A program made the translations under genes and the position numbers. Of a DNA stretch of 64,000 nt, positions 1-64,000 are shown piece by piece (position 1 is the first letter of the stretch; the number at the start of each line of letters is the position of its first letter). The notes beneath the pieces are model-generated. The model made no database searches. It saw nothing but the letters and a program-made list of their open reading frames with translations, and was not told where the DNA came from. Source of the DNA: Chthoniobacterales bacterium (GTDB taxonomy: Bacteria > Verrucomicrobiota > Verrucomicrobiia > Chthoniobacterales > Chthoniobacteraceae); contig JBBQZX010000019.1 in the NCBI GenBank assembly GCA_038207335.1, forward strand, positions 48,681 through 112,680, written 5' to 3'.

Positions 1-1
1 G

Positions 2-3000
2 GGCACGGCCGTCGTGGAGATCAATTACACCGGCGCGAATTCGCAGCGCTGGAGCCTCATCGACGTGGGCAGCGGCTTTTACCAAGTGGTGAATGTCGCC
101 GCGAATCTCGCACTCCAAACCGATGCGGCGGCGACGGCGAACGTCACGCTGCAGGTGAAATCGACGAGCAACTTACAGCGCTGGAAATTCAACTACATCA
201 CACATTACCCGAAAAAAGGCGGCGCGGGATGGGACGGAAAATGGGATCAGTTCAACGTCTCGTGGTGTTACAACTGGAGCGACGCGACGGGCGCGTATCT
301 GCCGGACGCGCGGGTTTTCGAGCCGATGAAATATTCGCGATACTGGCCAGGAACCGGGAATCTCGGGGGCGGCTACGCGGCAATGCACTCGACGCCGAAG
401 CCTGTATTCATCATGGGTTTCAACGAGCCGGACCAGACGAGCCAGGGCGACACGCCGGTTGCGGATGCGATTTCGTTGTGGCCGGAACTGCAAAATCAAA
501 ACGTCCCGCTTGTGAGCCCGGCGGCGACGAACGCCTACAACGGCTGGCTCGGCGACTTTTACACGCAGGTCGGAAACAAGGGCTACCGCGTCGATTTCAC
601 CGCCGTGCATTGGTATGCGAATCCCAGCGCGGACACGCTCATCAATCACCTCCAGAGCGTCTATAATTCATGGGGTCGTCCCATCTGGCTGACGGAATTT
701 GGCGCGGTCGATTGGGCGGGGAACCAGACGTGGACGGAGGAGGACGACTGGAGGTTTCTCGCGGAATTCATGTGGCGCGCGGAGAACCTCATCTGGCTGA
801 AACGCTACTCGATGTTCGTCTTCACCGGCGACCCGCCTGCGAATCCGTGGAGCCGCGTCGGCTCGCGCTCCAACATGATGAAGTCCGACAACAACACGCT
901 CACTTCGATCGGCGAACTTTACGCCGGCTGGGATGGCGATCAGACGATCCGCCCGCGCACCGCGTATCTGCTGCAGGGGCAAAATTCCATGCACCGCCTG
1001 AGCAGCAGCGCGGCGAACAGCGGGTTCCCCGCGGCTGCGCAATATCCCTCGCCTGTCTCGATCCGCTTCGGCGGCGCGCAGGCGCAGTGGGCATTCGTGC
1101 AGTCGCCGACGAGCGGGCAATTTTACATCGTCTCGCTGCTCGATGGACGCCGCCTGCGCACCGATGGAAATGGCGTCGATCTCGCGCCAATCGGCACCAC
1201 GGGCATCGGCGTGCAGTGGAATCTCTCGAGCCCTGATGCCTACGGATATTGCTACATCGACAACGCGAATTTCACCGGAGGAAAAGCGCTCTACAACCAG
1301 CGCTGGAACAACGGCGACGGCTCGCCGAACTCCATCTACTACGGCGTGCAGGCGTCGGGAAATGCGTCCGACATCACGCGCTTCCGCTTCGTGAAACCCG
1401 GGGTGGCCGTCGCCGTCCCCGACGCTCCCGTGGCGCCCACGGCCGTGGCCGCGGCACCCGGCGATCGCAGCGTGGCACTGAGTTGGAGCGGTGAAGGTTT
1501 CATCTTCACGGTGTCCCGGAGCACCTCGGCGGGCGGGCCATACACGGTGGTCGCAAGTGGAATCCAGACGCGCACTTTTACCGACAACACGGCACTCAAC
1601 GGCACGCCTTATTATTACGTCGTCTCGGCCACGAACATCGTCGGCGAGACCTCCGTGAATTCCGCGCAAGTCGCCGCGACGCCGCTTGCTTCCTTGAACG
1701 GCGCGGCGCTCATGGCGAATTACAAATTCGAATCCGGCGACGCGTCGGATCGTAGCGCGCGCGGACAGCACGGCGCTGTGAGCGGCGGCGTCACCTTCAC
1801 GGCGCCGGGGAAGGTGGACAGCGCGGCGGCGACCTTCGACGGCATCGACGGCTCGATCCAAATCCCGGTCGTCGTGGCGAATGATTTCACGATCGCATTT
1901 TGGATGAAGACAACGGCGACGGGTGGCGCGGGGACGCAGTGGTATAGCGGTAACGGCCTCGTGGATGGCGAGGTCGGCGGCGCGGGCGCGGATTTCGGCA
2001 CGTCGCTGCTCGGGTCGAAAGTCGCATTTGGCGTGGGCAATCCCGATACCACGATCCAGTCCCCGACCGCAGTGAATGACGGCGCGTGGCATCACGTCGC
2101 GGTGACGCGGAATGGCACGAGCGGCGCGATGCAACTTTTCCTCGACGGCGTGCCGCAGGCTTCCGCGACAGGGCCGACGGGGACGCGCACCTTGCCGACA
2201 TCGCTGCGGATCGGCAGCATCCAGACGGGCGTGCGCTTTTTCAGCGGCTCGCTCGATGAAATCCGGCTCTACAATTACGCGCTCACGAGCGCCGAAATCG
2301 CGCGCCTTTTCCGCCCTCGCAACGCGCCGGTCGCTGTCTATTCGTTTGAGAATAACGCGCTCGATTCGAGTGGTTTTGGGAATCACGGCGCGGTCGCGGG
2401 CGGCATTTCGTACGGCGCAGGGAATGTCGGGCAAGTGGGGCAATTCAACGGCGCGGGAAACTCGGTGGTGATTCCGTCGCCGCTCGTGAATGACTTCAGC
2501 ATCGCGTATTGGATCAAGACCACGGCGACCGCGGGCACGGGGCAGTGGTGGAGCGGCGCGGGCATCGTCGATGGCGAAGTCAGCGGCGCGGTGAATGACT
2601 TCGGCACGGCGTTGATAGGGAGCAAGGCGGCGTTTGGAGTCGGCAACGCAGACACGACGATCACTTCGACGAGTGCGATCAATGACGGCCAGTGGCATCA
2701 CGTTACCGCCACTCGGGCGAGTGGGTCCGGTGCCATGAAACTCTTTGTGGACGGGCTTCTCCAGGCGACGGGCACCGGCCCCACCGGATCCCGCACCGCG
2801 CCAAATGCGCTCCGTATCGCCGGGATGCAGCCCGGCTACGGATACCTCGCTGGCGCGCTCGATGAGGTCCGGCTCTACACGTATCCGCTCAGCGCCGGGC
2901 AGGTCTTCGCGATGGCAAATCCAGCGCCCGCACCGTGGCTCTCGACCGATATCGGCGCGCCGGCGGCCGACGGATTCGCGGGCAGAAATGTTGCGGGAAC

Positions 3001-4198
3001 ATGGTCCGTCGGCGGGAGCGGTGCGGATATCTGGACGACGGCAGATCAGTTTCAATTCGTGAACCAGCCCGCAAATGGCGACGGCAGTATCGTCGCGCGC
3101 GTCACCTCGCTGCCGACAAATCCCGACAGCGGCACCACTGCGAATTCCAAAGCTGGCGTGATGTTCCGCGCCACGACCGCGGCCAATTCACAGTTCGTCG
3201 ATCTCGTTTTCGATACCTCGCAGGGGCTCCAGTTCACGAACCGCGCGACTGCGGGCGCGGCAGCCGCGCAGCCCGTCGCCAATGTCAACGTGAGCACCGC
3301 GCCGTTCTGGCTGCGCCTCACCCGCGGCGGAAATATTTTCCAAGCCGCCTACACGACCGTCGCCGCGCCAGCCGCGAGCGATTGGATTTTGATCGGCAAC
3401 GTTTCCGTCGGGCTGCCGACGAACGCGCTCGCCGGGCTCGCGGTTACCTCCCACGCCGACGGCATCGTCGCCGACACGAGCTTCACCGGTGCCGCGCTCA
3501 ATGCGAACCAAGCGCCGACCATCTCTGCCGTCGCGAATCAGACGATCTCCGAAAACGCGGCGACCAGCGTGCTTCCTTTCACTATCGCCGATTTCGAAAC
3601 ACCAGCCGCGAACCTTATCGTCACCGCGACTTCTTCGAACACGACGCTCGTGCCGACCGCGAACATCACGCTCGGCGGCTCGGGCGCGAGTCGGACCGTC
3701 CGCGTCACGCCCGCGTCGAATCAATCCGGCACCGCGACGATCACGCTCAATGTGAGCGACGGAACGCTCGTGACCACGAGCGCGTTCGTCGTGACGGTGC
3801 AGACCACGCCGGTTGGGAGTTGGCGGCAGCAGTGGTTTGGCAGCACCGCCGAGACCGCGAATTCCGCAGACGCTGCCGATCCCGATCGCGACGGAATCAG
3901 CAATCTCTGGGAGCGCGCTTTCAATCTCGATCCCACTGCCGTCGATTCCGCTGCCACCGCTTGGCCGGTCGTCGGCGAGAACGGCGCGAACCTCACGCTG
4001 ATCTACCGCCGCAACACGGCCGCGACCGACATCACATATCAAGTACTCTGGAGCGACGACCTCGCCACATGGTCCGCGACTGGCGTGACAGACAGCCTCT
4101 TCTCAAGCAGCGGGAACACGCAAACCCGCATGGGTCAGATCCCGATGAGCCTCGGCGCGCGCATTTACCTCCGCTTGAAAATCACTACGCAGCCGTAG
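2..4198 (+). CDS. Large secreted modular glycoside hydrolase (GH128/Glyco_hydro_cc-like catalytic domain, ricin-B lectin, FN3, two LamG domains, cadherin/Ig-like and C-terminal surface domain); 5'-truncated by the window
   Basis: Frame is open from base 2. Motifs GFNEPD, AVHWY and PIWLTEF; QRW ricin repeats; two 'NDGxWHHV...LDE(I/V)RLY' LamG units; DPDRDGISNLWE near the C-terminus. Confidence 0.8.
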   Translation, partial: GTAVVEINYTGANSQRWSLIDVGSGFYQVVNVAANLALQTDAAATANVTLQVKSTSNLQRWKFNYITHYPKKGGAGWDGKWDQFNVSWCYNWSDATGAYLPDARVFEPMKYSRYWPGTGNLGGGYAAMHSTPKPVFIMGFNEPDQTSQGDTPVADAISLWPELQNQNVPLVSPAATNAYNGWLGDFYTQVGNKGYRVDFTAVHWYANPSADTLINHLQSVYNSWGRPIWLTEFGAVDWAGNQTWTEEDDWRFLAEFMWRAENLIWLKRYSMFVFTGDPPANPWSRVGSRSNMMKSDNNTLTSIGELYAGWDGDQTIRPRTAYLLQGQNSMHRLSSSAANSGFPAAAQYPSPVSIRFGGAQAQWAFVQSPTSGQFYIVSLLDGRRLRTDGNGVDLAPIGTTGIGVQWNLSSPDAYGYCYIDNANFTGGKALYNQRWNNGDGSPNSIYYGVQASGNASDITRFRFVKPGVAVAVPDAPVAPTAVAAAPGDRSVALSWSGEGFIFTVSRSTSAGGPYTVVASGIQTRTFTDNTALNGTPYYYVVSATNIVGETSVNSAQVAATPLASLNGAALMANYKFESGDASDRSARGQHGAVSGGVTFTAPGKVDSAAATFDGIDGSIQIPVVVANDFTIAFWMKTTATGGAGTQWYSGNGLVDGEVGGAGADFGTSLLGSKVAFGVGNPDTTIQSPTAVNDGAWHHVAVTRNGTSGAMQLFLDGVPQASATGPTGTRTLPTSLRIGSIQTGVRFFSGSLDEIRLYNYALTSAEIARLFRPRNAPVAVYSFENNALDSSGFGNHGAVAGGISYGAGNVGQVGQFNGAGNSVVIPSPLVNDFSIAYWIKTTATAGTGQWWSGAGIVDGEVSGAVNDFGTALIGSKAAFGVGNADTTITSTSAINDGQWHHVTATRASGSGAMKLFVDGLLQATGTGPTGSRTAPNALRIAGMQPGYGYLAGALDEVRLYTYPLSAGQVFAMANPAPAPWLSTDIGAPAADGFAGRNVAGTWSVGGSGADIWTTADQFQFVNQPANGDGSIVARVTSLPTNPDSGTTANSKAGVMFRATTAANSQFVDLVFDTSQGLQFTNRATAGAAAAQPVANVNVSTAPFWLRLTRGGNIFQAAYTTVAAPAASDWILIGNVSVGLPTNALAGLAVTSHADGIVADTSFTGAALNANQAPTISAVANQTISENAATSVLPFTIADFETPAANLIVTATSSNTTLVPTANITLGGSGASRTVRVTPASNQSGTATITLNVSDGTLVTTSAFVVTVQTTPVGSWRQQWFGSTAETANSADAADPDRDGISNLWERAFNLDPTAVDSAATAWPVVGENGANLTLIYRRNTAATDITYQVLWSDDLATWSATGVTDSLFSSSGNTQTRMGQIPMSLGARIYLRLKITTQP

Positions 4199-4250
4199 CT
4201 CCCCCTGCGACTTTAACGTGTTTGTGGAATGCGGAGGTTTCGACTTCCGC

Positions 4251-4949
4251 TCAGCTCTTCAAACTCTCCGGCTTTTCGCCGGCACCGCCCACGGATTCGG
4301 CGATTTCGCTGGCGACTTTGATCTGGCGGCGGCTGGTCACGACTTCATCGACGAGGCCGTATTCCTTGGCCTCCAGCGCGGTCATGTAGTAATCGCGGTC
4401 GGAGTCGCGGCCCACGATTTCCGCTTCTTTGCCGGTGTGCTCGGCGAGGATTCGGATGAGCCGTTTCTTGAGTTTGTACATGTACTCCACCGTGCGCTCG
4501 ACGTCACTCGCAGTGCCCTGCGCGCCGCCGCTGACCTGATGGATCATGATGTCAGAATTCGGCAGCGCGTACCGTTTGCCGCGCGTCCCGGCGGCGAGCA
4601 AAACCGCGCCCATTGAGGCGGCCATGCCGATGCAGTAAGTGTTCACGTCGCAGGTGAGGAATTGCATCGTGTCGTAAATCGCGAGGCCCGAGGTGACGGA
4701 GCCTCCGGGGCTGTTGATGTAAATGCTGATGTCCTTTTTGCCGTCGTCCATCTGGAGGAAGAGGAGCTGCGCGATGACGGAATTCGCCACGCCGTCGTCG
4801 ATCGCGGTGCCGAGAAAAATGATGCGATCCTTCAGCAGCCGCGAGTAGATGTCGTAGCTGCGCTCGCCGCGGCCCGTCTGCTCGACGACGACCGGGACGT
4901 AATAGTTGTTTTGCGGAGTCTGGATGCGGCGGTCGGGCTGGATGATCAT
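4251..4949 (-). CDS. clpP: ATP-dependent Clp protease proteolytic subunit
   Basis: [30 protein letters not shown] (catalytic Ser), MIHQ. Confidence 0.97.
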
Positions 4950-4984
4950 GTGAAAAGGTGGGTTTCGGTGTGAGACGGAGAATT

Positions 4985-5063
4985 TAACCGCGGATGGCGC
5001 GGATGAAAACGGATGAAGCCAAATTCTTTTTCTTTATCCGCAATCCCCGCGAAATCCGCGATT
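4985..5063. repeat. Short imperfect inverted-repeat intergenic element (cggat x3 ... atccg arms)
   Basis: aaccgcggatggcgcggatgaaaacggat ... atccgcaatccccgcgaaatccgcgatt, between tig and clpP. Confidence 0.5.
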
Positions 5064-5070
5064 CAGAGTA

Positions 5071-6384
5071 TCATGCTGCAGTCGCAGAAATGTTCGCGTT
5101 CGAGACCAGAAAATCGAGCGTCTTGGCGGTCAGGATCTCCTCGCTGATCTGGTCGAGCCCGTTGCGCTTATCGAGCTCCTTCACCATTTTCTCGAAAGGC
5201 ATCTTGTAGTGCTCGGCGAGCGATGCGACGCGGCCGAAAATCTCCTCGCGCTTCACCGAGATGCCTTCTTGTTCCGCGATCCGCAGGAGGATGAACGTGC
5301 CTTTCAATTTCTCCCGTGCATTCTGTGAAGCCATGCCGACGAGTTCGCGCTCGCTGCCCTTGATTACTTCTTCAGTCACGCCCCGCGCCTGATTTTCACG
5401 CACGATGTCGTTGAGGATTCTCTGCGTTTCATTCCGCACGAGGTTCGCCGGCAGTTCGCATTCCACTTTGCCGAGCAGCGCCTTCATGATCTGTGTGCGC
5501 TTGTTACCCTCGACCTCGCCGGCTTTCTGCTTAGCGATTTCGTCCTTCGCGAGTTCGCGCAGTTCCGCCAGCGTTTTGCCTTTCACTACGGTATCGGCAA
5601 AGGCGTCGTTCAGCTCTGGCATCTGCTTCTGCTTCACGCCTTTGAGCGTCACTTTGTAATGGATCGTCGTTCCCGGCATTCCCTCGACGGGGAAATCCGC
5701 CGGCACCAGGATGTCAAACTCGCGCGCGTCGCCGACATTCGCGCCGACGATGTGCCCGCAGAAGCCGGGGAAGAACGCCTCGTCGGTCATCTTGATCCAG
5801 AAATCGTCGTTCTCGGAGAGCGGTTTGCCCGCCTTTGGAAAAACCTCGTGGACGGGCTTCCCGTCGATCGTGCCGGTGTAATCGACGACGATGAAATCGT
5901 CCATCTGAGCCGCGCGGCCATCAACATCCGTGAAGTCCGCGGCCTGGTCGCGGAGATTCTCGATCGACTCGTCGATCTCAGCGTCCGTCACGTCGGTCGA
6001 TTTCACATCGACAGCCACGCCTTTGTATTCGGGAAGTTCGAATTCGGGATGCGTCACGACCGTCGCGGTGAACGACATCGTTTTGTCGTCGCCGAGCTGC
6101 ACGTCCTCGACGTTTGAGATTTGCAGCACGCGCAGCTTTTTCTCCGCGATCGCCTCGCGCGCTGCCTCGCGCAGCACCTTGCCCTCGAGCTCTTCGCGGA
6201 TTTGCTTTTTGAATTTGCGCTCGACGACAGCGCGCGGCGCCTTTCCGGGGCGGTAGCCGGGGATGCGCGCCTGTTGCCCGAAGTCCTTCACGAGCTGATC
6301 CAGCACCTTGTTGACGCGCTCGGGTTCAACCTCGACGCGGAGGGTGGCAAGGCAGTTTGGAAGAGGTTCGACGACGACGTTCAT
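5071..6384 (-). CDS. tig: Trigger factor
   Basis: IPGYRPGKAP ribosome-binding signature, FKBP-like middle domain, upstream of clpP; start set at MNVVVEP. Confidence 0.96.
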   Translation of the reverse strand: MNVVVEPLPNCLATLRVEVEPERVNKVLDQLVKDFGQQARIPGYRPGKAPRAVVERKFKKQIREELEGKVLREAAREAIAEKKLRVLQISNVEDVQLGDDKTMSFTATVVTHPEFELPEYKGVAVDVKSTDVTDAEIDESIENLRDQAADFTDVDGRAAQMDDFIVVDYTGTIDGKPVHEVFPKAGKPLSENDDFWIKMTDEAFFPGFCGHIVGANVGDAREFDILVPADFPVEGMPGTTIHYKVTLKGVKQKQMPELNDAFADTVVKGKTLAELRELAKDEIAKQKAGEVEGNKRTQIMKALLGKVECELPANLVRNETQRILNDIVRENQARGVTEEVIKGSERELVGMASQNAREKLKGTFILLRIAEQEGISVKREEIFGRVASLAEHYKMPFEKMVKELDKRNGLDQISEEILTAKTLDFLVSNANISATAA

Positions 6385-6501
6385 GGTTCGGATTTTGGGA
6401 TAAAGGGGGCGGAAAGATAGCGGCTCGCTTTCAAATGCAAACATCGAAATGCCGCGCGATTTCCGGCGCGTTGCGGGGAGATATTCCCACCGACTGGCAG
6501 T

Positions 6502-7218
6502 TCAATTCGGGGAGAGTTCGCGCACTGCGTTTTCCGTCGCGTCGGCGACGGCGTTCCAGCCTTCGCGATCGTTTGTTGCGCTCTCGAAAGCGAGCGGTTG
6601 GCCGATGCGCAGTGTGATTTTTCCCGCCTGCGGCATGGAGCGATTGGGCGGGAGGGCGCGCCATGCGCCATCCAAATAACACGGCACGATCGGCACGGAA
6701 GTGCCTGCCACGATGCGGCCGAGGCCGGACTTGAAGCGTGTCATCTCGCCGGTCCGAGTCCGCGTGCCTTCGGGGAAAAGGATGTAGATGCAGGCATCGC
6801 CGACGAGCCGCGCGCGGAGGTCGTCAAGCGAATGCGCGCCACACTTTTTCCGCCAGATCGGCAGCGCATTCATGAAGGCGGTCGCGAAAAGGGAGGTCGC
6901 CTTTTTCGTGAAAAAAGTGTCCCCCGCTGCGATGGGGAAAACGCGGCCGACCTGCCGCACGGGCATCGCTGCCGCGAGAATGAGCGCGTCAAGATGACTG
7001 CCGTGATTTGCCACGAGCACGAACGGAGCACGGGAGGGAAGATTTTCACGCCCATGAATCTCCAGTCGATGCGCGGCGGTGAGATAAATCCGAGTGAGCC
7101 AGCGCCACGCGAGGCACGAGGCTGCGCCAACGAGACCGACCTCCCGCCGCAGGCTCTGCACTCTGTCGCCCGGCGAGAGCGAAAGGTCGCGCGCGGGCTG
7201 GAAATTCCACGGCTCCAT
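6502..7218 (-). CDS. Lysophospholipid acyltransferase (PlsC family)
   Basis: NHGSHLD and FPEGTR motifs. Confidence 0.9.
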   Translation of the reverse strand: MEPWNFQPARDLSLSPGDRVQSLRREVGLVGAASCLAWRWLTRIYLTAAHRLEIHGRENLPSRAPFVLVANHGSHLDALILAAAMPVRQVGRVFPIAAGDTFFTKKATSLFATAFMNALPIWRKKCGAHSLDDLRARLVGDACIYILFPEGTRTRTGEMTRFKSGLGRIVAGTSVPIVPCYLDGAWRALPPNRSMPQAGKITLRIGQPLAFESATNDREGWNAVADATENAVRELSPN

Positions 7219-8225
7219 CAGCTCCCTCCGCTGAAAATGCGCGCGGGCTGGTCGAGCCCGAAGCCGCGCAAATACTGGACGTAATGGAACACCGCGGGTG
7301 CCGCGAGGATGAGGCTGTCGAAGCGGTCGAGTAGTCCGCCGTGGCCGGGGATGAGGACGCCCATGTCTTTGATGCCGATGTCGCGCTTGATGGACGACAG
7401 CATGAGGTCGCCGAACTGCCCCGCGATGCTGACGATGAGCCCGAGCCCGAGCAGCGCGACCGGCCCGTCGAGAGGAGTGCCTTTGAAGACAAAATGTCCG
7501 AGCGACGCGACGAGTGCGGTGGTGAGCACCAGGGCGCCGAGCGCGCCGCCGATCGTTTTGTTCGGGCTCGTATTCGGCGTGAGTTTGCGATGCCCGAGCG
7601 TCTTGCCGGCGATGTAGGCGAAGATGTCGTTCAGCTCCACGGTGACAATGAGGAGCAGGACGATCGGGCGGTAGTCTGCGTCATTTGCCATGTATCCGAG
7701 GTGGCCGATGCAGACGCCGAACAGCAGGAAGCCGATCGCGCCGAGGCCCACGCGCTGGATGTAGCCGTGCGGCTCGTCGCGTAAAATCGCGGTGATGGCG
7801 ATGAGCACCATGGCGAGCGGCGGCACGGCCACAAAGAGGTCATACCAGTGATCGGCAATCGCGAAGGTCAGCACGGCGATGCTCGCGACGACGACCGCGC
7901 TGAGCCCGCGCTCGCGGAAGAAACCGGTGGCGCGCGCAAATTCGCGGTAGCACAGCACGCTGAGCAGCGCGACGGCGGCGATTGTCCACGCCGCGCCGAG
8001 CAGCACGGGGCCGATCAGCAGGGGAGTCATGATCGCCCACGAGCGGACGCGCTTCACGAGTTCGTCGTGCAGCTTTGCATCCGTGCGCCCGGCGGCGTGC
8101 AGGAGCCAGATCGCGGCGAATGCGATGACCAAAACCGCGACGACGGCGATGGTGATTCCGAGCGTCACCGGTGAGTCGAATGCGTGCCGAAAACCGAACA
8201 GGCGCTGCGTGGAAATGGCGTCCAT
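7218..8225 (-). CDS. Phosphatidate cytidylyltransferase (CdsA/YnbB-like)
   Basis: SPNKT, GDLMLSSIKRDIGIKDMGVLIPGHGGLLDRFDS signature; multiple TM segments. Confidence 0.92.
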   Translation of the reverse strand: MDAISTQRLFGFRHAFDSPVTLGITIAVVAVLVIAFAAIWLLHAAGRTDAKLHDELVKRVRSWAIMTPLLIGPVLLGAAWTIAAVALLSVLCYREFARATGFFRERGLSAVVVASIAVLTFAIADHWYDLFVAVPPLAMVLIAITAILRDEPHGYIQRVGLGAIGFLLFGVCIGHLGYMANDADYRPIVLLLIVTVELNDIFAYIAGKTLGHRKLTPNTSPNKTIGGALGALVLTTALVASLGHFVFKGTPLDGPVALLGLGLIVSIAGQFGDLMLSSIKRDIGIKDMGVLIPGHGGLLDRFDSLILAAPAVFHYVQYLRGFGLDQPARIFSGGS

Positions 8226-8229
8226 ACTT

Positions 8230-8886
8230 TTAACGCGCGCGCAAAAACGCGGCGATGCGCGAAAGGCGGCGAAGCGCGGTGACGATGCAGCCGAGGATGA
8301 GGAGCGCGAGTGTGTAGAGGGGGAGATGAAACGACGCGATCGGCGCGAAATAAGGGAGAATCGCCATCACGACGGTGAGTCCGGTGAGCAGTGCCATGCG
8401 GTGTTGCTTGGCCATCGGCCCGATGAAAATCTGACCTGCGCCGACGCTCGCACCCAGCGCGCGGCAGTAGGCCACGAAGACCGCCACGATTGCCGCGCCG
8501 AAGCCGTGCAGGGGATCGCTGCCAGCCGCAAACCCTGCTCCAATCAGGATCGCCGCGTCGGCGACGCGATCCGGTGCCTCATTCCACAGGTCGCCCACCG
8601 GTCCGCCGCGCCCGCCTTCCACCGCGACCATTCCGTCGAGCAGATTTGCGATGAGTCGGAGCTGCATGAACACCGCGGCGGACAGCCAGCACGCAGATTG
8701 CGCGCCGCCGAGCGTGTGCGACGTCGCGGCGAAAGACGCGCCGGCGAGCGCGCCGAAAATCATCGTGCAGAACGAGATCGCATTCGGAGCGGCGCCGATT
8801 TTCGCGAGCCAGGCGGAGAAGTCGCGGAAGATTTTCATGTCGCGGCTTTTCAGCGGGCGACGACCGCTCAGCGGAGTGGGAGTCAT
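8230..8886 (-). CDS. CDP-alcohol phosphatidyltransferase (YnbA-like)
   Basis: NLLDGMVA...GDLWNEAPDRVAD; start set at MTPTPLSGRRP. Confidence 0.88.
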   Translation of the reverse strand: MTPTPLSGRRPLKSRDMKIFRDFSAWLAKIGAAPNAISFCTMIFGALAGASFAATSHTLGGAQSACWLSAAVFMQLRLIANLLDGMVAVEGGRGGPVGDLWNEAPDRVADAAILIGAGFAAGSDPLHGFGAAIVAVFVAYCRALGASVGAGQIFIGPMAKQHRMALLTGLTVVMAILPYFAPIASFHLPLYTLALLILGCIVTALRRLSRIAAFLRAR

Positions 8887-9233
8887 GTGCGGCCCATGAA
8901 ATACATGCCGCCGATGAGCAGCGCCATGCCGGCGAGATTTGCAGGGCGAATCGTTACGCCGTCGGCCATCCGTGCGATGAGCGCGGCCCAGATGAAGGTC
9001 GTCGCGTAGATCGGATACAGGACAGTAAGCGAACCGCCTTTTTTGAAGGCGGCGACGAAGAGAACCATCACGGCGACGTAGCAAATCACGCCGCCGAGCA
9101 GGCGCGCATTCAGTAGATAACTCGCGATCGATCCGCCTGCGCGATCGGCTCCCGACTTGTAAAAAAACTGGCCGATCGCACCGAGAAAAGCGGCGATGGC
9201 GAACATCAGCATGGCGACCGGAGACGTGGACAT
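8883..9233 (-). CDS. Small EamA/SMR-type membrane transporter
   Basis: About 116 aa, four hydrophobic helices, GSLTVLYP motif; ATGA overlap with the next gene. Confidence 0.75.
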   Translation of the reverse strand: MSTSPVAMLMFAIAAFLGAIGQFFYKSGADRAGGSIASYLLNARLLGGVICYVAVMVLFVAAFKKGGSLTVLYPIYATTFIWAALIARMADGVTIRPANLAGMALLIGGMYFMGRT

Positions 9234-9348
9234 TTTGAATAAGAAGCGATGGCTTATGGCCAAAAGCCGTGGCGACCTCAACGCATTCGCGCGCTTCGGG
9301 AATCTGTGGACGAAAGATTTCCTGCCGATTTAATCAGCGGCTCGCGTC

Positions 9349-10278
9349 ATGCAGAAAATCCCTCTCGGTTCGACATCCCTTCACTGCAGCCGGCTTGCTT
9401 ACGGCTGCTGGCGCATCGCTCGGGTGGGGGCGGAAGCCGCGGATTTCGCCACCGCACGGCGGGCAGTGCTCGCGGCGGTCGATGCGGGTTACACGCTTTT
9501 CGATCACGCGGATATTTACTGCGACGGACACGCGGAGACGGCATTCGGCGCGGTTCTTCGCGAGACGCCGTCGCTTCGGGATCGCATCGTTATCGCGACG
9601 AAATGCGGCATTCGATTTTCCGATCAACCGTCCGGCGCGCCTTATCGATACGATCTTTCGCGCGATCACATCGTGCAGTCGTGCGAGCAATCGCTGCGAC
9701 GACTCGGGATCGAAACGATCGACCTGTATCAACTCCACCGCCCGGATTGGCTGATGGATGCGGCCGAAGTCGCGGGCGCGTTTTCCGAGCTGACGCAGGC
9801 TGGAAAAGTGCGCGAATTCGGGGTCAGCAATTTTCTCCCGGCTCAGGTCGCGCTGCTCCAGCAAGCCCTGCCAGCGCCGCTCGCGGTGAATCAAATCGAG
9901 ATCAGTTTGCTGCAACTTGGTGCGCTTTCCGACGGCGCGCTGGAGCAATGTCAGGCGGCAAAAATCACGCCGCTGGCGTGGAGCCCGCTCGGCGGCGGAT
10001 TGCTCGCCGATGGCGCAGTGGACATCCTCGACGCTCAGAAGGCTTACGAGCCCGCTGCCGTCGTTTCCGCGCTCGATGCGATGGCGCGCGCTCGCGGCAC
10101 GACGCGCACCGCGCTCGCGCTCGCGTGGCTGCTGCGGCATCCGGCAGGCATCGTGCCGATCATCGGCAGCACCGACCCGGCGCGAATCCGCACGGCGGTG
10201 GCGGCGACTGAAATCCAGATAAGCCGCGAGGAGTGGTATTCGCTTCTCACGGTCGCGCGCGGCGTGCCGCTTCCGTAG
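9349..10278 (+). CDS. Aldo/keto reductase (YdhF-like)
   Basis: FDHADIY, IATKCG, IDLYQLHRPD, GVSNF, AWSPLGGG. Confidence 0.93.
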   Translation: MQKIPLGSTSLHCSRLAYGCWRIARVGAEAADFATARRAVLAAVDAGYTLFDHADIYCDGHAETAFGAVLRETPSLRDRIVIATKCGIRFSDQPSGAPYRYDLSRDHIVQSCEQSLRRLGIETIDLYQLHRPDWLMDAAEVAGAFSELTQAGKVREFGVSNFLPAQVALLQQALPAPLAVNQIEISLLQLGALSDGALEQCQAAKITPLAWSPLGGGLLADGAVDILDAQKAYEPAAVVSALDAMARARGTTRTALALAWLLRHPAGIVPIIGSTDPARIRTAVAATEIQISREEWYSLLTVARGVPLP

Positions 10279-10284
10279 CTGCGC

Positions 10285-11139
10285 ATGGGCCGGATTTTCA
10301 TCGCGGGCTGTGGATTCGTCGGGCTCGAGGCAGCGCGGCTTTTCCAGGAGGCGGGATGGGAGGTGGTCGGTGGGACGCATTCCGCGGAGTCGGTGGCGCG
10401 GCTCGCGGGGGAGCCGTTTCCGGTCGTCGCGGCGGATATTTCGAATCGCGATGATGTCGCGCGAATCGAGAAGGGAAACGGGTTCGATGCTGTGGTGCAT
10501 TGCGCGAGCAGTGGTCGAGGCGGGGCGGATGCGTATCGCGCGGTATATCTCGAGGGGGTGCGAAATCTCGCGGAAATCCTCGCGCCGCCCGTCCTGCTTT
10601 TTACGAGCAGCACGTCGGTTTATGCGCAGACCGGCGGGGAATGGGTGACTGAAGAAAGCGCTGCCGAGCCAGGGCGTGAAACGGGACGTGTGCTGCGTGA
10701 AACGGAAACATTGGTGCTCGAAAGGGGTGGGGTTGTTGCGCGGTTGGGCGGAATTTACGGCCCTGCGCGCTCGGTGCTGTTGAGGAAGTTTTTCAACGGT
10801 GAGGCGGTGATCGAAGGCAAGGGGACGCGTTGGATCAATCAGGCGCATCGCGACGACATCGCGTCGGCGCTGCGGCGTCTCGTCGAGCGCGACCAGCGCG
10901 GCATTTTCAATGTCTGCGACGACGAACCGTTGCAGCAGTGCGCGCTTTATGAATGGCTTGCGCAACGCTTCGACCGCGGGCTTCCGCCGCGCGGCGAGGT
11001 CGATCCGAATCGCAAACGCGGCGTCACGAACAAACGCGTGAGCAATTCGAAATTGCGCGCGCTCGGCTGGCAGCCGCGGTTCCCGTCGTTCTGCGATGCG
11101 GTGGAAAACGATCCGCGGATACTTCCCGAGTTCGAGTGA
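10285..11139 (+). CDS. NAD-dependent epimerase/dehydratase family protein (YeeZ-like)
   Basis: GCGFVG Rossmann motif, FTSSTSVY, RLGGIYGP. Confidence 0.88.
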   Translation: MGRIFIAGCGFVGLEAARLFQEAGWEVVGGTHSAESVARLAGEPFPVVAADISNRDDVARIEKGNGFDAVVHCASSGRGGADAYRAVYLEGVRNLAEILAPPVLLFTSSTSVYAQTGGEWVTEESAAEPGRETGRVLRETETLVLERGGVVARLGGIYGPARSVLLRKFFNGEAVIEGKGTRWINQAHRDDIASALRRLVERDQRGIFNVCDDEPLQQCALYEWLAQRFDRGLPPRGEVDPNRKRGVTNKRVSNSKLRALGWQPRFPSFCDAVENDPRILPEFE

Positions 11140-11332
11140 GTGCAGATGCGATGTCGGGTCGGGCAATGGGTGCGGCCTTGGCAAAAGGTGAATTTTGTAG
11201 CTGGGATCGTTGATCCCGGCGAGGAGCCGTATCCGGGACTGGCCAGTCGCCGTGATCACCGATCCCTGCTACAACGGCGCGGTTGGCTCGCGTTCTACTT
11301 TCGTGGTTCAACTTCCTCCCACTTTTCCGCCC

Positions 11333-12952
11333 ATGAAACTCCGCTCTCTCCCCGCCGCTTTCGTTGTCGTTTTCTGCTTCTCCATTTCCTCCGCGCGGGC
11401 GCCCGAGAAGTGGGTGTATCTCGCCACGAATCTGCTCGTGGACAAAAATGTCGATGACGCGGAGACGCTTATGAAACGGGCTTCGGCGGCCGGTTACACG
11501 CATCTGCTGCTTCACGATTCGAAGTTCTCGCGGCTCGGGGAACTCGACGCGCGCTATTTTAAAAACATCGAGCGCATGAAGCGCATTTCGGCGGAGACGA
11601 GGATCGAAATCGTGCCGGCGGTTTTCTCGATCGGATATTCGAATGACTTGCTCAGCATCGACCCGAATCTAGTCGAAGGCTTGCCGGTGAAAAATCTGCC
11701 GATGATCGTGAAAGATGGCGTGGCGCACGTGGACGATCCTCAGCCGCCAAAACTGCCGGGAGGTGACTTTTCCGACCTGAAATACTGGAGCTGGAAAGAT
11801 CCGAACATCGTCGCGGAAAATGGCGCGGCGCGGCTGACGAACCCCGATGGCAAAAACGCGCGGATTGTGCAAAACCTCGAAGTAAAGCCGTTTCGGCAGT
11901 ATCACGTCTCGGTGCGCGTGAAGACGCAAGACTTTCACGGGAAGCCGGAGGTGAAGGCGCTCGCGGAGAAAAAGGGGCAGCTCAACTGGGAGGATCTCGG
12001 CGTGAAATCGACGCAGGACTGGACCGTGCATCACGCGGTTTTCAATTCGTTCGACACTCACGAGGTCGCCCTCTTTTTCGGCGTCTGGGGGGGGACGACG
12101 GGGTCGCTTTGGTGGGACGATGCGAAGATCGAAGAGGTGGCCTTTTCGAACCTGATACGCCGCGATGGAGCGCCGCTGACGGTGACGACGGCGGATGGGA
12201 AACCGCTCGTCGAGGGACGCGATTTTGAAAGGCTCGATGACCCGAAGATGGGTCAGCATCCTTGGCACGGCGAGTTCGACACGTTTCACGAACCACCGCT
12301 TTTGAAGACGAAATTGCCGGACGGAACGAAGCTGCTGGTGAGCTATTTTCACGCGGCGACGATATACGAACATCAGGCGTCGATCTGCCCAAGCGAGCCG
12401 AAGACGATGGACCTGCTACGCGATCAGGCGAAGCGAATGCACGCGGCTTGGGGCGCGAAGGGCTACATGATGTCGCACGATGAGGTGCGCGTATTGAATT
12501 GGGATAAGTCGTGCACGGATCGGCATCTGACGCCGGGCGAGATTTTGGCTGACAATGTGAAGCAGTGCTCGGGGATCCTGCGCGAGGTGAATCCGGGCGG
12601 GCGCGTTTACGTGTGGAGCGACATGTTCGATCCGAATCACAACGCTGTGAATGGGCCTTACTATTTAGTGAATGGCGACTTGCGCGGATCGTGGAAGGGG
12701 ATCGACGAGGATGTGATCGTGCTGCCGTGGTATTTTGAAAAGCGCGCGGAGAGTCTGAAATTTTTCGCGGAGCGCGGGAACAAGCAGGTCGTCGCGGGAT
12801 ACTACGACAGCAAGCCGGCGCGGGTGGCGGAGTGGCTGAGCGCGGCGAAGGCGGTGCCGGGGTCGGTGATCGGGGTGATGTACACGACGTGGCAGAACAA
12901 GTATGGGGACTTGGAGAAATTCAGCGCGGCGGTGGATGCGGCGGTGAAGTGA
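11333..12952 (+). CDS. Secreted putative glycoside hydrolase with an inserted carbohydrate-binding-like domain
   Basis: Signal peptide; MSHDEVR and VWSDMF resemble GH20-like TIM-barrel motifs; internal CBM-like segment (YHVSVRVKT...LWWDD). Confidence 0.55.
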
Positions 12953-13034
12953 GGCGGTGGCGCACGGGTCCGGCGCATTGGTAGCGCGCCTGCGTTCTCG
13001 ACCTCGCACGGCGCTTCTGCTCAACTCGGCGCCC

Positions 13035-14399
13035 ATGCCATACACCACCTGCACCCCGCCCGACGGCGGCAAGATTTCCATCACGCGCGGCCAACTCAAT
13101 GTGCCCGCAAACCCTGTCGTTCCCTTCATCCGCGGTGATGGGACGGGGCCGGACATCTGGGCGGCGAGTGTTCGCGTTTTCGATGCGGCGGTGGAAAAGG
13201 CGTACGGCGGCGAGCGGAAAATCGCGTGGTTCGAGGTGTTCGCCGGCGAGGCTGCGAAGACCAAATTCGACAACTGGCTGCCGGATGACACGGTCGATGC
13301 GTTCAGGGAATATCTCGTCGGGATCAAGGGTCCGCTCACGACGCCGATCGGCGGCGGCATCCGCTCGCTGAATGTCGCGTTGCGGCAGCTGCTCGACCTC
13401 TACGTCTGTCTGCGGCCGGTGCAGTATTTCAAAGGCGTTCCGTCGCCGGTGAAGCGCCCGGAACTCGTGGACATGGTGATTTTTCGCGAAAACACGGAGG
13501 ACATTTACGCTGGGATCGAGTTCGCCGGAGGCACGCCGGAGTCGGCGAAAATGCTCGCGTTCTTGGAGGAAAACTTCCCGAAGGATTTCGCGAAGATCCG
13601 CTTCGGCACAAGTGCGGCGGTCGTTGATTACATGAAGCAGGCGGCGCCGGAGCATACGATGGAGAATTACCCGCCGACGGTCGGCATCGGCATTAAACCG
13701 GTGTCGCAAGTCGGCACGATCCGGCTCATCAAGGCGGCGATCCAGTACGCGCTTGATCAGGGCCGCAAGTCGGTGACAATCGTCCACAAGGGGAACATCA
13801 TGAAGTACACCGAGGGGGCGTTTCGCGACTGGGGATACGCGGCGGCGGAGCGGATTTTCGGGGACAAAGTTTATACTTGGGCGCAGTGGGAGCGGACGAA
13901 AAAGGAGAAGGGCGAGCCTGCCGCGAACGACGAGCAGAAGGCCGCGCTCGCCGCCGGACGCGTGCTGCTGAAGGACTCGATCGCGGACATCACGCTCCAG
14001 CAGGTGCTCACGCGTCCGACCGATTTCGAGGTGATCGCGACGTTGAATTTGAACGGAGATTACCTCTCCGACGCGCTCGCCGCGCAGGTTGGCGGCATTG
14101 GCATCGCGCCGGGCGGAAATATTAACTACGTGACCGGCCACGCGATCTTCGAGGCCACGCACGGTACAGCGCCGAAATATGCCAACAAAGACGTGGTGAA
14201 TCCCGGATCCGTCGTGCTTAGCGGCGAGATGATGCTGCGGTACACGGGCTGGAATGAGGCCGCGGACTTGATCTTAAAGGGCCTCAATGGTGCGATCGGC
14301 AGCAAGCGCGTGACGTATGATTTTGCGCGGCAGATGGACGGCGCGACCGAGATCAAATGCTCGGAATTCGGCGACAACATCATCGCGCACATGGCGTGA
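13035..14399 (+). CDS. icd: NADP-dependent isocitrate dehydrogenase
   Basis: [51 protein letters not shown]. Confidence 0.98.
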
Positions 14400-14442
14400 A
14401 CGAGGGGCGTGCTGTAGAGTTTGCGGCGCCACGAGATTGAGT

Positions 14443-15894
14443 ATGGATCCATTAGAGCACGACGACCCTTTCCTTAAAGTGGAGGAGTCTCTCGTGGCAT
14501 TCCGAAAAGGAGCGAATTACCCAACGCCGTGGCAGAGGAAGACGATGTGGACGTCGCTCGCGACGCTTGCGGTTGTGGCGATTGGCGCGGTGGCGGTTGG
14601 GCTGATTTGGCTGACTTCGCATGTGTTAGGATTTCTCCAGCCGATCCTCATCCCGTTCGCAGTCGCGGCGGTGATGGCGTACTTGCTCGAGCCGGTCGTT
14701 GAGCGACTGGTAAAGTGGGGTGCATCACGGAGCCGCGCGGTTCTCTACGTGTTTGCGGTCGTTTCGATCGCGTTCGCGGGCGTCCTGCTGTGGGTCATTC
14801 CGACCGTCTCCGCCGAGGCTGTGCAGCTCGCGCGAAAGTTCCCGGGGCTCACACAGGACGCGCAGCGGATGGTCACGAAATTTGCGAACGAGATTCGGCA
14901 AAAATACAACGTCCAAATCCTGCCAGATTTCCCGCCACCTGAGTCCGCACCGGCGGTTGCGGGGACTTCCGAATCACCCGCGCCCGCGCCAGCGGCTCCG
15001 CAACCCTCTTCGGCACAGGGAACGGCGGCGGCAGAGCCTACGGTTACGCCGGCAAAAGTCACGGCTGCTACGGATTTGGAGCAGCCGTTCGATTACCAGC
15101 AGTTCCTCTCTGGCGACTGGCTTCGCACCGCGCTGCCGACGGTGATCGCGAAACTCTGGAGTTTCATCCGCGGCAGTGTCGGCGGATTTCTCGGCGTCTT
15201 CGGATTCCTGCTGAGCATGGTGATCGTACCGATCTATCTTTTCTATTTTCTCATCGAGAGTCGGAACATCCAGGAATCGTGGGACGACTATCTGCCGTTG
15301 CGCGCGTCGCATTTCAAAGATGAGGTGGTCGAGACGCTCGAGGAGATCAACGGATACCTCATCGCGTTCTTCCGCGGGCAGCTCGTCGTCAGCATGATCA
15401 ATGGCACCGTCACCGGCATTTGCCTTGCGGTCGTAGGACTCGATTTCGGCATTCTCATCGGCCTCATGCTCTGCTTCCTCGGCATCATCCCGTATCTCGG
15501 CATTGCGCTTTGCTGGATTCCGGCAGTTGCGATTGCGGCGCTGCACGGCGGGAGTTGGCTGGTGCCGGCGACGCCCTGGTGGGCGTTTCCGCTTGTGGTG
15601 ACGGGCATCTTCACGGCGGTGCAGCAAATAGACGGGCTTTTTGTGACTCCGAAAATCGTCGGTGAATCAGTCGGATTGCATCCGGTTACGGTGATTTTTT
15701 CCGTATTCATCTGGAGCTTGCTCATGGGCGGTTTGCTCGGCGCAATTCTCGCAGTGCCGATGACGGCGACAATCAAAGTGGTGCTGCGTCGCTACGTCTG
15801 GCAGCGGCGATTTATGAATTCGCCGGTTCTCGCAACGGATGAGAGCGACGTGATCCAGCAGGCGCAGCTCCCATCTGTCGAAACCGGGAAATGA
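14443..15894 (+). CDS. AI-2E family transporter
   Basis: Multi-TM; FFRGQL, IPYLG, PKIVGESVGLHP, GAILAVP. Confidence 0.9.
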   Translation: MDPLEHDDPFLKVEESLVAFRKGANYPTPWQRKTMWTSLATLAVVAIGAVAVGLIWLTSHVLGFLQPILIPFAVAAVMAYLLEPVVERLVKWGASRSRAVLYVFAVVSIAFAGVLLWVIPTVSAEAVQLARKFPGLTQDAQRMVTKFANEIRQKYNVQILPDFPPPESAPAVAGTSESPAPAPAAPQPSSAQGTAAAEPTVTPAKVTAATDLEQPFDYQQFLSGDWLRTALPTVIAKLWSFIRGSVGGFLGVFGFLLSMVIVPIYLFYFLIESRNIQESWDDYLPLRASHFKDEVVETLEEINGYLIAFFRGQLVVSMINGTVTGICLAVVGLDFGILIGLMLCFLGIIPYLGIALCWIPAVAIAALHGGSWLVPATPWWAFPLVVTGIFTAVQQIDGLFVTPKIVGESVGLHPVTVIFSVFIWSLLMGGLLGAILAVPMTATIKVVLRRYVWQRRFMNSPVLATDESDVIQQAQLPSVETGK

Positions 15895-16265
15895 GCCCAA
15901 ACGCGCCGCGCGTCGTCGTCAAAAATACCACGTTTCGCGATGCTGTAGTCGCCGGGGTCGCTGGGTTCCTGGTGCTCGCGTTTTTGATCTACGGCATCGT
16001 GCATTTCGCCTCGGAGTCGAGCCGTGCAAAGGCGAATACCCTGACCGGAGTCGTCAGAGAAAAGCAGTTCACGCCGGCGCCGCAGGAGGAGATTACGTTT
16101 GGGAAAAAGGGGCTCAAGACGAAGGCGATCGACGGGGAATATCTGCTGAAAGTGCAGGTCGAAGGAGAGCCGCGACTTTACGAAGTGCCGGTGGAGAAAT
16201 CGACCTATGAAAGCAAGACGGTCGGCGACACCGTCAGTTTCATTCGTCCCCCGAGCGAGCAGTAG
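15891..16265 (+). CDS. Hypothetical single-TM membrane protein
   Basis: ATGA-coupled to the upstream gene; one N-terminal TM helix followed by a beta-rich domain. Confidence 0.7.
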   Translation: MSPNAPRVVVKNTTFRDAVVAGVAGFLVLAFLIYGIVHFASESSRAKANTLTGVVREKQFTPAPQEEITFGKKGLKTKAIDGEYLLKVQVEGEPRLYEVPVEKSTYESKTVGDTVSFIRPPSEQ

Positions 16266-16941
16266 CGTTGCGGTGCTTCTCGGCGGCGCGGATCAGGAAG
16301 ACGATCTCGCCTTTCACAGTCCGCGCTGCGTAATGCGTGAGCACGTCTGCAGCGAGACCGATGCGATATTCCTCGTAGGTTTTCGTCAACTCACGGGCGA
16401 CGCAGACAAGGCGGTCGGGCAGGTGACTGGAGCAGACTTCGAGCGTTTTCACGAGGCGGTATGGCGACTCGAAAAAAATCGACGTTTCCGCACGATCGCG
16501 TGCGGCGAGGAGCACGCGTTCGCGCTGCCCGCTCTTCGTCGGGAGAAACCCTCCGAAGTAAAACTCCTCCGCGGGAAATCCCGAGCCGATAAGCGCGGTG
16601 AGCACGGCGGAGGGGCCGGGCAAAATCGTGTAAGAGATGCCGCGTTCGATACATGCGCGCAGCAGGCGATGGCCGGGATCCGACACGCCGGGCATCCCGG
16701 CGTCCGTGATAAGCGCGACCTTTTCACCGGATTCGAGACGCACGAGAAGCTCCTCGGTTCGCCGCGCCTCATTGTGCGCGTGATAGCTCACCAACGGCTT
16801 TCGGATTTCGAAATGCCGAAGCAAATTTCCCGAGTGGCGCGTGTCCTCCGCCGCGATGATATCCGCGGCTTTGAGCGTCTCCAGCGCACGCAGCGTGATA
16901 TCGCCCAGATTACCGATCGGCGTGGCGATGAGGGAGAGCAT
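16240..16941 (-). CDS. rsmI: 16S rRNA (cytidine1402-2'-O)-methyltransferase
   Basis: ATPIGNLGDITLRA, AEDTRH, DAGMPGVSDPG, FESPYR, ARELTK. Confidence 0.96.
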   Translation of the reverse strand: MLSLIATPIGNLGDITLRALETLKAADIIAAEDTRHSGNLLRHFEIRKPLVSYHAHNEARRTEELLVRLESGEKVALITDAGMPGVSDPGHRLLRACIERGISYTILPGPSAVLTALIGSGFPAEEFYFGGFLPTKSGQRERVLLAARDRAETSIFFESPYRLVKTLEVCSSHLPDRLVCVARELTKTYEEYRIGLAADVLTHYAARTVKGEIVFLIRAAEKHRNATARSGDE

Positions 16942-17010
16942 CCTCTGATTCGAGAGCGCGAAAATCCGATCTCTCAACTCGCAGCTAAGAACTCTCGACT
17001 TCCGCAGCGC

Positions 17011-17541
17011 TCACCAGCCCTCGCTGATCAAGCTCGTGAGGCGGACGGCCATTTCCTTTGCCGCGAGCGGGATCGCCTGGCGCTCATCCTGATTCACATC
17101 CGCCGCAAGAGTGCTGCTGCCGTTTACAAAAAAATTGGTCGTGCCCGTGACGTTCCGATGATCGATCTCCGCGCCCGTGCGCGTGTCTTTCACCGAATAG
17201 ATGACACGCATGGTGAGCGTGTATTCACGGCTCTGCAGTGTATTGCCGCGGACGCTGCGAGAGGAGCGCCGCACGATGGAGTCGAGCGTGCATTCGAGGA
17301 TCGCGTCGGCGTGCTTTTCATCGGTCACGGTGTAAGTGCCGTCCTGCTGGATTTGCTTGATGACGGCATTCGCGAGTTCCACCTCGACCCGCGGGAAGAG
17401 TGTGTCGTTCTTAAATGACGGCACGGCGATCGTGGTGATGTTTTTGTACGGCTTCGGCTTGATCGGGCCGATTTGGTAACCGGCGCAGCCCGCGAGAGTC
17501 GCGAGTGTCACCACGAGGGGGAGGAGGCGGAGAAGTCGCAT
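17011..17541 (-). CDS. lptE: LPS assembly lipoprotein LptE family
   Basis: Lipobox LAGC followed by GY; IAVPSFKN; next to a BamD-like gene. Confidence 0.7.
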   Translation of the reverse strand: MRLLRLLPLVVTLATLAGCAGYQIGPIKPKPYKNITTIAVPSFKNDTLFPRVEVELANAVIKQIQQDGTYTVTDEKHADAILECTLDSIVRRSSRSVRGNTLQSREYTLTMRVIYSVKDTRTGAEIDHRNVTGTTNFFVNGSSTLAADVNQDERQAIPLAAKEMAVRLTSLISEGW

Positions 17542-17544
17542 CGG

Positions 17545-18759
17545 TCAAGGAGCTTTCGGAAGCGTGGCGTCGGCAGGCAATGCCTCGGGAAGCGGCGGTT
17601 CGACCGGTGTAATGTCGCCTGGCGAAGTGCGAAGCCGCGGGCGGTTCGAAGGCGCGACCTCATCGGGCATCGGCGCCACTGCGACGGGCGGGCCGGCGTA
17701 GTCGGGACGCGAGACGGTATTCACTTTTGCCTGCAGCTTCCGGCGGCTTGCGGCGCGGGCACCTGTCTCCGCGCGCTCGGGGCCGGCACGCAGCGCGTCT
17801 TCGCCGAATTTTTCTTTCAGTTCCGCGATGCGCGTTTTTGCAAATGTGCTTTCCGCCGTGTCGGGCTGTGACTTGATCACATCGTTGTAGTAAATGACGG
17901 CGGCTTTGTGGTTGCCGGTCTTGTCGTAAAATTTCGCGACATCAAGCGTGCCCTGCGCGGAGCCGGTCTCGAGCGTCTTCAGGTTTTCCCGGGCCTGCGG
18001 CACCTTTTCGCTTTCGGGATACCGCGCGATGAAATCATCGAACGACTCGCGCGCTTTTGCCGCCGAAGCCTGATCGTAGGAGCCTTCGCGGTATTCTTTG
18101 AGCCGCACGTATCCGACTTGGTAGAGCGCGTCGTCTGCGATCGCATCGGTCGGGTATCGCGTGACGACAGCCTGATACGCAGCGATGGCCTCTGGGAGTT
18201 TGCCCTGCTTTTCGAGCGCCTGTCCGATGTTGAACTGCGCGATCGGCGCCCATCGGCTGAAGGGGGCTTTTTTCACGATCGACTCGAACATCTCTTGTGC
18301 ACGGCTCATCGACGGCGCGACCGGGACACCGAAAAGTTTCTTCTTTTGCCCATCCAAAAACAGCTTTCCGATCTTGAACATCGACTCGACGACCGGCTCG
18401 AAATCCTCGCCCTTCGGATACTTCGAGAGATACGTGTCGTAGGCCGTGAACGCCTTGTCGTAGCTGCCCGAGCGTTCCAGCAGCGCGCCGATTTTGCGTT
18501 GCGCCTTCGGGGCGAGCAGCGAGAGGCCGTAGCGTTTGACGAGCCCGCGATAAGCATTGAGGGCGGAGTTGATGTCGCCCGCGGCCTCGAGTTCTTCTCC
18601 CTTTCTCATCTGCTCCGCCGCGCTCCCTTCGATCTTGCTGCTGGCATCGCCCTCCACGCTCCAGCCTTCATTGGAGCGGTAGATGAGGGCGGCATTCCCC
18701 GCGCCGGGAATCGCCACGATGAGCGCGGAGAGTGTGGTGAAAAGGGCGAGTTTTCGCAT
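17545..18759 (-). CDS. bamD: Outer membrane protein assembly factor BamD-like TPR protein
   Basis: Signal peptide, TPR helices, 'FIARYPES', 'AKFY...AAVIYY'. Confidence 0.7.
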   Translation of the reverse strand: MRKLALFTTLSALIVAIPGAGNAALIYRSNEGWSVEGDASSKIEGSAAEQMRKGEELEAAGDINSALNAYRGLVKRYGLSLLAPKAQRKIGALLERSGSYDKAFTAYDTYLSKYPKGEDFEPVVESMFKIGKLFLDGQKKKLFGVPVAPSMSRAQEMFESIVKKAPFSRWAPIAQFNIGQALEKQGKLPEAIAAYQAVVTRYPTDAIADDALYQVGYVRLKEYREGSYDQASAAKARESFDDFIARYPESEKVPQARENLKTLETGSAQGTLDVAKFYDKTGNHKAAVIYYNDVIKSQPDTAESTFAKTRIAELKEKFGEDALRAGPERAETGARAASRRKLQAKVNTVSRPDYAGPPVAVAPMPDEVAPSNRPRLRTSPGDITPVEPPLPEALPADATLPKAP

Positions 18760-18861
18760 GAGGGCGCGGACCGTAGCGGCGAGGGCGGGGAGCGTCAAGG
18801 TGAGGGGAGGGGGCAAGCGGATACTGTCGAGACTGAATCCTGAAAACTGTAGGGTGAATTC

Positions 18862-19764
18862 ATGGACGTGTATTCACCGCAGACGCCAGCCGATGATCCT
18901 GCTGCGCGCAAGGTCCACTTCGGCACTTGCGCGTGGAGTTTTGATGACTGGCGCGGCGTCTTTTACCCGGTGCATCTCGCGGCGGGCGATCGTCTGGAAT
19001 TTTACGCGCGGTTTTTGGATTCGGTGGAAATCGACTCAACGTTTTATGCGCCGCCGAAAATCACATCGGTTCGCCACTGGCTCGATGCCACGCCGGACGG
19101 CTTTCTTTTCGCCGCGAAGATGACGCGCGAGATCACGCACGACAGGAAGCTGCGCGATTGCGCGGATGTTTTGCCGGCCTTTCTCGCGAGCCTAGCGCCT
19201 TTGCGCGCAAAGCTGGCGTGCGTGCTGGTGCAGTTGCCGCCATTTTTCACAGCGCAGCATGGTGAACACGCTCTGCGCGAATTTGTGCGCGCCCTGCCTC
19301 AGGATTTCCGTTTCGCGATCGAATTCCGCGACGAAAGCTGGCATCATCCTCGCATCGCGCACTTGCTGGAAGAGAACCGCGTTTGCTGGGTCTGGAACGA
19401 CTTGACGCCGATCACGCAAGCACGGCAGGGCGCGTTCGATTACTGGCCGCGGACGACCGACTTTCTTTACGTGCGCCTGCTCGGCGACCAGCAGACGAAG
19501 TACGGCGGCGACGGCAGCCGTCTGCACAAATATCGCGGCTTGGTGTGGCCGCGGGATGCGTCACTCGACTCATGGAGGGCGCGCGTCAGCGAGAGTCTGG
19601 CCGATGTCAGCCGCGCATTGATCATGACCAATAACCACTTCGAGGGATTCTCACCGCACACCTGCCAGCGGATCGCCGAGCGGTTTGGCGTGGCCATCCA
19701 TCTGCCGTCGGTGGAGGAACGCGCCGGAAGCGACTCCGACGCGGGCCAGATCGAATTGCTGTAG
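18862..19764 (+). CDS. DUF72 domain protein
   Basis: GTCAW, VEIDSTFY, ITH, QLPP, EFRDESW, YVRLLG, NNHFEG. Confidence 0.9.
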   Translation: MDVYSPQTPADDPAARKVHFGTCAWSFDDWRGVFYPVHLAAGDRLEFYARFLDSVEIDSTFYAPPKITSVRHWLDATPDGFLFAAKMTREITHDRKLRDCADVLPAFLASLAPLRAKLACVLVQLPPFFTAQHGEHALREFVRALPQDFRFAIEFRDESWHHPRIAHLLEENRVCWVWNDLTPITQARQGAFDYWPRTTDFLYVRLLGDQQTKYGGDGSRLHKYRGLVWPRDASLDSWRARVSESLADVSRALIMTNNHFEGFSPHTCQRIAERFGVAIHLPSVEERAGSDSDAGQIELL

Positions 19765-19770
19765 CCCGCA

Positions 19771-20433
19771 TCACGCCTTGATTACACCGTTTCGGATGGC
19801 GTAGCGGACGAGGTCGGCGATCGAATTCAATTCCAGTTTTCGCATGATCCGCGCGCGGTGAGTCTCCGCGGTTTTGACGCTAATTTTCAGCTGCGCCGAC
19901 ACGTCCCTGTTGCTTTTGCCTTCGGCCAAAAGCTGCAGGGTTTCACGCTCCCGAGGTGTCAGTTCATTCGATGCCCGCCTGCGGATATTTGGGCCGCGCA
20001 GCTTGCGGATGTAGTGCTGATGAGCCGTGCGGGCCGTACGCGAGGTGAAGAAAGTGCGGTGCACACGCAGTGCCTCGAGCGCGGAGACGAGATCTTCTCC
20101 CGCATCGGATTTTAGCATGTACCCGCTCGCTCCGGCCGCGAGCACCTCCAGCACGAACTGCTCAGACTCATGGACCGACAGCACGAGCACCTCGGCGTGA
20201 GGCAGTTTCTCAAGCACGAGTCGCGTGGCCTCGAAACCGTTGAGTTCGGGCATTTCGATATCCATCACCACGATGTCCGGTTTAAGCCGATCCGCGCGCT
20301 CGATCGCCTCGCGGCCATCGGAGGCCTCGCCGACCACGACGAAATCCTCGCGCATTTCCAAAATTGCGCGGAGACCCCGGCGGACGACTTCGTGGTCATC
20401 GACGAGCAGGATTCGAGTTTTGTATCCGTTCAT
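19771..20433 (-). CDS. NarL/LuxR-family response regulator
   Basis: VDDHEVVR receiver domain; LTPRERE...KTAETHR HTH. Confidence 0.95.
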   Translation of the reverse strand: MNGYKTRILLVDDHEVVRRGLRAILEMREDFVVVGEASDGREAIERADRLKPDIVVMDIEMPELNGFEATRLVLEKLPHAEVLVLSVHESEQFVLEVLAAGASGYMLKSDAGEDLVSALEALRVHRTFFTSRTARTAHQHYIRKLRGPNIRRRASNELTPRERETLQLLAEGKSNRDVSAQLKISVKTAETHRARIMRKLELNSIADLVRYAIRNGVIKA

Positions 20434-21491
20434 AAATTCATGGGAAGAACGACCGCCACGGTCGTGCCGGATGAATCGCCCTCGATGGAGAATCTTCCAT
20501 CCAGTTCGAGCACACGCTCCCTCATTCCGATAATGCCGAAGCCTTCGCTCTTGGTGGCAGGGAGCCCGGCACCCCGGTCCCGCACGGAAAGCGTGATCCA
20601 GCCTTTATTTGCGGCGACCTCGATGTCGGCTCTAGCGCTGCCGGAGTGCTCGTGAATATTTTCGAGCGCTTCCTGAACGATGCGAAAGATCGCAGTTTCG
20701 AGTGAGCGTGTGAGCCGCCCAATCGTGGGATCGACCGCGAGCGCGGCGACGATTCCGGTGCGCTGCTGAACACTCTCGACGAGCCAGTGCAGCGCCGCCG
20801 AGATGCCGCGCTCATCAAGCAAAGCTGGATGCAGCAGGTAAGATTGCGTGCGGATTTCGCGCACCATCGTCTGTGTCAGCGTGAGGCTTTCGGAGAGCAG
20901 CGCCGCGCGCTTCTCCGGCGGCAGTGCCGGGCTTTTGAGATTCAGAACGCTCAGATTCATCGCGAGTGCGGCGAGTGTCTGAGCTGTGGAATCGTGTAGC
21001 GCTCGCGCCATGCGGCGACGCTCGTCGTCTTGCAAGTGAAGCAACCGGTGGGTGAGCGCGCGCAGTTGTTGCTCGCTCTGCTTTGCCATCGAGATGTCGC
21101 GGACAATCGCGGATGTCCCGACCAACCCGCCTGCCGGGTCGTGCAGGGGGAAGACCGAAAGGCTTACGTCGAGCACATCGCCGGATTTTGTCATACGGCG
21201 CGTCTCGTGGTGATGCACGCGCTCGCCTCGGCGCACGCGCGCCTTGATCTCGCGCGACTCGTCGTGCCGGTCGTCCGGAGTCACGAGCAGCGTGGTCTTT
21301 CCGCACATTTCGGAAGCGCTGAATCCGAACATTTTTTCCGCCCCCCAATTCCATCCGACTACGTTGCCGTCGGGAGTGGACGTAATGATCGCGTCGTCGA
21401 AAGCCTCCACGATCATTCCCATTTGCTCGAACGCGAGTGCGCCCAGCGTACAATCGTTCGCTCTTGTGGGGGCAATCCTTCCGCGTTCCAT
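20430..21491 (-). CDS. PAS-domain sensor histidine kinase (HisKA_3 type)
   Basis: PAS (WNWGAEKMFG), ERRRMARALHDS, QEALEN, D-x-G-x-G; start uncertain. Confidence 0.9.
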   Translation of the reverse strand: MERGRIAPTRANDCTLGALAFEQMGMIVEAFDDAIITSTPDGNVVGWNWGAEKMFGFSASEMCGKTTLLVTPDDRHDESREIKARVRRGERVHHHETRRMTKSGDVLDVSLSVFPLHDPAGGLVGTSAIVRDISMAKQSEQQLRALTHRLLHLQDDERRRMARALHDSTAQTLAALAMNLSVLNLKSPALPPEKRAALLSESLTLTQTMVREIRTQSYLLHPALLDERGISAALHWLVESVQQRTGIVAALAVDPTIGRLTRSLETAIFRIVQEALENIHEHSGSARADIEVAANKGWITLSVRDRGAGLPATKSEGFGIIGMRERVLELDGRFSIEGDSSGTTVAVVLPMNL

Positions 21492-21504
21492 GGGGGGCGG
21501 GGAG

Positions 21505-22437
21505 TTAGCTCCCGTTTTCCTCGCGATACCAGTCGTAAGTTTTTGCGATTCCTTCGCGGAGCCCGATGGCCGGAGACCAACCCAACGCCTTGATCTTCGT
21601 AACCTCCAGCAGCTTGCGCGGCGTGCCGTCGGGCTTGGTTTCGTCGAAGATGAGCGCGCCCGAAAATCCGACGATTTCGCAGATCATTTCGGCGAGTTCG
21701 CGGATGGAAATATCCTCGCCGCAGCCGACGTTGACGATCTCGGGAGAGTCGTAGTTTTTCAGCAGAAAAACACACGCACTGGCGAGGTCGTCGGCGTGCA
21801 GGAATTCGCGCCTCGGCGTGCCTGTGCCCCACACGACGACCTCGTGGTCTCCGCGGAGTTTTGCTTCGTGGACTTTGCGCATGAGCGCCGGGAGGACGTG
21901 CGAACTCGCGAGGTCAAAGTTGTCGCCCGGGCCGTAAAGATTCGTCGGCATGGCGGAGATGAAGTCGCGCCCGAACTGCCGCGAATACGACTGGCACAGC
22001 TTGATGCCCGCGATTTTCGCGATTGCATACGCGTCGTTCGTCGGCTCGAGCGCGCCGGTCAGGAGCGAGTCTTCGTGGATCGGCTGCGGCGCGAATTTCG
22101 GATAAATGCATGAGCTGCCGAGGAACAAAAGTTTCTCCGCGCCGTGATCGTGCGCGGCCTCGATCACGTTGTTTTGGATCGCGAGATTTTCGAGCAGGAA
22201 CTCGACCGGAAAATCGCGGTTCGCGGCGATCCCGCCGACCTTCGCCGCCGCGAGCACGACGACCCGCGGATGAGCCTCCGCAAAGAATCCGCGGACGGCG
22301 GTGCGGTCGCGTAGATCGAGTTCGGAGCGCGTGCGGGTGATGAGATTATCGAAGCCGTCCGCAGCCAGCGCGCGCGAGATCGCCGAGCCCGCGAGCCCGC
22401 GGTGACCGGCGATGAAAATGGGGTCGTTTTTTTGCAC
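21505..22437 (-). CDS. fcl: GDP-L-fucose synthase
   Basis: AGHRGLAGSA, AAKVGGI, LGSSCIYP, YAIAK, MPTNLYGP, KPDGTPRK; GTG start. Confidence 0.96.
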   Translation of the reverse strand: MQKNDPIFIAGHRGLAGSAISRALAADGFDNLITRTRSELDLRDRTAVRGFFAEAHPRVVVLAAAKVGGIAANRDFPVEFLLENLAIQNNVIEAAHDHGAEKLLFLGSSCIYPKFAPQPIHEDSLLTGALEPTNDAYAIAKIAGIKLCQSYSRQFGRDFISAMPTNLYGPGDNFDLASSHVLPALMRKVHEAKLRGDHEVVVWGTGTPRREFLHADDLASACVFLLKNYDSPEIVNVGCGEDISIRELAEMICEIVGFSGALIFDETKPDGTPRKLLEVTKIKALGWSPAIGLREGIAKTYDWYREENGS

Positions 22438-22532
22438 GGGCCGGACGGTGCCGCGCAGCGGCGCGATGTGCAAGGCGCGGAGGCATGTGCTCCACCTTCC
22501 CATCCGCCGCGAATTTCGCTCTCATCCACGCC

Positions 22533-23396
22533 ATGCCACGCCTCACCGTCCTCAAGACCTACAAACTCGCCATCGGCGGAAAATTCCCCCGTGGCGAAAG
22601 TGGGCGCGTCCTGCCCGCCAAATCCGCCGACGGCAAGACACACCTCGCGAACTTCTGCGCCGCTTCGCGCAAAGACCTCCGCGACGCCGTCGTCGCCGCG
22701 CGCAAAGCGCAGCCCGGCTGGGCCAAAGCCACCCCGTATCTTCGCGGTCAAATCCTCTACCGCGCCGCCGAGATTGCCGAGCAGCGTAGCGCCGAACTCA
22801 TCCACGAACTCACCCGCGCCGGCACCCGCCACGCCGCCGACGAAGTCGCCCTCGCCATCGACCGCCTCGTCCACTTCGCCGGCTGGACCGACAAATACGC
22901 CCAGCTCTTCAGCAGCGTGAACCCCGTCTCCACGCCGCATTTCAACTTCACCTCGCCCGAGCCCACCGGGGTCGTCGGCATCCTCTGCCCCGACGCGCCC
23001 GCGCTCCTCGGCCTCGTCTCGCTGCTCGCCCCTGCCATCCTCAGCGGCAACACCGCCGTCCTCCTCGCCTCCGAATCCACCCCGCTCGTCGCCGTCACCT
23101 TCGCTGAAATCCTCGCCACCAGCGACCTCCCCGGCGGGGTCGTGAATCTCCTCACCGGCACCCGCGCCGAGCTTGTCCCGCACTTCTCCAGCCACATGGA
23201 CGTCAACGCCCTCATCGACGGCTCCGGCGACCCTGCCATCACCGCCGCCGCGCACGCCGGCAGCGCCATCAATCTCAAGCGCCACGCCGCCCGCGACCTC
23301 GCACCCGCCGACTGGCACACCGACCGCGCGCAAGACCCCTATTGGATCCTCGACACCGTCGAATTCAAAACCGCCTGGCACCCCATCGGCACCTGA
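22533..23396 (+). CDS. Short aldehyde dehydrogenase-family protein (NAD-binding half only)
   Basis: KTYKLAIGGKFPR, RGQILYR, EPTGVVGI, LPGGVVN, KTAWHP; only 287 aa. Confidence 0.85.
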   Translation: MPRLTVLKTYKLAIGGKFPRGESGRVLPAKSADGKTHLANFCAASRKDLRDAVVAARKAQPGWAKATPYLRGQILYRAAEIAEQRSAELIHELTRAGTRHAADEVALAIDRLVHFAGWTDKYAQLFSSVNPVSTPHFNFTSPEPTGVVGILCPDAPALLGLVSLLAPAILSGNTAVLLASESTPLVAVTFAEILATSDLPGGVVNLLTGTRAELVPHFSSHMDVNALIDGSGDPAITAAAHAGSAINLKRHAARDLAPADWHTDRAQDPYWILDTVEFKTAWHPIGT

Positions 23397-23397
23397 C

Positions 23398-24555
23398 GTG
23401 CGCGCACTCCTCATCGTCCTCGATAGCGTCGGCTGCGGTCGCGCCCCCGACGCTGCGGCCTACGGCGACACCGGCGCCGACACCCTCGGTCACCTCTTCA
23501 AAGCCGTCCCCGGCCTCGACCTCCCCACGCTCTTCTCCCTCGGCCTCTGGAAAATCCTCACCGGCGATGTCTTCCATCCCCGCTCACAAAACACGCGCGC
23601 CAGCTACGGCCGCATGCGAGAAAAATCCGCCGGCAAAGACACCACCACGGGCCATTGGGAAATCGCCGGCGTCCTCCTCGAAAAGCCCTTCGCCACCTAC
23701 ACCGCATTCCCCCCCGCGCTCATCGACGCCATCCAGCGCGCCGCCGCCGTCACCTTCATCGGCAACCTCCCCGCCAGCGGCACCGCCATCCTCGAGCGCC
23801 TCGGCCCCGAGCACCTCCGCACCGGCAGCCCCATCCTCTACACCTCCGCCGACTCCGTCCTACAAATCGCCGCCCACGACAGCATCCTCCCCGAGAAAAA
23901 GCTCCACGCCCTCTGCCGCATCGCGCGCCGCCACGCTGACGCCTTCCACATCGGCCGCGTCATCGCCCGTCCCTTCACCGGCGAACCCGGCGCTTTCACC
24001 CGCACCGCCGGCCGCCACGACTACTCCATCGTCCCCCCCCGCACCATCCTCAACGCCATCGCCGACACCGGCCGCCACGTCCACTCCGTCGGCAAAATCC
24101 GCGACATCTTCGCCGGCAGCGGCATCACTCACAGCCACCCCACCGCCTCGAACGCCGAAGGCATGGCCGCCATCGAAAACCTCTGGCGCACTGCCCCCGA
24201 CGACGCCCTCATCTTCGCAAACCTCGTCGATTTCGACACCCTCCACGGCCACCGCCGCGACCCGGCCGGCTACGCCAGCGCCCTCATCGCCTTCGACACC
24301 TGGCTCGCCACCTTCCTGCCGAAAATCGACCCGGGCGACCTCCTCATCATCACCGCCGACCACGGCAACGACCCCACCGCCCCCGGCACCGACCACACCC
24401 GCGAAGAAGTCCCCCTTATCCTCCTCCACGGCGACCAGCGCCGCCCCCTCGGCACCCGCGAAACCTTCGCCGACGTGGCCGCCACCTTCGCCGATTTCTT
24501 CCGTTTAAAATCCCCCTGGCCCCGCGGCAAGACCCTCCTTCGAGCCAAACGCTGA
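23398..24555 (+). CDS. deoB: Phosphopentomutase
   Basis: VLDSVG, GKDTTTGHWE, YTSADSVLQIAAH, RVIARPF, TADHGNDP, TDHTRE. Confidence 0.96.
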   Translation: MRALLIVLDSVGCGRAPDAAAYGDTGADTLGHLFKAVPGLDLPTLFSLGLWKILTGDVFHPRSQNTRASYGRMREKSAGKDTTTGHWEIAGVLLEKPFATYTAFPPALIDAIQRAAAVTFIGNLPASGTAILERLGPEHLRTGSPILYTSADSVLQIAAHDSILPEKKLHALCRIARRHADAFHIGRVIARPFTGEPGAFTRTAGRHDYSIVPPRTILNAIADTGRHVHSVGKIRDIFAGSGITHSHPTASNAEGMAAIENLWRTAPDDALIFANLVDFDTLHGHRRDPAGYASALIAFDTWLATFLPKIDPGDLLIITADHGNDPTAPGTDHTREEVPLILLHGDQRRPLGTRETFADVAATFADFFRLKSPWPRGKTLLRAKR

Positions 24556-24855
24556 CCCGCCCTTCGCCGTGATTCGGGCGCGAATCGCGGAGAGGGGCGC
24601 GCGCATCGGCGGGAGGGGGTTGCGAGGAACGTCATTGCGACATTGATGCGGAGCGCGTCTCGCGAGGCGCGCGCTTTTGCCAATGGCCCACCCGCGTTTC
24701 TGCCAATCGCCTTTGGCAAGGCGCTCGACACCCGCGCATCCTGACTCGGCGAATCGGAGAATCGCGTTTCAAAGTTTCGCCCGCTTGCGTGGTCAAAGAA
24801 ACGTTGCTCTCTTCCCGACCCGCAATTTCGCGCTGCCTCTACCGCCTCTTTTCGC

Positions 24856-27800
24856 ATGAATTTCACGCCACTCCGTCTCGCTGCGATTGCAGCTTTTCTC
24901 TCCACCGCCACCGCCGCGGAGCCGATCAAACACGGCACCGGCGACGCGCCCGCCGCCGCGACGCCGGAGGCGGCGAATGCGATGAAGTCTTTTAAATATG
25001 ACGGCGGGCTGAAGGTGGACCTTTTCGCCGCAGAGCCGCTCCTCGCGAATCCGGTGTGCTTTTCAATCGATGAAAAAGGGCGCTGGTATGTCTCCGAGAG
25101 CTACCGGCAGGAGAAGGGGATCGAGGACAATCGCGGGCACATGGACTGGCTCGCGACGGACATCGCGTCGCGCACGACGGATGACCGGCTGGCGTTGATG
25201 CACAAGTTTTATCCCGACCCGAAAAAGTTCGCGGAGAAGTTCACGCAATTCGAGGAGCGGATCGTGCGGCTGGAGGATACGAATGGCGACGGCGTGGCGG
25301 ATAAGCAGACGATTTACGCCGATGGGTTTCGCGATCCGCTCGACGGCACGGGCGCGGGAATCCTAGCGCGCGGCAACGACGTGTGGTGGACGTGCATTCC
25401 GAATTTGTGGCACTTCCGCGATGCCGACGGGGATGGAAAAGCCGAGCTGAAGGAAAAGCTGCTGAGCGGGTTCGGGGTGAAGTTTGCATTCCGCGGGCAC
25501 GACATGCACGGGCTGCGGTTTGGGCCGGATGGGCGGCTGTATTTCTCGATCGGGGATCGCGCGATCCATGTGCAGACGAAGGAGGGGACGACGGTCGCGG
25601 AGCCGGACACCGGCTCGATCATGCGGTGCAATGCGGATGGAACGAACTTCGAGGTGTTCGCGACGGGCGTGCGCAATCCGCAGGAGCTGGCCTTTGACGA
25701 GCTGGGCAATCTTTTCACCGGCGACAACAACTCGGACGCGGGGGACAAGGCGCGCTTTTTGCAATTGGTCGAGGGCGGCGATTACGGCTGGCGGATGGCG
25801 TTCCAGTATCTGCCGGATCGCGGTCCGTGGAATCGCGAGATGCTGTGGGATGAAGTCAAAGGGCCAGCGGCGAAATACATCGTGCCGCCGGTGGCGAATA
25901 TCGGGAACGGGCCGAGCGGGCTGACGTTCAATCCGGGGACGGGGCTCGGCGAGCGGCATCACGGGCGGTTCTTTTTGTCGGACTTCCGCGGCGGCGCGAG
26001 CGCGAGCGTGGTGCATCAAATCGCGCTGGAGCCGAAGGGCGCGTTTTTCAAGGTGAAGGAGCTGCACGATTTCGTGAAAGGCGTGCTGACGACGGATGTG
26101 GAATTTGGGAACGACGGGTCGCTTTACGTGCTCGATTGGGTGGAAAGCTGGGGCGGGGTGGGGAAGGGGCGCATGTATAAATTCACCGACCCGTCGGCAA
26201 ACACCGCGCTCCAGGCGGAGACGCAAAAGCTGATCGGTGAGGGGATGTCGCAGCGTGGCGATGGCGAACTCGCGGGGCTGCTCGGGCACGCGGATCAGCG
26301 TGTGCGGCAGGCCGCGCAATTCGCGCTCGCGGTGAAAGGGGATGCCGCGGCACCTGTATTCATGCGGGTCGCGGGCGATGTGAAGGCGCCGCCGCTGGCG
26401 CGGATTCACGCGATCTGGGGGCTCGGGCAGGTCGCGGAGAAGAAGGCGGATGCCTTGCAGCCGTTGCTCGCGCTGCTGGCGGATGGCGACGCGGAGGTGC
26501 GCGCGCAGGCGGCGCATGTGCTCTCGGATCGGAAGTTCGCGACGACGGCGGATAAGCTCGTCGCGATGCTGAAAGATGCGTCGGCGCGCCCGCGCTTCTT
26601 CGCGGCGATCGGGCTGGGGAGGCTGGCGTTCAAGCCCGCGGTCGAACCGCTTTTTCAGATGCTCGCGGAGAACAACGACGCCGATCCGGTGCTGCGTCAC
26701 GGCGCGGTGATGGGCCTGAAATCATGCGCGTCCGCGGAGCAGCTCGTAGCGAAGGCGCACGACGGTTCGGTCGCCGTGCGAGTCGGCGCCCTCGTCGCGC
26801 TGCGCCGCCAGCAGAGCCCGGAGGTCGCGGTGTTTTTGAAGGACGCGGATGAATCCGTCGTGCTCGAGGCCGCGCGGGCGATCCACGACGTGCCGATCGA
26901 AGCGGCAATGCCCGCGCTCGCCGCGCTCACGACCGAGAAGCGGATCAAGAATCCGCGGATTTTGGAGCGGGTGGTAAACGCGAATTACCGCATCGGCAAA
27001 GCGGACAAAGCGCGCGCTCTCGCGGCCTACGCGGCGGATGGCTCGGCGCCCGAGGTGGCGCGCAAGGACGCGCTCGACGCGCTCGCAGAATGGGGCGGCC
27101 CGAACCCGCAAGATCGCGTCTTGAACATGTGGCGGCCGATTCCAAATCGCCCGCCGACCGATGCGGTCGCTGCCGTCACGCCAATCCTGCCAGCGCTCTT
27201 GAAAGACGCACCGGGAGGCATCATGGAGATGGCCGCGAAACTCGCGGGCAAGCTCGCCATCGGTGCCGCCGGAGAGCCGCTCGCCGCGCTCGTTTCAAAC
27301 GACAAAGCGCCCGCGCCCGCCCGCATCGCCGCGCTCCAGGCGCTCGCGACTTTGAAAGACAAGCGCCTCGAGGCGGCTGCGAAATCGGCCTTCGCGGCGA
27401 AGGACGCAAAGCTCCGCAGCGAGGCGCTCCAGGCTCTCGCCGCGCAGGAGCCCGGAGCCGCCGTGCAGATGATCGGCGAGGCGATCCAGCGCGGTTCGGT
27501 CGTCGAAAAGCAAGGCGCGCTTGCCGCGCTCTCGCTCATCCAGCGGCCCGAATCCGCGGCGCTGCTTTCGTCGCTGATGGATCAGCTCATTTCCAAGCAA
27601 GGGCCCGCTGAAATCCGGCTCGATATTTACGAGGCCGCGAAGAAGAGCGGCGCCCAGGAGGTGAAAGACAAGATTGCGCAATACAAAGCCTCCCTCCCCG
27701 CAAACGATCCGCTCGCGCCTTACAAAATCTCGCGCGCCGGAGGCGACGCCGCGCGCGGGCTCAAAATCTTCCGCGAAAAGCAGGAGGTGCAGTGCTTCCG

Positions 27801-28170
27801 TTGTCACAAATGCGATGGCGGCGACAGCGTCGTCGGCCCCGACCTCACGCACATCGGCGCGAGCAAGGACCGCAATTACATCCTCGAGTCCATCGTCTTC
27901 CCGAACAAAGTCATCGCGCCCGGCTTCGCCATCGTGAGCCTCACGCTGAAAGACGGCAGCGCCGTCGTCGGCCGCGTGCTTTCGGAAAACGGCTCCGATA
28001 TCAAAGTCGAGACCCTCGACGCCGCAGGCAAACCGCAGCAGGTCACCGTCCCGACCGCGAACATCAAAGAGCGCCTCAGCGCCCCGTCGCCAATGCCGGA
28101 AAACACCCGCGACAACCTCACCCGCAGCGAGCTCCGCGACGTGATCGAATACCTCGCCACCCGCAAGTAA
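24856..28170 (+). CDS. PVC-type heme-binding CxxCH protein (beta-propeller dehydrogenase-like domain, HEAT repeats, cytochrome c)
   Basis: Signal peptide, FAAEPLLANP, DTNGDGVAD, GVRNP, HEAT-like helices, CFRCH...GPDLT...S-x-MP. Confidence 0.9.
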   Translation: MNFTPLRLAAIAAFLSTATAAEPIKHGTGDAPAAATPEAANAMKSFKYDGGLKVDLFAAEPLLANPVCFSIDEKGRWYVSESYRQEKGIEDNRGHMDWLATDIASRTTDDRLALMHKFYPDPKKFAEKFTQFEERIVRLEDTNGDGVADKQTIYADGFRDPLDGTGAGILARGNDVWWTCIPNLWHFRDADGDGKAELKEKLLSGFGVKFAFRGHDMHGLRFGPDGRLYFSIGDRAIHVQTKEGTTVAEPDTGSIMRCNADGTNFEVFATGVRNPQELAFDELGNLFTGDNNSDAGDKARFLQLVEGGDYGWRMAFQYLPDRGPWNREMLWDEVKGPAAKYIVPPVANIGNGPSGLTFNPGTGLGERHHGRFFLSDFRGGASASVVHQIALEPKGAFFKVKELHDFVKGVLTTDVEFGNDGSLYVLDWVESWGGVGKGRMYKFTDPSANTALQAETQKLIGEGMSQRGDGELAGLLGHADQRVRQAAQFALAVKGDAAAPVFMRVAGDVKAPPLARIHAIWGLGQVAEKKADALQPLLALLADGDAEVRAQAAHVLSDRKFATTADKLVAMLKDASARPRFFAAIGLGRLAFKPAVEPLFQMLAENNDADPVLRHGAVMGLKSCASAEQLVAKAHDGSVAVRVGALVALRRQQSPEVAVFLKDADESVVLEAARAIHDVPIEAAMPALAALTTEKRIKNPRILERVVNANYRIGKADKARALAAYAADGSAPEVARKDALDALAEWGGPNPQDRVLNMWRPIPNRPPTDAVAAVTPILPALLKDAPGGIMEMAAKLAGKLAIGAAGEPLAALVSNDKAPAPARIAALQALATLKDKRLEAAAKSAFAAKDAKLRSEALQALAAQEPGAAVQMIGEAIQRGSVVEKQGALAALSLIQRPESAALLSSLMDQLISKQGPAEIRLDIYEAAKKSGAQEVKDKIAQYKASLPANDPLAPYKISRAGGDAARGLKIFREKQEVQCFRCHKCDGGDSVVGPDLTHIGASKDRNYILESIVFPNKVIAPGFAIVSLTLKDGSAVVGRVLSENGSDIKVETLDAAGKPQQVTVPTANIKERLSAPSPMPENTRDNLTRSELRDVIEYLATRK

Positions 28171-28208
28171 CCCCTGCCGGAGCCAGTCCCCGGGTAGCAC
28201 GTACCCCC

Positions 28209-29603
28209 ATGATTCGCATCTTCCTCATCTTCGCTGTTGCTTCGCTCGTCGCCCTGCGGAGCGGTGCGGTTGCTGCCGGGCAGGCGCGGCCGAACATCGC
28301 CGTCTTCCTCGCCGACGACCACAGCATGCTCGACTCCTCCGCCTACGGCTCGTGCGATGTGCGCACGCCGAGCATGGAGCGCATCGCCGCGGCGGGCATG
28401 ACTTTCACCCACGCCTTTGTCGCCAGCCCGAGCTGCGCGCCGAGCCGCGCGTCGCTGCTCACCGGTCTCATGCCCGTGCGCCACGGCGCCGAGCCGAACC
28501 ACGCGAAGCCCCGCGACGAGATTAAGAAGTGGCCCGCGTATTTCCAGGAGCTCGGCTACGAAGTCGTCGCCTTTGGCAAAGTCGGGCACTACGAGCAGAC
28601 GCGGCTCTACGGCTTCGACCACTTCGAGCACATCACCTTCCACGACGACGTCGCCGTGGCCGAGGGCGCCAAGTGGCTGCGCGCGCGCAAAAGCGACAAG
28701 CCCCTCTGCATCTTCTTCGGCACCAACTGGCCGCACGTCCCCTGGCCCGCCACCGGCGAAGGCTACACCGCCGATGCCGTCCACCTGCCCCCCACACTGC
28801 CCGACACCCCCGCCATGCGCGCCGCGATGGCCACCTACTACGCCGCCGTCGCCCGCATGGACGCCGACCTCGGCCTCGCCCTCGATGCCATCCGCGATGC
28901 ACTCGGCCAGGAGACACTCATCGTCGCCACTGCCGACCACGGCACCCAGCTCCCCTTTGGAAAATGGAACCTCTACGACGCCGGCACCCGAGTCCCACTC
29001 ATCGCCTCGTGGCCGGGGAAAATCGCACCCGCCTCGCACACCGACGCCATGGTGAGCTGGATCGATCTCCTTCCCACCCTCCTCGAGCTCGCGGGCGGCA
29101 CCCCCCCGGCCGGCATCGACGGCCAATCCTTTGCCGGCGTCCTCCGCGGCGAAAAGACCACCCACCGCGAGCGCATCTTCACCACCCACAGCGGCGATGG
29201 GAAAAACAACAACGTCTATCCCATGCGCAGCGTCCGCACCGCCGACTGGAAATACATCCGCAACCTCCACCCCGAATACTACTACTTCACCCACCTCGAC
29301 TGGTCCCAGAAGCGCAACGACTACTTCGAGAGCTGGAAGACCCTTGCCACCACCGACGCCCACGCCGCCGCGCTCCTCTCCCGCTACCACCAGCGCCCCG
29401 TCGAGGAGCTTTACGACCTCCGCGCCGACCCCCTCGAGCAGCAGAACCTCTCCGCCGACCCCGCCCAAGCCGGGCGCCTCACCGCGCTCCGTGCCGAAGT
29501 GAACGCCTGGATGAAGGCCAACGGCGATACCGGGAAAACCTACGGCAACCCGCGCCTGCTCACCGACCCGGATCGCGACGCCTCCCCCAAGGCGGAGAAA
29601 TAG
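28209..29603 (+). CDS. Sulfatase
   Basis: PNIAVFLADD, CAPSR (CxPxR), ADHG, ELYDLRADP. Confidence 0.93.
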   Translation: MIRIFLIFAVASLVALRSGAVAAGQARPNIAVFLADDHSMLDSSAYGSCDVRTPSMERIAAAGMTFTHAFVASPSCAPSRASLLTGLMPVRHGAEPNHAKPRDEIKKWPAYFQELGYEVVAFGKVGHYEQTRLYGFDHFEHITFHDDVAVAEGAKWLRARKSDKPLCIFFGTNWPHVPWPATGEGYTADAVHLPPTLPDTPAMRAAMATYYAAVARMDADLGLALDAIRDALGQETLIVATADHGTQLPFGKWNLYDAGTRVPLIASWPGKIAPASHTDAMVSWIDLLPTLLELAGGTPPAGIDGQSFAGVLRGEKTTHRERIFTTHSGDGKNNNVYPMRSVRTADWKYIRNLHPEYYYFTHLDWSQKRNDYFESWKTLATTDAHAAALLSRYHQRPVEELYDLRADPLEQQNLSADPAQAGRLTALRAEVNAWMKANGDTGKTYGNPRLLTDPDRDASPKAEK

Positions 29604-29671
29604 CGGCGCACGCAGCTGCCATTACGCACGGAGTGGCTCGCAGCAGCGCAGGGTTTAGGCAGCGCCCGTAG

Positions 29672-30370
29672 TTATTTCGCGGGCGCCTCTTTGAGGAACT
29701 CTACGTTGCCGGTATCGAGGTCGTAGTGCGCGGCCACCACGGAGACGGTGCCCTTTTCGACCATCTCCTTGAGAATGGGCGCGGACTCCCGCAGTTCTTT
29801 GGCGACGTTCACTTCGTTCGACTTGGCGGTGGCTTCCGCGTCCTCGCCGGCAGTGGCCTCCACCGCGGGCGCGATCGCCTTGACCAGCGATTGGATGTGC
29901 CCCTGGGCCTCCGCCTTGGCGGCGATCGTGTCCCTTGCCGCCTTGACCGCGCCACACCGCTCGTGGCCGAGCACCACGATCAGCTGCGTTCCCAGATGGT
30001 CCACCGCATACTCGATGCTGCGCAGCGTCTCGTCACTGAGGACATTGCCCGCGACGCGAACCACGAAGAGGTCGCCCAAGCCCTGATCGAAAACCACTTC
30101 AGGTGCAGTGCGCGAATCAGAGCAGGCGAGGACAACGGCAAACGGGTGCTGGCTGGTTGCCAATTCCGCGCGACGTTCCCCCGTCTGGCGCGGGTGCTGA
30201 AGCTTGTTGCCGATGAACCGCTGATTGCCGGCTTTGAGGCGTGTGAGGGCTTCGGCCGGTGCGACTTTCGGGGAAGCGTCGGCGTGATCTGGCTCCTTGG
30301 CGGTGAGTGCAGGTGGGAGGCATAGCAGGGCAGCGACGGTGCCACTTAGGATGTAGGACTGGTAGTTCAT
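29672..30370 (-). CDS. Beta-class carbonic anhydrase, exported
   Basis: CSDSR, GDLFVVRVAGN, GHERCGA; signal peptide. Confidence 0.95.
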   Translation of the reverse strand: MNYQSYILSGTVAALLCLPPALTAKEPDHADASPKVAPAEALTRLKAGNQRFIGNKLQHPRQTGERRAELATSQHPFAVVLACSDSRTAPEVVFDQGLGDLFVVRVAGNVLSDETLRSIEYAVDHLGTQLIVVLGHERCGAVKAARDTIAAKAEAQGHIQSLVKAIAPAVEATAGEDAEATAKSNEVNVAKELRESAPILKEMVEKGTVSVVAAHYDLDTGNVEFLKEAPAK

Positions 30371-30545
30371 GGGTGTGTGTGGTGGCTTGGATGGATGGCG
30401 GAGGAAGAAAGATAGCGTATAGCGGGCTGGCGGGGAGTTGGTAAGCGGAGTCTGGGAAAGGAGGAGAGGTAAGGCAATCGGTGTTTAATGGAAATTGTGT
30501 TCAGGATGAATGAAGCATCGCCGGGGCGGGCAACGGGTGCGGCGT

Positions 30546-30584
30546 TGAGTGGCGGAGGTGCGAGTGCTGAGTGGCGGAGGTGCG
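30546..30584. repeat. 17-bp direct repeat (tgagtggcggaggtgcg x2, period 22)
   Basis: Exact copies at 30546-30562 and 30568-30584, upstream of the carbonic anhydrase gene. Confidence 0.6.
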
Positions 30585-30919
30585 GGCCACGGGTAGCGAT
30601 GGTGCGGTTGGTGGGTAGGAGGGTGGGTTCTTATAAGGGCCGATCTTGCCGGGATGTATGCTCAGGATTGCCGCTGATGCGATCTTTTACCTATACGATC
30701 GTCCCGAATACCATGGGCTGACGCCTTTCCGGATAGTGCGCCGATTATCGCGGGTAATAGGGCAGGTCGCCTGGATGGCGGTCGTCGCGGCTTTCTCACT
30801 GCCGGACCGGGGCGGCCAGGATGGCCGCCATACAACCGCTGATCGCGGGAGGCGGGGTGGTGGGGCAGGGGGCTATGACTGGGGGCCGCGCCGATATGCG
30901 CGGGCTTTGGCGGGCCGGG

Positions 30920-31975
30920 CTAGAGGAGGGGCTCGGCAGCTGCTAGGGCTTTGAGATAGACGCGGTGCTGGCCGCCGCCGCCGATTTCCTCGAGGAGGAG
31001 GGAGGAGGTGGAGTTGCTGCCGGCGGGGAGGAGGTGGTGGTAGGTGCGGTCGCCGGGGAGGCGGACTTCGACGCGGAAGAAGTCGCCGGCGGCATCGCGC
31101 TGCATCTGGACGCCGCCACGGTCGGAGGCGAGTTCGCAGCGGCTGATGGAGCGGCCGGCTTCGAGTTTGATGGCGATGCGTGTGTCGCCGCCGACGGCAT
31201 TTTGGAAGATGAAGCCGGTGCCGTCGGCGCGTGTGAATTCGAGCCCGAGCTGCGCGGCGAACCAGCCGGTGAGGAGGATGGCGGTGGAGCGATACTCGGG
31301 GGCGTGGGCGATGGTGATGGTCTGGAGATTGGCGAGGACGTCGAGGTTCTCGGGGTGGTCGAACATTTGCGCGAGGGCCTGGCGCAGGTGGAGGGAGCGG
31401 GTCCAGTTCAGGTCGCAGAGGGTGAGGCGGGAGTTGGCGTGGGTGAGGGAGTCTTTGAGCCGGGTGAATTGGGGGCGGGGGCTCGTCCACGCCTGGCTGT
31501 CGAAGATGAGGCGATCGACGCGGGCCCAGAGTTCTTCGTCGATGGGGTCGGGGAATACGCCCTGCCACCAAAGGTGGAGGGGGAGGTCGGAGTCGAGGTT
31601 CGAGAAGACGATGTTGGCGATGCGGTTCTGGGTGTCGCCTTCGAAGAGGAAGGAGATTTGCTCGCAGCAGATTTGCTTGGCGCCGGCGCGGCTGAGGTGG
31701 CAGTGGGCGTTGATCCAGGCGCGGACACGGGCCTCGGGCGCGGTGGGCTCGCAGCAGATGAGGATGGCGCGGCAGGCGTGCTCGCGGGTGAGCTCCATGA
31801 TGAGCTCGGTGTTCGCGCTCATGGTGCCGGAGCCTTCGCAATGGACGGCGAAATTGATGAGGGAGGCGCGGGTGGTGGCGCCGGCGTCGCGGTCCCAGAG
31901 TTTCTTGAGGTCGCGTCCGATTTGCCCGAGTTCGACGGGCATCCCGAGCGCTGAGGTGTCGAGGGAGTCAGGCAT
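30920..31975 (-). CDS. opcA: Glucose-6-phosphate dehydrogenase assembly protein OpcA
   Basis: Directly downstream of zwf; RASLIN, HACRAI, CEQI, DLPxxLWW, DLNWTR. Confidence 0.88.
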   Translation of the reverse strand: MPDSLDTSALGMPVELGQIGRDLKKLWDRDAGATTRASLINFAVHCEGSGTMSANTELIMELTREHACRAILICCEPTAPEARVRAWINAHCHLSRAGAKQICCEQISFLFEGDTQNRIANIVFSNLDSDLPLHLWWQGVFPDPIDEELWARVDRLIFDSQAWTSPRPQFTRLKDSLTHANSRLTLCDLNWTRSLHLRQALAQMFDHPENLDVLANLQTITIAHAPEYRSTAILLTGWFAAQLGLEFTRADGTGFIFQNAVGGDTRIAIKLEAGRSISRCELASDRGGVQMQRDAAGDFFRVEVRLPGDRTYHHLLPAGSNSTSSLLLEEIGGGGQHRVYLKALAAAEPLL

Positions 31976-31984
31976 CGCGGCTCC

Positions 31985-33538
31985 TCACATTCTGCGCCAG
32001 GCGCGTCCGTCGCGGGCGAGGAGGTCGTCGGCTTCGGTGGGGCCCCAGGAGCCGGCTTCGTATTCGCAGAGCGGGGGAGGGGTCTCGTTCTTGTGCCACG
32101 CTTCCTCGATGCGGTCGATGAAGCGCCATGCGCCCTCGACTTCGTCGCGCCGCGCAAAAAGCGTGGCGTCGCCGCTCATCGCGTCGAGCAGGAGCCGCTC
32201 GTAAGCCTCGGGCGAGGCTTTTCCAAAGCTCGTGCCGTAGTGGAAATCCATCTTCACCGGCTCGACTCGGAGCGCCGCGCCGGGGCGCTTCGCCTGGATG
32301 CGGAGCGAGATGCCTTCGTCGGGCTGGATGCGGATGACGAGGACATTCGGCCCGACTGCGGCAGCGTCTTTATTAAAGAGCACGCTCGGCGCGTTCTTGA
32401 ACTGCACGGCGATTTCGGTGCCGCCTTTTGGCAGGCGCTTTCCGACTCGGACGTAAAATGGCACATCGGCCCAGCGCCAGTTATCGACGTGAACTTTCAA
32501 CGCCACGTAAGTCTCGGTCATCGACTCGCGGCTCACGCGATCCTCGGCGCGGTATGCGATGACTTCCTTGCCGTTGATCGCACCCGCCGCGTACTGCCCG
32601 CGCACGACATTTTCGCCGACCTCCTCAGGCGACATCGGGCGCAGGGCGCGCACGACTTTCACTTTTTCATCGCGGACGCTGTCGGCCTTCAGGTCGGTCG
32701 GCGGCTCCATCGCCACAAGGCAGAGGAGCTGGAGGAGGTGATTTTGCACCATGTCGCGCAGTGCGCCGGAACTCTCGTAGTAGGGCCCGCGCGCCTCGAC
32801 GCCGAGCGGCTCGGAGGCGGTGATCTGGACGTGGTCGATGTAGCGGCTGTTCCAGATGGGCTCGAAGATGGAGTTGGCAAAGCGCAGCACCATGATGTTT
32901 TGCGCGGTCTCTTTGCCGAGGAAATGGTCGATGCGGTAGGTGTCCTGTTCTTGGAAGACGGTATCGACGATGGTGTTCAACTCCTGCGCGGAGGGGAGGT
33001 CGGAGCCAAAGGGCTTCTCGACGATGACGCGCGACCATGCGCCGTCGCGGGCTTTGTTGAGCCCGACTTCGGCGAGCTTTTCGAGGATGCCACCGAATTC
33101 GCTCGGGGCGACGGAGAGGTAGAAGAGGCGGTTGCCGCCGGTGTTGCGCTCGGCGTCGAGCTGGTCGAGGCGCTCGGCGAGTTTTTTGTAGCCGTCGAGG
33201 TCGCCGAATTCGCTGCGATGATAGAAGAGCCGCTCGCTGAAACTTTCCCACAGCTCCTCATTGAGCCCCTGCCGCGAGTGTTTGCCGACGGCTTCCTTGA
33301 GCTCCGCGCGGAAGGAGTCGTCCGACTTTTCGCGCCGCGCAAAACCGACGACGGAGAGCGCCGCGGGGAGGTCGCCATCGGCGGCGATGTTGTAGAGCGC
33401 TGGGATGAGTTTTCGATACGTGAGATCGCCGGATGCGCCGAAGATCACGACGTTGCAGGGCTGTGGCATCGGTCGGCTGGAAAGCCCCTCCCGCAGAGGA
33501 TTGGCGGACCGTTCAGGCGGAGTGGTGGTCTTTTTCAA
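31985..33538 (-). CDS. zwf: Glucose-6-phosphate 1-dehydrogenase
   Basis: GASGDL, EKPFG, RIDHFLGKE, DMVQNH, AYERLL; start uncertain. Confidence 0.97.
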   Translation of the reverse strand: MKKTTTPPERSANPLREGLSSRPMPQPCNVVIFGASGDLTYRKLIPALYNIAADGDLPAALSVVGFARREKSDDSFRAELKEAVGKHSRQGLNEELWESFSERLFYHRSEFGDLDGYKKLAERLDQLDAERNTGGNRLFYLSVAPSEFGGILEKLAEVGLNKARDGAWSRVIVEKPFGSDLPSAQELNTIVDTVFQEQDTYRIDHFLGKETAQNIMVLRFANSIFEPIWNSRYIDHVQITASEPLGVEARGPYYESSGALRDMVQNHLLQLLCLVAMEPPTDLKADSVRDEKVKVVRALRPMSPEEVGENVVRGQYAAGAINGKEVIAYRAEDRVSRESMTETYVALKVHVDNWRWADVPFYVRVGKRLPKGGTEIAVQFKNAPSVLFNKDAAAVGPNVLVIRIQPDEGISLRIQAKRPGAALRVEPVKMDFHYGTSFGKASPEAYERLLLDAMSGDATLFARRDEVEGAWRFIDRIEEAWHKNETPPPLCEYEAGSWGPTEADDLLARDGRAWRRM

Positions 33539-33612
33539 AGCGAACCGGGAGAGTGCGCAGGTGCGCGGCGGGTTTCAAGCCGCATCGCATCGCGTCAGGC
33601 TTCCAACCTGAG

Positions 33613-34068
33613 TCACGGCTGCACGAGCACGACGAATAGAATCTGCCCCCGCGCGTGCATCGGACCGCGGATGAAGAGCGGGCTCTCCGGCGCGATCTTC
33701 GCCTCGGTATCCACGAGCTGCTGCTTGTCGTGAAAGAGCTGGAGATTCAGCAAATATCCGCCTCGCGCTTCCTTCGCGCTGGAGCGGCGCGCTTTCACAT
33801 CCATGGAAAAATGCGAGGTCGGCGCGAGCTGGACCTCCGCCATGTCGTCGATCTTAGCGGTCGCGCTGCCGATGATTTCGACCTGATTGTAGCCGAGCAA
33901 ATTCCGCAGCCGCTTGCACACGGCGTCGAGCTCCGCGGGCGGCGCTTTCGGTTGCGCGACATTCGACGCGAGCAGCACGGCGCTCCAGATTTTATCCTCA
34001 GCGCCGGCGCGCGGAAGCGTGATCAGGAGCGCGAACGCAATGCCGAAGATGAGGCGGAGCGCGGTCAC
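33613..34068 (-). CDS. Hypothetical exported protein (ECF operon member)
   Basis: Signal peptide; tightly linked downstream of the anti-sigma gene. Confidence 0.7.
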   Translation of the reverse strand: MTALRLIFGIAFALLITLPRAGAEDKIWSAVLLASNVAQPKAPPAELDAVCKRLRNLLGYNQVEIIGSATAKIDDMAEVQLAPTSHFSMDVKARRSSAKEARGGYLLNLQLFHDKQQLVDTEAKIAPESPLFIRGPMHARGQILFVVLVQP

Positions 34069-34071
34069 GGG

Positions 34072-34581
34072 TCAGTTGAGCTGCGCGCTCGCGGGGAGGT
34101 AATCGAGCCCGTCGAGCCAGAGCACGGTGACGTTGTCCTTCGGGTTATAAACGGGCGTCGCGGAGACGTGCGGATTGTCCGTGCGGGCATCGACGATCTC
34201 CGCAAAATACGGCGTTCCCGCGCCTTCGGGTGTGCCGGTCGGGATCATCATTTTGAAAAGCCCGCCTGCGAGAAGCAGGCACGCCGAGCCCACCATCGCG
34301 AGCTGCGGGATCGACCACTGCCACCAATGGCGGCGATCGCTTTTCACCTCTCGCCCCGACTCCGCGGCGATGCGCGCCGCGACCTGGTGAGAGAAAAAGT
34401 CGGCGTTTGTGAGCGACGGCGCATCCGCGTGACGGCGCAGAAAATCGCCGAGCCGCAGTGCGTCCGTTTTGTCCGGGAGCGCGTCCGGAACGGACTCGAG
34501 TTCGCGCTCGAAAGCGGCGGCTTCCGCGGCGGTCAGTTTCCCGTCGATCCATCCGGTGTAGCGTTCTTCAAAGGTTTTCAT
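34072..34581 (-). CDS. Putative anti-sigma factor
   Basis: N-terminal WIDGKL-T anti-sigma-like motif, single TM, overlaps the ECF gene. Confidence 0.7.
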   Translation of the reverse strand: MKTFEERYTGWIDGKLTAAEAAAFERELESVPDALPDKTDALRLGDFLRRHADAPSLTNADFFSHQVAARIAAESGREVKSDRRHWWQWSIPQLAMVGSACLLLAGGLFKMMIPTGTPEGAGTPYFAEIVDARTDNPHVSATPVYNPKDNVTVLWLDGLDYLPASAQLN

Positions 34582-35209
34582 AAACGTCTCGGAGCAGGGT
34601 TTGGAGTTTCTTGCGGGCGTAGAAAAGACGCGACATGACGGTGCCGATCGAGCAGTCGAGCACGTCGGCGATTTCCTGATATTCCAGCCCGTCGATCTCG
34701 CGCAGCACGATCACGGCACGATGCTCGGGCGAAAGTTTGACCAACGCGGCATCGATGCGCGTGCGGACTTCCTGATCGGAAATTTTCTCGATCGGCTGCA
34801 ACTCGCCTTTCGGCAGCGTTACCGCGCCGGGCTCGATGTTTCGCAGCCCGATCGCGTCGTCGAATTCCGTCCCTCCGTGAATCTGCTTTTTGCGGATCGA
34901 GTCGATCGCGACGTTCATCAAAATCCGGTAGAGCCAGGTGTAAAACGACGACTGCCCGCGAAAGCGCGCGATCGATTTCCACGCCTTCAGAAAGCCGTCC
35001 TGCGCGAGGTCCCACGCGTCTTGTTCGTTGCGGACGACGTTGTAGATCATGGAAAAAGCGCGGCTCCGGTATCGGGTGACGAGTTGGTTGAACGCCTGCT
35101 GATCGCCCGCCTGCGACCGGGCGACCAATTGCAAATCATCGGGCTCGTCGGGCAGGTTTTCGGTGTCGGCAGACGTGCGTTTGGACGGACTCACTCGTGA
35201 AAAATTCAA
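34568..35209 (-). CDS. ECF RNA polymerase sigma factor (RpoE-like)
   Basis: DAWDLAQDGF, FYTWLYRI, LREIDGLEYQEIA...GTVMSRLFYAR; start uncertain. Confidence 0.93.
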   Translation of the reverse strand: MNFSRVSPSKRTSADTENLPDEPDDLQLVARSQAGDQQAFNQLVTRYRSRAFSMIYNVVRNEQDAWDLAQDGFLKAWKSIARFRGQSSFYTWLYRILMNVAIDSIRKKQIHGGTEFDDAIGLRNIEPGAVTLPKGELQPIEKISDQEVRTRIDAALVKLSPEHRAVIVLREIDGLEYQEIADVLDCSIGTVMSRLFYARKKLQTLLRDVYENL

Positions 35210-35253
35210 CTGGGGTTTAACTTTTTTACCGCCGCGACCGCCGCGGTAAAACC

Positions 35254-35916
35254 TCAGTCACCCGTCCCAAACCGCCGCCGCCACTCCGCGCGATACTCGC
35301 CCATGAGTTGGATGATCCCGTCGCGGATTTGGAACAGCCGCTGGTTGAGCGTCGCAAAACGCTCGCGCTTGATCCGCGCTTCTTTCTTGAGCTGCACCGC
35401 CGCCTCGAGCCCGAGCATCGTTGCCTTCAGCGCTCTTTTTAAATATGCGATCGTCATCCCGATCTCATCCACGTCGTCGTCGCTGAGCGCTGCAGCGAGC
35501 TTGGCACTGGCAATCGCCGTTTGCGTCGAGAGTTTCACAGCGGCGGGCTGATTTCCCGCCTCGCCGAGGTCTTCGAAAAGCTGATCGATCCAAATCGTGA
35601 GCGCGAACGACGCCTTGTAGAGCGGATGCACTTCAAAGCCGAGTCCGCCGGACTCCGTCTCATCGGCACCACTTTCCTCCAGCGCCTCGGCCTCTTCCTC
35701 GAAAAGCGAATCCACATCCTCAGCCCACTTCTCCCCCTCGCGGTCGAGCAGATGAAACCAGCCCATCTCCCGCGCGATGATCTGGTCGCGCCTCGGATCG
35801 TCGATGTAGCGCTCGAGAAGCTCCATGTATTTCTCGGTTTTCTGATCCTGCTGCTGGAGAAAACGCTCCCAGTCGTATTCGTCCCAGATTTGCTCCGGGC
35901 CGTCGTTGTCGCGCAT
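35254..35916 (-). CDS. Conserved-looking hypothetical protein
   Basis: Acidic helical ORF with normal codon usage (WDEYDWERFL...AYLKRAL). Confidence 0.7.
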   Translation of the reverse strand: MRDNDGPEQIWDEYDWERFLQQQDQKTEKYMELLERYIDDPRRDQIIAREMGWFHLLDREGEKWAEDVDSLFEEEAEALEESGADETESGGLGFEVHPLYKASFALTIWIDQLFEDLGEAGNQPAAVKLSTQTAIASAKLAAALSDDDVDEIGMTIAYLKRALKATMLGLEAAVQLKKEARIKRERFATLNQRLFQIRDGIIQLMGEYRAEWRRRFGTGD

Positions 35917-35991
35917 GGGGATTAAATACGGCTCAGGAGGGGGAGGCGGCAAAAGGAAAGTTCGGAGGACGGAAGACGCCGCCCGCGCTCT

Positions 35992-37080
35992 TCAGCCTTC
36001 GACCATCACCGTCGGCCCCCCGCCTGCCTCCACCTGCCTCCGCAACTGCCCGCACGCCGCCGCAATATCCCCGCCCTTTTCCCGCCGAATCGTCGCCGCC
36101 GCGCCCGCCCTCTCCAACACCGCCATGAACGCATCCTGCCGCGCCTCGCTCGGCCGTTTCCACTCCAGCCCATCCACCGCGTTGTACGGGATGCAATTCA
36201 CCTTCGCACGCACCTTTCGCACAAGCCGCCCGAGCGCTGCCGCGTCCTCCGGGCGATCGTTCACGCCGTCGATCAGGATGTATTCGAAAGTCAGCCGCTG
36301 GCTCTTTTTCTCGGTATAAAAAGCGCACGCCTCCAGCAGCGCCGCCAGCGGGAATTTGCGGTTCACCGGCATGATCTGCTGCCGCACCTCATCCGTCGCT
36401 CCGTGCAGAGAAATGGCGAGCCGCACCTGCAACGGCTGCTCCGCGAGCAGCCGAATCTGTGGCGCGAGACCGCTTGTCGAAATCGTGATGTGCCGCGCGC
36501 CGAGTCCCACGCCCCACGGGGCATTGATGATCCCGATCGCGCGCATGAGATTCGCGAAATTCGCGAGCGGCTCGCCCATGCCCATGAAGACGATGTTGTT
36601 GATCTTCTCGCCGCTCAACTCCTCCACGCGCAGCACCTGGCTCACGATCTCTCCCGCGTGCAAATTCCTGCTGAATCCATCCAGTCCGCTCGCGCAAAAT
36701 TTGCACCCGTAAGCGCAACCGACCTGCGTCGAAATGCAGAGTGTGCGCCGATCCGAGGCTTCGCCATAAAGCGCGGGCGAAGCGGGAATCAGCACCGTCT
36801 CGATGAGGCTCGCATCGTGCAGCCGGAATAGAAATTTGCGTGTCGTATCCGACGACCCGAGCGTCCGCACCGGCTCCAGATCGTCGAAGGAAAACGCTTC
36901 CTCCAGCTGCGAACGGAGCGCCGCCGGCAGGTCGCTCATCTCATTGAACGTACGTACCCGTTGCCCGTAAATCCAATGCAGCATCTGCTTCGCGCGATAC
37001 GCCGGCTGTCCGAGCGCTCTCAACTTCGCGCCCAGCTCATCGAGCGTGAGCGAGTGAATCGGCGTGCGGGCAGCGAGCAT
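35992..37080 (-). CDS. rlmN: 23S rRNA (adenine2503-C2)-methyltransferase
   Basis: CISTQVGCAYGCKFC radical-SAM motif, MGMGEP, SLHG, AACGQL. Confidence 0.96.
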   Translation of the reverse strand: MLAARTPIHSLTLDELGAKLRALGQPAYRAKQMLHWIYGQRVRTFNEMSDLPAALRSQLEEAFSFDDLEPVRTLGSSDTTRKFLFRLHDASLIETVLIPASPALYGEASDRRTLCISTQVGCAYGCKFCASGLDGFSRNLHAGEIVSQVLRVEELSGEKINNIVFMGMGEPLANFANLMRAIGIINAPWGVGLGARHITISTSGLAPQIRLLAEQPLQVRLAISLHGATDEVRQQIMPVNRKFPLAALLEACAFYTEKKSQRLTFEYILIDGVNDRPEDAAALGRLVRKVRAKVNCIPYNAVDGLEWKRPSEARQDAFMAVLERAGAAATIRREKGGDIAAACGQLRRQVEAGGGPTVMVEG

Positions 37081-37240
37081 CGCGCACCTTCACCGGAACG
37101 CCTCCGCGCGGCAAGCGGGAGCTGTCACGCAGCGGAACGCGTTCCTAATTCGCGCGGCACTTGTGGATTGCACCCTTTCAGCGCCCGGCCTCGCGTTTTT
37201 CCCTGAATCTGCGAGAAATCTAACCGCGTTTTTCAACTCT

Positions 37241-40200
37241 ATGAAGTTCACACCTTTTCGCCTCTCCCTCCCCGGAATGTGTATCCTCGCGTTGCCGCTC
37301 ACAGCGCTCGCCGGGGACAAGCTCACCTTCAATCGCGACATCCGCCCGATCCTGTCGGACAAATGCTTTGCCTGCCACGGCACCGATGCGAAGCACCGCG
37401 ATTCCGGGCGGCGGCTCGACACGCCGGAGGGTGCATTTGTGGAGACGGAAGGAATCATCGCCATCAAGCCGGGCGACCTCGCGGCGAGCGACGCGTGGGA
37501 GCGGATCACGAGCACCGACAAAAAGGAAATGATGCCGCCGCCGAAGTCGCACAAGACGCTTACTGCCGCAGAAAAAGAAGTGCTGCGGAGGTGGATCGTC
37601 GAGGGCGCGAAATACGAGAAACATTGGGCATTTGAGCCGCCGGTGAAAGCCGTGCCCCCTGCGGTGAAAGATGCGGGTCGGGTGCAAAATCCGATCGATG
37701 CCTTCGTGCTGGCGCGCTTGGACCGCGAGGGTCTCGCATTTTCGCCCGAAGCCGACCGCGCCACGCTCATCCGCCGCGTCACGCTCGCGATCACGGGACT
37801 GCCGCCGACGCCTGCCGAGGTCGATACTTTCACCGCCGACACCGCGCCGGATGCGTTCGCGAAAGTGGTTGATCGCCTGCTCGCCTCGCCGCGCTTCGGC
37901 GAGCACATGGCGCACTGGTGGCTCGACCTCGCGCGCTACGGCGACACGCACGGGCTGCATCTCGACAACGAGCGCGAGATGTGGCTCTACCGCGACTGGG
38001 TCATCGGCGCCTTCAACCGCAATTTGCCGTTCGACCAATTCACGATCGAGCAACTCGCCGGCGACCAAATCCCGAATGCGACGAACGAGCAGAAAGTCGC
38101 GAGCGGCTTCAACCGCTGCAACGTGACGACCAGCGAGGGCGGCGCAATCGCGGAGGAATTTCGCTTCCGATACGCCATCGATCGCTCCACCACGACGGCG
38201 CAGGCGTGGCTCGCGCTCACGACGCAATGCGCGGTCTGCCACGACCACAAATTCGACCCGATCTCGCAGAAAGAGGTCTATCAACTTTACGCGTTCTTCA
38301 ACAGCAGCGCCGACCCAGCGATGGATGGCAACAAGGCGCTCGTCGAGCCCGTGCTGCAAGTTTCGACTCCCGATCAAAAGCAGCAGCTCGCCGCTTTCGA
38401 CGCGAAAATCGGCGCGCAAAAAAAACAGCTCACCGATGCTGTGAACATCGCGGTGCAGGCTTATCGAGACCCCGCCGATGCGCCCGATGCCGCCACGCCG
38501 CACGCGGTCGAGGAAGTGTGGATGGAAGATGGATTTCCGGCCGGCGCGAAGCCGCAGATCAACGACGGCGAGTCGCCGCTCATGCTCGTCGGCAGCGAGG
38601 AAATGCCGCCCGCATCCGGGAAGCTCTCGATCAAGCGCTCGGCGAAAGGCGTGGGCCAAGATTTCTTTGCGGGCGGCGCGAGCTTCACGGTTCCAGCAGA
38701 TGCGATCATCTCCGTGATGGCGCGCACCGACCCCGCGGATTTGCCGCGCGCGATCATGATTCAATTCCACACGAGCGACTGGAAGGCGCGCGCCGTGTGG
38801 GGCGACGACGCGGCGATCCCGTACGGGAAGCCCGGCACGCCCGAGCATTTCCTCGCGGGCGAACTGCCACCGAATTCGCAATGGACACGGCTCGAGGTGC
38901 CGGCTGAAAAGCTCGGCCTTCACGCGGGCGACGTGATCGACGGATACGCATTCACGCAGGCTGGCGGCACGGTTTTCTGGGACCGTCTCGCCGTGCATGG
39001 GACGAGTGATCCCGCGGCCGATCCGGCGCGATCTTTCACCGCATGGCTGAAAGCGGGCGAGGGGAAAGACACGCCGAGCGTCACGCCGGAACTGAATGGG
39101 TTGCGGAAAAAACGCGCGGCGGCTCGCAAGCCGGAGGATCTCGCCAAGCTGCGCGCCCACTACATCCAGAGCGTTTGCGCCACGACGCGCGGCGCATTTG
39201 CCAATGCGGAGAACGCGGTCGCCGCGCTCGAAAAACAGCGCGCCGATTTGGACAAAGCGCTCCCGAGCACATTCGTCATGCACGACATGGATGCGCCGCG
39301 CGAATCCTTCGTGATGGAGCGTGGCCAATACAATGTGCCGGGCGAAAAGGTGCAGCCCGGCACGCCCGCGATTTTGCCTCCTCTTGATGTGGAAAACCCG
39401 CGCCGCATCGACCTCGCGCGCTGGCTCGTGGACGCCAAAAATCCTCTCACCGCACGCGTCGCGGTGAATCGCTTCTGGCAGCAGCTCTTCGGCATCGGGC
39501 TCGTGAAAACGTCCGCCGATTTCGGCTCGCAGGGAGAGCCGCCGAGCCACCCGGAATTACTAGACTGGCTAGCCGTGAGTTTCCGGGAAAGCGGCTGGGA
39601 CATGAAGCGGCTGGTGAAGACGATCGTGCTCAGCAACGCATGGCGGCAGACCTCTCGCGTGACGCCCAATCTCCTTGTGCGAGACCCGGAAAATCGCCTG
39701 TTCGCGCGCGGCCCGCGGATGCGCCTGAACGCCGAAGCCGTGCGCGACGACGCACTCTTTGTCGCCGGCCTCCTTGTCGAGAAGCAAGGTGGGCACGCGG
39801 TGAAATCGTATCAGCCGCCGAATATCTGGGAGCCCGTTGCATTCAAAAACAGCACGACCCGCAACTACGTCCAGGACACCGGCGACGCGCTCTACCGCCG
39901 GAGTGTTTATTCATTCATCAAGCGCACCGCGCCGCCACCGTTCCTCGTGAATTTCGATGCCCCCTCGCGCGAGGGAATCTGCACCCGCCGCGAGCGCAGC
40001 GACACGCCGCTCCAAGCGCTTCAACTCCTGAATGACGTGCAATATTTCGAGGCCGCGCGCGTCTTCGCCCAGCGCATTTTGACGGAGGGAGGCCCGACTC
40101 CCGGAGAGCGTATCGCCACCGCATTCCGCCTCGCCCTCGCTCGCCTGCCCGAGCCTCGCGAGACCGAGCGAGTCCAGTCGATGCTCGGCATTTTCCTTGA

Positions 40201-40351
40201 GAAATATCGCGCGAATCCCGAAGCCGCCAAAGCCGTTCTGGCCAACGGCGAATCCAAGCCGCCCGCAAACCTCGACACCATCGAACTCGCCGCTTGGACG
40301 CAGGTCGGAAACCTTGTCCTCAACCTCGACGAAAACATCACGCTCAACTGA
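37241..40351 (+). CDS. PSD1/planctomycete cytochrome c protein (DUF1549 + DUF1553)
   Basis: FNRDIRPILSDKCFACHG, WLDLARYGD, CAVCHDHKFDP, NPLTARVAVNRFW, HPELLDWLA, TPLQAL. Confidence 0.93.
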   Translation: MKFTPFRLSLPGMCILALPLTALAGDKLTFNRDIRPILSDKCFACHGTDAKHRDSGRRLDTPEGAFVETEGIIAIKPGDLAASDAWERITSTDKKEMMPPPKSHKTLTAAEKEVLRRWIVEGAKYEKHWAFEPPVKAVPPAVKDAGRVQNPIDAFVLARLDREGLAFSPEADRATLIRRVTLAITGLPPTPAEVDTFTADTAPDAFAKVVDRLLASPRFGEHMAHWWLDLARYGDTHGLHLDNEREMWLYRDWVIGAFNRNLPFDQFTIEQLAGDQIPNATNEQKVASGFNRCNVTTSEGGAIAEEFRFRYAIDRSTTTAQAWLALTTQCAVCHDHKFDPISQKEVYQLYAFFNSSADPAMDGNKALVEPVLQVSTPDQKQQLAAFDAKIGAQKKQLTDAVNIAVQAYRDPADAPDAATPHAVEEVWMEDGFPAGAKPQINDGESPLMLVGSEEMPPASGKLSIKRSAKGVGQDFFAGGASFTVPADAIISVMARTDPADLPRAIMIQFHTSDWKARAVWGDDAAIPYGKPGTPEHFLAGELPPNSQWTRLEVPAEKLGLHAGDVIDGYAFTQAGGTVFWDRLAVHGTSDPAADPARSFTAWLKAGEGKDTPSVTPELNGLRKKRAAARKPEDLAKLRAHYIQSVCATTRGAFANAENAVAALEKQRADLDKALPSTFVMHDMDAPRESFVMERGQYNVPGEKVQPGTPAILPPLDVENPRRIDLARWLVDAKNPLTARVAVNRFWQQLFGIGLVKTSADFGSQGEPPSHPELLDWLAVSFRESGWDMKRLVKTIVLSNAWRQTSRVTPNLLVRDPENRLFARGPRMRLNAEAVRDDALFVAGLLVEKQGGHAVKSYQPPNIWEPVAFKNSTTRNYVQDTGDALYRRSVYSFIKRTAPPPFLVNFDAPSREGICTRRERSDTPLQALQLLNDVQYFEAARVFAQRILTEGGPTPGERIATAFRLALARLPEPRETERVQSMLGIFLEKYRANPEAAKAVLANGESKPPANLDTIELAAWTQVGNLVLNLDENITLN

Positions 40352-40417
40352 CCCGGCGGCCGAAACCCGCGATCCCGGCGGCGCTCCAGTGTGCTGGCCG
40401 GAGTTGATGCCGACCGG

Positions 40418-43400
40418 CTACGGGACGCTGATCGTGTAGATGGCTTGGGCGCCGTCGGTGAAATAGACGCGGGCAGCAACGGTGCCGTCGGCGGCGAAGC
40501 TGCGGCGCGTGCCGGCGCTGCCGCTGCTCGCGGCCAGCGTGACGAAGCTCTTCACCGGCGTGCCGCCGAGCGGGTCGCCTTCTTGTAGAAGCTTGCGCAG
40601 CGTGCCGGTGCCAGTCATGGCCCAGAGGCCGGTGTTGCTGGTGGCGAGGATGCCGCCGGGGCCGTTTGCGCCGCTTGCGCCGGTCACGAGTTTCGCCACG
40701 AAGAGCGGGCCCTTGTCGCTGGCGGCGAGCGATGTGAACGATTTCCACTGCGCTCCGACGGCGCTCTCCGGCGGCTGCGCGCCTTCCTGCGCGAGCAGGG
40801 CGAGCGCGGTGGAGGCGTTCTGCCACCAGATGCCGGTGTCGCTTGTGGCGGTGACGCTGCCGCCTTTGGCCTGCCCGAGGAACGCGAAGATCTGGCCGTC
40901 CGGCGAGAGGACGGGGTCCTTTAAGGCATTGAACGCGGCGTCGGTGCCGGGGGCGGGCTCGCCGCGCTTAATGCTGCTAGCGGTGCCGGTGGTGGGCATG
41001 AAAAAGAGGCGCTTGGCATCGCTGGCGAGCACGCCGCCGAGGTTCGGCGTCAGGTTCGCGAGGAAGGCGATTGCGCCGCCTGCGGTATCGGGATTGGCGG
41101 GCGAGCCAAAGGTTTTCCACGTCGCATCCGGCACGCCGGGCACGGTCGGCTCGGTGCTGGCGAACACCTTGCTCGCGCCGCTTTCATCGGTATCCACGAG
41201 CGCCTGCGTCTTATCCACGAAGGCGACTTGGAACGTCGCCGTCGCGCCGCCCCACTGGCCGCGGCCCTGCGCGGGCGTGCCGCCGGAAGTCTTCAACAGG
41301 CGGAAGCTCTTCACCGCGCTCGTGCTGACGCCCCCCAGCGTGCTGCCCTCGCGCGCGATCGCAGTCACCGTGCCGGTGCTCGCCTTCCAACGCCACGCGC
41401 CCGTGTCGTCCGTGCGCGTCACGCCGCCCGGCCCCGCCGCGCCCGCCGCGCCGATGCGCAGGCTGCCGGTGAAGACGACCCACACGTCGCTGCCGCCGAA
41501 CTGGATGTTCGAGGTGGATGCCACGGTCTCGACCACCGTGCTGGCGGAACTGATCGACGCCGACGCGATGCTCCTGAGCTGCGAGCCCTCGGGCGTGCCG
41601 GGCAGCGTCGCATTCTCGCGCGCCACGAGCCGCACCGTGCCGCCCGCATTGGAAAAGAGCGCGATGTCGTCATTTGTGGTCGCGCCGCCGAGCTTCGCGA
41701 GGAAGGCGATGCTGCCATCCGCCGCGATCACCGGGTCCTTGAACGCCTTGAACGTAACGCCCGCCAGCGGCGAACCGGTCGCATCCGGCGCGGCATCGCC
41801 CGTCTTCGCGATTGCCCGCGTCGGCGTACCTGCGAAGAGCCCCGCACCGGAGCCTGTCGGGCTCTTCCACTTCGCGAGAAAAGCCAGCGTCTCCGCGTCA
41901 TTGATCGCCGGCACTCCGAAGCCCGCGAACACCGCGCCATCCGGCGGCCCGCCCGCCGTCCCCGCGCCGGGCACCGTGCCGCCTTTCTCAAAGCGCCTTG
42001 TCGCCTCCGGGTTCAGCGTCACCGTCCACGACGCCACCGCGGGCGTCGCATCCGTATTCCCCGCCGCATCCTTCGCGCGGACTTCGTAAACGTGCGCGCC
42101 CTGCGCCAGCCCGTTCAGAACCACCGGGCTCGTCACCGGCCCAAACTCCTCCCCATCCAGCCGCCCCTCGAAAGTCAGACTCCCCGCCGCCGTCACATCA
42201 TCGCTTCCCGTGAACGCAATCGTCGCCGAATCACTATTCACCGTCCCCGACGGCCCGCTCGTGATCGTCGTCTCCGGCGCCGTCATATCCGGCGGCGCCA
42301 TCGTCGTGAAAGTCGCGACGCTCGTGTAGCTCGTCCCCACCGAGTTCGTCGCATACGCCTTGAATGAATACCCGCTGCTCGCATCCAACCCGCCCACCGC
42401 CACCGTGAAGCTCCCCGTCGTCCCCGCCGCCGTCGCCGACATCACCCCGCTCCCGCCGAGCACCGGGTCCGCATTCCCCGAAGTCAGCGCATACACCAGG
42501 CCCCGCGCCGTGATCGCCGCTCCGCCGTCGCTGGTCACATTCCCCCCGAGCGTTGCCCCCGCATCCGTCACGCCGGTGAAGGTCGGCGTCGTCACCGTCG
42601 GCGCAGTTGGTGCAGTGTAAGAGACGAGCTTGGCCGCACTCGGGACACCATTGGCGAAGACTGTCGCCAGCGCGTAGCCCTCACGCAGCGCTGCGGCGGG
42701 CGTTGAGGTGAAGGACGTTGCGGATGCAGACGCCGAGGCATCCCGAGAAAGAAAGACGCTCTGCTCGTTGTTCAGCCAGCGCAGTTGCACCACGGGGTAG
42801 TTTGTTGGCGAATCGTTCGTGCCGCCTACGGACGCGCCGGAAATGCCGTTGAAGCCACTGCCAGTCAGCACAAGCCGCCCGTTCGAATCGAACGAGGAGG
42901 CGGTAACCTGCGGTTGCGTGGCCGGTGAGAAGCCAAGTCCCACGTTGTAGAGTTCCGCGCTCGCGAGATCGCTACTGCCATAAAAGCCCCCGGCGACGAG
43001 CACTTTGCCGTCGAGCAGCAGCGCCGCTGCTTGAACGAAGCGTGCGTTCGCAAGGTTGCCGGTTGCGGTCCACGTCCCGTTTGCCGGATCGTAGAGTTCA
43101 GCACTCATCGTTACGCCGCTGTTCCCGGCTCCGCCGGCGACGAGCACTTTGCCGTTAGGCAGCAGCGTCGCCGTGTGATTTCCACGCGCCGTGGAGAGAC
43201 TGGCGGTCGCAGTCCACTTCCCGCTCGCCGGATCGTAGAGCTCTGCGCTCGTGACAACCACGCTGGTCCCGACTCCCCCAGCGACGAGCACCTTGCCGTT
43301 GGGCAGCAGTGTTGCCGTGTGATAGCCGCGCGCCGTGGAGAGGCTGGCGGTCACCGTCCACGTCCCGGTCGCCGGGTCGTAAAGTTCCGCACCCGTGAGC

Positions 43401-45040
43401 GCACCGTTATTTATTCCCCCGGCGACGAGCACCTTGCCATTAGGCAGTAGAGTTGCCGTGTGACCGTAGCGCGCCGCGGCGAGGCTGCCGGTCGTCGTCC
43501 ACGTCCCGGCCGCCGGATCGTAGAGTTCCGCGCTGGCGGCATTGCCGCCAGTCTGTCCCGCGGCGGCGAGCACCTTGCCGTTCGCCAGTAGCGTCGCCGT
43601 GTAATAGTTGCGAGCCGTCGATAGGCTGCCGGTCGCAGTCCATGTTCCATTACCCGGGTCGTAGATCTCTGAGCTCGTAAGAGGTCCAGTGGATCCAGAG
43701 CCTCCACTAACGAGCACCTTGCCGTTGGGAAGGAGCGTCGCCTTGTGAGAATTTCGTTCCGTGGCAAGGCTGCCGGTCGCAGTCCACGTCCCGCTTACTG
43801 GATTGAAAAGCTCAGCGCTCGCGAGATCGCTGGTTCCAAAGCGACCCGCAGCGACGAGCACCTTGCCGTTGGGCAGGAGCGTCGCCGTGGGATACGAACG
43901 CGCCGCGGCGAGGCTGGCGGTGGGGGCGAAAGTCCCGGTCGCCGAGTCGTAGAGCTGCCCGGTCGCTAGAGCGCCGCTCGTTCCATAACCACCCGCAACC
44001 AGCACCTTTCCGCTCGGCAACAGCGTTGCCGTCTGCTGCGCGCGTCCGGCCGCGAGGCTGCCCGTCACCGCCCACAGTCCGCTCGCCGCGTCGTAGATCT
44101 CCGCGCCTGGGACAGTGCCGTTCGCATTAGCGCCTCCCGCGACGAGCACCTTGCCATTGGGAAGCAGTGTCGCCGAGTGAGTATAGCGCGCCCCGGTCGA
44201 GAGGCTTGCGGTCGCAGCCCATGTCCCCGTTGCAGGGTTGAAGATTTCAGCGGTCGCGGTTGCGCCAAAGCCCGCGTCATTCCCTCCACCGGCGACGAGC
44301 ACCAGCCCATTGGGGAGCAACGTCGCGGTGTGTGAATAGCGTGCGGTCACGAGGCTCCCGGTCGCTGACCACGACCCGGTTGCCGGATCGTACATCTCTG
44401 CGGTCCGGAGAGGCCCACCGTTGCCTCCCGCCGCGACGAACACCTTGCCACTCGGCAGCAGCGTAGCAGTGTGCCTCGTCCGCTGCGCGGAAAGGTTGCC
44501 GGTGGCGCTCCAAGTCCCCGTAGCCGGATCATAGAGGCTCGCTGTTTGGAAAACGTTGGACCCGTTAAAGCCCCCGGCCACCAGCACCTTGCCGTTGGGC
44601 AGCAGCGTCGCTGTATGATCAAAGCGCGCACCCGGCAGGCTGCCGGTCGCCGACCACGTCCCGGTCGCCGGATCGTACAGTTCCGAGCTCGCGAGACCGC
44701 CACCGCTCCCTATTCCCCCGGCGACCAGTACCTTGCCGTTCGGCAGCAGCGTCGCCGTATGGTGGTCGCGGGCTGTGAGCAGGCCGCCGGTCGTCGTCCA
44801 GGTTCCGAGCGCAGGATCGTAGGTCTGCGCGGTTGCCAAATAGGAGCCGCCGAGAACCCCGCCAGCGACGAGCACCTTGCCGTTCGGTAAAAGCGTGCCT
44901 GTATGCAACTGCCGCGCACTCGCCATGCTGCCGGTATTGGCGAAGGTATTCGGTGCCTGTGCCCACGCGGGTGACGTAGCGTCGAACAGGGTGAGCGTGA
45001 CGGTGGCAGCTGCGAGGAGCAGGCGCGCGGGGATTTTCAT
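40418..45040 (-). CDS. Large secreted Kelch-repeat protein (14 Kelch repeats, Ig/FN3-like linkers, C-terminal repeat domain)
   Basis: Signal peptide; 14 copies of (H)TATLLPNGKVLVAGG...AELYDP at about 47-aa period. Confidence 0.9.
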   Translation of the reverse strand: MKIPARLLLAAATVTLTLFDATSPAWAQAPNTFANTGSMASARQLHTGTLLPNGKVLVAGGVLGGSYLATAQTYDPALGTWTTTGGLLTARDHHTATLLPNGKVLVAGGIGSGGGLASSELYDPATGTWSATGSLPGARFDHTATLLPNGKVLVAGGFNGSNVFQTASLYDPATGTWSATGNLSAQRTRHTATLLPSGKVFVAAGGNGGPLRTAEMYDPATGSWSATGSLVTARYSHTATLLPNGLVLVAGGGNDAGFGATATAEIFNPATGTWAATASLSTGARYTHSATLLPNGKVLVAGGANANGTVPGAEIYDAASGLWAVTGSLAAGRAQQTATLLPSGKVLVAGGYGTSGALATGQLYDSATGTFAPTASLAAARSYPTATLLPNGKVLVAAGRFGTSDLASAELFNPVSGTWTATGSLATERNSHKATLLPNGKVLVSGGSGSTGPLTSSEIYDPGNGTWTATGSLSTARNYYTATLLANGKVLAAAGQTGGNAASAELYDPAAGTWTTTGSLAAARYGHTATLLPNGKVLVAGGINNGALTGAELYDPATGTWTVTASLSTARGYHTATLLPNGKVLVAGGVGTSVVVTSAELYDPASGKWTATASLSTARGNHTATLLPNGKVLVAGGAGNSGVTMSAELYDPANGTWTATGNLANARFVQAAALLLDGKVLVAGGFYGSSDLASAELYNVGLGFSPATQPQVTASSFDSNGRLVLTGSGFNGISGASVGGTNDSPTNYPVVQLRWLNNEQSVFLSRDASASASATSFTSTPAAALREGYALATVFANGVPSAAKLVSYTAPTAPTVTTPTFTGVTDAGATLGGNVTSDGGAAITARGLVYALTSGNADPVLGGSGVMSATAAGTTGSFTVAVGGLDASSGYSFKAYATNSVGTSYTSVATFTTMAPPDMTAPETTITSGPSGTVNSDSATIAFTGSDDVTAAGSLTFEGRLDGEEFGPVTSPVVLNGLAQGAHVYEVRAKDAAGNTDATPAVASWTVTLNPEATRRFEKGGTVPGAGTAGGPPDGAVFAGFGVPAINDAETLAFLAKWKSPTGSGAGLFAGTPTRAIAKTGDAAPDATGSPLAGVTFKAFKDPVIAADGSIAFLAKLGGATTNDDIALFSNAGGTVRLVARENATLPGTPEGSQLRSIASASISSASTVVETVASTSNIQFGGSDVWVVFTGSLRIGAAGAAGPGGVTRTDDTGAWRWKASTGTVTAIAREGSTLGGVSTSAVKSFRLLKTSGGTPAQGRGQWGGATATFQVAFVDKTQALVDTDESGASKVFASTEPTVPGVPDATWKTFGSPANPDTAGGAIAFLANLTPNLGGVLASDAKRLFFMPTTGTASSIKRGEPAPGTDAAFNALKDPVLSPDGQIFAFLGQAKGGSVTATSDTGIWWQNASTALALLAQEGAQPPESAVGAQWKSFTSLAASDKGPLFVAKLVTGASGANGPGGILATSNTGLWAMTGTGTLRKLLQEGDPLGGTPVKSFVTLAASSGSAGTRRSFAADGTVAARVYFTDGAQAIYTISVP

Positions 45041-45404
45041 GCGGAGGGAAATAGGGGAGCGGTGAGGGAGACGATGCGAGTCGAGGAAGTCGGACCGGTG
45101 GTTGTGAAACCGGCGCGGAGGGAAGCAGCGAAACGGGGCATGTCAAGCCACCGGTGCCGTCCAACTCACCGCCGACGAAGGCTCGCCCTACCCGCGGGCA
45201 TTCAGTGACTCAGCGCGCGCATCCGCGAGCGGCAGCCGCCGCCTCCGCCCCCCGTGTCGAAGCCAAAATCGGAACGTTCGCGAACCGCCCTTCCGCGGGG
45301 GTATCCTCAAGCCGGAGGCTTGCGGTACACAGGCTTTAAATACACAACCCGTCAGACACCGCGCCTTGACCTGCCCCGGTTTTGGCCGAACGCTTTGCAT
45401 CGCC

Positions 45405-46883
45405 ATGCACCCCTTCATCGAAAACGAGATCAACCTCACGCGGCGGCAGTTTTTTGGGCAGACCGGGCTGCGGCTCGGCGGCGTCGCGCTGGCACAGTTG
45501 CTCGGGGAAAAGGCGTTCGCCGCATCGACTTCACTCGCGACTCCTGCGCTACGCGTGCATCCCGCACTGCCGGGGTTTCCAAATTTCGCGCCAAAGGCCA
45601 AGCGGCTCATCTACCTGCACATGAACGGCGCGCCGTCGCAGCTCGATCTCTTCGATCACAAGCCCGGTCTCGCGGAGCACTTCGACCAGGATTTGCCGGA
45701 CTCGATCCGCGGGGGGCAGCGTCTAACGGGGATGTCGTCGGGGCAGAAACGCTTTCCGGTCGCGCCGTCGAAATTCAAGTTTGCGCAGCACGGGAACAGT
45801 GGGCGCTGGATCAGTGAGCTGCTTCCGCACACGGCGGAGATCGTGGACGAAATCGCGGTCATCAAGAGCGTCCACACGCACGCGATCAATCATGACCCGG
45901 GGTGCACGTTCCTTTTCACCGGCGCGGAAATCCCCGGCAAGCCGAGCCTCGGCTCGTGGCTCTCTTACGGGCTGGGCAGTGAGTCGAACGATCTGCCGGC
46001 GTTCGTGGCGCTCACGGCGAAGTATCCCGAGACTTCCGACGGGCAGGCGCTCTTCACGCGGATGTGGAGCAGCGGATTCCTGCCAGGTATCCACAACGGC
46101 GTGGCCTTTCGCAGCGGCGCGGACCCGGTGCTGTTTTTGGAAAATCCCAACGGCGTGCAGCGCGAGGATCGCCGTGCGTTGCTGAATGCCCTCAGCGACC
46201 TCAATCAGCGGCAGGCCGAGCGTTTCGGCGACCCGGAGACGCTGACTCGCATCGCGCAATACGAGATGGCATTTCGGATGCAGGCCAGCGTCCCTGACCT
46301 CGCGGACTTCAAAAAAGAAGACGCCGCGACGCTCGAAATGTACGGCCCGGATGTCGAGCGCCCCGGCTCTTTCACCCAAAGCTGCCTGCTCGCCCGCCGC
46401 CTCGCCGAGCGCGGCGTGCGCTGCGTGCAAGTCATGCATCGCGGCTGGGATTCGCACTCGAATCTCCCGACCAATCTCGGCAACCAAACGCGCGACACCG
46501 ATCGCGGCTGCGCGGCGCTTATCAAGGACCTCAAGCAGCGCGGTCTGCTCGACGACACGCTCGTCATCTGGGGCGGCGAATTTGGCCGCACCGTCTATTC
46601 GCAAGGCACGCTGACGAAGGACAACTACGGACGCGACCATCACCCGCGGAACTTCTGCATGTGGATGGCCGGCGGCGGAATCAAGCCCGGCATCAGCTAC
46701 GGCGAGACCGACGATTTTTCCTACAACATCGTCGAAAACCCCGTCCACCTGAACGACATCAACGCCACGATCCTGCACTGCCTCGGCATCGATCACTCGC
46801 GCTTCACCTACAAATTCCAAGGCCTCGACCAGCGCCTCACCGGCGTGGAGCCTGCGGAAGTCGTGAAGGGGATTTTGCTGTAA
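45405..46883 (+). CDS. DUF1501 domain protein (Tat-like N-terminus)
   Basis: [40 protein letters not shown]. Confidence 0.93.
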
Positions 46884-46999
46884 CCGGGATCGGCGATCCG
46901 AGCCGGAACAGCGGGCGGAATTCTTGTGTCCTTTTCGTGTCGCCTCGTTCGTCTTTGAATTAGCGAGGCCAACCGCCTCCCATCAAAACCATCGAACCC

Positions 47000-47470
47000 A
47001 TGACCACACAAAACCACTACCCGCCCATCTCCTCCTACCTCGCCGTCAACGATGCCGCGAAGGCCATCGAGTTCTACAAGTCCGCTTTCGGCGCGACGGA
47101 AATCTACCGCCTTTCGGACTCCGCGTCCGGTCGCATCGGCCACGCGGAACTGGCGCTCAATGGCAGCATGATCATGCTTTCCGATGAGTTCCCGGGTTAC
47201 TCGAAATCCCCGCAAACGCTCGGCGGCACCGCGGTGCGATTTTGCCTCATGGTGGAAGATGCGGACGCCGCGTTCGACCGCGCAGTGGCCTCCGGCGCGA
47301 CCGTCCTGCGGCCGCTGACCGACGAGTTCTACGGCTTCCGCAGCGGCAGTATTCGCGACCCCTTTGGCCACGAATGGCTGGTGCAGCATCAGTTTGAAAA
47401 AGTGAGCCCCGAGGAAATGCAAAAGCGCTGGGATGAGATGGTGAAGAACTGCCAGCCTCCCACCGAGTAA
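47000..47470 (+). CDS. VOC/glyoxalase family protein (PhnB-like)
   Basis: AIEFYKSAFGA, HAEL, FYGFRSG..RDPFGHEW. Confidence 0.9.
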   Translation: MTTQNHYPPISSYLAVNDAAKAIEFYKSAFGATEIYRLSDSASGRIGHAELALNGSMIMLSDEFPGYSKSPQTLGGTAVRFCLMVEDADAAFDRAVASGATVLRPLTDEFYGFRSGSIRDPFGHEWLVQHQFEKVSPEEMQKRWDEMVKNCQPPTE

Positions 47471-47478
47471 GCCGCGCC

Positions 47479-47880
47479 ATGAATCCACAGACACCTACCA
47501 GCGAACATCTGCTGCTCATCCGCGGCACGCATTGGAACCATGGCATGTCACCCGCGAAGTTGCAGCACGTGATGACCGACTTCTACGCATGGGTCGATGG
47601 GCTCGTGCAAAGCGGCGTCCTCCGCGGCGCGCAGCCTCTCATGGAGGAAGGAAAGCTCGTAACTGGCGCGTCCGGCAACTCGGTGCGGGATGGAGTCTTC
47701 GCCGAGTCGAAAGAAGCCATCGCTGGTTACTTTCTGCTGGAGGTGCCCAGTATCGAAGAAACCGTGAGCCTCGCGCAGAAATGTCCCATCTTGGCCTATG
47801 GTGCTCAGATCGAAGTCCGCCCCGTGGCCGACCTCTGCCGCCCGATGGCCGAGGTAAAAGCGTTGGCCGCAACAGCTTAG
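47479..47880 (+). CDS. YciI/DGPF-family protein
   Basis: DGVFAESKEAIAGYF...IEVRP. Confidence 0.88.
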   Translation: MNPQTPTSEHLLLIRGTHWNHGMSPAKLQHVMTDFYAWVDGLVQSGVLRGAQPLMEEGKLVTGASGNSVRDGVFAESKEAIAGYFLLEVPSIEETVSLAQKCPILAYGAQIEVRPVADLCRPMAEVKALAATA

Positions 47881-47957
47881 GGCACATAAAGCCGGGGCTT
47901 CCCCGTCCCGTGTAGAGCCTTGGGTCGAGTCCGCTCCGGCTCCTTGCCATCCCAGTC

Positions 47958-49262
47958 ATGCCATCCGAGGCACCTCCGTCCTCGACGCCGAGTCCCGACG
48001 CGGCACGGCGCACCGCGCATCTCGCGGACGACCTCTTTCGTCGCGAAAGCGCGCGATTGGTCGTGATGCTCGCGGGGCAATTCGGGATGCACCGGTTGCA
48101 ACTTGCGGAAGACGTGGTGCAGGAAGCCTTGGTCCGCGCGTTGCAAACGTGGCCCTATCGTGGCGTGCCGGACAACCCCGCGGCGTGGCTCACGCAGACT
48201 GCAAAGAATCTCGCGCTCGACCAAGTCAGGCGCGAGAGGCGCTGGCAGGAAAAGGAGGACGGCATCGCCGCCGCGAGCGAGCGCTGGCTGGCGGAGCACC
48301 CGCAATCGGAAAACCACGAGACCTTTGCCGACGACACGCTCCGGATGATGTTCGTCTGCTTCCATCCACAGCTCTCAGTCGAGGTGCAGACAGCGCTGGC
48401 GTTGCGAACGCTTTGCGGACTGAGCCCCGCGGAAATCGCCAGCGCTTTCCTCGCCAGCGAGGCTGCGATCAGCAAACGCCTGGTGCGCGCCCGCCAGCGC
48501 ATCCTGGAGCTAGGTCTGCCATTCGAGGTGCCCGAAGTGCGCGAACTTCCCGCGCGTCTTGATGCGGTTCTGGGCACGTTGTATCTCCTTTTTAACGAAG
48601 GCTACAAAGCCTCGGCCGGCGACCGGCTCGTGCGCGAAGACCTATGCCACGAAGCGATAAGACTCACGCGACTCGTGGCCCGGCATCCTGCCACCGACAC
48701 GCCTCAGACCCATGCGCTCCTAGCTCTCATGCTGCTCAACGCCGCCCGCCTTTCCGCTCGTACGGACGACGCGGGGAATCTGCTGCGTCTCCACGAGCAA
48801 AATCGTGATGAATGGGATCACGGAATGATCGAGCTGGGACTTCAGGAGCTAGATCTCGCGGCAACCGGCGACACGCTGAGTGAATACCACCTTCAGGCAG
48901 GCATCGCAGCGTGTCATAGCATTGCTCTCGACGATTCTGCGACGGACTGGCCTCGCATCCTATCCCTCTACGATCTGCTATTGCCACTGACTGCCTCGCC
49001 CATCGTCGCACTGAACCGCGCGGTCGCAGTGGCTCGCGTGCATGGGCCGCAGGCAGCGATGGCTGCGGTCGAGGAAATCGCAAACCGCGGATCGCTGGAA
49101 TCTTATCATCTCCTGCACGCGATTCGCGGATCGTTTGCCGCTGAGTTGGGACGCCCGGCGGAAGCTGTGACCCATTTCCGCATCGCGGGAAAGCTGGCGG
49201 AACTTCCCGCGGAGCGTGAATTCATCGCCCGCCGGATTCGTGAGTGTGAGGCTGGGGAATAG
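47958..49262 (+). CDS. ECF sigma factor with long C-terminal TPR-like extension (ECF42-type)
   Basis: AEDVVQEA, WPYRGVPDNPAAWL, FVCFHP, YLLFNEGY, YHLQAGIAA, LNRAVA; follows a DGPF gene. Confidence 0.9.
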   Translation: MPSEAPPSSTPSPDAARRTAHLADDLFRRESARLVVMLAGQFGMHRLQLAEDVVQEALVRALQTWPYRGVPDNPAAWLTQTAKNLALDQVRRERRWQEKEDGIAAASERWLAEHPQSENHETFADDTLRMMFVCFHPQLSVEVQTALALRTLCGLSPAEIASAFLASEAAISKRLVRARQRILELGLPFEVPEVRELPARLDAVLGTLYLLFNEGYKASAGDRLVREDLCHEAIRLTRLVARHPATDTPQTHALLALMLLNAARLSARTDDAGNLLRLHEQNRDEWDHGMIELGLQELDLAATGDTLSEYHLQAGIAACHSIALDDSATDWPRILSLYDLLLPLTASPIVALNRAVAVARVHGPQAAMAAVEEIANRGSLESYHLLHAIRGSFAAELGRPAEAVTHFRIAGKLAELPAEREFIARRIRECEAGE

Positions 49263-49396
49263 CTTCAGCAGCCTCTCTTCAGCAGCCTCGCTGCTTGCGT
49301 CCGCGAGGCAATCAATTTGGAGATGTGCGGCTGCATTTTTTCGGATATTTTCTCTGACTCCTTATGAAGCTCCCCCTTTCAAAGTGCTGTTTGTTG

Positions 49397-50761
49397 ATGA
49401 AATCGATTCTTCTCTGCATCGCATTCAGTCTCCTAGCAAGGGATCGAGTATCCGCGGCTTCCGCCGACGCGAAGCCGATGAATATCGTCGTCCTTTACGC
49501 CGATGACTGGCGCTTCGACACGCTAGGCATCGCGGGGAATCCGGTGGTCAAGACGCCGAACCTCGACCGGCTTGCGCGCGAGGGCTTTCGCTTCACGCAT
49601 AACTGCGTGACCACTGCCATCTGCGGGGTCAGTCGCGCGAGCTTGCTCACCGGCCAATGGATGTCACGCCACGGCAATACTTCGTTCAGTGCTTTCAAGA
49701 CACCGTGGGCTGAGACTTATCCGGGGCTGCTGCGCGCGAATGGCTACTACGTCGGGCACGTTGGAAAGTGGCACAATGGAAAGTTCCCGGCGGCGAACTT
49801 CGACTTCGGTCGCGCTTACTCCGGCACGCATTGGTTGAAGGAGCCGGACGGCACGATGATCCACGTCACGCAGAAGAATGAAAACGACGCGCTGGAATTC
49901 CTGCGCACGCGGCCGACGGACAAGCCGTTCTGCCTGACTCTCGCCTTCTTTGCTACGCACGCCGAGGACAGCAATCCGAAGCAATACCTGCCACAGCCGC
50001 AAAGCATGTCGCTGTATCAGGACGTGACCATTCCCGTCGCGAAGACCGCGACCGATGAGGCCTTTCACAAGCTCCCGCCTTTCATCGCAAACGAGAAAAA
50101 CGAAGGCCGTGTGCGCTGGCATTGGCGCTTCGACACGCCGGAGAAATACCAGGAAATGATGAAGAACTATTACCGTCTCGCGACTGAGGTGGACGCGACC
50201 TGCCAGCGCGTGCTCGACGAGCTTCAGAAGGAGGGGGTGCTCGACCATACACTCGTCATTTTCACGGGCGACAATGGTTACTTTCACGCTGAGCACGGAC
50301 TCGCGGACAAGTGGTATCCGCACCAGGAAAGCATCCGCGTCCCGCTCATCGTGAGCGATCCGCGGATGCCCGCGGAGAAGCGCGGGCAGACCAATGACGA
50401 CTTCACGCTGAACGTCGATCTCGCGCCGACGATCCTCGCCGCCGCAGGCATCGCCGCGCCGAAGACCATGCAAGGCCGCGACTTCGCGCCGCTCTATCTC
50501 GCCGCTCAAAAGCCGGAGTGGCGCACCGAGTTTTTCTACGAGCATGCGATCATCAAAAACAAAAGCTTCATCCCAGCCTCCGAGGCGCTCGTGCGAAAGG
50601 ATTGGAAGTATTTCTACTGGCCCGACTTTGGCCTCGAACAACTTTTCCACGTCGAAGCCGATCCCTACGAGGAAGCCGATCTCGCGCAAAACACCGAGCA
50701 AGCCGAGCGGATGGCCGAAATGCGCAAGCGCTTCGCCGAACTAAAAGCGGCGGCGCGGTGA
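49397..50761 (+). CDS. Sulfatase
   Basis: [32 protein letters not shown]. Confidence 0.92.
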
Positions 50762-50827
50762 AGGTTGCCGGCATCCCCGATTCCGGGTGCAGCATTGCTC
50801 CGCGCCGTGATGATGGCACTGTCTCCG

Positions 50828-52624
50828 ATGTGCCCTCCGATCCTTCGCACGCTCGCTGCCTCACTCATACTTCTCATTGCGAACGGCCGCGCTGAAAATG
50901 GAGCACTAAAGGTGATCGAGTGGCATCCGTGGAGCGATGCGATTTTTCAGAAAGCAAAAGCAGAGAAGAAGCTCGTGCTGCTCGATCTCGGTACGGGCTG
51001 GTGCCACTGGTGCCATGTGATGGACGAGGTGACGTATCGCGATCCCGACGTCGTGAGGCTGATTCGGGATGGTTACTACGCAGTCCGCGTTGATGCCGAT
51101 TCGCGGCCTGACTTAGCAAACCGCTACGAAGATTACGGCTGGCCCGCGACGATCGTTTTCGATTCGGCGGGGCTCGAACTCGCGAAACGGCGCGGCTATC
51201 TGCCGCCGAAGCCGATGGCGGGAATGCTGCAGGCGTTCATCGAAGACCCGACGCCGGGGCCCTCGATCGAGCCGCAGGGCGAAGTGACTCCCAGCGCCGA
51301 AGCTGCGCTGTCCCCCGAGCAGCGGAAGTCGATGCGCGCGGACTTTCTCGCGGCCTACGACGCGGAGCGCGGCGGCTGGGGAGAGGTGCATCACTATTTG
51401 AATTGGGATGCGCTGGAGTATTGCCTGCTGGAAGGCGCGGCCGGCGACGCGAAGCTGGAAGCCATGGCGCGGCAGACGCTCACCTCCGGCCTGAAGCTCA
51501 TCGATCCGGTGTGGGGCGGCGTGGATCAGTACTCGACCGACGGTGACTGGGATCACCCGCATTTCGAAAAGATCATGCCTTTTCAAACCGAAAACATGCG
51601 TGTTTATGCGCTCGCCTCAAAGCTCTGGCACGAGCCGAAATGGCTCGCGACAGCGGAGAAAGTTCGCGGCTATTTGAAAAACTTTCTCACGTCGCCGGAG
51701 GGCGCATTTTACGCGAGCCAGGATGCCGACATGGTGCCGGGAGAGCACTCGGGCGAATACTTTGCGCTCGACGATGCCGCACGCCGGACGATCGGAATCC
51801 CGCGCGTGGACATGCACATTTATGCGCGGGAAAACGGGCTCGCGATTGCGGGGCTGTGCGCGCTCTACGCGGCGAATGGCGATGCCGACGTGCTCGCGGA
51901 TGCGCGGCGCGCGGTGGAGTGGGTGCTCGCGCATCGAGCGCTGGAAGGCGGAGGATTTTCGCACGGCGATGCAGATGAAAGCGGGCCGTTCCTCGGAGAC
52001 ACCTTGGCGATGGGGCGCGCATTTCTCTCGCTCTACACGGTGACCGGCGAGCGCCAATGGCTGACGCACGCGGAGAGCGCTGCGCAGTTCATCGGCAAGA
52101 AGTTTAACTCAAAATCAGGCTTCGTGACAGCGGTGGCCGCGTCCGGGGAGCAATTTGCGCCGAGGCCGCAGGTTGATGAAAACGTGATGCTTGCTCGGTT
52201 CCTGAGTCTGCTTCATGCACACACGGACTCGCAGATCTCCACCGAGATGACTGTACGCGCGATGCGATACCTCGCCGCGCCGAGTGTCGTGAAAAGCCAG
52301 GGCTACGGCACCGCCGGGCTGCTGCTTGCGGACGGCGCGATGACCACGGAGCCAGTCCACCTCACAGTCGTCGGCGCAAAAGATTCGGAAACCGCAAAAG
52401 AGCTTTTTGCCACCGCACTTCGCGGCTTGCCGATGTCCGCGCGGATTGAATGGCTCGACCCTAAAGGACCGCCATTGCCCCGCACAGACGTCACCTTCCC
52501 GCCGCTCACCGAGCCCGCCGCATTCCTCTGCGCAAACGGCCTCTGCTCATCTTCAATCCGCACGGTGGAGTCGCTGGCCAACCGATTGGCGAAGCAACGG
52601 ATGGGTTTAGCGCCCGCTGAGTAA
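50828..52624 (+). CDS. Thioredoxin-domain DUF255 (YyaL-like) protein
   Basis: WCHWCHVM, RPDL, GWP, HPHFEK, FYASQDAD; start uncertain. Confidence 0.88.
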   Translation: MCPPILRTLAASLILLIANGRAENGALKVIEWHPWSDAIFQKAKAEKKLVLLDLGTGWCHWCHVMDEVTYRDPDVVRLIRDGYYAVRVDADSRPDLANRYEDYGWPATIVFDSAGLELAKRRGYLPPKPMAGMLQAFIEDPTPGPSIEPQGEVTPSAEAALSPEQRKSMRADFLAAYDAERGGWGEVHHYLNWDALEYCLLEGAAGDAKLEAMARQTLTSGLKLIDPVWGGVDQYSTDGDWDHPHFEKIMPFQTENMRVYALASKLWHEPKWLATAEKVRGYLKNFLTSPEGAFYASQDADMVPGEHSGEYFALDDAARRTIGIPRVDMHIYARENGLAIAGLCALYAANGDADVLADARRAVEWVLAHRALEGGGFSHGDADESGPFLGDTLAMGRAFLSLYTVTGERQWLTHAESAAQFIGKKFNSKSGFVTAVAASGEQFAPRPQVDENVMLARFLSLLHAHTDSQISTEMTVRAMRYLAAPSVVKSQGYGTAGLLLADGAMTTEPVHLTVVGAKDSETAKELFATALRGLPMSARIEWLDPKGPPLPRTDVTFPPLTEPAAFLCANGLCSSSIRTVESLANRLAKQRMGLAPAE

Positions 52625-54274
52625 AGTTCGCGCGTGGGCGAGTGCGGAATCGGTTTTTCCGCCAAGCATCCGCGCGATTTCCTCGATGCGCTCGGTGCCG
52701 GCCACGGCGTTGAGTTGCGACAGCGTGCGGTCGGCGGTGAAGGCTTTCGTCACGACGAACTGCGTGTCGGCGAGCGCGGCGACTTGCGGAAGATGGCTGA
52801 TGCAGAGGACTTGGTGCGCCTTGCCGAGCTCCTGCATTTTTGCGCCGACCGCGTGCGCGATTTCGTCGCCGACGTTCGCGTCGATCTCATCGAAAACGAG
52901 CAGCGACACCGTGTCTTGCGCGGCGAGCGAAGATTTCACCGCGAGCATCACGCGCGAAATTTCGCCGCTCGAGGCGATCGATTTGAGCGCCTTCGCGGGC
53001 TCGCCGGGATTCGGCGCGAAAAGAAATTCCGCCGATTCAAGCCCGTGCGCGCCGGGCTGCGCGAGTGCATTGAGCGCGATGGCGAAGTCCGATTTTTTGA
53101 AGCCGAGATCGCGGAGATGTTCGGTGACGCTCGCGGAAAGCTTCGGCGCTGCGGCGCGACGTTTCGCTCCGAGTTTCGCGCCGGCGTCGAGCAGCGCGGC
53201 GCGCGTGGTGGCGATCTCGCGGGCGAGACGTTCGAGTTCTTCGCCGCGCGAGCCGATCTTTTGCAGGCGCTCGGCGGAGCGCGTGCCGAATGCGATTACG
53301 TCCGCAATCGAGCCGCCGTATTTGCGTTTCAGCGTCTCGAAAAGCGAGACGCGCTCTTCCATCTGCGCGAGTTCGCCCGGCTCGATTTCGAGGTCTTCCG
53401 CGTAACGCTGAAGGCCGGTCGCAAGCTCTTCGATCTCGGTGAAAGCGCGGATGTGTGCGTCTGAAAATCGCGCCGCGGCGGGGTCGATGCGTTCGAGATC
53501 GCGCAACATTTTTCCTGCTTCCGCGAGACGCGGAAGCGCGGCGTCCTCGGCTTCACTGAGACGCCCGAGAGCGGCGGTGGAAAGCTCGAGCAGGCGGCGG
53601 CTGTTCGACGCCACGCCGTATCGCGCGAGCAATTCGTCCTCCTCGCCGTCGCGCAGATTCGCCGTGTCGATTTCCTGGACTTGATGCGCCAGCAGATCGA
53701 CTTCGCGCTCCAGCGCTGCTTCATTCGTCGAGAGTTCCGCGTGCTCGGCGCTCAGCGCGTTGAGCCGCCGATGTTGCTCCTGATATTTCGCGCGCAATGC
53801 CTCCGCTCCGGCGAACGAATCCAAAAGCGTGAGCTGCTTTTCGATCGAGAGCAGCGACTGGTGATCGTGCGGCCCGTGCAGGTCCACGAGCCCGTCGCCG
53901 AGGTCGCGCAGGACGTTCAATGTCGTCGGGCTCCCGTTGATGAATTGCCGGTTCGCGCCAGCGTTCGTGAAGACGCGTTTCAGGATGAGCTGCGCGTCCT
54001 CGCACGGCTCGACGCCCTGCTCTTCGAGCTCCGCATTCAGCGCGCGGGCGTCCGCAATCTCAAACACCGCCTCCACCGTGCAGCTCTCCGCGCCGGTGCG
54101 GATGAGCGCCTTGTCCGCGCGCTCGCCGAGGATGAGCTTCAGCGCGCCGACGATGATCGATTTCCCGGAGCCCGTCTCGCCTGTGATGGCCGTGAAGCCC
54201 GGTGAAATCTGCCACGCGAGCTCCTCGACGAGCGCGAGATTTCGGATGCGGAGCGAGGCGAGCGTGGCGGTCAT
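52607..54274 (-). CDS. recN: DNA repair protein RecN
   Basis: TGETGSGKS Walker A, HGPHDHQSLL, ASSGEISRVMLA, FDEID, ISHLPQVAA. Confidence 0.97.
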   Translation of the reverse strand: MTATLASLRIRNLALVEELAWQISPGFTAITGETGSGKSIIVGALKLILGERADKALIRTGAESCTVEAVFEIADARALNAELEEQGVEPCEDAQLILKRVFTNAGANRQFINGSPTTLNVLRDLGDGLVDLHGPHDHQSLLSIEKQLTLLDSFAGAEALRAKYQEQHRRLNALSAEHAELSTNEAALEREVDLLAHQVQEIDTANLRDGEEDELLARYGVASNSRRLLELSTAALGRLSEAEDAALPRLAEAGKMLRDLERIDPAAARFSDAHIRAFTEIEELATGLQRYAEDLEIEPGELAQMEERVSLFETLKRKYGGSIADVIAFGTRSAERLQKIGSRGEELERLAREIATTRAALLDAGAKLGAKRRAAAPKLSASVTEHLRDLGFKKSDFAIALNALAQPGAHGLESAEFLFAPNPGEPAKALKSIASSGEISRVMLAVKSSLAAQDTVSLLVFDEIDANVGDEIAHAVGAKMQELGKAHQVLCISHLPQVAALADTQFVVTKAFTADRTLSQLNAVAGTERIEEIARMLGGKTDSALAHARTLLSGR

Positions 54275-54322
54275 GGATGCGCGCTCACGAATGCCAAAAG
54301 GTGCGCGGCGGCGCAACGTCCG

Positions 54323-55507
54323 TCACTCCGCATCGGGTGCCGGGCCGCTCTGCAACATGCGCACGCGGCTCTGTTGCATCGGCAGGCGTATCGTGAAAGT
54401 GAGCCCCTTTCCCTCATCGCTGAGCAGGTCGATCTCGCCGCCATGCTCGCGCACGATGCGGCGCACGATGAGCAGCCCCAGTCCCGAGCCGCTCGCCTTC
54501 GTGGTGAAATAGGGCTCGAAAATCTTGCTCATATTTTCCTGCGAAATGCCGCCGCCGGAATCGGTGAACGCGATGCAGACGAACTCGTCATCGAGATCCG
54601 TCCGGATGCGCAACATGCCGCTCGTCCGCATCGCCTGAAACGCGTTTTTGATGACGTTGTAAAATGCCTGCTTGAGCTGATCGCGATCGACCTGCAGCAG
54701 CGGCAGATCGCTGCGCAACTCCTGCTCCACGAGGATGTCGCGGTCTTCGAGCTCTGGCTGGAGGAACGCGACGGACTCCTGCACGAGCGCGTTGATGTTT
54801 TCGAGGCTCGGCTCGAGATGCGCGGGCCGGATCGCGCCGAGAAATTGCTTCACCGTCGAGTCGAGCCGCTCGATTTCCTCGCGCGCGATGTCGAGCGACT
54901 TTTGCAATTCCTTGCGCGCGGGCTCGGCGACTTTCCGCAGTTTCCGCTCCATGAGCTGAAGGTGGATGTGGAGCGAGTTCAGCGGATTCCCGATCTCATG
55001 CGCGACGCCCGCGGCGAGCATCGTGAGCGCGGAAAGCCGCTCGCTCTGGATCGTCTCCTCGGTCGAGCGGCGGCTCTCCGTGATGTCGCGCAGGATCACC
55101 GCGTAGCCGACCATCTCCTGCTCTTCGCGCCGGCTGGCGGGCGCTTCGAGATGCACGGGCACCACGTAGAAATTCACGAACCGATGCCGCGGATAAAAGA
55201 TCTCCATGTCGCGGCTCACCACTTTTTCCGCCTCGATGAGCCGCTCCCAATCAAGCCCGCGCAGCCGCTCGCCGAGCAGCGTGCCCATGCACTCTTCGCG
55301 CTCGAGCCCGAAAAGTTCGCACGCCGCGCGGTTCAGATAATTCACGCGCCCAAGCCGGTCCGTGACGATCACGCCCTCGTGGATCGCGTTGAAGATCGTC
55401 TCGAGAAACCCTTTCTCGTCCGCCAGCCGATGCAGGTAATTCTGCACCTCCTCCGGCCGCACGCGGCCGATGCGTTCGATGAATTTGTCGAGAAATCCGG
55501 AGTTCAT
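54323..55507 (-). CDS. PAS-domain sensor histidine kinase (NtrB-like)
   Basis: AAGVAHEIGNPL, NVIKNA, DSGGGI, FEPYFTTK, GSGLGL. Confidence 0.93.
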   Translation of the reverse strand: MNSGFLDKFIERIGRVRPEEVQNYLHRLADEKGFLETIFNAIHEGVIVTDRLGRVNYLNRAACELFGLEREECMGTLLGERLRGLDWERLIEAEKVVSRDMEIFYPRHRFVNFYVVPVHLEAPASRREEQEMVGYAVILRDITESRRSTEETIQSERLSALTMLAAGVAHEIGNPLNSLHIHLQLMERKLRKVAEPARKELQKSLDIAREEIERLDSTVKQFLGAIRPAHLEPSLENINALVQESVAFLQPELEDRDILVEQELRSDLPLLQVDRDQLKQAFYNVIKNAFQAMRTSGMLRIRTDLDDEFVCIAFTDSGGGISQENMSKIFEPYFTTKASGSGLGLLIVRRIVREHGGEIDLLSDEGKGLTFTIRLPMQQSRVRMLQSGPAPDAE

Positions 55508-55573
55508 GCGCGCGGGGGAAGTCAGCCGTCAGCGAGGGAAGTTTTCAAGCGTCCGGCAACGAGCACGAGCAGC

Positions 55574-55605
55574 AAAAAGGGCGGGATTCTCGCGAATCCC
55601 GCCCT
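55574..55605 (-). terminator. Rho-independent terminator after rplQ
   Basis: Stem agggcgggattc / gaatcccgccct with a 4-nt loop, followed by a T-run on the minus strand. Confidence 0.85.
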
Positions 55606-55629
55606 GTTGATTTTGGCTCGAGCCCCGAG

Positions 55630-56154
55630 TTACTCGGCGGCTGGCTTGTCTGCCGCGGCCTTCTTGGCGCGGGGCTTCTTCGCGGGCTTGGCCTCGGCTT
55701 CGCCTTCAGCAGGCTCGGCTTTTTTGGCTGCCGGCTTCTTCGCCGCGGGCTTCTTTTTGGCGGGCGTCGGCGTGGCTTCTTCCACTTCGACTTCCGCACC
55801 ATCGACCCACTCGATGAAGGCCATCGGCGCGGCGTCGCTCTTGCGCATGCCGAGCTTCACGATGCGCGTGTAGCCGCCCTTGCGGTCGGCGGCGCGCGGC
55901 GCGACTTCGTCGAAGAGCGCCTTCACGGCGCCCTCATTGTGGCAGAGCGTCGCGAGCGCCATACGGCGCGCGTGCAGCGTTTTCTTTTTGCCGAGCGTGA
56001 TCATTTTCTCGGCCAGCGGGCGCACGGCTTTCGCCTTTGCCAGCGTGGTGGTGATCCGGCTGTGCTCGATCAGGCTCACGACCTGATTCGCCAGAAGCGC
56101 GTCGCGGTGCGCCTGGCTGCGCCCGAGTTTGACGGTTTTTCGTTGGTGTCGCAT
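55630..56154 (-). CDS. rplQ: 50S ribosomal protein L17 with Lys/Ala/Pro-rich tail
   Basis: MRHQ..KLGR..HR, ITTTLAKAK, GGYTRIVK. Confidence 0.98.
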   Translation of the reverse strand: MRHQRKTVKLGRSQAHRDALLANQVVSLIEHSRITTTLAKAKAVRPLAEKMITLGKKKTLHARRMALATLCHNEGAVKALFDEVAPRAADRKGGYTRIVKLGMRKSDAAPMAFIEWVDGAEVEVEEATPTPAKKKPAAKKPAAKKAEPAEGEAEAKPAKKPRAKKAAADKPAAE

Positions 56155-56188
56155 TTGGATTGTTTTCTAAAAATGACGCGCTCGCGTG

Positions 56189-57217
56189 CTAGTCCATCTC
56201 CACGTTCGGATTGGTCCCCGCAGGCGGGAGCGAATCGACGAGACCGATGTCGAATTTCATCCCGAGCGAGAGCCCGAGCTGCGTCAGCTTGTCCTTGATT
56301 TCGTTCAGCGATTTCTTGCCGAAGTTCCGATACTTCAGCATCTCCGCTTCGCTCTTCTGCGCGAGCTGGCCGACGCTGGTGATGTTCGCATTGTTCAGGC
56401 AGTTCGCCGCGCGGACCGACAGCTCGATCTCGTTCACCGACATGTTCAGCAGCTTCTTGAGCTTCTGGTTTTCCTGATTCTGGAGCTGCGGCGTCTCGTC
56501 GAACGCAACCGCATTTTCGTCGTAACCGTAGAACGGCTCGAAGTGCTTTTTCAAAATCGACGACGACTGCACGAGCGCCTCTTCCGGCGTCAGGCGGCCA
56601 TCCGTCCAGATTTCCAGCTCGAGCTTGTCGTAGTCCGTCCGCTGGCCGACGCGAGTCGTGCCGACGGTGTATTTCACGCGCGTCACCGGCGAGAAAATCG
56701 AGTCGATCGCGATCACGCCGATCGGCTGATCCGCGTGCTTGTTCTCGGTGCCAGTCGCAAAACCGCGGCCCACTTTGACTTCGAGCTCGGCGTTGAATTT
56801 GTGCTTCTTGTCGAGCACGCAGATGAGCTGGTCCTTGTTCAAGACCTCGCACTGCGCGGAATCCTCGATGTCGCCTGCGGTGATTGGGCCTTCCTTGTTC
56901 ACCGAAATGGTGAGGTTTCGAATCTCGTGATCGTTCGCCTTGAACTTCACCTTTTTGAGATTCAGCACGATGTCCGTCACGTCTTCGACGACGTGCGGGA
57001 GCGTCTGAAATTCGTGGTTTGCGCCGTCGATTTTGACGGCGGTGATGGCGGCGCCTTCCAGCGAGCTGAGGAGCACGCGGCGGAGCGAATTGCCCACGGT
57101 GTGCCCGTAACCGGCCTCAAAGGGCTCGGCGATGAATTTGGCATAAGTGCCTGTCGAAGTGGACTCTTCCTTGACGAGTGCCTTCGGCATTTCGAAACGG
57201 CCTAAACGAATAGCCAT
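56189..57217 (-). CDS. rpoA: RNA polymerase alpha subunit
   Basis: EPFEAGYGHTVGNSLRRVLLSS, LSVRAANCL, NFGKKSL; start set at MAIRLGRFEMP. Confidence 0.98.
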   Translation of the reverse strand: MAIRLGRFEMPKALVKEESTSTGTYAKFIAEPFEAGYGHTVGNSLRRVLLSSLEGAAITAVKIDGANHEFQTLPHVVEDVTDIVLNLKKVKFKANDHEIRNLTISVNKEGPITAGDIEDSAQCEVLNKDQLICVLDKKHKFNAELEVKVGRGFATGTENKHADQPIGVIAIDSIFSPVTRVKYTVGTTRVGQRTDYDKLELEIWTDGRLTPEEALVQSSSILKKHFEPFYGYDENAVAFDETPQLQNQENQKLKKLLNMSVNEIELSVRAANCLNNANITSVGQLAQKSEAEMLKYRNFGKKSLNEIKDKLTQLGLSLGMKFDIGLVDSLPPAGTNPNVEMD

Positions 57218-57545
57218 GATGTGTGATGAGAAAACCGCGCGCGGAAAATCCGCACCGTCCTCCCGTTTTACCTTTCTACTATTTCGCCGGGTTTCCCTCG
57301 GCGCGAGCGGTGTGCGATCATGAAAATCGCACACCCGAGGACCAACGGCGTATCTGTGTATTTGCGCTTGGGGGCGGGGAAGAGACACGATGTTCGAGCG
57401 GATGTAAACAGGGAATTCTTCGCGCAAGCCGATTAAATCACTCAAAGTAGGCAGCCGATGAATTCAGGCCGTCAGCGTCGCGCGTCACCGCTTCGCACAC
57501 AGCGTCGGCCACAGCACTGATCCAGCCGCCAGTCACTTCACCGGT

Positions 57546-57608
57546 TGCTAGCGCCCGCCGGCGCTGCCCTTCAGGCTGTCTGCGACACGCTATCTCGCTC
57601 CGCTCGGC
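57546..57608 (-). mobile_element. 63-bp multi-hairpin miniature element (copy A)
   Basis: Minus strand ga|gccgagcggagcgagatagcgtgtcgcagacagcctgaagggcagcgccggcgggcgctagca|a; same length and layout as the insert at 62675-62737; boundaries inferred by analogy. Confidence 0.6.
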
Positions 57609-57701
57609 TCGGTGGAAGCGGCGACGAAAAGCAGGGGAGTGAAGAAGCGGAGGTTCATGGAGGGGATGGGTGAAAGCTTGGTCACGAGTCATTCCGAGCG
57701 C

Positions 57702-57872
57702 TTACCTTGGCGCCAAACGGGTTCCTGCCGCGCGCGGCTGCATCCGCTGGAGCGAAAGGTGCCGCTCACGCAAGCGGTCGAGCATCTCCAGCTTTTCCAG
57801 CCACGGCAGCGCGCGCAAGCGGCGGCGTTCCGCTTCCTTGGATTGGATGATGTGCTGAAGATCGGGATTCAC
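57702..57872 (-). CDS. Small hypothetical protein (56 aa), partner of the nucleotidyltransferase-like gene
   Basis: GTG start overlaps the upstream TGA; MNPDLQHIIQSKEAERRRLRALPWLEKLEMLDRLRER...; absent from the ORF track (under 60 aa). Confidence 0.6.
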   Translation of the reverse strand: MNPDLQHIIQSKEAERRRLRALPWLEKLEMLDRLRERHLSLQRMQPRAAGTRLAPR

Positions 57873-58022
57873 GGCTGGAGGAAACGTTTCTCGAACTTCG
57901 CCCAGGCATCAAGCAGCGAGTGACGTGCGAGGATGTCGCGCAGGCGGTCCAGGTCGGCGATCCCCGCTTCGACAAAACATGACCAGCCGCGCGTGATCCT
58001 TGGCGCGTCCGGTTTGGAGCGC
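57869..58022 (-). pseudogene. C-terminal remnant of a nucleotidyltransferase-like gene, frameshifted and 5'-truncated at the IS200 repeat
   Basis: ALQTGRAKDHARLVMF [+1 frameshift near 57975] VEAGIADLDRLRDILARHSLLDAWAKFEKRFLQP*. Confidence 0.55.
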
Positions 58023-58033
58023 CGTCCTGCATC

Positions 58034-58137
58034 TGAATCCCAACGGGATTCCATCATCGAGCCCAAGGTTGCCGCGTCTTCGCGGCTACCTTGGGTCGTT
58101 GGAGAAAACGCGCATCAACTCTGAAAGAGTTGCATCA
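58034..58137 (+). repeat. About 100-bp three-hairpin REP-like repeat, copy 1
   Basis: aatccc-aac-gggatt; cccaagg...ccttggg; caactct-gaa-agagttg. Confidence 0.85.
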
Positions 58138-58590
58138 ATCCCACACATACCGTTCGTCGAATTCGATTTCGTAACGGCGGAGCAATTCGCGGAGTTCATC
58201 CTGAAACGAAATCTTGCGATGGTGTTCCGCCTGCCCGGCGATGTAAGTGCGCGCCGCCTCGACCTGCGAATGGCCGAGGGAGAAAACGCCATAGCCATTC
58301 TGCCACGCGAAGTCCGCCAGCGCGGGCGATTTCGTCTTCAGCCACACGGAGGAACCGCGTTTCAATTCCTTCACCACATCCGCCACCGTCGCCGTGCGGG
58401 AATGTGCGAAGAGCAGATGCACATGATCCTCGACGCCGCCGATGATGAGGGGCTGGCAACCGAGATTCGTGAGGATGCCGCCAAGGTAGCGGTGTAGTTC
58501 CTCGCGGAGCGGTTCGTCGCGCAGGAAAGGGCGGCGATCCTTGGTCGAGAAGACCGTGTGCAGGAGGATCTTTGCGAGCGATTGCGCCAT
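58135..58590 (-). mobile_element. tnpA: IS200/IS605-family Y1 (HUH) transposase, REP-associated-like
   Basis: HTVFSTKDR, EDHVHLL (HUH), WQNGYGVFS, YIAGQAEHH (catalytic Tyr); flanked by inverted structured repeats. Confidence 0.92.
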
Positions 58591-58617
58591 GGCGTCAGCG
58601 TGGGTGGTCCTCCAGGC

Positions 58618-58718
58618 TGATTCAACTCTTTCAGAGTTGATGCCTGTTGATGACGTGTTCCCAAGGTAGCCCGCAGCGGGCAACCTTGGGCTGGATGATT
58701 TAATCCCGTTGGGATTGA
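58618..58718 (-). repeat. REP-like repeat, copy 2 (inverted relative to copy 1)
   Basis: Reverse complement reads tcaatcccaacgggattaaatcatccagcccaaggttgcc...taccttggg...caactctgaaagagttgaatca. Confidence 0.85.
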
Positions 58719-58764
58719 GCCGTGGCTACGTTGGTAGGAATGGCGCGGTGCGAAGCGCACGCCG

Positions 58765-58873
58765 TGAACGCCAACGGCGTTCCATCATCCAGCCTAGGGT
58801 TATTTCGTTCCAACGAAACTACCCTGGGTCCATCCCACCCAACCAAACCGCCAACCCTGAAAGGGTTGAATCA
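58765..58873 (+). repeat. REP-like repeat, copy 3 (same orientation as copy 1)
   Basis: aacgcc-aac-ggcgtt; cctagggt...accctggg; caaccct-gaa-agggttg, with compensatory stem changes. Confidence 0.8.
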
Positions 58874-58899
58874 GCCCCGTTCCGAGCAGAAAAACGTCA

Positions 58900-59937
58900 T
58901 TACCAGTCGATGAGCTGGCGAAAGTTCCGGCAACTTCCGATGTAAGCGTGGTTAATGACCGTGACCGGGTTCTTGGCCCGAAAAACCCCACTGCGGCCGG
59001 CCTTGCTTCGCTTCACCCGATGTCGTTTCTCCTCTACTTCGACTTCTACGCGATAGGTGTCATTGCCGCTGTGGCGTTCGAGGGTGAATCCTTCGTCGGT
59101 TACGCTGTAGACCCAATCTAGCTGCTGCAATTTGGCGTTGTTTACGGCGACCAAGAAGTCAGCCATTGAGGAATAGCGAGCATCCTCTTGAGCAATGGCC
59201 GCCCAGATGACCTTTCTAACTGGCGTGTCCACGTCCGCACCAAGCGTAGAGAGGTCCAAAATCTCGCCATCCTGAACAAGCTTGGCCAAGTCATCGTCGT
59301 CCAAATCTCCGAGGTCGTAGTTCAAAGAACCGCCGAGAAGTTGAAACAAGACGATCCCGAGCTGATACACGTCGCTTTTCGCACTGTATCCGGCGCCTGC
59401 CCAAACCTCCGGAGGCCTGTAAATTCGCGCATGCCGGCTCGCAAAAGCCCGGCCCGCATCATTCAGTTTGCTGGCAAGACCCAAGTCGGTAACCACCCCC
59501 TTTTTTTGCTCACCATTTAATCGAATCACGAGATTGGCCGGTTTCACGTCGCGATGAACAAAGCCCTTCTTGCTGAGATGCGACAATCCAGCAGCAACGT
59601 CATTGATGAGGTGAATGCAGGTATGGGTAGATGGCCAAATGCCCGTCGCAGTCGCATTATCGATGAGTTGTTGAAATGACCCTCCAGTGATCAATTCCAT
59701 CTCAAGCAGGATTTGCTCATCCTCCAAGGTATCTGCACCAAAGATACGCGCGAGATTCTCATGCTCTAGTTCCGTTAGGAGGTGAGGCTCCCGGAGGGCG
59801 GATCCAGCGTCAGCGGCTGATATTGGATAAACCTTCAGAAAGACATCACGGCCTACAAGGCTATTTCTCGCTCGAAAGACGGTTGCATTCTTCCCCGGAA
59901 CTAAAGGCTGAGCATTTGTAAACTTCGCAGGCAGCAT
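58900..59937 (-). CDS. Cytoplasmic Hanks-type Ser/Thr protein kinase
   Basis: FLKVY, HENL, HRDVKPANL, DLGLA, YRPPE, SDVYQLG; no TM segment; visibly more AT-rich DNA. Confidence 0.9.
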   Translation of the reverse strand: MLPAKFTNAQPLVPGKNATVFRARNSLVGRDVFLKVYPISAADAGSALREPHLLTELEHENLARIFGADTLEDEQILLEMELITGGSFQQLIDNATATGIWPSTHTCIHLINDVAAGLSHLSKKGFVHRDVKPANLVIRLNGEQKKGVVTDLGLASKLNDAGRAFASRHARIYRPPEVWAGAGYSAKSDVYQLGIVLFQLLGGSLNYDLGDLDDDDLAKLVQDGEILDLSTLGADVDTPVRKVIWAAIAQEDARYSSMADFLVAVNNAKLQQLDWVYSVTDEGFTLERHSGNDTYRVEVEVEEKRHRVKRSKAGRSGVFRAKNPVTVINHAYIGSCRNFRQLIDW

Positions 59938-59949
59938 GACGATGCTGAG

Positions 59950-60408
59950 CTATTTGTTTGCGCCCTTGTATGCCGCGGCCGCGGCTCCGTTCGCTCCTTG
60001 GGTCCAATACTTGTGGGTGCCCTCGCCGTTGAACAATTCCTTCGATTTTGCCTGCCACTGCTCGCCCTTTTCGCAGCCGAGCGCAGATTTCAAGCTTTGC
60101 GGCTTAATTCCGACAACTGTAAAGCCGCATTCATGTGCGGCAAGTTGAACAACGGCCTCGGCTTTCACAGCTTCAAGCGATGATCCATATTGGCCTGCCG
60201 AACAGCAAAGGATGGCGACCGTGTCGCATTCTTGATCGCGTAAGGCAGCGAGAAGCGTTTTGAGGTTTTTCAGGAGATCAGCTAAGTCGGACGAGCCGGA
60301 CAATTCGAACTGAAGGCGCGTAATCTTTTCAACTTCGAAGGCAACGCCAACACCGGAAGTTTCCGCGATGAAGATTGCGTCCTTGGTCGAATTGATCCCG
60401 ATAACCAT
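59950..60408 (-). CDS. Hypothetical protein, possibly RNase H/RuvC-like fold (DUF3010-like)
   Basis: N-terminal VIGIN beta strand, KAEAVVQL, IKPQSLK; 12 nt upstream of the kinase. Confidence 0.6.
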   Translation of the reverse strand: MVIGINSTKDAIFIAETSGVGVAFEVEKITRLQFELSGSSDLADLLKNLKTLLAALRDQECDTVAILCCSAGQYGSSLEAVKAEAVVQLAAHECGFTVVGIKPQSLKSALGCEKGEQWQAKSKELFNGEGTHKYWTQGANGAAAAAYKGANK

Positions 60409-60475
60409 AGGCCGGAGTCTGTCTGCCTTCTGAGATGAAGCAACCTACAAAACAGGCTTACTGGTCCAGCGCGTC

Positions 60476-60621
60476 TCACTCCTTGGCGTGAACCTCGGCG
60501 CCTTTCTCCACGAACTCCTTCGACTTATCCGCCATCCCCTTCGCCAGCGCCTCTTCCTCGGAGATCGCTTGTTCGGTGGCATATTTTCGGACGTCTTCGG
60601 TGATTTTCATCGAGCAGAAGC
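60476..60621 (-). repeat. Diverged copy of the thiC 3' end (copy 4)
   Basis: Translates [47 protein letters not shown]. Confidence 0.95.
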
Positions 60622-60634
60622 GCGTGCTTCGGGG

Positions 60635-60834
60635 CTACTCAGCCGCTTTGGCTTGCTCGAACAGACTGTCCACCGTTTCCCCGGCGAAGAGTTGGTCACG
60701 AGTCTTCACGTGATCGCCGGTGCCGACTTGGAGTGTGGCGAGCAGCCGGGCGACTTTGGACGCGGGCATCTTTTCCGAAAGAATGGCGGTGGCTTCCTCG
60801 ATGGTGGCGAGTTCGTGATCGACGCGATGCTCAT
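60635..60834 (-). pseudogene. Small antitoxin-like gene with a 1-nt deletion near the start
   Basis: ATG overlaps the MazF stop (ATGA); MSIASI[frameshift]ELATIEEATAILSEKMPASKVARLL...LFAGETVDSLFEQAKAAE*; 200 nt long. Confidence 0.55.
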
Positions 60835-61175
60835 CGCTGGGACGGTGACTTGAAAATGTCGCGCGCTTTGGAGAGGACTTCGGCGAGCTTGGCGGGGAGA
60901 ACTTTCCCCGTGGAGTGGAGGATGACGCGCTGCTCGATCGTGAAGAGCCGTTGAGGGCGAATGAAGCTCGATTGACTGAGCTGCCCGCGTGCAAAATCGG
61001 TGGCGTCGAGCGGGATGGAGAAGCCGTCAGAACGTGCGCGGCTGGTAATCTGGCAGAGGATGAGATCGTCACCCGGCAAATCGACGTGCACCAAAGCAGG
61101 GCGGCGTTTTCCGACGACCTGGTCGGTCTGCGGAAACGGGATGATGACGATCTCGCCTGCTACAAGTTTGCCCAT
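60831..61175 (-). CDS. PemK/MazF-family toxin
   Basis: GEIVIIPFP...KRRPALV, LCQITS. Confidence 0.9.
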   Translation of the reverse strand: MGKLVAGEIVIIPFPQTDQVVGKRRPALVHVDLPGDDLILCQITSRARSDGFSIPLDATDFARGQLSQSSFIRPQRLFTIEQRVILHSTGKVLPAKLAEVLSKARDIFKSPSQR

Positions 61176-61354
61176 GCCGCGTCCTCTTCGGGCGTATTCC
61201 AATCGGTTGCGAGAACGGATTCGCTCAACGCCGCACCATTGAAGGCTTCGTCGCCTGCTTTTTGCCGAAGGAAGACAGCGAAATCATAAACCTCACGTTG
61301 CAAGGGCTCAGGCAAGGCGGCGATTTCCTTTTCGATCAACTCTTGCGTGTTCAT
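61160..61354 (-). CDS. DUF2281-like antitoxin
   Basis: LPEPLQREVYDFAVFL...LSESVLATDWNTPEEDAAW; overlaps the MazF start. Confidence 0.8.
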   Translation of the reverse strand: MNTQELIEKEIAALPEPLQREVYDFAVFLRQKAGDEAFNGAALSESVLATDWNTPEEDAAWANL

Positions 61355-61372
61355 ACGGCGGTTATCGCACAC

Positions 61373-61603
61373 TCACGCCTTCCCGCAAACCTCCGCGCCC
61401 TTTTCCACAAACTCCTTCGACTTCTCCTCCATCCCTTTCGCCAGAGCTTCTTCTGAGATTGCTTGTTCGGCGGCGTATTTGCGGACGTCTTCGGTGATGT
61501 CGACGACGCTGCGGCCCCGCAGCATCGCCCTTTGGGCTGACCGGCGGTGAGTCTGTCTCAGCCCGCCCGCTCGCGGGCCTCGGCTCATCGAGTAGAAGTG
61601 CGG
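61373..61603 (-). repeat. Diverged copy of the thiC 3' end (copy 3), interrupted by an 84-bp insert
   Basis: PHFYSM[insert][41 protein letters not shown]. Confidence 0.95.
61501..61584 (-). mobile_element. 84-bp multi-hairpin miniature insertion (copy B)
   Basis: Absent from native thiC (atga^aaatc); starts gccgag; hairpins gcccgc/gcgggc, gccc-aaa-gggc, gatgctgcg/cgcagcgtc. Confidence 0.75.
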
Positions 61604-61611
61604 CTCGGATC

Positions 61612-61941
61612 TCATGCGACCTGAAGCTTCGCCGTGACGTATCGAGTGCGGTCGAGAATCGAATTAGCCGCCTCCACGGGCACGAGTTTGATCAGTTCGC
61701 GAATGCTAAACTCCTGCTGACCTACGACCTCGATTCCGAGGACCCTTCCTTCCGCGTCGAAGTCGAGCATCACGAAACCATCCTCGGAACCAAATGGCTC
61801 GGTGCGGGCAACTTTTCCCTCCCGGAGGCGGATATAGGCGGCGGTCGCCTCCGTATCGATCTCGACCACCGGCGGCTCGGTGATGGTGATGACGAACCCG
61901 TGAGGGTCAGTTCCAGTATCAGGTGATGATCCAGCACTCAT
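61612..61941 (-). CDS. DUF2283-family putative antitoxin
   Basis: DTEATAAYIRL..GKVART...LDFDAEGRVLGIEV; start uncertain. Confidence 0.75.
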   Translation of the reverse strand: MSAGSSPDTGTDPHGFVITITEPPVVEIDTEATAAYIRLREGKVARTEPFGSEDGFVMLDFDAEGRVLGIEVVGQQEFSIRELIKLVPVEAANSILDRTRYVTAKLQVA

Positions 61942-62045
61942 GCAGTTTGATTTCGGCGACTACGACAAGAGTCCTATCCTCGAATACTCGGAAGAACAAC
62001 CACAGCATGCTGCCATGATTTCCCCAGCGCGGTGAAGGGGAAAGG
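61907..62045 (-). pseudogene. Remnant of a DUF4258-like toxin gene upstream of DUF2283
   Basis: ...WLFFRVFEDRTLVVVAEIKLHECWIIT*YWN*: typical C-terminal 'IIT-x-Y' with an in-frame TGA at 61919-61921; no N-terminus. Confidence 0.5.
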
Positions 62046-62070
62046 AATGCGAGTCACTATGCCGAACAAC

Positions 62071-62325
62071 TCAGCGATACACGTCCCGGCGGTGGCGAAC
62101 GCGATAGACTCGAACCACTCGAACCATGTCAGCGATCTCGTAAAGAACGCGGTAGTCGCCGACCCGAATCCGCCAGTTGCTCTTGCTTCCCGCCAGCTTC
62201 TTTGATCCCGGCGGCCGAGGATCAGTAGCGAGGACGGAAATTCCTTCGATCACGCGATCGTGAACCTCATCGGACAGTCGCCGCAGGTCCTTTTCCGCAG
62301 TGCGTTCAAGGACAATCTCAAACAC
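62071..62325 (-). CDS. RelE/ParE-family toxin
   Basis: AEKDLRRL...PRPPGSKKL..WRIRVGDYRVLY...HRRDVY. Confidence 0.93.
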   Translation of the reverse strand: MFEIVLERTAEKDLRRLSDEVHDRVIEGISVLATDPRPPGSKKLAGSKSNWRIRVGDYRVLYEIADMVRVVRVYRVRHRRDVYR

Positions 62326-62524
62326 GGGCCTTCCGACGCTCGGCGAGATAGTCTTTCATCGGACGAAACGAAAGCGGCTTGGTGCGTGCCTCTTTCAGAT
62401 AGGCAACGTCTTCGGCATCTTCCAATCGTTCGAGCAGCTCCTCATACTCCTTGATGGGGATGATCACCGAGACGGGCTTGCCCTTTCTGGTGATGATCTC
62501 GGGTTCGGCGAACGCAGCTTTCAT
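62318..62524 (-). CDS. Phd/YefM-family antitoxin
   Basis: IITRKGKPVSVIIPIKEYEELLERLED; overlaps relE. Confidence 0.88.
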   Translation of the reverse strand: MKAAFAEPEIITRKGKPVSVIIPIKEYEELLERLEDAEDVAYLKEARTKPLSFRPMKDYLAERRKARV

Positions 62525-62582
62525 GGGCGGAGGATACCTGACTTAAGCCTTCGCGTAAACCTCTGCGCCTTTCTCCACAAAT

Positions 62583-62662
62583 TGACTCGGTTGCTCCCAC
62601 AGCCTCGGCCTGCGGCCGTCTGCTTCGCAAAAGTCTTCTCGCTCGCCTCCCGGCGGCTCGAA
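62583..62662 (-). mobile_element. 80-bp multi-hairpin miniature insertion (copy C)
   Basis: aagga|ttcgagc...ccgagtca|atttgtg; hairpins cgcc-ggga-ggcg, tgc-gaa-gca, ggcc-gca-ggcc. Confidence 0.8.
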
Positions 62663-62674
62663 TCCTTCGACTTT

Positions 62675-62737
62675 TGACTCCGCTGCGCTCCGCCCTCTCG
62701 GGCAATGCTCCGCATTGTCCATCGCGCTACGCTCGGT
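62675..62737 (-). mobile_element. 63-bp multi-hairpin miniature insertion (copy D)
   Basis: gagga|accgagc...cggagtca|aaagtcg; hairpins gc-gta-gc, caatgc-gga-gcattg, gccc-gaga-gggc, gc-gca-gc. Confidence 0.8.
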
Positions 62738-62796
62738 TCCTCCATCCCTCTCGCCAGCGCGGCTTCTTCGATGTTCTCTTTCAAGGGTGACGAGCC

Positions 62797-63558
62797 TTAT
62801 GGGCGATTCCCGCGCGCTTCGGCAAGTCGCATGGCTTCCAACTCCCGCTTGAGTGGTTCCCAATAGGTGCGGTCTTTTGACATTTCCTCTCGCACCTCGG
62901 CATCCAGTGCCGCGGCGAGGGCATCGCGGTCGAGGGATTGCGCGGCGTTAAGCAGGGGGCGGCGAGGTGAGAGGATGTGCGCTTCTGTCGGGAATCGGCG
63001 GATGAGTTCCAAGAGCAGCTCGGGAGATCGACCTTCGAGGAGCCAGAATTCGATCCAGTCCGCGCGCGGCGCGTCGGCATTCTCGCGATAGTGGATGTTC
63101 ACGAGCAAGTCGATCACCGGCCAGTCCCGGCTCCGCTGCGTCTTTTTTGCCTGAACGAGATCGGGGATGCAGAGGAGATCGAAGATCATGCCGGTGTCGT
63201 CGGCGAATGACGTGCGGCGATCCCACAGCACGTCGAAGGGCGGCAGGTCGCGGAGCCGGACCATCACATCCACTCGCAGTTCCTCGACGCCAGCGGCGGA
63301 GCAACGGAAGTGAACGGCGTGGCCGCGTTCGAGGGCTGGAACATCGAAGGGCGGCACCGCGATGCGCCGGGCATCGAGTGCGCTCATGGCGGCGAGGAGC
63401 CGCTCGTAATTTGCGGAGTCGGCGAGGAGGACGAGATCGATGTCCTTGCTAACCTGCGCCGCGCCGTAAAACACGCAGGCCTGCCCGCCCATGAGCAAAG
63501 CCTGGACGCCATTCGTCCGGAGCGTAGAAAGGACTTGTCGGATCGGGGTCGGGATCAA
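62797..63558 (-). CDS. Pol-beta-superfamily nucleotidyltransferase-like protein (putative toxin/Abi-like)
   Basis: LMGGQAC..YG...SKDIDL (GG...DxD), VDVM, LVQAKKTQRSRDW; TTG start assumed. Confidence 0.75.
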   Translation of the reverse strand: MIPTPIRQVLSTLRTNGVQALLMGGQACVFYGAAQVSKDIDLVLLADSANYERLLAAMSALDARRIAVPPFDVPALERGHAVHFRCSAAGVEELRVDVMVRLRDLPPFDVLWDRRTSFADDTGMIFDLLCIPDLVQAKKTQRSRDWPVIDLLVNIHYRENADAPRADWIEFWLLEGRSPELLLELIRRFPTEAHILSPRRPLLNAAQSLDRDALAAALDAEVREEMSKDRTYWEPLKRELEAMRLAEARGNRP

Positions 63559-63673
63559 GGCTGCCTCCCATCGCCAGATAGTTGGCAAAAATCTTTTCGC
63601 TCTCGCGGAAGCGTTCGATCGGCGTGAGCGCGAGCCAATCCTTCCATTCGCCGGGAAGTTCCTCGTAGGTCAT
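63449..63673 (-). CDS. Small hypothetical protein overlapping the nucleotidyltransferase gene (putative partner/antitoxin)
   Basis: MTYEELPGEWKDWLALTPIERFRES...GGSLDPDPDPTSPF; 59 nt downstream of the thiC stop. Confidence 0.6.
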   Translation of the reverse strand: MTYEELPGEWKDWLALTPIERFRESEKIFANYLAMGGSLDPDPDPTSPFYAPDEWRPGFAHGRAGLRVLRRGAG

Positions 63674-63732
63674 GGGGTTCCATTTAGCAGCATCCGGGCA
63701 TCGGTCCAAGGTGAGTTATCAGGGCCGTCGGT

Positions 63733-64000
<268 letters not shown>

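Follow-up and report, generated by a model that had tools for sequence, protein, structure and literature searches.

Short gene-less DNA insertions with a predicted four-way junction fold form an apparently undescribed element family in Verrucomicrobia

The four short inserts found in a 64,000-nucleotide stretch of a Chthoniobacterales contig (the window) are real members of one element family. This family consists of gene-less DNA insertions of 50-90 bases, is widespread in Verrucomicrobia and apparently has not been described before. The predicted fold of one strand starts with a 5' hairpin and continues as a zero-linker four-way junction; it includes G-N-A triloops and tandem G.A steps. Since these loops and G.A steps are present on one strand only, we infer that it is single-stranded DNA (ssDNA) that adopts the fold. 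We give even chances to the proposal that the elements are moved as folded ssDNA by an HUH-type enzyme supplied by another source; the neighbouring TnpA is probably not this enzyme.

The four inserts and their surroundings

The inserts and the features around them are located as follows:

62674..62737, minus strand: E1, short-hairpin class (family-model match, layout check); P1 62721-62737, closing stem P2 62718-62719 with 62676-62677, arms H1 62703-62717, H2 62693-62702 and H3 62678-62692, terminal A's 62675 and 62674, of which 62674 is the base that probably replaced the target G
62582..62662, minus strand: E2, 80 nt, of the long-hairpin class, followed at 62582 by the A that probably replaced a target base
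61500..61584, minus strand: E3, extended P1, long H3 and a decayed end (TCG for TCA)
57545..57608, minus strand: E4, short-hairpin class
62542..62780, minus strand: thiC 3'-end fragment, host of E1 and E2
61372..61612, minus strand: thiC 3'-end fragment, host of E3
60475..60627, minus strand: thiC 3'-end fragment without an insertion at any of the three sites
63733..64000, minus strand: thiC 3' copy truncated by the contig end, all three sites empty, sharing 92% identity with the complete gene on contig C38
58135..58683, minus strand: TnpA, Y1 transposase (IS200/IS605-type), with its own flanking palindromes of a type unlike the elements
60831..62524, minus strand: toxin-antitoxin-type cassettes among the thiC fragments (context, outside the elements), with Phd/RelB 62318-62524, ParE 62071-62325, DUF2283 61612-61941, DUF2281 61160-61372 and PemK 60831-61202

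The initial annotation had recognized the inserts from the sequence, and its coordinates, lengths (63, 80, 84 and 63 nt for E1-E4) and minus-strand layout (GA before the element, NNCGAG at its start, A behind it) stand as written. The ending GAGTCA in two elements is likewise right; the other two end in GCA (E4) and TCG (E3). Removal of the three thiC insertions in silico resulted in gapless matches to empty thiC copies in 36/36 (E1), 52/52 (E2) and 58/59 (E3) spanning hits. The thiC copy at the window end had been taken for the native gene; because it is cut by the contig end and the full gene on C38 is 92% identical to it, it is probably another copy. For E4, which had been noted to share the layout of the other three, the family model confirms the boundaries (E 3.5e-13, with E4 within the training set), and the empty-site searches yielded no empty homologue.

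A covariance model (R1) was built from other copies and E2, leaving out E1, E3 and E4; its only matches in the window are the four elements, the E3 match having wrong bounds. R1 used an earlier closing pair at alignment columns 30-94, which was later rejected (11/30 paired) in favour of columns 3-30. An assembly made independently from a public run, possibly of the source sample, reads through E4 without a single difference; across E1-E3, 15 differences were counted in 2,094 bases.

Homologous elements occupy the same thiC sites in other genomes, namely G031, G034 and G089 for E1 and G031, G081, G205, G146 and G737 for E2. G737 also carries an element at the thiC site of E3, nearly identical to E3 in H3 and the right flank and different in P1 and H1. 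Relatives of E4 are present on contig C30 and in many genomes.

Predicted fold and distribution of the family

The elements had been described as a chain of 3-4 short stems; alignment of the copies points instead to a defined hairpin (P1) plus a four-way junction. Covariation of the stems, proposed as a check, is strong in both classes: 15/21 pairs of the short class and 14/25 pairs of the long class change on both sides, values that 0/500 shuffles reach in either class, and the signal collapses in slid controls. The first base of the long class is paired in 29/30 copies with three pair types, and the 5' end is thereby fixed. At the inner closing pair, A-T is found in 44, C-G in 42 and G-C in 2 of 99 copies. 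The zero-linker four-way parse fits 69/99 copies, compared to 37/99 on the other strand and 169/990 shuffles; E2, with a single mismatch at the foot of H1, and E4, in which H1 and H3 are mismatched at their feet, fail the strict parse. The GNA triloops reported earlier predominate in the family (116 of 129 triloops are G-N-A), and tetraloops GGGA, GAGA and GCGA are present as well. The predicted structure rests on covariation, since single-sequence DNA folding of the elements is no better than that of shuffles (z +0.17 to -1.09). We take the short P1 to resemble plasmid primosome-assembly hairpins, a likeness for which a literature search returned nothing. DNA mini-hairpins with G-N-A triloops are reported to be much more stable than their RNA counterparts (PMC13037366). 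Natural ssDNA folds beyond a hairpin are said, with regard to attC-like motifs, to be rarely documented (PMC5737381); in the present family, covariation over dozens of independent insertions backs such a fold, a four-way DNA junction that includes tandem G.A steps.

The earlier proposal of a structure-conserved, sequence-variable, non-autonomous family holds: further copies and empty-site alleles were both searched for and found, and the stems covary. Elements were detected in 54/141 related genomes, usually with 1-15 copies per genome and with 38 in G062 at a looser cut-off, and about 730 metagenome stretches match the motif of one sub-type; all family counts are inflated by related copies. 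AT-rich metagenome matches sharing P1 alone (such as L115, L145 and L173) were omitted. Exact motif counts in the elements' own genome are close to the Markov expectation and therefore uninformative. Rfam gave no match at the elements, the literature search revealed no paper on the family, viral contigs contained 0 matches for both motifs, and 72,556 plasmids searched with two family members gave no true match and one chance partial hit per query. Elements also nest within one another.

Target site, base replacement and host genes

The target GA^A inferred from the window has the right layout for all four inserts, yet the target of the family is wider, (G/C/A)A^R-not-G. Target information is confined to positions -2, -1, +1 and +2, and 95 independent sites have this one short consensus in common, with a G at +2 in 1/95. 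The reported lack of a target-site duplication was borne out, as element removal leaves gapless empty sites in 33/39 cases.

Insertion probably swaps one target base for A, judging from the aligned alleles: +1 is A in 17/17 filled repeat units, where any base was allowed, and usually G in empty ones (63/64 empty repeat units of G057 and G043, 18/19 empty homologues of E2). Alternatively, the target may be strictly A-A and rare alleles may have been selected, because 7/9 empty repeat units of G070 and the empty homologues of 9/18 testable sites already carry A. Derivation of the element's first base from the target was rejected, both because G-starting hsdM/hsdR sites have A in their empty homologues and because this base covaries with an internal partner. 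Guide-like complementarity between element and target was not detected (127-246/300 shuffles reach the observed value), in a test to which non-canonical pairing of 2-4 bases is invisible. If the one-base replacement is true, the strand-transfer chemistry would be unlike the IS200/IS605 scheme, in which loss of a target base is not described as a step (PMC10055086).

Hosts are mostly transposase, reverse transcriptase (RT) and restriction genes, hit in both orientations. Insertion disrupts 25/29 annotated host genes; 11 of the 29 are hit in antisense, 13 are frameshifted and 12 acquire an in-frame stop. Lengths divisible by three, remarked on before, are common in the short-hairpin class (29/43 sites) but not in the class of E2 (3/22), and tolerance of in-frame insertions is not the rule, as in-frame copies usually bring a stop. 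In assemblies of Verrucomicrobia, genes for transposases, RTs and restriction enzymes are silently broken by these elements. The copies presumably survive for the most part in dispensable DNA that is often transferred, and travel with it between genera.

Mobility and relation to known systems

In the preferred scheme, the folded strand would be excised and reinserted as ssDNA by an HUH-type strand-transfer enzyme supplied in trans from elsewhere. At the 5' side the strand would be cut where P1 begins at its foot, and at the 3' side after the terminal C-A-A, which would take the place of the target purine. HUH Y1 enzymes are described as acting strand-specifically on folded ssDNA and as cleaving dinucleotides, CT or CA for example, to either side of a hairpin (PMC8266576), and their transposition as leaving no target duplication (PMC10055086). 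A bolder version, which we hold only tentatively, sees in the elements a new class of minimal mobile DNA, each a 50-90-base strand folded into a Holliday-junction mimic with arms exchangeable between copies and acting as a parasite or silencer of other mobile elements; a non-described enzyme would swap the target purine for the terminal A. Since the substrate is a 64-base oligonucleotide and the target comprises 4 bases, both can serve directly to capture the mover and to assay it; its discovery would make the movement of enzyme-less bacterial repeats (SMRs, CGTC repeats) testable.

Three enzyme families were rejected as movers for lack of co-occurrence with the elements: the window TnpA family (25/54 carriers versus 48/87 other genomes, p 0.39), a long TIR-flanked Y1 family (28/54 versus 34/87, p 0.16) and IS91-type Y2 enzymes (14/54 versus 15/87 by hand count, absent from the richest genomes). 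A GIY-YIG mover, considered in five genomes, was also dismissed; each has 1-2 such genes, and two short genes have no element nearby. Apart from hosts, no gene is shared among the neighbours of the copies, and 118 metagenome matches with flanks of up to 1.5 kb included no long gene-bearing version. Circles or excision products were not seen, and no excision joint occurred among the joints listed for four contig sets.

The initial annotation had suggested a Y1 mover and pointed to the neighbouring TnpA. A Y1-type enzyme in general may still be the mover, with none found; movement by the window TnpA, as RAYTs move REPINs, is the least probable of all readings considered. TnpA, a Y1 enzyme, lies 530 bases from E4, and elements are present in 6/6 genomes that contain its closest relatives (73-81% identity), an overlap explicable by shared cargo since two close relatives adjoin thiC-type arrays. 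The palindromes that flank it differ in type from the elements, and no member of its family was detected in the genomes richest in elements (G057, G062, G043, G049, G087 and G074). RAYT-like flanking by elements was sought at 29 loci of this family and 16 other Y1 loci and gave one strong copy, located inside a gene. The TnpA family is itself a target: in a close relative in G723 an element sits inside the gene, and the window gene represents this site in its empty state (junction 58204/58205). Hardly more probable is that the elements act as RNA, through RNA-copy mobility or through splicing or skipping that spares the host gene. The tetraloops fit GNRA, short-class lengths are often multiples of 3 and IS3 flanks diverge most at third codon positions; against this stand the antisense, frameshifted and stop-containing hosts, the dominance of G-N-A triloops, the missing Rfam match and the presence of neither a target duplication nor a tail.

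Another recombinase acting on the same folded ssDNA, such as an integron-like tyrosine recombinase, an IS110-type enzyme or an undescribed protein, with the base swap as its crossover, is somewhat unlikely, though it would account for a one-base replacement and a 3' preference that fit IS200/IS605 logic poorly. None of the tested HUH families tracks the elements, and attC provides a precedent for a folded ssDNA recombination substrate (PMC5737381). However, integrase and IS110 genes were seen only as hosts and never as shared neighbours, and element-specific target complementarity is lacking. We consider it unlikely that insertion is rare and that the elements, as Holliday-junction mimics, spread mostly by host recombination, with gene conversion copying filled alleles together with a few flanking bases. 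An identical 72-nt element, shared at one codon position by four IS3 genes with mosaic flanks (proteins only 54-85% identical), would fit such copying, as would the C at +2 that is common to E3 and the G737 copy and present in 0/34 empty thiC copies, the location of most G062 copies within one larger repeat, and an hsdM locus (L064) resembling a deletion between two filled sites. It is less easily reconciled with near-identical elements in wholly unrelated flanks (L120/L213, 99% versus about 35%), an RT site occupied by two classes (L116, L069), a repeat site whose 11 copies have seven different 5' starts, or the short consensus of the 95 independent sites.

Compared with known systems, the elements resemble REP/REPIN sequences mobilized by TnpA-REP (RAYT) in being tiny, gene-less, hairpin-based and probably strand-specific (PMC8266576, PMC3733652), as well as in their location inside genes and other repeats, the missing duplication and candidate cuts at an N^A dinucleotide. 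A strand-specific folded substrate of the REP type would be consistent with the covariation and G-N-A loops on one strand. Unlike REPs, the elements lack the GTAG/CGTC tag (alignments A1 and A2 start with A/G/T-C/T-CGAG) and inverted pairs, are predicted to form a four-way junction rather than single hairpins, flank no RAYT gene at the 29 and 16 Y1 loci, probably replace one base and usually number 1-15 per genome. With integron attC sites and the DUF1874 motif, which are reported to conserve structure above sequence with a likely folded-ssDNA function (PMC5737381), they share these traits, but unlike attC they interrupt genes in both orientations, are not found one per gene cassette, and show neither integrase linkage nor an Rfam hit. 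They also differ from IS91/ISCR derivatives, as the Y2 transposase does not track carriers. Haloquadratum SMRs are described as 80-110 bp long, free of a duplication, inserted into mobile elements, of unknown mover and proposed to inactivate transposons (PMC3119063), all of which recalls the present family; SMRs are set apart by their terminal inverted repeats, and unlike in SMRs or MITEs the two ends of our elements are not complementary, each closing its own stem.

With IS200/IS605 elements and PATEs they share the absence of terminal inverted repeats and of a duplication, end palindromes and, as reported for those elements, forms down to 52 bp (PMC3119063, PMC10055086). In contrast to these, an upstream target motif of 4-6 bases is missing (5' information is confined to -2 and -1), the target preference reaches 3' of the cut, guide pairing was not found and no tnpA/TnpB-bearing parent occurred among the 118 matches. 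The commonest 3' end of the elements is T-C-A-A, which we take to recall the right end of IS608. At L316, among the 29 and 16 Y1 loci inspected, two weak copies are nested in REP-like repeats next to one Y1 gene.

The four mini-elements and their surroundings

The window covers the end of contig C19 in a genome of 5.17 Mb. Rechecking of the coordinates placed the four inserts where the initial annotation had located them:

62675-62737, minus strand: E1, short-hairpin class
62583-62662, minus strand: E2, long-hairpin class
61501-61584, minus strand: E3, with extended 5' hairpin and long third arm
57546-57608, minus strand: E4, short-hairpin class

E1, E2 and E3 each lie inside 3'-end fragments of thiC, which alternate with toxin-antitoxin-type genes. 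The complete thiC is located on contig C38. A further copy, at the window end, shares 92% identity with this gene and is truncated by the contig end. Excision of E1, E2 and E3 in silico resulted in gapless alignments to empty thiC copies, and all four elements are spanned by contigs from a publicly available run, which may be that of the source sample. E1 and E2 were found at identical thiC sites in other genera (both in G031; one alone in G034, G089; G081, G205, G146), showing that empty and filled alleles exist. For the host sequence of E4 no homolog was found among the genomes searched. We conclude that the four inserts are real.

The region at 57.4-64 kb is variable and starts directly upstream of rpoA-rplQ (noted at 57205-57545). 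The following features were observed there:

57702-58066 and 62797-63709, minus strand: recurrent cassettes, which we take to be pairs of a small gene and a nucleotidyltransferase-like gene; also behind thiC in G031; no Pfam or NCBIfam match
57933-58900: Y1 transposase (gene 58135-58683, minus strand) flanked by several CCCTGAAAGGG / CCCAACGGG-type palindromes, a REPtron-like unit
58900-60408, minus strand: Ser/Thr kinase and DUF3010-like protein (weak Pfam match), a two-gene cassette lying in the array that may serve in defence as a pair
60475-64000: array of thiC 3'-end fragments, many beginning close to the same ATG, alternating with toxin-antitoxin-type and other small cassettes; no integrase gene seen

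Similar arrays are present in many Chthoniobacterales (own contigs C38, C50, C35; loci L034, L040, L043, L044, L265), and lone fragment-plus-cassette units were also found far from thiC. A second, 3'-truncated copy of the Y1 unit lies behind the full thiC (C38:20500-21540).

Fold and distribution of the family

Read on the strand bearing the G-N-A loops, the elements open at the 5' end with a hairpin (P1) that includes the very first base; a linker, in most cases of a single base, leads to a 2-bp stem (P2) closing three abutting arms (H1-H3) without unpaired linkers, and an A follows; the window copies were fitted to this layout by hand. Two-sided changes were detected in 15/21 pairs of the short class (67 copies; 72 parsed, five discarded, three ends hand-corrected) and in 14/25 pairs of the long class (30 copies), figures that are inflated by the relatedness of the copies; none of 500 shuffles reached the covariation of either class. 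In slid control structures, the paired fraction drops from about 87% to 24-40%. Of the 30 long-class copies, 29 have a paired first base (G-C 13, A-T 11, T-A 5), the inner P2 pair is mostly A-T (44) or C-G (42; G-C 2; n=99 copies), and two H3 pairs between tandem G.A steps covary freely (columns 70/88, 71/87). Triloops are G-N-A in 116/129. A strict zero-linker parse was obtained for 69/99 copies, compared to 37/99 on the reverse strand and 169/990 shuffles; E2 and E4 fail it owing to foot mismatches, and E1 and E3 are outside that parse. The structure-conserved, sequence-variable family described initially is borne out by covariation in both classes; its stems are predicted to form not a loose chain but P1 plus a four-way junction. 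Standard DNA folding of the elements gave no excess stability, presumably because its parameters do not capture sheared pairs and loops of the G-N-A type. Mini-hairpins with G-N-A loops are described as far more stable in the DNA than in the RNA form (PMC13037366), which favours ssDNA as the folded form.

A 24-base E2 motif was found in 21 stretches of a collection of 185,579 species genomes, and the named relatives bearing it are Verrucomicrobiota in 21/21. The E1/E4 motif occurs in ~730 stretches overall; its 121 metagenome loci (11/64 parts) comprise 118 distinct ones, and the stem is closed within 80 bases in 73. The long-class covariance model matches 54/141 relatives at E 0.001, and within the window the four elements only. 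Since the short-class model matches 4/150 genomes sampled across the phylum and the exact short-class motif is present in 3/401 genomes, the family is concentrated in Chthoniobacterales. The own genome holds six copies, four in the window and one each on C25 (in an hsdM-like gene, as read from the sequence) and C30. Viral contigs and plasmids searched for copies yielded none.

Several related repeats were observed. G062, a 1.7 Mb genome, carries a larger repeat (about 200 bases or more), element-bearing in about 30 copies (L274-L278, L329-L347) and sometimes holding a second, inverted element in its other arm. Variants at L107, L142, L148, L212 and L216 keep P1 and the closing stem, the three arms being replaced by a single stem with a long AT-rich loop. 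Repeats on AT-rich contigs (L115, L145, L146, L173) have just the short P1 hairpin in common with the family, and CGTC-type repeats (L079-L082) contain the H3 motif of E1.

Target site and candidate movers

At 95 independent sites (160 copies), the base at -2 is G in 79, C in 11 and A in 5 and that at -1 is A in 94, counts that are biased because the short-class search required GA and the end definition required A at +1; +2 is G once, and positions beyond -2/+2 carry no information. Less biased sets gave G at -2 in 20/22 and A at -1 in 21/22 long-class sites, and starts of GA 48, CA 24 and AA 15 among 102 model matches. Thus, of the GA^A site proposed initially, GA is indeed commonest before the element, but C or A also occur at -2, and empty sites often have G at +1.

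A spanning homolog was found for 39/100 joined flanks, gapless in 33. Empty homologs have mostly G at +1 for the E2 site (G 18, A 1), the E1 site (G 16, A 2, T 2) and a nested site (G 31, A 0; n=34), as do 63/64 empty units of one repeat in G057 and G043; in G441, repeat units read A-G 36, G-A 23 and A-A 2 (n=61, hand count). Filled repeat units have A in 17/17, any base being permitted, and the 11 of them in G057/G043 show seven distinct 5' starts. Most simply, the target would be V-A-R-H, with the terminal A of the element taking the place of the purine; counting this A as part of the element results in lengths of 64, 81, 85 and 64 bases. Alternatively, the target may be strictly A-A, with rare alleles having been amplified afterwards. 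A is at +1 in 7/9 empty units of G070 and is the majority base of empty homologs at nine sites, next to G at seven and others at two (18 testable of 161 sites).

The neighbouring TnpA is a Y1 transposase scoring above the IS200/IS605 cut-off, with its own palindromes. Its suggested role as the mover is not supported, since its family does not track the elements (25/54 carriers vs 48/87 others; hand count, p 0.39) and a relative in G723 is itself a target, with an element within the gene at a site for which the window gene provides the empty allele (91% and 80% identity in the flanks). The family was not found in the six most element-rich genomes; the closest relatives lie in carriers in 6/6 cases. 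Long (320-350 aa) Y1 genes between GGGGTCAG inverted repeats, an arrangement described as TIRYT type (PMC3733652), occur in 62/141 relatives (L305-L315) and do not track the elements (28/54 carriers vs 34/87 others), nor do IS91 Y2 genes (14/54 vs 15/87). Neither a shared neighbouring gene of element loci nor, among the 118 distinct metagenome loci, a long form of the element was found. An HUH-type enzyme supplied in trans may move the elements, a proposal for which the chances are about even: HUH Y1 enzymes are the ones known to process folded ssDNA strand-specifically and without duplication (PMC8266576, PMC10055086), and doubt arises chiefly from the one-base loss.

REPINs (PMC8266576, PMC3733652), PATEs (PMC3119063, PMC10055086) and SMRs (PMC3119063) have a similar mode of working, but each has defining features that the elements lack. 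Integron attC sites (PMC5737381) follow each cassette gene in one orientation; the copies here interrupt genes in both. We regard the elements as gene-less mobile DNA of the single-strand kind, in a form apparently not described before. Rfam gave no match, and no description of the family was found in the literature searched, which was mostly open-access and did not cover ISfinder; repeat sequences in the supplements of PMC3119063 and PMC3733652 could bear on novelty.

Host genes and nesting

For 29 copies, the abutting gene has a Pfam annotation: 28 lie within genes for transposases, group II intron RTs, type I restriction-modification or Druantia, the remaining one within a sulfatase gene; 18 are sense and 11 antisense, with 13 frameshifts, 12 in-frame stops and four read through. 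This bias to mobile DNA may reflect targeting or survival. Five copies lie in a single IS91-like locus, an identical 72-base copy is present at one shared codon of four IS3 genes (54-85% protein identity), and one RT site is occupied by two element classes. In copy-rich genomes many copies are intergenic, in REP-like or other repeats, nested in one another or tandem. E3 and a G737 copy occupy the same site and agree over most of H3 and in an unusual base of the flank but differ in P1 and H1, which suggests arm exchange or post-insertion selection on the fold. At L064:1501-1580, the flanks derive from two different filled hsdM sites, as if the DNA between two elements had been deleted.
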